A DNA stretch of 62,343 nt, the filler included, from Collodictyon triciliatum (lineage: Eukaryota), in assembly GCA_043381765.1 (NCBI GenBank). It is 9 parts of 9 records of this genome, joined end to end, with 100 filler letters (N's around TTAATTAATTAA, not from the genome) between each part and the next. Parts side by side here need not be neighbours in the genome. Positions count along the whole stretch, not along the records: positions 7,536 to 14,966 come from JBHJMP010003902.1; 8 more parts are not named here. The stretch is one strand, 5' to 3'. The notes under the pieces were generated by a model. It was not told the origin of the DNA. It saw only the letters and a list, made by a program, of their open reading frames with translations, and did not search any database. This document shows, in pieces, positions 1 through 62,343 of the stretch. A program made the translations under genes and the position numbers. Each line of letters opens with the position of its first letter. Position 1 is the first letter of the stretch.

Positions 1-149
1 AAAATAAAAAAATAAAAAATAAAAAAATAAAAAATAAAAAAATAAAAAATAAAAAAATAAAAAATAAAAAAATAAAAAATAAAAAAATAAAAAATAAAAT
101 AAAGAAAAATGAAAGTAAAAGGAGGAAAATGAAGGTGAAGAGTACTTTG

Positions 150-7151
<7,002 letters not shown>

Positions 7152-7435
7152 CTGGATTCGTGATAAGACAACAAGAAATATAGATGATTAGATATAATAA
7201 TCATCCTTTTTAAGCTAATTTATTTTTTCCAGCATTGAAGTGATTCATTCGCCAATTATTATTAAATGCTCTTAAACAAAATATTTTAAAAAACATGAAA
7301 TAAAGCAAAATGAAATAAAGAAAGAGAAATGGAATAAAATAAAAAGTAAAAATAAAAAGTAAAAATAAAAAGCAAAAATAAAAAGCAAAAATAAAAAGCA
7401 AAAATAAAAAGTAAAAATAAAAAGTAAAAATAAAA

Positions 7436-7535
7436 NNNNNNNNNNNNNNNNNNNNNNNNNNNNNNNNNNNNNNNNNNNNTTAATTAATTAANNNNNNNNN
7501 NNNNNNNNNNNNNNNNNNNNNNNNNNNNNNNNNNN
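7436..7535. other. Artificial scaffold-joining linker N44-TTAATTAATTAA-N44 (cores also at 15011, 22533, 30060, 37583, 45112, 52633, 60155)
   Basis: An identical 12-mer giving stops in all six frames, embedded in N runs, recurs eight times about 7.52 kb apart. Confidence 0.97.
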
Positions 7536-10500
7536 TCTCAGAATCGGAAAAGAAGAGCGTAGTAATTGGAAAGGTCGGAGGCAGTGTGTACGAAAAAATC
7601 TATGATGCGGTGGACATGATTGGAGACGAGTTTGGGAGCTACCCGAACGCACCGATATTTAAGGGAACGAAAACGAAGGGATGGATAGACCTCAGCGGGT
7701 TCTCAATTCAACGGAATGCCACACACGCTGAAATCGACGTTTCGTTCGCTGAAGCTCTTGAAAATCCTTTGAATTTGACAGAAAAATTTACCTTCCCTAT
7801 TGTCAGCGTATATGTCCATCCGAAAGATAAGGTACTTTTTTCATGGAATATATTTATCCAATAACAAATTTATTTTGTATTATTGCTCTCTATTGTTCTG
7901 ATAGGTTGATTTAATGCCCTCTTTTTTTTTCTCTCTCTCTCTCTTTTTTTATCTAGGAACAAGTTCTAAGTACAAGGACAGTTGATAACAGCTTTGTTGA
8001 TGTGGAACAGCCTTGGAATATTTACTTTCGTATTTGCGGCGTGGGTCTCTTTGTTACATACGCCAACCCTGTTGGGAATGGATATATTATTCTTAATAAT
8101 GGAACTGATATGTACAAATTCTTCCTCGCCGATGCAAAGACCATGAGGGTAAGTTTACTATTGGTGGTGCTCTATTTATAGCTTTAATATGACAGGCTCT
8201 GCCTTTTAAATAAATAAAAGAAAGAAGTAGCTGAACCCTCTTTTTTTTTCTTTTTTCATACTCCTAGATTGTCATAGATGTCAATTATTTTGGAGACCCT
8301 ACGGATGATTGGAGTTATACAATCATGTCCGGTCTATACGATATCTCCAATGATAATTTTGTGTTACGCAACATGAATCCATCATATGTACGTCTCTATT
8401 TGCTAAATAGCGAACGGCTATAATTTTATAACATGTGATTGTTTAGGTTCCTGGTATTAACCCATATAAATTAATATCTAGCGTCGTCTGGGAGGTGGCG
8501 ATGATGATTACTATGACCCCAATATCGTGGACATATTAATACCAGAGTTGAAATCAAAGTCTGGTGCGGTAGGGAGTTGATTTCTTTCTCGGAAAATTGC
8601 GATTCCGATTAATTGTTGGAATAATTTTAGGTTAGTAATATGGATCTTCAAAATTTTTTGATGAAAAACTACGATGTTATCAATAAAAGAAGAAGTGTTG
8701 TCCCAGCATCTGGCCCCAACCAGCAAATTGATTATAGCATTCTACCCAAAGGGGACGGTATGACATTTGCTATTCCATGTTATTGTATTGCTTATTATTT
8801 CGATTTTTTTGGTGGTGTAATTGAGTAAAAAAACTAAACAACCCCTATTTGCTCTCTCCTCCTGTAATATAGATTCTTCATGTAAGTTCATAGAATGGCG
8901 TCGTGCGTCAAATGACTGTAACCTTACTTTCAAATCTGCATATCTCATTTACTTATTTATTGAATATAGCATCAAGCAAGGATAACGGAGCTATTATCGG
9001 TGGCGCGGTTGGTGGTGCTGGATTCTTTATTCTTGTTGTTGGTCTTTTCATCGGACTCCGATATCGAAAGAAGCTTCAGGTAATGGAAAAGAGAGAAAAG
9101 CAATTGTTTGTTCATGTGGAATACGGAGACCTCGACTTCGGAAAACATCTCGGCTCGGGTAGTTTTGGTGATGTGAGTTTTTTATCTACTTATTTTTTTA
9201 TTTTTTATATCTACATACATACATACATACAGATTGGTCTCATGGTATTCATATTTCTTCCACAGTACCCCACTTTCCTCCTCATACGTTTTCTTTTCGC
9301 TATCAGGTCTACTCAGGAAAGTGGAGAGGAACAGAGGTGGCCATCAAGAGACTCAACTTCAAAAAGATGACAAAAGAGGCCATAGCTGAGTTCAACCACG
9401 AAGTCCAGGTCATGGTGTAAGATTTCCCTCGACTGCTGCTAGCCCTGTCGCCCACAAGCAATTTTTCTTTTTATCACGTCTTTCATTTCTCTCCTTGCTT
9501 CTGACATCTGCTCAACCCGTGGAACAAATCGGGTCTCAGAGAGCTTCGACATCCAAACCTCGTACTGTACATGGGTGCGTGTGTCAAACAGCCGAATCTG
9601 TGTATTATTTCCGAGCTGATGACCAGAGGCAGTCTGTATGATGTAAGGCACCCGAATTTGGATATTTCAATAGTGTACTTGGCTCCCCTTCATTATAGTT
9701 ATTTTGCTGTTATGTTTATATTTTTGTGATGGCTCTAAAATAATATCCAAAGCCACATCATCACAATGACACAAAATATTCAACCACAGGCTCTTCATGA
9801 CCCCACCATCGATATCGACGAGCACATGCAAATTTCGTTCCTGATGGATGCAGCCCGAGGTAAGAGGACAAGCAATATCATCGAGCACTGCAAGCGGGAT
9901 TGATTCTATGTGTGGTCTTCTGAGATAAAGTCATGAATCCATAGGTCTTCAATACTTGCACATGTCCAACCCTCCGATTCTTCACCGCGACCTGAAAAGT
10001 CCCAATCTTCTTGTAAGTATTCCGACTCAATTGGGGGATTATTTATTTTCCATTATGAATGCTCTGGAAGTATGGATTTAGCTTCAAAAAGAAAGCAAGG
10101 GTCTTTGTATTATAGTCGCTCGGTTAAACTAACGCTTCCATCTCTTTGCTTATTTTTCTTCGTTTTTGTTTTTCTTGTTCTCTTACTTCCTCTTTTTTTT
10201 TTCTTTTAATTAATATTCTAACATCTAAGTTGGACACAAGATGGAACCTCAAAATCAGGTAATTGTTGTGTCCACCAAAGATTTCAGTATTCTAAAAGAA
10301 CTCATCGGACTGTGTGATGTGTGTGCTTTTGCCGAACTGATGCAGATACTTTTGTGTGGTCTGAATGCAATAGTGACTTTGGACTGAGCGGCGTCAAAGG
10401 CAGCGGCCCAAAGGAAGAGGAGCCGGCAGGAACGCTGTTCTGGATGGCACCGGAGGTGATTGTAGGAGGCGAGTACAAGACAAGCGCAGACGTCTACAGC

Positions 10501-13500
10501 TATGCAATCATCATATGGGAGATATACACCAGAAAGGAGCCGTACGAGGTATGAGGGCCCCATTGACAAACAAGAGGCATCCTAGCCTCGGAGTGTGTGG
10601 ATATGGTGATGATATGTCGCATCTCAAACCATAGGGCGAGGTGATGGAATCTGTGGCGTTCCGTGTCTGTCAAGAGAAGTTCCGACCTTCCATTCCGTCT
10701 GCGACAGACATGCCCAAGGAGATGCAGGCGCTGATGCAGAAGTGCTGGGACCAGAACGAGGCAGAGAGGCCAAGCTTCACAACGATTGTCAACGAGCAGA
10801 CGAAGTTCTTCCATGAGAAGCAATCATCAGCTTCATACTCCATGGGCGGGTCGATGACAAAGACAAGCTCAGGCAAAGCTAAAGAAGAGGCCCCCACGGG
10901 CAAACTCGCGCTTGTCTTCACAGACGTGCAAGGGTCNNNNNNNNNNNNNNNNNNNNNNNNNNNNNNNNNNNNNNNNNNNNNNNNNNNNNNNNNNNNNNNN
11001 NNNNNNNNNNNNNNNNNNNNNNNNNNNNNNNNNNNNNNNNNNNNNNNNNNNNNNNNNNNNNNNNNNNNNNNNNNNNNNNNNNNNNNNNNNNNNNNNNNNN
11101 NNNNNNNNNNNNNNNNNNNNNNNNNNNNNNNNNNNNNNNNNNNNNNNNNNNNNNNNNNNNNNNNNNNNNNNNNNNNNNNNNNNNNNNNNNNNNNNNNNNN
11201 NNNNNNNNNNNNNNNNNNNNNNNNNNNNNNNNNNNNNNNNNNNNNNNNNNNNNNNNNNNNNNNNNNNNNNNNNNNNNNNNNNNNNNNNNNNNNNNNNNNN
11301 NNNNNNNNNNNNNNNNNNNGACTGGCCCGAGCCCATATTGAGCCACAAAGCTGCTGTTCAAGTGACATCTGGAGGCATCGCACTTTTCAAGGGTCTCCGC
11401 GTGCGTATGGTGAGTATATGCAGTGTTAAGAAAATGTGAGGAAGCACGGGGATGGAAGACCAGGAGCCCATCAATCCCATAGCGATTGACATGCAAATGC
11501 GTTTTTCTTTTTGCGCATTTCATCTGATGATAGCGATGATAATAGGGAATTCACTATGGCGAGCCGCTGTGCAAGCAAGACCCTGTGACTGGACGCATGG
11601 ACTACTTCGGGCAGGTTGTCAACAAGGCTGCGCGCGTGGGCGGGTATCCCCAAGGAGGTCAGGTGGCCATCAGCGATGCAGCATTTGATGTAAGGCTTTT
11701 GGGTCAGCAGGACTGCATATATAATCATATATATCGCATTTGTGATTGTGGTTGTGGTTGTGGTTGTGTTCATGTTCATGTTGATGTTGATGTTGCGGTG
11801 ATGTTTGAACTCATGCGAGGTTTCTTTTGGTGAGTAGGAGATTCGGGACGAGCTGGACTCACTGGGACGTCCTTCCATCCGCGACCTTGGCGAGCATATA
11901 CTGAAGGGAATCACAACATCCACCAAGCTTCTCGAGGTACTTTGGAGTGTCAAGGACGTTTACAATATGTGTGCGTGTCAATGTCTGTGATACTAATACC
12001 AAGCATGTGTGGTTCATTCCATTCTTTTTTCTTTTTTTTCCTTTTTATTTTTCCTTTTTATTTTTTGCAGATTCTTCCAGCCACTTTGGCAGACCGCTCG
12101 CGTGTCTTTGCGCAGAAGGAGAAGGGCGAGGAAGACGTGACGGATATGACCGAGTCGTCGTCCACCACCCAGGTCTTTTTTCCATTTGTTTAGATGTCAG
12201 GTGCCGTTGATTTGACAATGATTATGATTGGATACAAGATTGGTTGCATTTTATTTTCTGTTTTTGTATTGTGGTAGTGATAGTTTTGTGTGTCAACACA
12301 GGGCCACTCATGGCAACTCAACTTCGAGGACATCTCGGTGTCGGACAAGGAGCTTGGAGCTGGGTCTTTCGGAGTGGTTTTCCTTGGTGAGCTGAGGGGC
12401 GAGCGAGTGGCCGTCAAGAAGTTTATGAAGCAGAAGATGGAGGAGAAGCGCTACTTCTCTTTCCTTGCGGAAATCATGTTGCTCAGGTACGGATTATGAA
12501 CGGACATGGTGGCGATGCGCCGATATATAATATATGATGTTTGATAAGCGAGATAGGAGGACATTTGTAGTAAGGGGCGTGCGATGGTTGGGTGGTATGA
12601 TGAGGTATATGCTGAGGATTTGTTTACAAACTATAGAGAGGTCAGCCACCCATCGATTCTCAAGTTCCATGGAGCGTGTGTGAAGCCGCCCAACATTTGC
12701 CTTGTGATGGAGTTTGCAGAGTTTGGAAGCTTGAAGGACGTGCTGATGAATACGAAGGTATGGAACTGGCGGATGGGGTGCTTACATGTCTACACTGAGT
12801 TTGGGATTTGATGCTTTTTTTGTGTTTTTGTTTTTTTCCCTCCCCCACTTACACACTTTTGCTTCTGCATTCATACACTTTGCAGGTCTCTATCAACGAT
12901 GTGCAGCGAAAGGCTATTTTTGTCCAGATTGCAGATGCGATGAAGTATCTCCACCAACGAAATCCTCCCGTAATACACCGCGACCTCAAGAGCGCAAATG
13001 TGATGGTGAGTGTGATGATAGTTTTGCCGTTTACCCGGATTGATTGAGAGTGGAGCGGATGCAGCCGTCATCTCGTGGTGTGATTTTGCACAATGTGTAC
13101 TTATGCGGGTGAGATTTTCATCAGGTGTGCAGCATGAGCCCGGCGGTGGTCAAGATTGGAGACTTTGGACTTGCACGAGTCAAGTCGGACAACCAAACCA
13201 TGACCAAGTGCGGAACAAAGGCGTGGCTCGCACCCGAGGTACGATTGAGCGTGTATAGCAAAAGAATGTAGTGGTGGATAACAAGACATCAAAGCATCAA
13301 GCAGCGAATGATTGTTATTTTTTATCTGTATGGTTGCTGCTCGAGCTATATGGAGGAGTTTTTGGTGGTAACGTGATTGCTTGTTTGTTGTATACAGATT
13401 CTGAAGGGCATGCGATATGGAGAAAAGGCGGATGTTTTCAGCTTCGGCATCATGGTGTGGGAGATTCTGAGCCGCGAGCGTCCGTATGCAAAGGAGGACC

Positions 13501-13658
13501 CGTTGAAGCTCAACCTCGAAATCGTGAAAGGACTTCGCCCGACCATCCCGAAAGGCGTTGACCCGCGAATCACCACTTTGATGACACAATGCTGGGATGA
13601 CGACGAGAAGAAGCGACCGGGCTTCACGAGCATCTACGACCAGTTCTTTTCGATGTGA
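7536..13658 (+). CDS. Single-pass receptor: glucodextranase-C/DOMON-like ectodomain, TM, TKL kinase, class III nucleotide cyclase, second TKL kinase (5'-partial, gap inside the cyclase)
   Basis: [31 protein letters not shown]. Kinase 1: [36 protein letters not shown]. Cyclase: [33 protein letters not shown]. Kinase 2: [38 protein letters not shown]. Stop TGA at 13656-13658; introns are GT-AG. Confidence 0.9.
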
Positions 13659-14857
13659 AGAGGCTGAGTCATCAAGCTAAGATTGGTGGAGAGTGCACTC
13701 GCACAGACAGATTCTCATAGCCCTATCCTCTCTTTCTTCTTTTTTCCACCTCTTTTTTTTTCTTTGGTTGTCTCTCGACCTCTCCACTTTTGTGTGTCTT
13801 GTGAAAACGCTTGACATGGAAGGCGCACTTTGAGAGGGAGTCGGACAACGGCAACCACAATGATGAAATCCTTTGCATCAGATAAAAGGAAAACAGCACG
13901 CTGATGATGTCGGTGTGTTAGGCTTGGGATTGAAGAAGAAAAAGGATTCTCTGATTTTGATGTGTCAGTGACTATGCAATGCGTGATTTTAGAGAGAGGG
14001 AGTTTGCAAAGAGTATGGGCAACGCATTTCGCATCGGAACACAGCGAATGTTGACACACGCGCGCACTATTGCGTATTGATATCCATCGCCTGTGGTTAT
14101 TATTTGGTTTATCAAAATCACATATGGTCACAGGTCGAAGGGGTCGGGTTTTGCCTTCAAGCTTTCAAGCCAGGCTAAAAGGAGAGAGGGTGATTTTATT
14201 GTCATAGTCACTGCGTCCTGATCAGTGTTTAATTGTTTGATGTTTTAATATTTTACTGACATGTGTCTATTGCAATCACACATTTCGTGTCATGGATGTC
14301 ACAGATAAAAAAAAAATCATGTGGTATGGGCTTCTCTTTGAATCGAATAAAGGAAAAAAATGTGGTATGGGCTTCTGTCCCTTTTTTTATTATTATTATT
14401 ATTTTTATTTTTATTTTTGCAAGGAATATTCTCATAAGCTATTGCTGCATCGTTATGATATTTTTCTTTTCTTTTTATTATTAGAACTGTCACTGTCTCT
14501 TTCTTTGTAGAAACCCATTGACACGGTCATCAATATCACGATACGGGTCTGGGGATGACTAGGAAGTGCGTTGTAAAATACAATTTTATTAAAGTGACTG
14601 AATTAAAAATGAATTCATAGTTATGTTGAAATCGTATCTCATGCCTTTAGAAAATCGTCGCTACGCGCACTTCATGCTCTTTGCAAAGAAAAGTACCTTT
14701 ATGCGAATTTCATATTCTGTGCCGATTACATTCTCGGCTTGGGTCCGGAGAAGCTGGTGTAAAAATGAATATACTGCTTTTATTGAGGCGTTGCGGTGGT
14801 TTTTTCTTTTTGAGTTAAAATATTCAAAGGTGGCTCGGTTTGCGTTTGCGTTTGCGT

Positions 14858-15165
14858 TTGTGTTTTTTGTGTTTTTTGTGTTTTTTGTGTTTTTTGTGTT
14901 TTTTGTGTTTTTTGTGTTTTTTGTGTTTTTTGTGTTTTTTGTGTTTTTTGTGTTTTTTGTGTTTTTNNNNNNNNNNNNNNNNNNNNNNNNNNNNNNNNNN
15001 NNNNNNNNNNTTAATTAATTAANNNNNNNNNNNNNNNNNNNNNNNNNNNNNNNNNNNNNNNNNNNNTTTCTTTTCTCTTCTTTTCTTTTCTTTTCTTTTC
15101 TTTTCTTTTCTTTTCTTTTCTTTTCTTTTCTTTTCTTTTCTTTTCTTTTCTTTTCTTTTCTTTTC
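14858..15165. repeat. (GTGTTTTTT)n and (TTTTC)n simple repeats at scaffold ends either side of a linker
   Basis: Directly visible; contigs end in simple repeats. Confidence 0.9.
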
Positions 15166-15246
15166 TGTGTGCATTCACATAGAGATTGACTCTACGTTTT
15201 GTATGAAAAACTAGAAGCAAAGAGTAACAAAAAGGAAGAAAGAAAG

Positions 15247-16832
15247 ATGAGCACCTCAAGTACGACAAAGGATCCGCTTTGTGAGATCAGTGCGGAACTC
15301 CAGAAACTCGAAGCCACACAACGCCAGGTTTGAGTCAGACTTTTTCAACTTCATAATAAGTGTACAGGAAACCCTCTGGGGGCTGTTATCCCCCTTTAAT
15401 AGTTCATTCTACGCCATCTCAAAAGGCCATTCATATTTTCCACTCTCTATTTGAAAAAAAAAACCACAAAATCGTCTCAAAGTGGTCATTATCCTCCCTG
15501 ATTCTGAGTGCCTTTATAGGTGAATGCATTGGCCCAAGATGTCGCATCTGTTTTGGTGGATCTGGAGCATAAAATCCAGGAAAATGAACAAGTATATTGT
15601 AGATATAAGCCGCATTTATTAAAAATCTTGTGTGAATGATTGTTGGTTTTGGTAGCCATCACTGTTTTTGTTTGAACTATACTCCATTCAAAGGTATTTG
15701 ATGAGCAGCGCCGTTGGTTGGAATTCCAGTCGGTGTTGAAGAATGAAAATGAAAAGGAAGCAACTAAGACCCACCCTTACCCGGATGGCATTGATGATTC
15801 TGTGCAACAAAAAATTGTAGATGTCAGTTTAACTTGTTTTCGTCTCCTTTTTGACATTATTTCTTTAACATATTTCAAGGTCCATTTATTGACCTGTTTT
15901 CTTGTAACATTCCATTTCATAGAGTGAAGAAGAAATCGAACTCATGCAAAAAGTAGGCTTTTATTTTCTATTGCTATGGCAAACTCAACGCGATACAATT
16001 ATTCAGCATTTATAATGTGAATCCCCTCAATAGTGTAGCATTGAATGTCATTGAAATTTTTAGAGTGAACTATGCTTGCGAACAGATTGGTGGTTCTTAC
16101 TAATGTATCACATTCCAGGAAATTGACGAATTGAAATGGAAGTTGCTGGAGGCTGAGGCAGAAAAAGAAATGGCATCGAAGTCTCTAGCTGATGTAAAGG
16201 TACCGTTACTCATTAAATCGACAGTGATCCGTATGTACGCTTAAGTCGCACTAATTACTCTTATATGAATTTGGGTACACCTGAAAATATGTATTGATTA
16301 TTAGGAGATTATTGAAGGAATGCACCACGAGATAGAGTCACTGCAAGCATCATTAAAACAGAAGGAGGATGAACTGGCCCAGACAAAGCAGAATCAGGAA
16401 ACTCCATCACCTTCATCCCGCCAACAAAGTGACCAGCGGGTGATATATTAATATTTTATATAGTTCGTATTTGTCATAATACGTTTGGAAAAATTGAACA
16501 ATTCTCTTAGTTTCATGTGTTGAAACATCCTCAATACATCTCAGGAAGCAACCCCATCACAGGAACGAAAATCGGTTTGATATCCCCGCAAATGAGAATA
16601 ATATCATATTATTGTTTTAGGCTTACTCACTTAAATTTGTTTTGTCCTCTTGAAATGATTTTAAAACATGGGGTAAAAAACCTGAAAATAGGAACCAAGA
16701 GAAGAAAAGCCTGAGTTTTCAATCATCACAGTCTCATGGTCAACTGTCATATCTGCCGTGATTATTGCATCCATATTTGTAATATGCGAGCGGGCTATAG
16801 AAAAATTCATCCTGCCCTCACTTTCCCAGTGA
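15247..16832 (+). CDS. Coiled-coil protein with a C-terminal transmembrane segment (tail-anchored type), function unknown
   Basis: ATG at 15247 (MSTSSTTKDPLCEISAELQKLEATQRQ). Phase-0 GT-AG exons with heptad-like sequence (EIDELKWKLLEAEAEKEM, EIESLQASLKQKEDELAQ) and a last exon ..SIITVSWSTVISAVIIASIFVICERAIEKFILPSLSQ*. Confidence 0.6.
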
Positions 16833-18347
16833 CGAGCAATCAATCGTTCGGTCGAGCGAGAAACAAAGCGGGAGGAATATGCTGAGTCACAGAAGACCAT
16901 CGACTCATCCCATAATCAACCTTCGGTTTACCGAATCACCATTATCTAGATAAACTTACATCCCACCTCCCTGCAGGAAAAAGAAATTCTTTTTGTTGTA
17001 ATCCAAGCCCTTCGAATTATGATTGCTGTAGGTGTTCGATGTCATAACATATCTTGGTTCTACTACCTTGCGAAAATCTTCCACCTTTTACCCATTCNNN
17101 NNNNNNNNNNNNNNNNNNNNNNNNNNNNNNNNNNNNNNNNNNNNNNNNNNNNNNNNNNNNNNNNNNNNNNNNNNNNNNNNNNNNNNNNNNNNNNNNNNNN
17201 NNNNNNNNNNNNNNNNNNNNNNNNNNNNNNNNNNNNNNNNNNNNNNNNNNNNNNNNNNNNNNNNNNNNNNNNNNNNNNNNNNNNNNNNNNNNNNNNNNNN
17301 NNNNNNNNNNNNNNNNNNNNNNNNNNNNNNNNNNNNNNNNNNNNNNNNNNNNNNNNNNNNNNNNNNNNNNNNNNNNNNNNNNNNNNNNNNNNNNNNNNNN
17401 NNNNNNNNNNNNNNNNNNNNNNNNNNNNNNNNNNNNNNNNNNNNNNNNNNNNNNNNNNNNNNNNNNNNNNNNNNNNNNNNNNNNNNNNNNNNNNNNNNNN
17501 NNNNNNNNNNNNNNNNNNNNNNNNNNNNNNNNNNNNNNNNNNNNNNNNNNNNNNNNNNNNNNNNNNNNNNNNNNNNNNNNNNNNNNNNNNNNNNNNNNNN
17601 NNNNNNNNNNNNNNNNNNNNNNNNNNNNNNNNNNNNNNNNNNNNNNNNNNNNNNNNNNNNNNNNNNNNNNNNNNNNNNNNNNNNNNNNNNNNNNNNNNNN
17701 NNNNNNNNNNNNNNNNNNNNNNNNNNNNNNNNNNNNNNNNNNNNNNNNNNNNNNNNNNNNNNNNNNNNNNNNNNNNNNNNNNNNNNNNNNNNNNNNNNNN
17801 NNNNNNNNNNNNNNNNNNNNNNNNNNNNNNNNNNNNNNNNNNNNNNNNNNNNNNNNNNNNNNNNNNNNNNNNNNNNNNNNNNNNNNNNNNNNNNNNNNNN
17901 NNNNNNNNNNNNNNNNNNNNNNNNNNNNNNNNNNNNNNNNNNNNNNNNNNNNNNNNNNNNNNNNNNNNNNNNNNNNNNNNNNNNNNNNATGAAACAACTG
18001 ACACATAAACAAAAAACAAAAAACAAAAAAACAAAAAAACAAAAAACGAAAAAAAAGAAACGAAGTAATCACAAGTGCAATATTTAAAATATCCTCCAAA
18101 CAAGTCGTCCTCCACAACAATATGTAGATTCCTTAACAAGAGTAGATAAACGAAGGCATACAAGTGATAAACTAAAGGAAGGATCGCCTACTCACCAATC
18201 TAAGGCTTCGCTGTGGGCCACCAAGTTTACTTCCGTACTAAACCAACCAATCGTTTTTTCTACCACTTCACCCCACAGCTTTAAGTCTCTCGCGAAGAAG
18301 AGAAGCCACTCAGCTTCACAAAAACCCAAGGAAAAGACCAAGAAAAG

Positions 18348-20144
18348 ATGCAGCCTGCCAACAATCCGATGTCCCTGAACGCAACGGCCTCCAACCTGCA
18401 AGTGGAAGACTACAGCTCCACCCACATATCTGCCAATGGCGGGGCACGAATGCTGCGATCCAAGCACATGCCCAAGCTTGCAGAATCCTCCTTCGGCCAT
18501 TTTCCGCCAGACTACATCCGCGGCAAAGTCACGTACGATCAGGACGAATCAGCCAAGAGTCTCTCTATCTCGGGCGAAGCAAAGCGTGTCCCTGTTGACC
18601 CGAACGGTACTCGTCCTCATGTCCTCCCTACTTGTCCTGCTCCTGTTCCTCTTCTTGTCACTGATGCTATGACGCAAAAGCGTCCTATTTACTTAGTCTG
18701 GTCATAAAAACATTCTGTTATTTTTTTATTTGTAAATCACTATCATCCATGTTTTCTATATCGCCATTTCTGTTGAAGACATTATGACGGTATCCCTCTG
18801 CTTCTAGAGTTCACAAAAAGGCACACTGGGGTTGGGGGGAAGACATCATCACTTCTCACTGGTCACAGCACAGCCCCTCCAGTAGGATCTCCTCCTTCTG
18901 CTGGTGAGTATATCTCTGTATCTCTCTGTATATATCTCTCTCTATATCTCTTTCTCTGTATCTCTCTCTCTCTCTCTCTCTCTCTCCCTCTGTATCTCTC
19001 TCTGTATATCTCTCTCTTTATCTACTCACCCGTCTACTTCTTGAGTGATTCCGCAAGTATTTAGCTAAAACCATGGTCTAGGTGCTACTCACAAGCGAAG
19101 CATCCCAGCCACCCAGTTCCGCCGATTCTATGAGCGAGGGGACCTTCCCATCGCTGTGGAGCATCATACAAACGGTAACCGCATCCAGTGGAAAGTGCTG
19201 CCTGAGAAGCTCGATTACCACCACTATCTCCCCTTGTTCTTTGATGGCCTGCGGGAAAAGGAAGACCCCTACCGCTTCCTTGCCGTACAAGGAGTATTCG
19301 ACTTGCTTGAGCGGGGCTCCTCAAAAATCTTGCCTGTCATTCCGCAGCTCATCATCCCCATCAAAACTGCACTCAACACACGTGACCCACAAATCATCAT
19401 CGTGATGCTCAAAGTCATGCAAAAGGTAATTTAAAGGAGTTTAATCCTCCTCTAAGAATACTAATATTATAATAAAATAAGAGTCTTGAAAAGAAACCAA
19501 AAAAAAATAATAAAATAAGAGTCTGAAAGTACATCACACGCTAAAACACACCATGACTACGTATAATATACCCTTAATCTTTATTCTATATTATTTTATT
19601 ATTTAGAAGATTAATTCTTAAATGCCCGCTATTCATGACCTTTTCTTTTTGAAATCTAGCTTGTCACATCAGCAGAAATGGTCGGAGAAGCTCTTGTGCC
19701 TTACTACAGACAGATTTTGCCGATCTTCAACATTTTCAAGACAAAGAACAGTAACTATCAAATTCATATATACCAATCAAATGCCCCACATATACGTAGA
19801 TATCTAAGTATCATTTACCTGAGGCTATTTACGCACCTTCTGTCATCTCTGATATTGTACTAAATGTATGTATTTGACAATTTCATAGTCAATCTGGGCG
19901 ACGCCATCGACTACAGCCAAAGAAAGAAGCTCAACATAGGGGACTTGATTGAGGAGACGCTGCATGTTTTGGAGGTCAATGGAGGAGAAGACGCATTCAT
20001 CAACATCAAGTATTCATCCATTTTGCTATAACCAAATTCATTAACATAGATGATATAGATGTTAAATTCTATTTCATAACATCTGACATCCTCCACCCAC
20101 ATAGGTACATGATACCAACCTATGAGAGCTATGTTCTCAACTAA
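18348..20144 (+). CDS. PACRG: Parkin co-regulated protein (axonemal inner-junction protein) with an N-terminal extension
   Basis: [88 protein letters not shown]; six exons; TAA at 20142-20144. Confidence 0.97.
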
Positions 20145-20583
20145 GGGGGAAGAACCAGCCAGCAAGCCCAAAGCGCCAACAAACACCTCTGAGACCGTTT
20201 TGACGCTTGTATCCCGTCGCCCTTCCCACATGGCGACACTTTTTTTTTCCTGTTCTTTTCTTAATTTTTTTTCCATCAATGAAATCATCACACTCGGGAA
20301 TATCGACGAATACCGAGCATTTCAGTATACCATACACGTCTTTCTAACAATATTGTGAACCAACTACTTTTTCCTTTCTTCTTTCACTTCCCCTCGCTCG
20401 GCCATCCCAACCACGCTTTTCTTTTCTTTCCGTTCTGATGTTTCTGTCACTCTCGCTGTCTCGATCGTCGCTTGCACCCGCCACCTTCCTGTCAACCCTC
20501 CCGCATACCCTCGCCGTATTAAAAGAAAGATGATACTCAAGAGAACCGCCGAGTGACTGAGTCAAGCAGCCGCACCCGCAGAT

Positions 20584-20757
20584 TTATGCTCGTTCGGCCA
20601 GGACTTGGGCGGATGTTGCCAGTCGCACGTTGCTTGCCTGCAGCGATACGAGAGCCTTTTCGATTCCCTCGGCGTCGATTCCTGCGGACGATGACAACGC
20701 AAGCAGAAGGACAACAGTTCAGTGGCAGTTGTGATGAGATAAACGATGGTGTTGGGA

Positions 20758-20793
<36 letters not shown>

Positions 20794-22341
20794 GGAACCT
20801 CGTGATGCGTCCGTGATGAGAATCGTTTCGAAGCCAGACTCTACCGCGTCCTTTGCAGAGAACTGAACGCAGTACGCGGGTTAAGGAGGAACAAAGAGCG
20901 TTGCGGTAAAGCGCCGATTTGTGTATAGTTATGTGCGCATAAGAAAATAGTGTTGTGTTCTCACAACAATAAAGAAACCCTCCAAAGAGATTGGTGAGGG
21001 TTGTATTTTGCAATGGAAATGTTGGAACGTGTATATTAGGCTTTGTGGTTCCACTCGGATATGAAATCAGTCGCCAGTCCTACAACGTATAAGATGTAAG
21101 CAAATGATACTTGTTCTTGGGCTATGTATGTAGATTTAAATCGATATGTGGGAATTCCGGTGTCTGAATATTGGAGAATAATGATTATTTTTTTTCATCT
21201 ACTCACCGCAGACGAAAACCTTCGTGATGAGTTTTTCCTTCATGAGTGACTCGAGATTTGTTTGATTCAACTTCCCGTTATCCCAGAAGGCTGAGTACGA
21301 GTCGATTTCGGGATTGGTTCCCTTCTGGACAACGACAACGCTAGAAATGAGAGAGAAAAAGACATATGGAGACTATAAGGAACAGCAGAGCGTGGAGCAA
21401 GAAGGAATGCATTCTCAAAGAAATACATTTCCGAGAAGGGGGCTTCAAGGATTATTTTTGATTGAAACATGTCAAAAGTGTTTCCCTCTCGTGCCACTGG
21501 TTTGCTTTTCCCAGCTTAGATATCGGAAAGCTAGTTGAATCAAATTCATCTGCCAGAGCCTTTTTATATATACAAATAAACCTATCTCACCCCTTGTATG
21601 TGATAACCTCTCCGCACTTTGAATGGAATAAAGGAATATATATAAATAATAAACCTATGGGGATAGCTCAAGTCCTTGTGGAATTCGGCACCAAACGTGC
21701 CTTGGACGCAGTGGTCGGGCCACATTACTTGTGGACCGTTCTTTAGCTTTATAATGTATATTCTCATGAGCGTAATGTATGATTATATTATTGTCGGCTG
21801 AATAGCATAAAGAAAGACTGTGAATATCAATGTATATTCAGAGACACCTTTTGTTTTTCTTGGAGAAATAGATTACCTCAGCAACCTTATGTCGCGTGGT
21901 GAATAGAGAGCGGTGTACACATAGTTCATTTACTTTAGAAATTAACAATTGTGTCATTGCTCGCACATTATTGAGTACGCCAACAGTGTCCAATACAAAC
22001 CTCAAAAAGTTTCTTCCCTGGATTGCTTGATGCGAAAGAGGAATGGCCAGCCGGATGCCAGTCCTGCAGATGCAGGCATTACATTTGTTCAAATTGAATG
22101 GTAAATCGTTCTCAATGCCGCATTTTTATCAAAAAGAATACGCGAAGCAATTACTCCGTATCATCGGCATTTAATCATAATGGTTTAGATGTACACGTGA
22201 ATGGAAAAAAAATAATAATGATACATGAGTATGTAATTGAAAAAGTTGAAGCCTTGCCTGGCTGAAAAATATTTCATCCCATCTGCCGTTGGCAATCAGG
22301 TTGTTGATCACAGGAATGATTTCGTCTCCCCCGGGAACAGC
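20584..22341 (-). CDS. PNC1: Nicotinamidase/pyrazinamidase (isochorismatase family), 5'-partial
   Basis: Spliced reading: AVPGGDEIIPVIN..FSQ|DWHPAGHSSFAS..LFE|VAE|LKNGPQVMWPDHCVQGTFGAEFH..|VVQKGTNPEIDSYSAFWDN..VFVCG|LATDF|CVQFSAKDAVESGFET..DASRG|IDAEGIEKAL..ERA*. Confidence 0.95.
20872..21062 (-). other. U12-type (minor spliceosome) AT-AC intron, 191 nt
   Basis: Minus strand reads GAT TTC|ATATCCGA...TCCTCCTTAAC CCGCGTAC|TGC GTT. Removing it restores ATDFCV. The canonical U12 branch motif TCCTTAAC lies at 20887-20880. Confidence 0.88.
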
Positions 22342-22392
22342 CTTGTTTGGATGAGGAGGGCAGTTTGAATGAGATAGAAAGCTAAAAGAAAG

Positions 22393-22395
<3 letters not shown>

Positions 22396-22468
<73 letters not shown>

Positions 22469-22480
22469 AGAGAGAGAGAA
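22396..22480. repeat. (GA)n microsatellite at a scaffold end
   Basis: Directly visible. Confidence 0.95.
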
Positions 22481-22614
22481 GAAAAAAGNNNNNNNNNNNN
22501 NNNNNNNNNNNNNNNNNNNNNNNNNNNNNNNNTTAATTAATTAANNNNNNNNNNNNNNNNNNNNNNNNNNNNNNNNNNNNNNNNNNNNTTTTTTTTTTTT
22601 TTTTTTTCTTCCTT

Positions 22615-22648
<34 letters not shown>

Positions 22649-22861
22649 TAGACGATGATGGCATTATTGTGTGTAATAAACTGTTTGAATGTTAATCATA
22701 AAGCAGAAAATTTTGATTGGGCTCATTTATTGTATCCACCTCTAGCGATATTTGTCAAGCAAAAATAATACAACTGGAGTGTATACATCAATAATAGGAA
22801 CGAACCTAGAGGAAAATATGCATTTTTAGCTCAATTCTTATTGACTGATTTTTTTTTCCAG

Positions 22862-24214
22862 AAAGAAAGCTTCCTCAGCCTTTTCAGCATACTTTGGTTT
22901 ATCATCTTTCATGGTCAGTTCTACATTCTTAATCGGTCCGATTGTGGGATTTGATGAATTAAGGAGAGAAGGAGCCATTTGCACAGTTCAAGGTTCATAT
23001 TTAGCTTTTAAATGGACATAATATCTTTAACTAGAATGATTCATTCCAAACATCGTACATAAATAAGGTTTTATGGTGGAATATTTTGCCACATGCTGCA
23101 TACTTTGGTGGTTTCTGTTGACGTTTCACCTTTGGTATACAATCGTTAAAGGGCACATTGAAGAAACAGAGGTGTTGTCTCATGCATTAATAAACCAAAA
23201 TTACCTTATGTTTACCATACCGTACAACTAGTGCGCCTATATAGCAACTGTGTCAGTAATGTATGAAATAAAAGGGCTGATGCATTTAATGACCTTAGCA
23301 CTTTGCAAAATACTACCACATGATTGGATGGGGCTATCCACTTTTACCTGCATTTGGATTATTGATAGGTGAAGTATACGGAGACACTGGACTGTGGTAA
23401 GATAATTTTCTTTTATAAATATTGTAGATTTCTTTCAATTTATAAGAAATGAGCTATTTTAATTGCCAAATATAAAAAAAATGATTCTTTGCTCTACAGT
23501 GCAAACCTTATTTCCATACGCACGCAATCGATAGAAAAATACATTCTCACATTTTTTTTCAACAATTCTAACGAAATATTCAACCATTAAAAGGTGTTGG
23601 GTTGGCTCAAATGAAACATGGACCCAGTTCATCGCTCTCTATGCGCAAATGTGCCTCATATGGGGTATCGGTCTCTATATGTGGGGGAATATCTTGTGGA
23701 AAGTTCGAATTGTGAGTTTGCAATTTACGTAACACAAGCATGATTCTATGATGTGAAAAGTTACATGAAAGTTCAATCTGAAAAAGCATATGATTGTTGG
23801 ATATTTTAAAAAATAGTTTTTTCCTGACATGTTTTTTTTTTCTTTCTCCAGATATCTCGGTCATCGACTTTTCGCCGACAATCCACTATTCCATCAGAGC
23901 TTTCCTTCTTTTTCAAAGTGGCTAGGCATATAATTTTTATCTTCTGCTTTTGTATTGTACTCGTAGCCTTATGCATAAGCCGTGTTAAATTAGATTTGTC
24001 TCACAGACGAGAAAATATTGGCTATTGGTACATATTGTGTAGTGTGGCACCATCAATAGGGGTTTGGTACACAATTATTTTTCTCTTTACAAGAGAAAAC
24101 TTTACCTTCTGGAAACATATGCTAAGTAGCCAGTGCAACAGAGAGCTTTCATCAGTAAAGTCAATCAACAGCCAAGAAGCAGCCTTATATACCCAATTCC
24201 ACGGATCTGCCTAA
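22862..24214 (+). CDS. 7TM G-protein-coupled receptor of the cAMP-receptor-like/Frizzled-like group (5'-partial)
   Basis: ICTVQGFMVEYFATCCILWWFLLTFHLWYTI (TM3), YYHMIGWGYPLL (TM4), YGDTGLWCWV (ECL2), further hydrophobic helices, and SIGVWYTIIFLFTRENFTFWK (TM7/helix 8). Confidence 0.8.
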
Positions 24215-24545
24215 ACACATTGGCTTTTAATTGTATTCCTTTTCTTTCTCGGGGTAATTCCTGCATGATTTCGAAACAAAATAAAAATAAATAAATCGAA
24301 ACGTTGCTCTTGTGAGAAAAAGAGTAACCCCCTCCCTTTTCTAACGAATACATCTAATTGTGGACATGGATGTTTTTTTTTTTCCATTGGAGACCACACA
24401 AGCCAAGGAGCTTTCGCGGGTGATCAATCAGCCTGATCTCATACGATTCGCCCTCGCAGCAAACTCCGTGGCGCAGCCCAGTTAATCACAAAGCGGTATC
24501 GACAGGCTAAGTAGCCGACTGACTCACTTGCCCATGGGCCAATAG

Positions 24546-25590
24546 ATGGCTGATTCTGGAAGCTCTGGCTCGGGCGACGACGGAAACTCTGGGGGCAAAT
24601 CAGGCCCGAGCCTTCACGAGCGCCTGGGGATCAATAAGGAGGACATCAAGCTACAGATTCAAGTCATGGACATTCAAGACAGCTGTGTCACAAAGTCATT
24701 GCTCAGCGCTGGAATGGGTCTGTTTTCCACTCCTGAAATAATTTTTATTTATTGTTATTATTATCATCATCATTATTATTACTTTGGAGTCTGCAATACA
24801 GACCAAGGGATATCAAGATCACTAGAAAATAGAGAAAGCGTAGTGACGAATCGCTGTCTATGGTCTTGTCGGCTACCCCTCACCTCTTGTATTACATGTT
24901 TTTCGACTTGTTTTCATCCAGGTGGTGTATTTGGAGCGATGTTTGGTATGTTTATCGGCTCCACAGACTCGATGGGACAAGCACCTTTGAATACTTCCTA
25001 TGGCCAGTCATTCAAAGACGGTTTGCGCTCGATGGGGAGAAATGCTGTGAGTTATGGCAAAAACTTTGGCCAAGCAGGCTTTTTCATTGCAGGGATCGAG
25101 TGTGGCCTAGAAAAGGTTCGTCTGGCACCGAGAGAATGCCTTAATTCGCCCACATACTCCTTTCTTTCCATCACCCAACCAATCGTATCCCATTTATCAA
25201 CAAGCCTGAACAAAGTTGAAGATATGCATCCTTCTCAAAAGTCTCTGTGCTTATCAATAGATCACCGCTCAGCATTCCTTGACAAACAGTTTGGCTGCTG
25301 GCTGTGTAAGCGGGATGATTCTGTCACGCGATGGTTATTTTACATCCACACATCTATATGTATACATATAAAATAATAAAATTAAGGCTAGAACAAACAA
25401 AACGTATACTAAGTATATGTAAATGAAAAAAAGTCAATAACCTTGGTTCACACACCGCCTACATCGAGCTGTCGTGCCACTCTACAATCACTCCTCTTTT
25501 TTATTCGCAGGTGGAGCTGCGGGAATGGGCTTTGGCTGTGTGACTTTCGCAGGCTTCTCAGCTCTGTTCCACTATCTTCAGGAACGATAA
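24546..25590 (+). CDS. TIM22: Mitochondrial inner-membrane translocase subunit Tim22 (Tim17/22/23 family)
   Basis: DSCVTKSLLSAGMG|GVFGAMFGMF..SYGKNFGQAGFFIAGIECGLEK|..NSLAAGCVSG..|GGAAGMGFGCVTFAGFSALFHYLQER*. Both conserved Cys are present; four exons. Confidence 0.88.
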
Positions 25591-26102
25591 AGTCTAGACA
25601 CGAACCACCACTTCCACATCCCGTCGTAACTGCCTCGCCTCATTCCTTATCTCAACCCCAAAGTTCATCCCATCCACTACAAACTACTGTGCCTTAAAAT
25701 ATAATAAGAATAATAATAAAAATAAAATAAAAAAGAAGTAAATTAATCAACGCGCTTGAACAAAGCTGTCCTTGTGAATCGTAGAGCAGCCCCGACTTTT
25801 CGCAACAGGGCTGACTCTTTGTCCAAAAGACAAGCAACGCTCTAACGGAAAAAGTCAGCCTAGAATCATGACAAACCAAACAAACAACCACAACAAGTGA
25901 ATAAAGAAAAAAACAAAAAAAAAAACCGGGAGTTGAAAAGATCGGTACAACCTCCACAAACGAAGCGTGTTTTTTGTTTTTGCCTCCGAAACCCTTCCAC
26001 TCTTGTTTTTACATACAGAGAATTATAAACCACCTTTGATCAATAGCCAGAAGGGAAAGCCAAAGGCTTAGCAACCTACCTCCACTTGTCTGCTGCTTCA
26101 GA

Positions 26103-26427
26103 ATGATTTCCACCCGAGCGCACCGAAACTCTCAGCAGGCGCACAACATTGAGGCGCCGAAGGAAAGCGATCACGATCACGACCACGAGGAGCAGTTCTA
26201 CTTGTTTGGCTTCAACGTAACCAACTTGGATCCGCACCTGCAACTCGGCCTCTTTTGTACCGCTGTCTTTACTGTCTTTTTGGGCTATTCTTACTCTCAG
26301 GTTGTCAAGCGTTCGTTATTTCCTCTTTCTTTGTTTTCTTTGTTTCTTTCTTTGTTTCTTCTTTCTTCTTTCTTTCTTTTTCTTTCTTTTTCTGTTCTTT
26401 TTTTCTTTCTTTTTTTCTTTCTTTTTT

Positions 26428-26519
<92 letters not shown>

Positions 26520-28807
26520 TCCTTCTTCTTTTTATCCTTCGCTCACTATAATCCCACTTCCTAATCCAAACCTTTATGAAGTTTGTTTTAAGCTCTGTGT
26601 TAATTCATGTAAATATATTTTTTTTCCTGCTTTATTCTTTCCAAGACCAAGCTTAACTATGATTTCATCTTGCATTTTATTCGAGTTGTAAAAATGGTAT
26701 TCTCAATTAATTTACTTGCGTGTATTTTAGTTGACTATTGAAGTTAATTGCATATTTGAAGTATCCCCACCAATCATACTTGAATATTTATTTTTAGGAG
26801 CTGATTTTCCATTATCCTGGCTATGAATTTGGTGTGTTCATGAGTGTTGTGCAGATGGCAGTTTATGCAGTTATGTCCTACATTAATATCATCCGCCAGG
26901 GTCCGTTGCAAATGAGGTTTTTTTTTAAAGTGATAAATGCCTTTCTTTTTCTTTTGTCTTCTTTTAGATTAATTATTCGAAGTAGGGATAGAAGAATGTA
27001 TTTGAATGTTCAACATATAGATGTCCATATTTTATTTTGGAATGTTTTTTTTATTCAAAAAAACTCACATTTTATAACTGAAATTGCGCTAAACAATACC
27101 AATGTGATAGAGCACCTTTAAAATCCTTCTTGCTTCTCGCCATTTTACACACTGCAACTACTGGATTTTCTAATGCCTCCATCGAATATATCAATTACCC
27201 AACTCAGGTAACTTCAATTTTTCTCCAAAAGAATTTGAAATACAAACATTTTCTTAACATATCATCTGGGTCTTAGTGTTTAACACATATCTATTATAAT
27301 TTTCATTTATTTATTTATTTATTTATTTATGTATTTATGTACTTCAACATGCTCTCCTAGAGATAATTAGTTGATCTTTGAAATGTTCCTTGTACACAAA
27401 ACCCAGATTATCTTCAAGAGCTCCAAAATTGTGCCTGTTATGATTGGAGGCGTCATCGTACTCCGAAAGCGATTCAAGCCTATCGAATATGTTGCTGGTG
27501 CGTGTGTGTCAGCCGGTCTTGCTGTTTTTACACTAGCCGATGCAACTGTGTCTCCAGTGTTCGATTACTTCGGTTTGCATTTGTTTTTGTTTTTTTCACA
27601 AATAGAATGCTAATATTTGAACTCACAACTTCATTGCATATGCCTTCTCTACTGTGGAATTTTCCATACCTCTTGATTCATTTTCGAATCACGGTTAGGG
27701 GTTTTCCTTGTTTGCATCGCAATCGTGGCAGATACTTTCTTGGGAAATTACCAAGTATAAGATCATCAATAACTTTCTTTTTTTTTTAAAAAAAAAGACA
27801 AGAAAAGAGATAAGATTAACCACATATGTTGTCTTACAGTTTTTGGATGAAGAAAAACGCCATTCCTATACACTTATGATGCATTTTCTATCAACGAGAC
27901 GCTAATCATAGAAATATTGAAGGAAAAAATCATGAAGGCCTACAAAGTGTCCGAGTACGAAGTAGTAAGTAATAATAATATGCGTATTTTCTCATAACCA
28001 ATATGAAACCTTTACTATTTTACTATAATTTAAAAGGTATTTTATGAGTACTTTCTTGGTGTTTGGTATATGATTGCCGTGGCTATTGCAAGAAATGAAG
28101 TGGTCGAACCTATTACTTACTGCTCTAATAACCCATCTGTTGTATTCTGGCTTCTGGTCAGTGCTTACTTACAATGTGATATTATGTGTTACTTAACTCT
28201 GGATTAGTGACCGATGTAGCCCCCTATTTATCCATATACCAACTTTGCACATAGCGATTCATTTAAATTTAGGGATTTTCAAAGTGACTTTCATTCATCT
28301 TATTTATGCTTCGTAGCTTTTTTCAGTATTGGGATATATTGGAACGGTTATTGTGATGACTTTAATCAGAAAGTTTGGAGCTGTTGTGACAGTGTTCATC
28401 ACTTCAGTTCGTAAAATGGTAGACTGAATATACTATTTAAGTCGCACAGCTCATTTAAACTTCACTTGTTATGATTTTCCTCCTCCAGAAATTATTCAAT
28501 ATTTCATATGAAACTTCTGATAGATCATCCACACTTAGTCACTTCTCAGCGACGCATATAATCACCTCACATGTTGTTCGATTTTCCTTGCAAACAGAGC
28601 CCACACCCATCCTGACTTCCTTTTAATTTAGTTCAGCATGTGTCTATCGTTTATCATCTTCCCAAAGCCGTTTTCCATCAACTATGTGCTGGGCACGTTG
28701 TTGGTCTTCCTTGGGATTGGGATATCAACTTACGTGAAGCAGCAAGCCAGCCAACCCAAAAATCCGCAATCTATCTCCACCGGCAGTTCTTCAGATGAGA
28801 AGCCAAC
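26103..28807 (+). CDS. UAA-family nucleotide-sugar/PAPS transporter, SLC35B3 (PAPST2)-like; 3' end in a gap
   Basis: FLGYSYSQ|ELIF, GFSNASIEYINYPTQ|IIFKSSKIVPVMIGG, GLAVFTLADATVSPVF, ADTFLGNYQ|EKIM, LIRKFGAVVTVFITSVRKM|FSMCLSFIIFPKPF. Confidence 0.9.
26420..26520. repeat. (TTTC)n microsatellite, intronic
   Basis: Directly visible. Confidence 0.9.
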
Positions 28808-30115
28808 NNNNNNNNNNNNNNNNNNNNNNNNNNNNNNNNNNNNNNNNNNNNNNNNNNNNNNNNNNNNNNNNNNNNNNNNNNNNNNNNNNNNNNNNNNNNN
28901 NNNNNNNNNNNNNNNNNNNNNNNNNNNNNNNNNNNNNNNNNNNNNNNNNNNNNNNNNNNNNNNNNNNNNNNNNNNNNNNNNNNNNNNNNNNNNNNNNNNN
29001 NNNNNNNNNNNNNNNNNNNNNNNNNNNNNNNNNNNNNNNNNNNNNNNNNNNNNNNNNNNNNNNNNNNNNNNNNNNNNNNNNNNNNNNNNNNNNNNNNNNN
29101 NNNNNNNNNNNNNNNNNNNNNNNNNNNNNNNNNNNNNNNNNNNNNNNNNNNNNNNNNNNNNNNNNNNNNNNNNNNNNNNNNNNNNNNNNNNNNNNNNNNN
29201 NNNNNNNNNNNNNNNNNNNNNNNNNNCACCCTCTCACTTTATTTCGTCGATGAACACATACGTGAATATGTATCAACCAATTTTTCCTTGCTTCCTGTCT
29301 CTCGCGTGTTGCGACGGATTCTGTTTCATCGCCGGTTCGGCGGAATCCATTTGATCAAATAATTCTGATTTGATTTTGATCGTTCAAATCTTTTCCGTTG
29401 TGCGCGACACAGCTTCGAATCAACTTTCGTATTATAGAAAAGAAAAGCAAAATAAAGAAAAGAAAATCGCGAGGTCAAGTTGTGGAGCTGGGAGAGATCG
29501 CAGAAGGGCGATTTGTAAAGGGATCCTAGAGATTGAAGCAGTGGATTTGCAACTTTGAAGTCGGTCTGCGTGCTCTTCTAGACTGCTTCTTGTGACGAAT
29601 ATATACGATTTTTTATCCCTCAAAGCAAAACTGTATTTGATCGTGACTTTTATTTTTTTTGGAAAGACGAACATGCAAAGGGCAAGCGAAGGTTACTCAG
29701 CCAAGGCGCATGCCCAACAGGCTTATCGCGTTAGTAGTCCTCTTTTATTTTCTTTTCTCTGTGGATTTCTTTCATCAATTTCCATATTATAAAATTACAA
29801 AGGTGCAGTTCACCCTCCCACTAATGGACAAAACTACAAAGCCAGACTGATATACTGAAATATTCTCTTCTTATGTTCAATTCACTTATTTATTTATTTT
29901 TTTAATTTTAACGCATATGATAAACGTAATTGTTTACGAAACAAAATAAATCATGATTGTAGAAACAATCTTTTCAGTCTCTGCAAACATTTCAGAGTAT
30001 ACAGACGGCAACGCANNNNNNNNNNNNNNNNNNNNNNNNNNNNNNNNNNNNNNNNNNNNTTAATTAATTAANNNNNNNNNNNNNNNNNNNNNNNNNNNNN
30101 NNNNNNNNNNNNNNN

Positions 30116-30170
<55 letters not shown>

Positions 30171-30316
30171 CACCAAAAGCGAAAGACCAGTCACTTTTTT
30201 TTTTTGCGCTTGACTGTATATTCTCTTCACTTCAACAAGATCAGAATAATTGGGGTACAGGTTGGCCAGTACCTTCCAGTATACTATCCACGCACTTGTC
30301 CGCTGTATCCTTTGAT

Positions 30317-33300
30317 ATGTCCGACGTACCTCCTAACCTTGGGGAACTGCGCAAGCTTATCGGAGACTATGGCATAGGGGAATTACAAACGTATAGTAGG
30401 CTAGACCTCTCATCCAGAAAATTAACAAGAGTCATAGATTATGTACTCGAATTAAGCGATCTGGTTGAGCTCAAACTCCACAATAACCAGCTATCGTCAT
30501 TTCCGTCCGAGTTATGGCGTTTAACTAAGCTCACAGGCTTTCATGTCAGCAGAAATCAGCTATCTTTATTCCCATACGAAATATGGCTCTTGACTGGGCT
30601 AAAGCGACTCGACCTCAGCTACAATCAAATACTTTGTATTCCTCAAGAGATATCCTTCCTGACTGGGCTTGAGGTACTAGGTGTTAACGACAATCGGTTG
30701 TCATCGGTTCCTTCGAGTGTCTTCGAATTGATTCAGCTGACATATCTAGATATTGGAAACAATTGCTTATCTTCTCTCCCACCCGAAATTTCCTACTTGA
30801 CGAGTCTTTTGTATTTCAAAATTCGTGTCAACAAATTGTCATCTTTACCAACAGAGATATCCAATCTGACCAATCTTCGTTCATTTCATGTTCAAGGAAA
30901 TCCGGTATTTATAAATTTATTAATTAGATATCTAATGATTCATTTTCCATAGTCTATGGTGCATGAATATATTGAAATGACTGCATTTGGTTAGATGGAA
31001 GAATTGCCACCACAAATCACCGCCCTAATCAAGCTGGAAACGCTCTGCATCGATCATAAAGAGGTGATTAGTATCTCCAGGGCGCCACACGGGCTACGAC
31101 AGCTACCATGTTATAGCGAGGACTGCATTGATTACAAGCATATCCATGCATTACAATACTATGAAGTTCCGGTAGGCATTTTTTCCCTTTATTCGATTCA
31201 AAGTAGTTCTGGTAGACATTTATTACAAAAGAAATCTTCATGTAAGCCAGTAAAAAAATTTTTTTTAAGAATATAGAATAAAGTAAAAGAAATTATGAAA
31301 TTTGAAGAGATAATTATTTTTCAAAATCAGTGTGATGCAATGATGAGTGCAGAGTGGACTCCCACCAAGGAGCAGATTAACCTAAAGTCTTTGAACTTTT
31401 ACGGCATGAATTTTTCGGCTGTATCAACAAATATATCAAGCCTGACAAATCTGTCCTTTCTTAGCATAGCTCATAATCGAGTAATTCTGAAATTTTCCCT
31501 AAAATTTTTGTTTTTATGGTATTAATTGTTGAAATCAGAAATTCAATTATAATGTGCCTCTAATGCCATCTGTGATAACAAAAAAAAAAAAAAAATAGCT
31601 CAAAGAATGTCCCTCTCAAATTGAGATTATGACGTGCATAAACTATTTGGATATGTCTTTGAATCAAGTAATACATGTTGATATGAGCTTCGTAATTCAT
31701 AAAATAATTGGAGAACATTAGTTGAAATAAATTATCATAAGTAGAACATAAGTTTAATCAAACATTAAATTATCTCACCATCAGATATCCTATTATCCAT
31801 CATGGTTCAGCCGAATGATTTGGATCAGATATCTCAATATATCAAGAAACCAGGTGTCAATCTAAATATATACATTTCCACTTCTGTTGATGAGTATTCT
31901 CAAGTACATTTGTGTAAGGGTTCTATTTAAAAATATTACAATATTGTAACATTAAAATAATAAAATATTCAAATCTAGTTGACTGCACTACCAGATGCCA
32001 TCGCTGGTCTCACAAATCTCGATACTTTGGATATGTCGAATAATCAAGTACTCACATAATACACACCCAAAATCAAAACATGTGAAGCTAATGATGACAC
32101 CTTAAAATTTTAATTTTTATATTGTTTATTAAATAAAAACCTGTTCTCGCAGATAAGAGAGTTATCATCTTTTCTGGTGGAGATTCCGAACCTTAGGAAG
32201 GGTCTTATTATACACAATAATCCTATTAAAAACATTCCAGAAAATGTTATAGAACAAGGACCCGAGGCTGTTTTCGATTACTTAACTGCCTCTTCAAAGG
32301 AAGGAATAACGAAGTGGAGACAAGGGAGACTCTTGTTACTAGGAGAGGGAAAAGCCGGGAAAACTACATTTACTAAATCAGTTATGCAAAAAGATAATGA
32401 ATTTCACAGCACGGTTGATATTGGAAGAGATCGAACCGATGGTATTGAGCAAATTGAACTAGATATATGTGACTGGAATCTAGGCGAGTTTGAGCCCATA
32501 TTAGTACGGATTTGGGATTTTGGTGGACAGGATGAATTTCAGGTGACCCATCCATTCTTCCTATCATTTGGTGCACTTGTCCTGATTCTTTACAGACTCG
32601 ATCAGAGCAAGAAAGCAAACAACATCGCTCGCTGGGTCAAAATGTTGGACGATTTCGCCCCTGGTTCAAAGATAATAATCGCTGGAACTCATCAGGATTG
32701 TGAAAATGCTGAATATGCCCTCGAAATGAGCCAAGAGATAAAGAGAATAACACAAGAAAACAAACACCACAAATTCTTTAGCACTGATCTAAAAGTGAGC
32801 AATAAAGATGGAACGAGCATTGCCGACGTAAAGAAAGCGATATACAGCGGGATGGCCCAGCTCGAGAATATACAAACTGGAGTTCCAAAGTCTTATATCG
32901 AACTGAAGAAACAAATGGAGAAAAGCGGATTGACAAATAGACACCAAAGCATTTCGGACACGTACTTGTATGCAAAAGATAGTCTTGGAATGAATAGAAA
33001 TCAATGTGAGAGCGCTTTAAAATTCCTTCATGACCTAGGGTCTGTTGTTTGGTATTCTTCGCTAGAAAGTATCAAGGGTATTGTTTTTCTAGACCCTCTC
33101 TTCCTTATCAACATTTTTCGTTGTGTTTTCAGCTTCAAAGGTATTGGGAAAGGATCCAATGGAATAATACTTGTCGAAAAATTGACGAAAAAGATTAACG
33201 AAGAATTAAAAACAGATTTGGGTGAATTTGTTTTTCAGACAGTTTTCAAGATATTTGAGTATTTTGGGCTTGGAATCCATTTTAATCAAGAATGCATAGC

Positions 33301-45067: not shown

Positions 45068-46639
45068 NNNNNNNNNNNNNNNNNNNNNNNNNNNNNNNNN
45101 NNNNNNNNNNNTTAATTAATTAANNNNNNNNNNNNNNNNNNNNNNNNNNNNNNNNNNNNNNNNNNNNTTATTTAAAGGCTGACAGAACACATTCCCTCAT
45201 TCATTTATGCAACAGAAAGAACCAAAAAAAAAAAAAAAAAAACAAGAAACCAACAACCACTTCGACCACAGGCTTGAGTTTGTGTTTGAACCATCATATG
45301 CAGGGCGCTGCACAGAAACAAAGGAAGCGCGCTTCTGTCTTGGTGGTTTGGTTGCGTTCATAGTTGCATTATTTGAACAGGGACTCTGTGTTTCTGGGCG
45401 GAATCTTTCATGGTGGCTGCATCTCCTACTTCGAGCACAAAGCAATATCAACAGAGTGTTGTGCTGTTGAACTTTGTACTTTTACTACACTTTGGCCTCT
45501 TCGGCTGCGATTCTCGATGCTCCCCAACCTCCTTCTTCTCAAGTCTTGTATTTCATCGTGTGTCTTCATAAATGCACTGCTGCTTTGGAGCACACAACAG
45601 TACCGCACTTTTTTTTCCTGTCCATCAGCTGACTCGGCCCACCCAACTGAACAACCTGGTTGCTACGCGAATCCATGCTTGGCTGCTTCGCCGCCTTTGT
45701 GGTGGCGGAAAGATGATAAGAGGAGGGACGTGCGAGTGGAGCCCAGGACAGCGCAGCGAAGGGCATTTTTCTCACAACGACTTTGTTCTGCCGTTGCGTT
45801 TTCGTGATTGAAGGCCGATCGACACACACAAGACCCTGTCCGGCCAATTTTGGAAAATATTTGTTTAATTATTCTTTTGAACATGGGCTATTTTTCCTTC
45901 ACACTTTACCTCAAGAATATATATTCTCTATGCTATTATTATACAAAAATATGGGTAGCATCGTTCAATATAATCCTTTTAGCAAGCTATTTTTAAACTG
46001 CCCTTGCCCTCATTATTCGTGTGCGCCTTCATACAAAAGAGCACATTCGACATCACACCCAACAAACCAAAGCCTTAGGCAAATGTGGGTGCGGACGATG
46101 CCTCGAGTGAACAATTACCATATATTAATAAATCCCATATAAATCGGTTGCAGACATCTTCTTTTGGGATAATTTCCAGTTTAAACCAACTGAATCTTGT
46201 TTTTTTTAAAATTTAATTCGACCAATTAGGAAGACCTGCCAGCCGTTACGCCTTTGGTGTGCACTTTAATTCCACATTGGTCACCAGTCGTCCAAATATA
46301 GAAAAAGCGGGAGAAAGCATCGCGCGACTAGGCTGTTGGTCGGAGGTTGTTGGCTAGTTTCAAACCTGAATTACCTTGTACAAAAAGCCCGACCCGCACA
46401 AATGAGCTCCGGTTCCACAATGCGCGCGCGGCGGAAACAGAGGCCCATTAATCGCTATTCACACATCCTGAGCGGTGGGGCCGCGGAGGCGCGCGAAGGA
46501 AGATGGACGGAGGGGAAGGGCGATTGCCTCCCCTCCTGTCGAGTGGGCCTGGCAACATCGAGCCGCCTTGTCCAAAGCACGCCGCCGCAGACACTGCGCA
46601 TCCCGACCTCAATCCACTCGATTCAAGACAGAAAAGATG

Positions 46640-46800
46640 AAAAAGAAAAAAGAAAAAAGAAAAAAGAAAAAAGAAAAAAGAAAAAAGAAAAAAGAAAAAG
46701 AAAAAGAAAAAAGAAAAAAGAAAAAGAAAAAGAAAAAGAAAAAGAAAAAGAAAAAGAAAAAGAAAAAGAAAAAGAAAAAGAAAAAGAAAAAGAAAAAGAA
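46640..46800. repeat. (GAAAAA)n purine tract
   Basis: Directly visible. Confidence 0.9.
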
Positions 46801-46891
46801 GGAAAAAATGGGAGGAAGGATCCGCGATCACCCAGTAAGCCACGCCTCTCCCCCCTTAGAACCGCACCCCCCCCACCCGAGGCACACGCGG

Positions 46892-49800
46892 ATGCACCGC
46901 CCCCGACCGGCTGTGCACGTGGTGCCTCTGCTGCTGCTGCTGCTGCTGTTGGCCGCACCCCCGCACGGAGCAGTCCGCCCGCCCGACCCCGCCGATCCGA
47001 CGCTGCACGCGCTGTGGCACGCGCTGGACGGAGCCGATCCGCCCACCGCATTCGCAGGCAACATCTCTGTGCCGACAGACCTGGGAGCGCCCCCGTTCCC
47101 GCCCCTGGCCCTCTGTCTCCGCCCCGAGCGGGACCCCTCCGCAGCCACAGCCACAGCCACAGCCACAGCGCACGTGCCCTGTGTCGGCCCCGCCCTCCGC
47201 TCGCAGGTCCGCCGCATCCTCGCCAACACCCCCAACGCGCTGGACGCGTCCTCCGAAGGGGTCCCGTGTGTGGCGGCTGTGGCTGTGACGGCTGCCTTCC
47301 GCTCGGCCGGCTGCGTTGACGTCAGCATGACCCACGGCCACACCCCGCCACAAGAGCCCCCCATCCCATACACCCTGTGCGCAGAGCCCGGCGCAACCGC
47401 CTCCACCGTCTTTGCCGCAGAGTTCCCGCTGCCGCCCCGGCCGCCTCCCCCGCCTCGCACGTACCCCCTCCGCCTGCTCGTCTCTGCTCCTGCGTCGGAA
47501 GCCTCCCTCGGTTCCCTCCTGTTTCGTCTGCTGCCTACCTACGTGGAGATTCGGTGCTACGGTGGCCACACTGAAGGTACCGTATGTTTTATACGGATGT
47601 CATCTCACTTATGCTCGGGGTTGAATCCCGTGCATTCTTTATGAAATTATTGGTTGGCTTGTTTGGTTCATTTTCACCTTTCCATAAAATCACCTATCTT
47701 CCGATGTAATTTTTTTTTTTAAAAGAATGAGAGCTATAAATGGCCATCTCTGTATCCCTTTCCTTTTCCTTTCTCTGTCTCTATGTCTCTGTCTCTGTCT
47801 CTCTCTGTCTCCCCTTTTTTTTTTCTTTCTTTCCTTATCTTTATCCACATATTCATCTCCGCATTTTGTTTCATTCAGTTTCTAGTTATCGTTTAAATGC
47901 TGTTTCCTTTATTTTAACATTAGACATTCATGTTGTCGAGGCTGATGAAATGGAAGATTTCGAAGGTTCTGATGAAGATAATTTATCTGATTTGCTTCCG
48001 CAAGCAAGGGAAAATTACCCTGGGTCCACAAGAACTTCAGGACTGAACTCTGGCTCTCAGTCTCAGTCTCAGTCTCAATCTCAGTCCCAATCTCAGTCCC
48101 AATCTCAGTCCCAATCTCAGTCCCAATCTGAATCACAATCGCAGTCCCAGTCTCAGTCTCAGTCCCAATCGCAATCCCACTCTCAATCCCACTCTCAATC
48201 TCAGTCGCTCTCTGAATCGCAATCACTGTCTCAATCCCAATCCCAATCCCAGTCTTTATCACTATCCCAATCAGAGTCACAATCCCAATCTCAATACTTA
48301 GGGGAGTGCCTCGCAGGCGAAACAAAAAACCAGTGTGGTGACTGTGGCCCATCTGAGCCCGAAGTGGACTTATCCCTCGAATTTAGCCCATTCATGGCTG
48401 GATTTGCTCAACAAATCTCTCAGAAATATTCGAAATGGAGTTACTTGAATAATATCACAGGCATTACGGATGTAAACCCCTCAATCGGCCTGCTTGCTTC
48501 TTTCTCAGGAAGAAGTTCTGAGATAACCCAAGTGACACCTTCAAAAGTTGAACCTACTTCTCCAACTGGGGTAACGCTTTCCACCCAAATTTACAGCTCT
48601 ACACCGACACTCAAGGTCCGCGCATGGCTTGTCGGTCAAAATGGTGAAACAAATAACAATGGAGGAACAATTACAATGAGTACAGTGGAATTTCCATCAT
48701 TGACATCATCTTGTTACTATGATGGTCTGAATCCGTGTTTGGCCACCATAACGATACCAATATCGGATTTCTCAAGCTCTAATGTCACTATCACCCCTGT
48801 GATAACATTCGCCACTAAGAGTGTAATAATATCATCAGCCATGCTGGTTGCTCTTCCAAACTATGGTTCCAATCCATCTGCAGGAATGAAAATGCAGCTA
48901 TCCCAAAAACCAGTCCTACCTTCTTCCACATTCACATCTGCGCTGACAGCGTACACAAATGGCAGAGTGCTTGAAGGTTTCAATGTTGTTATCAATATAC
49001 CGTCCTCTGTGGCATCGATTGTCAGTATTGATGGAGATGGAAAATTCTCGGGGGCCACAAATATTCAGCCAAACAGTGCATCCATTGTATGGACAAGGCA
49101 AAGTGGTGTCAGTGACTCATCTGTTACAGGAGCTGTCAAAGTTGCTACAGTCACGTGGAAAATGAAGGATTTTCCCTCCTCGAACATTGGTGAGGTCAGC
49201 TTTGTAGTTAAGCAAATGACAGACGTACAGAATATACCGATTATTAACGATTCGACAGAAGGGATTGTATTCGACCTCACTCAATCAAGTGAAAAGGGAT
49301 TTATTGTTGTCGCTCAAGATTCTAAAAGAGGTCATTTCATCAGTTCTCAACAACAGCAAATTGTCAACATTGCCGTAATCAACAAGCAAAGTATCACTGT
49401 ACCATTGAAAGTGACAGAGTACTACGAATTCCAGTCCCCTAAAGATATTACAGCGCAATCAACCTGTATCAGCCACGAACCACAAGTTGCACCAGTCCAG
49501 GGCTGCGCAATTGTTATGACAGGAAATGAAGCGTCCGGTTCAAAATCTGTCATAGTGTCGTTCGAAGCTGCAACTACTAGTGTTCGAGTTTGGTACCCAG
49601 TAACTCCCATAGAACTCACTGCACTTGATACAGTATTGAATAGAATTTTCAACTTAAAGACATATGATTGCTCCAGCAATCGATATCAAAGCAGCAAAAT
49701 TACCGCAATCACTTCTTTTATGAGTGGAAATGATAGTTTTGTTGCAGATGTATCCAAGTTGATTACACTGGTCGTATCAGACAGCGACATATTAAGCGCT

Positions 49801-52588
49801 TCGGGTAATGTAGTAACAGGAATAAAAGCAGGAGAAGCCAGCATAAATGTTAATGGGTACCCATCAAATTCTGTGATATTCTATGTCAAGAACGATTATG
49901 TATCTGTATCAAGCCTGGCACCCATAGTGTTTACTGATTTGTCCATCATTTCAGCCACCCCTGACAATGGGCTGACACCTACAACTTCCAGCAGGGTAAA
50001 CATGTCCGTATCTCAAAATTTAGATTTCGAAGGCAAGACAGGATATATTGCAGTATACGCCTACTTCTCGGATAGCACGCGTATGGAGGTGCAGGAATCA
50101 GATGGGCTTATCCTCTCATCAAACAGTCCGTCCGTCTCAGTTCTCAGTTCACCGCCAAGGGTTATATCCATCTCTAACGGATGTGGTTACTTTGTAAACG
50201 TGGAATGGAGTTCATGTGGTAATAGTCTTGGTGAAGGACTTGGGCTTGTCCAGTTAAAGTTACCGATGATTACTCAAATATCAGTAACTGCCACAAACAA
50301 TAAAATCGCAAGTGCAACTGACATCTCAATTACTGTTGGTATACCCACAAGAAGTGAATTGAAAGTCATATGCACATTTGAGAATGGTCAACAAAGTGAC
50401 TACACACTTGACCCAAGAACTGTCTATGACGACATCACCGCAGATACAAACAATATTATCCGAATTGAGAAGACGACTGTGTCCTCCATAGCCACAGACG
50501 TTTATGTAGTTGCAACTGGCAACGGGTTTGGAACATCGACCATACTGGTGACAACCACAAATGCACCGAATATGGAAGGACGCTTCGATATCACTGTAAT
50601 CGGATTCGCGTCATTAAGTGTCTCATCAACCCCATATCCGACGTACACTGGCTCTAGCTCTATGTCTTTAACAAAACTTAATCGTTATGAGTGTACACAG
50701 GTATACCAAAGAGCTACTCTTTCTCTGTTCATGACGCTTACAGATGGAGCTGTGCATGATATCACATCAAAGCAATGGAGTATATTCTCAATCGCTGTCA
50801 ATCAGCAGAATATTCTTACAATAACTGATAAAACCGTCCTTGAGCCAAACGGATCGAACTTTGGAATCGTCACAGCCAGAGCTTCATATTTGAATGCTTC
50901 AATCGCAATTGACATCGAAGTGTCTGATCAAAGTATCAGTGCAACATCAATAACAACATCATTTCCGTCCACATATTCAAGCATAGTGGGAGAATCATCG
51001 GAAGGCCTCACATCACACGCGGTATTTCAAGACGGAACTGAACATCCAGCTGCTCACTCTATCACTGGATTACTCACATATGCGAGCGACGACCCCAGCT
51101 CAATATCTATCGACAACTTAGGAGCAACAATCATCCAATCAAACTCGATAAACATTGTGAAGCTAACGTCTTCTACATGTTACGGAGTTGCAGGGACATC
51201 AAATACATATGCAAATCTAAATCCTGATATAGGGGATGTAGACCTTGGAAGCACTAGTGGTCTCTCGTTAAGCAATATTGCAGTTGGCTCAACCCTAAAT
51301 ATACCAGTTCGAGTGAATACGGGAACAAAAGCTCTTGGGAGCATCGACTTTAGCCTCATTTATGACGCTGATATCTTTGACATAACATCGTACTCTACTG
51401 GAAGTCGCTGGCCAGGGGGGCAGCTAGAGGTTACGTTGAATGATCCCCCAGGAGTTATTCGTATTGTAGGGGCGACCAGTCCAACCAGCAACTCAAAAGG
51501 GACATTGGAAGTTGTCAAATTGGTGATAACAAGCAAACGCAACGGAATGTCATATTTTACTGGATTTATTTCAAAAATGCTAGCTAATGATGCCACATCT
51601 TCATCAATTGGAAACGCACTCGCACAAGGTCAATCTAGAGCAATAGTAGCTGGAAGCGCTTGGATTAAGAGCGGGAATAGTATCAGCTCTAGAGCTTCAG
51701 CAAATAACGATGCAATCCTGAATCTTAAACAACAGGTTATCAATAATATCAGTTCAAGAAAAGTAGTGGAATGCAGCCCATCAGCAATTCTCGGAAACAC
51801 AGATGGAGACTGCGAGTTCTCAGTTGGGGATGTCCAGTTTACCTTGAGATATCTAGCCGGACTGGTCACGGCAACAATCGAACCATACCAAATGCAATAC
51901 CTAGACGCAGATAGAAATGGAGACGTCCAGGTGCAAGACGCAATATACTTGATTAGAGTATTGTCCAACAAATGGCGATTCTTCAGCGTTCTTATTATAC
52001 CACCAACTATTTCGAATTCATATATACAAGTTTCTATTGAGTCGCAGATAGCAGACATGAGCTATTCGTCAGCGAAGACATCATATGATATTATCTTCTT
52101 GACTACATTAAATTCTGATATGACGATTACATCAGGAACAAATAAAAGAAACCTTCCAGGGGGATTCGCCATAACCAGCCATGACCATGATAATGGCACC
52201 TTCATAGTTGCCGGAAATACGTTTGTGTCCGAAACAATAGGCATCTCAATTCATCTGAAGACTTTTGACAGTCTCGGACAAACATCCAACGATCGAGACG
52301 TAACATTCTATCAAGGAGTTGGAGGAAGTTATGTGAAGTACGCGGATATCAATGCTAGATTCGATACCACAGAATCTCAATCCCAATCTCAATCCCAATC
52401 TCAATCCCAATCTCAATCCCAATCTCAATCTCAATCCCAATCTCAATCTCAATCCCAATCTCAATCTCAATCTCAATCCCAATCTCAATCTCAATCTCAA
52501 TCTCAATCTCAATCTCAATCCCAATCCCAATCCCAATCCCAATCTCAATCTCAGTCTCAGTCTCAGTCTCAGTCTCAATCTCAGTCTC
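46892..52588 (+). CDS. Large secreted/surface TMEM132-like protein with cohesin-like and Ig-like domains, a second cohesin plus dockerin, and (SQ)n linkers; 3'-partial
   Basis: Signal-peptide-like [23 protein letters not shown] and an intron at 47578-47923. TMEM132-like motifs [41 protein letters not shown]. Cohesin-like [22 protein letters not shown]. Dockerin-like [30 protein letters not shown]. Confidence 0.8.
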
Positions 52589-53340
52589 NNNNNNNNNNNN
52601 NNNNNNNNNNNNNNNNNNNNNNNNNNNNNNNNTTAATTAATTAANNNNNNNNNNNNNNNNNNNNNNNNNNNNNNNNNNNNNNNNNNNNTTTCTTTTTCTT
52701 TTCATTTTCTCTTTTCCTTTCCTTTTCCTTTTTTTTATTTTCCTTTTCGTTTTCTTATTCCGTTTCTTTCATTTTCTCTTTCTTTTCATTTTCTCTTTTC
52801 CTTTCCTTTTCTTTTCTTTTTCCTTTTCCTTTCCTTTTACTTTTCCTTTTCCTTTTCTTTTTCCTTTTTTCTTTTCTTTTTCTTTTTCTTTTTATAACAG
52901 ACAGCGAATAACCACTTGCGCCCTCGCCAATAAAAAAAATATGAAACAAAAGCGTTTTTACTGCAGCGAATGTGGTCATTCTTGTCGTTCATTGATTTTC
53001 ATAAAAAAATTTCTGTTTTTTCATTTATATTTTAATCATCTTTTTGCCACAAGCGCCTTCACAGGCAACAACTGATGTTCTTCGCGGACAAACACCAGCT
53101 TTCCTATCAAGCCATAAAGGAAAAAAAAAGCCTTCGTTTCGAGCCACCAAAGATCTAGTCAGCAAAACCCAACAAATAAACAAACAAAAAAACCCAACAA
53201 AAACAAAAACCAACAAAAACAAAAACCAACAAAAAAAAAACCAACAAAAAAAAACCAACAAATTAAGATAAAACAGAATATGCATCCGTCCCTTACGATT
53301 CCACCTTACTTTCTACTCTCAGCAGCCTTGCCAGAGAAGA

Positions 53341-56300
53341 ATGTCTGCCCGCAAAGAGTCTCGCCCAAGAAATACCAGCAGAAAAGTCCTATCCAGAGAT
53401 GCAGACACACACAAACCCGCCGCGGAGCTGCCAACTTCGCTGAAAGACATCTCATCTCTGCAGTTCTATGATCACACAGGCGATATCCCTGCCGAGAAAG
53501 AGACCCCCGAAGCGCACCAGGAAAAGGCCGTTGGTTCACAGAGGGCTGCAAGTCGCCAACCAAGCCAAAAGCAAAACAGAAAGCCTAAAGCTAGCCTTCA
53601 TGAAGATCGAAATAAGGAGCCGAAGAAATATCAAAACACTTTTGGTGGCAAGCAGCAGTTGAAAAGCCAGATGAATCCGAAGGACACGGACGCCGCTGAG
53701 AGTGCACCATCCCCTCGACAAGTTTCTCTTGCTTTTGATTATGTTCATGAAATATTATTTCCGTCTGCGCTACTTTCTTTTCTTTTCTTTCTTTTTTGAT
53801 ATTATAGTTTCTATCTACAAAGAACTTTCATGCACAATTACTGCATGGTCTTCTTGCTTCTTACAGTTATATATTTTCTTTTTGATCTCCATAATGTACT
53901 TTCTGCTGCTTGTCCATATGCTCAATATTATTATTGTGATTATAACTTGTAATTTAAAACTTGTTCCAGCAGAAGGGTGGTCGAAAAAAGAAGATTGACT
54001 TTACAACTGAAGCAGTGAAAAAAATGAATGAGTTGAATCGAAGCACAGATATTCTTCTTACCACCGAGGCTGGGTGAATGATGGATTTCTCTCCTTTCAA
54101 ATGCTGCTTGGTTCTTTCTTGTGGCTTTGTTTCTCTATTTAGATATATTTGCCAAGTAGCTGATACATTTTGGGCCTTCGTACAAACAATTAGTTATCTC
54201 GAGGCTGAAGAAGGTATCGACACATTCACAGTTACACAGGATGACATTATCGAGGAAATCGGTATTCGTGATAGGCCCAAGGTTTCATTCTGTTCTTTAT
54301 TAATTTATTCAAATGTGTTCCGTCTCATTTAATTAGTAACCATCTTAATCTCCTCTAGCCATACGTTCTAAAACTGAATATTTATAAATAAGCGATTTGA
54401 TATTACCCTCGGGAACGGCCCCTACCGAATCGACTACACAAGAAGTGGAAGGTGTGTTGCAATTATAACCAATTCACGAGGACGTTTCCTGTTATCATAG
54501 TCAAACTATGGTATATAAGAGAAACCAGCAAAGGAATTTTCCTCATCTTATACTTTTATATAGGTATTTGGCCTTCGCTGGGTCTCGTGGACATATTGCT
54601 GTCGTCGATTGGGCAAATGCCAAACCCTTGGCCGAGTATGACGTTGAAGATACCACCTACGATATCAAGTATGTCCATGGATGTTGTGAACTTTAATGCA
54701 TTCTTTAATATACTGTTTCTTTTTATTTGGTAATTCTTTTTGTTTCCAATTTTATAAAATCGACAAACAAAACCACCCCAACATAGGTTCCTCATGAACT
54801 TCAGCCTTCATGCTGTCGCTCAATCAAAATATACCTACATTTATAATAGCAAAGGAGGTTAGCTGAAATACCATATTAATTTTCTAGCACATTTGATTAC
54901 GTTTATGCAGAAATAATAGCCATTCCAATGCTTCTTAATTCCTGAATATTTTTTATGCATATTCTCAGTTGAAATTCATTGCCTGAGGGAGCACATCCTA
55001 CCACGGAACCTGGAATATCTTCCATTTCATATGCTCTTGTGCTCATCGGTACTTTTAGTCCTTGAGACATAATATTGCCAAATTTATGTGGTTGTTATAT
55101 TAACACCATAAACTATGCACATATTTTGCTCTCTCCATCCATCATGTCTGGACTTATAAATACATTTTTTCCCCTACAAAACACGCAATACAGACCGAGA
55201 AATCGCAACTCGTCTATCAAGACATTTCAGTTAGTTAGCTCTTCCAATCTCGATTTTTTCGATTTTTAATCTCGAAGATTAATGAATCTTAGGCAACATG
55301 TTTTCATATTTACTTGCCACTTTACTTGACCTTTCTTAACTAAATCTTTCAGACAGGACATGTTGTCAGTAGAACAAGGACAAAGTTGGGACCTTCAAGT
55401 ACTTTAGTCCAGAATCCGTACAATGCTATTCTCAGTATGGGACACGGAAACGGTTGGTCAATATAACATTCACTTTACATTATTAATTGATATCTTCACT
55501 TGTAACTTATAGTTGCCTTATTTTTATTTGATTCATTCATGTCCATGAAAGCTGCATTTCATTAACGGTCGAGAACTTATATGACCTTTAACTAATAAAT
55601 CATCTAACAATATTAAGGTGTTGTTTCTATGTGGACACCTAATAGCCAAATCCCTGCTGTCAGGCTACTGGCCCACCGCGGACCCGTTTCAGGTTTTTTA
55701 TATTTATTTTGTTTCTCACAATAATTCTTTATAAAATATACACAAGAAACGGCACGTATGTTTTATAGGTTGTTTTTTGTTTTTGTTTTTAACCTAACCC
55801 ACGTAATTTTTTTTCTAGCCATCGCAATTGACAACCAGGGGATGTCCGTTTTTATTTTTGTTTTATTTTATTTTAATCTGTATTGATCACTTGATAAGAT
55901 ATTAAATAACCATGATATTTTTCTTGTTTAGTATTGCTTCATCTCAATTTTTTAACTCCTCTATTAAAGTTTTTTTTAATTCCTATTCTTCATAAAAGGA
56001 ATATGGTGACTGCGAGTCACGACAGAACTATGAAAGTATGGGATATTCGAAAATTCCAGCCTATTTATACACAAAATATTGGAGTTTCTTTGAAGAGCAT
56101 CACCATAAGGTTTTAGATTCTACGATTGATTACATAACTACTGCTACAGATTCCAACTTTGAAAATTTCTACCTGTCATTTGGTTTTTTTTCCAATTCTT
56201 GTACTTTCAAAAAAATTTTTTATCATTCTTCACTATAAGTTTTAGAATATTCAATGTGATGGATAATTATGCGCATGGGCATCATATAATCAAAATGAAA

Positions 56301-58162
56301 ATTCACAAACAAACATGTAAATAACAGTCAAAAAGGCTTGGTTGCAACAGGCTACAACAACTCTGTTCGTATTTTAAAGGATGCCTTTGTCGAGGCCCAG
56401 AAAAAGCCATACATCACTCATAGACTAGAGCGCTCTGATGTGCGTCGCACAATTTTTCAATTATGCTTTATATTTTAATATCATTTTATCTTCCTTTATC
56501 TCTTGTTTAGCTGATGTTTTTACAGTGATTTTTTCTAAAAAGAAAAAAGAAAGAAAAGAAAAGAATGAAAATAATGCATATTTATTTTTCATCATGACGA
56601 CTTATCTATCTGTGTTTCTCTCTGTATCAGATACACCACCTCCTATATGCTCCGTTCGAAGATGTCTTGGGGATAGGGCATTCCAAAGGAATCTCCAGCA
56701 TAATTGTGAGTGCTTTGATGAATACTTTACATATTTGGTTACAATACAAACATCCCATCGTTTGGAGCGACGATATTGAACTCTGAATTTATCATATACC
56801 ACTACCTTTTTTATATGCGTAGGTTCCCGGTTCTGGAGAGCCAAACTTCGACTCGTTTGAAGCCAGTCCATTCCAGGTAAATAACAGAAGATTATATTGT
56901 ATCAATCGACTATGATAAAAGAAATCCAAAAGACCAGTTGTTTACACGCTCTCTCCAGTTCATGTGCGATATGTGCATGTTTTTCTTCATTTTAATGTAT
57001 GTGTATATTTTTAATCATTTTTTTAAATAATAATATCGTAACCCGTACAGACCAAAAAACAAATGCGTGAAGATGAAGTTCACAAACTCTTGGATAAGGT
57101 TCATCTCAATTTTCACTGGCGATTTATTTGTGGACTGTGAGAAATATAAGAAGACAATTTAGTTGTTCTGTGTCTTGAATGTGATACTAAATACGGATAG
57201 ATTTGGTTACCAGAAAAAAAGAATTTAATCAGCTTTCATACTGGCAACTTTGTCGCTTTTTATTTTTAGTATTTAATTCTCATTTTTTTATGATATAAAC
57301 GGCCTCATTTTGGTATAGTTGCAACCTGACATGATTTGTCTTGACCCACAAACGATTGGGTCTCTGAATCGCCAACAAGAGACAAAGAAAGAAAAGATTG
57401 AAATTACGAGAAAGGTTTATCTTCGTTTTTATGCAATCCTGTGCAGACATACACTCCATAATATTTGCTCACTTTTTTTTTTTTTATCAAATTTCTCTGC
57501 GTTCACCATTACACAGCTTATTTATCTATTTACTTATATCTTACTTTGTTTCTATATTTATGTCTTGCTTTGGCTAATCACATTTTTTTTCTTAATTCTT
57601 TACACCAACCTTGATTACATTCTTAGAGTGGAGGAGGAGAAATCTGGAGGAAAGAAAAAAAGAAAATGAAAGGCCGTAACTCCATAAAGAACCAGCTCGG
57701 AAGAAAAAAAGCAGTCATCATCGACAACGAAAAAGTGATTTTGCAAAATCGATGTCTTGTGTGACTTTTTAAAAAAGAGAAGCAAAAATGTTTTCACGTG
57801 AATGTAACGGCCATTCCCCTTCCTTCAACTCACATGGTTAATCTTCTAGGTGATGAAAAGAGAACAGATGAAAGCGAAAGCAGAAGAGAAAGAGAAAGAG
57901 AAAAAGCATGGAAAGGTATCCGTGCTCCACAGTCTGCCTGAATATTTGACTTGATATATCTTTATATAAAAGGAAAAGAATCAAACGCAGCAAAAGACAA
58001 TTTGATTTAAAAAAATGCGTAAAATATCCCCTCTCCAATATTACTAACTCAGCTTCCCTTCATCCATGCCTATAATTTATCATGATTCTGCACCAGACGA
58101 GAGACCATGAAATAAAACTGGCTGTTCCCGCACTCAAACGATTCCAGCGCTCCAGCAACTAA
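53341..58162 (+). CDS. UTP7: U3 snoRNP/SSU processome WD40 protein Utp7 (WDR46/BING4)
   Basis: GPYRIDYTRSGRYL, AVAQSKYTYIY..GVEIHCL, LEYLPFHMLL, QNPYNAILSMGHGNGVVSMWTP, APFEDVLGIGH, IVPGSGEPNFDSFEASPF, EVHKLLDKLQPDMI; about 19 exons; TAA at 58160-58162. Confidence 0.95.
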
Positions 58163-58862
58163 ATAAATCCTTGATTGAACTCCATTGCCAACCCATGTCA
58201 ATAACAAACAATTTTTTTTGTACCATCCTTCCCAATTTTTTCTTACAAAATACATTGAATTTTTTAAAAAAAAAATTATATTCCTTTCGTATGTTAAGAC
58301 TCTTGATGACCACGAAGGTCCCTCTGACTCTACATATCGCCGAGATATTATCAAAAACAACAAAGATACCGTTTCCAACCATATGCGATATTCCTCTCGA
58401 AATCAAAGAAAATTAACTGGAGTGTAGTTTTGTTTTGATGTTTTAGTTTATGAAACTTTTTATACTATTTCGTTTCAGTACGAGTCCATGTGGATTTAGC
58501 AGAGCCCAACCACATTCGCTCAGCTGCTGAATGGCCAGTAACTGAACGACCGCGACTCTACTAATAATTACAAATGTTGGGGGAAATAGTAAATTACAAT
58601 ATGACATGCAAGCAGATTATTATGTTTTCGTTGGAAAATAGGACAAAGACACGAATCATATATCAAAGGATACTCAAGTATTAATTATATCACTGAAAAT
58701 GAGCACTTTGCAAAGAATATTGCGATTGCAGTCGATATTCAAAAGAAAAAAATTAACAAAAGAAATAAAGAAAATAAACAAAGGGAGATAGAGGATGCGA
58801 TTTTGTTGTAAAGAAACACTCTTGAATTCAAAAGAAATGAAATGAATTAAAATAGCCTGCTG

Positions 58863-58972
58863 AAACAAACAAACAAACAAACAAACAAACAAACAAACAA
58901 ACAAACAAACAAACAAACAAACAAACAAACAAACAAACAAACAAACAAACAAACAAACAAACAAACAAACAA
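58863..58972. repeat. (AAAC)n microsatellite
   Basis: Directly visible. Confidence 0.95.
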
Positions 58973-59405
58973 GCATGCATGTTCTTTTCTGGTGTTAATG
59001 CATACCGCGTTGAGGTAGCTCTCTTGCCGTGCATCCAAACATGTAATAAGCCTCATGTCGCTGGTTCAGCAGATTATCCAGTTCCTTAGTTTCGTCCTGA
59101 ACGGTATATACAATCTCAGCGTCTCAAGTAAACAAATTCATACTTACAAATGTGACACATGTGCCGGGTACATGACGGATGCAAAATATAAATAAAAAGT
59201 AAAGATGAGGTTCTGACAGCGTATCGCTTTTCGGCTTCTTCCCACTTTCGTTTTGCTTCCATGTACTCGCCTATTTGTGGTTTTTTTTATTATATTACAT
59301 TTTACTTCATTTTATTGAGAAAGCAGAAGTACATGAACACCATTTATTTTTCTCTCTATTTTTCCTCTTTTTCTTCTACTTTTTCCAGCAGGTAGTATCT
59401 GCTGC

Positions 59406-59952
59406 CTAAAAAGCGATTCTGACTTCTGCACAATTTTTGTTCGATGGCCATGATTTGATTCTAGAATAAAAATTCACTCTCGAATCGGCTGATGTCTTGC
59501 TGCTTCACCCTCAACCTTTCATTACAATCAATGATGCGTTGGGCTTCCGTGGGGTCGCCTCGCCCAGTAACAATCTCGATTTTGCATTGAACTGAGTTAC
59601 TGAGTTTGGGGAAATCAATTTATGTAAGTTCAGTATTCATAGACACGTTCGTAAATCTGTTGATCATATCCAATACACAAATGAGTTTGTATATAAGAAA
59701 AGGATAGTAAACGTGGCTATAATATGGGAAGTATGAAAAAAAAAAGAATCCCGATGAAAAGAAAAAAGAAGGTTGGCGAAATCATTGAGCGAATATATTT
59801 TCGGATGAATAGGACAAAGCGATTCGTACAGGTGGCGGCCCAGCGCTACGAACTTACAAGAAGTTGACTCCCAAAAGACAAAATAGGTGCGCTCCAGGGC
59901 TGATAATGGTTTTTGCTGATTCGTGGAAATGGTCCAGTCTTCGGAAGAGAGG
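59406..59952 (-). CDS. Possible terminal exons of an unidentified gene (5'-partial)
   Basis: Phase-compatible GT-AG exons give LSSEDWTISTNQQKPLSALERTYFVFWESTS|FQCKIEIVTGRGDPTEAQRIIDCNE... No family was recognised and the 3' structure is ambiguous. Confidence 0.3.
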
Positions 59953-60010
59953 CTTCAAATAAAACAAGAATAATTTGTAGAATCATGTCAGCGGTGCTTA
60001 TGAAGAATGT

Positions 60011-60012
<2 letters not shown>

Positions 60013-60102
<90 letters not shown>
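60013..60102. repeat. (CA)n microsatellite at a scaffold end
   Basis: Directly visible. Confidence 0.95.
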
Positions 60103-60106
<4 letters not shown>

Positions 60107-60753
60107 AGAGNNNNNNNNNNNNNNNNNNNNNNNNNNNNNNNNNNNNNNNNNNNNTTAATTAATTAANNNNNNNNNNNNNNNNNNNNNNNNNNNNNNNNNN
60201 NNNNNNNNNNAAACACTATTTGCCCCCAAGAAAACAGCTGGGAAGGCCGCGAAGGAAAGGAAAGACACACCGCAGAACAAGCGATTGCCCAAACACGCTG
60301 CGATCAAACCCAAATCTGCCCCGGTGATTCAAAATGGCCTCCAAAATTCAAAGAAATCGAAGCGAAAACACAAAGGGAATTTGTTGCATAGAAGTCCACA
60401 TTTGGTTTATTGACAATATATGGTATGAATAAGTCCCGAGAGAGCTAAAAAGCCCACCGAAGCGCACCTTTCTTGAGGCTCCATTCCAAAAAAAAAAAAA
60501 AAAAAAATAGTTAAATAACATTCAAAAATTGTGGTGCTGTTGGTTTTACAATCGTGAAAGGGGAGGCTTTTTCACCCCGTTAATACTTAGTCTGGTCCCA
60601 TCTAAAACCGAGGGAGAATCGAAAGGTGCGAGAGATAAAAGACAAGCAAACAGACAGAAAATCAGTCGTTCATAGCCCAGACAACGAGAAGGTATGAAAA
60701 TATACGTGAGTTCTTAGAATCAATATATAACAGCAATATTTAATACACATTAT

Positions 60754-61774
60754 TTATTCGGTGCTTTCGAAATGATAGAGATATGACTCGTTCCAGTTCG
60801 ATGCGAGTATTTTTCCATCCAAACCAATAGCTACGCCGATAGGTTTCTCAACCTCGATGGAGTTGCTTACATCTCCCATGTTCGTGTAGAATATGACCTT
60901 GTTGAAGTTCCAATCCGGCAGGATAAACCAACCATTTGGTCCTCTCCCTAAAAGATTATCGCTTCCGTACCTATCAACAGTCGAACCTTGATGGTACCTA
61001 CCGTCTGGGTGAAATAAATGGAGCTTATTTCCATATGAAGTTACTAATATGATATCATCATCTGTTACAGTGACACCATTACGCCTTTGAATGGATTTGA
61101 AGAACCGTGAGAACCAATTCATCTAACGAATTCAAAGTTTGAATTGAACTGAGCAACACCAACAGCTCCCATGTCGCTGATGTAGAGATTATTCTTTGAG
61201 TCAAACACGGCATAAATTGGTGTATGCCACAGTATCTCGGGGCATGGCCTGTTGATAATCGTCTGTATGACTCCGTCCTGGTCGCAAATACATACTTTAC
61301 GGTCACTTTCGTTCACAATTGCGATTGTTTAGCCACCAGCAGATATTGCAACACCAGTCAAGAGTCCGGCTTTTTCTCTGTTATTCATTTCCGGATCGAT
61401 TTGTGATATAAATTCAAGTCGAGGTGAAAGAATCTGAACTCTTTTATTCTCATAGTCACACACGTAAAAATTGCCAGTGATGGGATGGACGTCTATTGCA
61501 TGTGGTTTGCTGAATTGAAGAGATTCATGAACATTTGTCCCGATACGTCCCATGAATTTAAGAGGCCGAAATAGGTTGCAATAAATCTCACGAAAACCAC
61601 TCCAAACATACTTTGTAATTGGTTGAGACAAAGTGACATCAAGCTTCGAAAAGCATGAAATGTTCTGTGATGACGAGGACCACCTAATGACATGTGGGGT
61701 ATTTGTTCGGGGTGAAACAGATGAATTTCGTTCTCAGGAGTGCGATTTACGAATCTTTTCAATAAGGGAATCAC
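60754..61774 (-). pseudogene. Disrupted intronless NHL-repeat (beta-propeller) gene
   Basis: NHL blades FSKPHAIDVHPITGNFYVCDYENKRVQIL, TPIYAVFDSKNNLYISD and KPIGVAIGLDGKILAS are interrupted by an in-frame TAA (61331-61329), a TGA (61121-61119) and frameshifts near 61082 and upstream of about 61630. Confidence 0.75.
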
Positions 61775-61965
61775 ATAACAAATTAGACAAACGATGATAC
61801 CGTAAATACTTTAATATATCTTCTTTTTTTTTTTGTCCTGAGTTAATTTCTTTGGCACGGAACGTGTTTCCTCCACCACCAAATATACCAACCGAATGGT
61901 TGATTTGTCCTCGTTACATTCCTTGGCAGTCTCGAGGCGCCATTCTGCCAACTTGAAAGCATTAT

Positions 61966-61966
61966 C

Positions 61967-62012
<46 letters not shown>
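61966..62012. repeat. (AAT)n microsatellite
   Basis: Directly visible. Confidence 0.9.
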
Positions 62013-62013
<1 letters not shown>

Positions 62014-62265
62014 GGAGAGAAATACTAGGGTTTTAAAAAAAGTATACGTATTCAACACCTCAATTATTCCATTCATATACACATAGCACGACACAATGAT
62101 AGTCTGTGCGTGGTGGATCACCTGCGCCAGATATCGAGACAGTAACAAGCCCGAATTTCCAATGATCTAGGAAAACTTTTCGCACAGTAGCGCATCAATA
62201 GCCTCAAAATATCCGGCGAGCTTCGGAATGGATGAGTCAGGAGCATGCCCGATGAAGGAGAGAGC

Positions 62266-62343
<78 letters not shown>

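Follow-up and report, generated by a model that had tools for sequence, protein, structure and literature searches.

The window analysed here, 62,343 nucleotides of the Collodictyon triciliatum assembly, consists of unrelated scaffolds, each about 7.4 kb long, that are joined by N-flanked linkers every 7.5 kb, and its other pieces are not neighbours of the one described. We identified a receptor gene on the piece at 7536-14966, directly behind the linker at 7436-7535, with its 5′ end cut by the scaffold edge at 7536 (Table 1). With hardly any doubt, this is one spliced and transcribed gene encoding a Glucodextran_C domain, a stalk, a single transmembrane (TM) helix, a TKL kinase, a class III cyclase and a second TKL kinase, in this order. 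No Rfam match was obtained in the whole window. A PACRG gene is present elsewhere in the assembly.

Table 1. Features of the Collodictyon receptor gene, with positions counted along the window.
Feature	Position	Strand	Evidence
End of the repeat before it (orthologue repeat 5)	7536..7585	+	Aligns to P0006 1164-1176
Ectodomain exon A (exon 1): N-terminal half of Glucodextran_C with acidic D-x-x-G-D-E, YP and W-x-D	7538..7831	+	PF09985; covered by X1 and X2 contigs
Ectodomain exon B (exon 2), phase 0/0	7957..8148	+	Adjoins exon A in X2 record 6
Ectodomain exon C (exon 3), phase 0/0	8268..8387	+	C + D = 207 nt, matching the spacing in X2 record 6
Ectodomain exon D (exon 4): GGG...DP-I-D motif	8482..8568	+	17.6 bits alone against the prokaryote-only profile
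Ectodomain exon E (exon 5): C-terminal helix, closing strand, start of stalk	8631..8757	+	X2 record 6; X1 joint
9-nt microexon, Ser/Asp-rich stalk	8873..8881	+	Predicted, then seen in X1 between 8757 and 8970, depth 18.3
Single TM helix with small-xxx-small (GxxxG-type) motifs, then basic stop-transfer	8984..9073	+	Hydropathy; matches the P0006 TM helix
Kinase 1, TKL/Raf-like Ser/Thr, 8 exons	9131..10800	+	Pfam PF07714/PF00069; translation; transcript joints
Class III nucleotidyl cyclase	10900..12090	+	PF00211, E 7.5e-6; 1FX2; X1 record 4 across the gap
Kinase 2, TKL type; stop codon 13656-13658	12320..13658	+	Pfam; translation; X1 and X2 joints

The gene model was compared with contigs from four of the 21 listed sequencing runs. 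X1 and X2 are labelled 'RNA?' yet skip GT-AG introns, X5 is a lake metatranscriptome, and X3 is freshwater DNA in which the introns are covered. All five ectodomain exons are bounded by GT-AG introns and join without a stop codon to the microexon and the TM exon (8970-9172). Exons 1, 2 and 5 are all present in X2 record 6, where the 207 nt separating exons 2 and 5 correspond exactly to exons 3 and 4; the use of another acceptor, at 8447, would lead to a stop codon and misfits this spacing. The splicing of the ectodomain exons to the TM exon, on which the sequence-only reading depended, was seen in X1, which connects the two through the predicted microexon. Fifteen further transcript joints are listed across the kinases and the cyclase. 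Moreover, X1 record 4 bridges the N gap at 10937-11319 and links kinase 1, cyclase and kinase 2, and its length leaves 196 hidden coding nucleotides, so the frame is kept across the gap. The kinase-cyclase-kinase architecture that had been proposed is thereby confirmed, with the Pfam matches following in the same order. At the 5′ side, contigs reach beyond the scaffold edge by 77 nt (X2) and 318 nt (X1).

We found that the Glucodextran_C motifs quoted in the sequence-only reading are all there, in the correct order and in frame, across the five exons. Exon A alone matched PF09985 (Glucodextran_C) with 29.3 bits, above the gathering cut-off of 22 (E 7.7e-7); three other ectodomain pieces, exon 4 not among them, had no Pfam match when searched one by one, and none of the five exons matched in NCBIfam. 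Against a profile of 55 presumed prokaryotic homologues (275 positions), the spliced domain scored 45.7 bits over positions 31-245 and exons 2-5 without exon 1 scored 22.2 bits, compared with 5.2 bits for the best of 1000 shuffles. The whole PF09985 domain is encoded by the five exons between 7538 and 8757. Its presence in the interval first proposed, 7586-8757, therefore stands, but the coding sequence begins before 7586 and continues past the scaffold edge. A word-index search with exon 1 retained none of 75 candidates, phmmer of exon 1 and of a Diphylleia homologue (P0007) against PDB sequences gave nothing significant, and the PDB sequences 1UG9 and 9X81 were matched by profile only. Viral or phage relatives of the ectodomain or of the cyclase exon were not found in weak tests, which included viral contigs for the cyclase exon.

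A search of 1.84 billion representative proteins with exon 1 gave five matches, the best of which was a EukProt protein of Diphylleia rotans (E 1e-38). Two of the five, P0002 and P0005, were discarded as spurious, being Listeria-Bacteroides repeat proteins that lack PF09985. P0001, P0006 and P0007 are transcript isoforms of Diphylleia rotans (EukProt EP00002_P006329, P006332 and P006311, respectively). The longest, P0006, begins with a signal peptide, and its six PF09985 repeats (444.7 bits over six stretches) precede a TM helix and an incomplete kinase 1. The Collodictyon receptor aligns to residues 1164-1602 of P0006 with 52% identity over 439 columns; 104 of 246 ectodomain residues are identical (42%), as are 100 of 134 aligned residues in the juxtamembrane region and the kinase 1 N-lobe. 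In the tree, the Collodictyon repeat is sister to Diphylleia repeat 6 with support of 100/100. The two species thus have the orthologous repeat 6, the TM helix, kinase 1 and two intron positions in common, while the Diphylleia isoforms are unannotated and all end before the cyclase, P0006 inside kinase 1. As for the introns, isoform P0001 has a 21-residue insertion at the intron after exon B (intron 2) and ends prematurely at the intron after exon C (intron 3), and this exact coincidence indicates that both introns are older than the species split. Judged by these alignments, the closest relative of the receptor is a diphylleid (CRuMs) one and not an amoebozoan one. This fits a diphylleid host, as do the freshwater occurrence of the gene and the PACRG gene.

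These comparisons change the picture of the ectodomain. It does contain Glucodextran_C, as had been suggested, but what was seen first is the membrane-proximal repeat of a longer ectodomain with a tandem array, six repeats in the orthologue. One repeat and at least part of a second are seen in the Collodictyon gene itself, and from the Diphylleia orthologue we infer a signal peptide and up to six repeats. The same data bear on whether a bacterial contaminant or a mis-assembly was joined to a eukaryotic kinase gene. The assembly is fragmentary, the piece starts at a linker, and no single contig spans the whole gene or reaches from the ectodomain to kinase 2; however, four spliceosomal introns lie within the domain, transcript joints lead to the TM exon, and the same fusion occurs in one open reading frame of Diphylleia rotans. 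We regard such an artefact as already refuted, its probability being negligible.

An AlphaFold2 model of Diphylleia repeat 6, which is 42% identical to the Collodictyon repeat, was built from a 63-row alignment that included the Collodictyon exons (pLDDT 74.7, pTM 0.80). Foldseek matched this model to glucodextranase 1UG9 with E 3.9e-9, the only match below 0.001. VIA-align placed it on 1ULV 738-1020 (Z 18.2, rmsd 3.7, 219 aligned), followed by Sas6 (7UWU, chain range 253-576; Z 8.8) and further by ethylbenzene dehydrogenase 2IVF_C (Z 7.4) and CBM9 1I82 (Z 5.4). As modelled on the orthologous repeat, the domain is a beta-sandwich of the glucodextranase domain-C (DOMON-like) type, and the DOMON-like identity proposed at the outset is now backed by both the sequence profile and this fold. 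Sas6 carries starch-binding CBM26 and CBM74 modules, as described in the accessible text of its report (bioRxiv 2022.11.20.514607). CBM74 (in Sas6, 7UWU) and CBM9 (1I82) have related DOMON-like beta-sandwiches at 8% and 5% identity, respectively, and are proven glycan binders, but the ligand cannot be transferred from the shared fold since these are separate families.

For the membrane topology, a single hydropathy peak followed by basic residues was found in the 629-residue 5′ part, and N-glycosylation sequons occur three times before the TM helix and not at all in the 322 residues after it. Both kinases keep the Gly loop, VAxK, HRDLK, DFG and APE motifs; kinase 1 reads VAIK and HRDLK-N at the respective positions. 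Class III adenylyl cyclases have two metal-binding Asp residues, a purine-specifying Lys and Asp, and a transition-state Asn and Arg. Four of six such catalytic residues were seen in the Collodictyon cyclase, namely the first metal Asp (10923), the purine-specifying Asp (11600) and the Asn and Arg (11621-11635), and the remaining two, the second metal Asp and the purine-specifying Lys/Glu, are hidden by the N gap. The best PDB match was the trypanosome receptor adenylate cyclase 1FX2 (E 3.3e-4), with which the specificity Asp, the Asn and the Arg align; the first Asp was not located against 1FX2 by search. The cyclase keeps the visible adenylyl-type catalytic residues and is a candidate adenylyl cyclase. 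GRESAG4 of trypanosomes (1FX2, 1FX4), the closest solved cyclase, is likewise a single-TM receptor cyclase with a large ectodomain. GRESAG4 receptors are not known to have flanking kinases, and their ectodomain is of another type.

Among 34 listed sequence differences, 13 from two divergent contigs, two intronic ones and four in the 3′ UTR were dropped, and the 15 in coding exons were classified. Eleven of the 15 are synonymous, three of six in the ectodomain and eight of nine in the intracellular part. This bears on a reading in which a glucan is bound but the output runs through the kinases only, the cyclase being a catalytically dead dimerisation scaffold. The two catalytic positions hidden in the gap leave room for it; against it stand the four residues present, three of them aligned with 1FX2, and the synonymous nature of most intracellular differences, and we consider it very unlikely.

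By its domain layout, the intracellular part fits the 'cyclase kinase' family of amoebozoans and giant viruses. In the accessible parts of three papers (PMC4053784, PMC4758236, PMC5804921), these genes number 66-67 in Acanthamoeba castellanii and 43 in Physarum polycephalum, are also found in giant viruses, and are absent from Protostelium aurantium; the same parts describe no Glucodextran_C array among cyclase kinases and name no ligand for them. Nor does a DOMON or glucodextran term occur in the text of an Acanthamoeba supplement, taken without its cyclase-architecture figure S3.3.1. Like the members of this family, the Collodictyon receptor has an ectodomain, crosses the membrane once and places its cyclase between two Ser/Thr kinases. 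Unlike the members described in those parts, it has a Glucodextran_C array as its ectodomain, and its host belongs to CRuMs, outside Amoebozoa.

We identified the catalytic partners on the prokaryotic homologues as GH57, GH13, GH15, amylo-alpha-1,6-glucosidase and a C-terminal piece of GH97. Every identified partner is an alpha-glucan enzyme family, and several loci are without a partner in the stretch examined; one locus (L001) adjoins genes for a 4-alpha-glucanotransferase and a glucan phosphorylase. The receptor module resembles these prokaryotic enzymes in sequence profile, in fold and in the invariant acidic, YP, GGG and D motifs, and tandem copies are also known from a haloarchaeal amylase (P0014, three copies). 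Unlike them, it has no catalytic domain and has been multiplied on a eukaryotic signalling receptor, with introns and sequons; its N-terminal motif is four residues shorter and a conserved Trp is lost. We compared 42 columns conserved in 93 prokaryotic domains with the seven eukaryotic repeats, which keep 20-27 of them (21 in the Collodictyon repeat). All seven repeats retain twelve of these columns, mostly acidic, Gly, Tyr and Pro positions, which suggests a preserved, possibly metal-stabilised fold. The Trp of the N-P-W motif is absent in all seven, at a position that is aromatic in 96% of the 93 prokaryotic rows where it is filled, and a 91%-conserved Arg is aligned only in repeats 1 and 3. 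Repeat 1 is the most enzyme-like in the R-x-V...W-x-x-GGG segment, which it keeps.

The sequence-only reading had proposed acquisition from prokaryotes and later gain of introns, and this course is probable, with the two intron positions held in common with Diphylleia rotans. The distribution of the domain among prokaryotes is patchy (23 of 201 genomes in one phylum, that of G001, and 19 of 251 in that of G002), the only named eukaryote carrying it that was found besides Collodictyon is Diphylleia, in limited searches, and the three clusters with Glucodextran_C that ESM Atlas listed for repeat 6 are 100% bacterial. In a 100-row quick tree, the seven eukaryotic repeats formed one weak branch (SH-aLRT 71). 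In a careful 44-row tree they were split, with monophyly in none of 200 bootstrap trees and a bacterial clade nested among them (73/77), and the AU test did not reject eukaryotic monophyly (p 0.259). The repeats are only 25-30% identical to one another and to the best prokaryotic domains. The data agree with an old acquisition and later tandem duplication, but neither the 100-row nor the 44-row tree recovered a prokaryotic donor or a supported eukaryotic clade.

A Poseidoniales donor was also considered, as hinted by the four-residue-shorter motif shared with L001. The short form occurs in three of 161 prokaryotic domains (L001, L004 and the duplicate of the latter, L039), and L001 had been retrieved with the short-motif pattern itself. 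The short form is missing from the other Poseidoniales domains, which group with the eukaryotes in neither tree, so this donor was rejected and the likeness is probably convergent. The module might instead be an older eukaryotic inheritance, lost or unsampled elsewhere, and not a lateral acquisition of this lineage. Such a history would be consistent with the long branches and the missing donor, and with two 137-residue metagenome proteins (P0003, P0004) that consist of a signal peptide and half a domain with the same end point, a shape that first exons of other eukaryotes might have. The restriction to Diphylleia among the named eukaryotes found and the wholly bacterial ESM Atlas clusters speak against it, and we hold it to be unlikely. 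A prokaryotic origin of the module is considerably better favoured, and we hold it with good, though not full, confidence.

As for the ligand, direct sugar binding by Glucodextran_C had not been demonstrated and the domain was not classed as a CBM as of 2023, according to the accessible text of one study (PMC10074034). The same text reports that a GH65 dextran debranching enzyme from which the domain was deleted had a threefold higher Km and half the kcat on alpha-glucans, with no change on kojioligosaccharides (PMC10074034). Elsewhere, the module occurs on enzymes of bacteria and archaea that degrade starch and dextran, and the receptor is therefore a candidate sensor of such sugars. Algae and cyanobacteria store starch or glycogen. 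Diphyllatea feed on these organisms, as stated in the available parts of two sources (PMC11603278, bioRxiv 199125). By analogy with the catalytic partners of the prokaryotic domain, putative alpha-glucan sensing by the receptor is given close to an even chance.

The same receptor could serve another ligand, its repeats binding a different glycan, a protein or a cell surface in adhesion or in the recognition of self or prey, or could mainly form a rigid, metal-stabilised stalk. This would agree with the retention of structural acidic and Gly residues and the loss of the conserved Trp in all seven repeats, with the low identity of the repeats to each other and to prokaryotic domains, and with the occurrence of the DOMON-like fold in haem and beta-glucan binders (2IVF_C and CBM9, respectively). 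However, in every case with an identified partner the prokaryotic family is associated with alpha-glucan enzymes, and repeat 1 keeps the segment of the enzymes. The lost Trp is not a known ligand contact, so loss of the Trp and Arg weakens the case for sugar binding but does not refute it. We give this alternative a substantial chance, somewhat below that of glucan sensing. We put at nearly even the reading of a glucan sensor that binds multivalently and signals through cAMP and phosphorylation, a repurposed ligand or a stalk being close behind.

Based on this glucan-sensor reading, we propose the following mechanism. Prokaryotic alpha-glucanases would have provided the module long ago, and tandem duplication and introns would have followed before the two species split. 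The flagellate, which lives in fresh water, would carry the product in its membrane as a type-I 'cyclase kinase' receptor, and metal bound at the invariant acidic motifs would probably keep the repeat array rigid. The array would meet its ligand on the cell surface or inside the food vacuole and bind a polymeric alpha-glucan, for example glycogen, starch or a dextran-type exopolysaccharide from prey, weakly but multivalently. The distal repeats, above all repeat 1, would be the likelier binding end, and the Collodictyon membrane-proximal repeat may be partly a spacer. Binding would cluster or re-orient receptor dimers through the Gly-rich TM helix, and this change in the dimer would activate the cyclase, an adenylyl-type enzyme that depends on dimers, together with the kinases on either side of it. 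Food quality would in this way be coupled to cAMP and phosphorylation. In its complete form, a eukaryotic alpha-glucan receptor with a laterally acquired enzyme module, whose six-repeat array reads prey glucan and signals through cAMP and two kinases, this proposal is tentative and somewhat unlikely.

Taken together, the gene is real and expressed and adds a new type of ectodomain to a known receptor family, in a lineage for which that family probably had no earlier report. The full-text literature searched, with few subscription papers among it, yielded no report of a eukaryotic Glucodextran_C receptor or of cyclase kinases in CRuMs. The finding points to cyclase kinases in CRuMs and is a clear example of how an enzyme module from prokaryotes became a eukaryotic receptor with many repeats and introns. 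Some protists have very large numbers of cyclase kinases, and the ligand of this one is directly testable by binding; the test would be cheap and direct because the ectodomain family is tied to one class of substrate, and it would also bear on whether Glucodextran_C domains bind sugar at all. If the receptor does sense alpha-glucan, this would be the first ligand for a cyclase-kinase receptor, and Glucodextran_C would be a true CBM. If the family is truly present in both CRuMs and Amoebozoa, its chassis would date to the base of Amorphea plus CRuMs.

The scaffolds joined by the linkers in the window are unrelated, and gene order across these linkers is without meaning. The LRR frame downstream of the ROCO kinase represents either the C-terminal LRRs of the ROCO gene or a separate second gene. 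The long open frame matching TMEM132 lacks introns, in contrast to the intron-rich genome around it. The beginning of the GC-rich frames is reminiscent of motif I of cytosine-5 DNA methyltransferases, but a Pfam search with these frames gave no match at 1e-4.

Linkers and further genes on the joined scaffolds
Feature	Position	Strand	Remark
Linkers	7436-7535, 14967-15066, then every ~7.5 kb		N-flanked, stops in all frames; between unrelated ~7.4 kb scaffolds
PACRG piece	19069-19431	+	axonemal
Tim17/22/23 family piece	24546-25373	+	
UAA transporter piece	27371-27610	+	
ROCO gene	30116-37047	+	LRR - Roc - COR - kinase; long intron-poor frames
Further LRR frame	35986-37047	+	3′ of ROCO kinase
GC-rich (0.6-0.7) open frames	41542-42751	+	adjoining N gap
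Intronless open frame	47740-52587	+	1616 codons; TMEM132 fourth Ig-domain match, E 2.2e-9
NHL-repeat piece	60757-61733	-	

Within the transmembrane exon of the receptor gene, over positions 8970-9077, we identified a second contig from the transcript-bearing run X1, which matched at ~86% with two indels and differed in its upstream sequence. Either this contig stems from a paralogue that carries a different ectodomain, or the match arose by chance.

Among prokaryotes, we found the Glucodextran_C domain on a membrane-anchored GH57 amylopullulanase of Poseidoniales (Marine Group II) archaea (L001:916-9410 and loci L004-L036), which at locus L001 clusters with a 4-alpha-glucanotransferase, a glucan phosphorylase and a transaldolase. 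PDB chain 9X81_A, 311 residues long and named alpha-amylase, consists mostly of this domain (profile E 2.6e-15). A literature search by the code 9X81 found no relevant paper; the entry may contain a ligand-bound structure of the family.

Two metagenome proteins matched by receptor exon 1, P0003 and P0004, are each 137 aa long and carry a signal peptide and one half of a Glucodextran_C domain, in which the N-terminal motif has its short form. The same Trp stands just before the C-terminal end of both, and their best scores were tied between Poseidoniales and the membrane-proximal repeat 6 of the eukaryotic receptor. P0003 and P0004 may be fragments, or they may be first exons of receptors in other eukaryotes.
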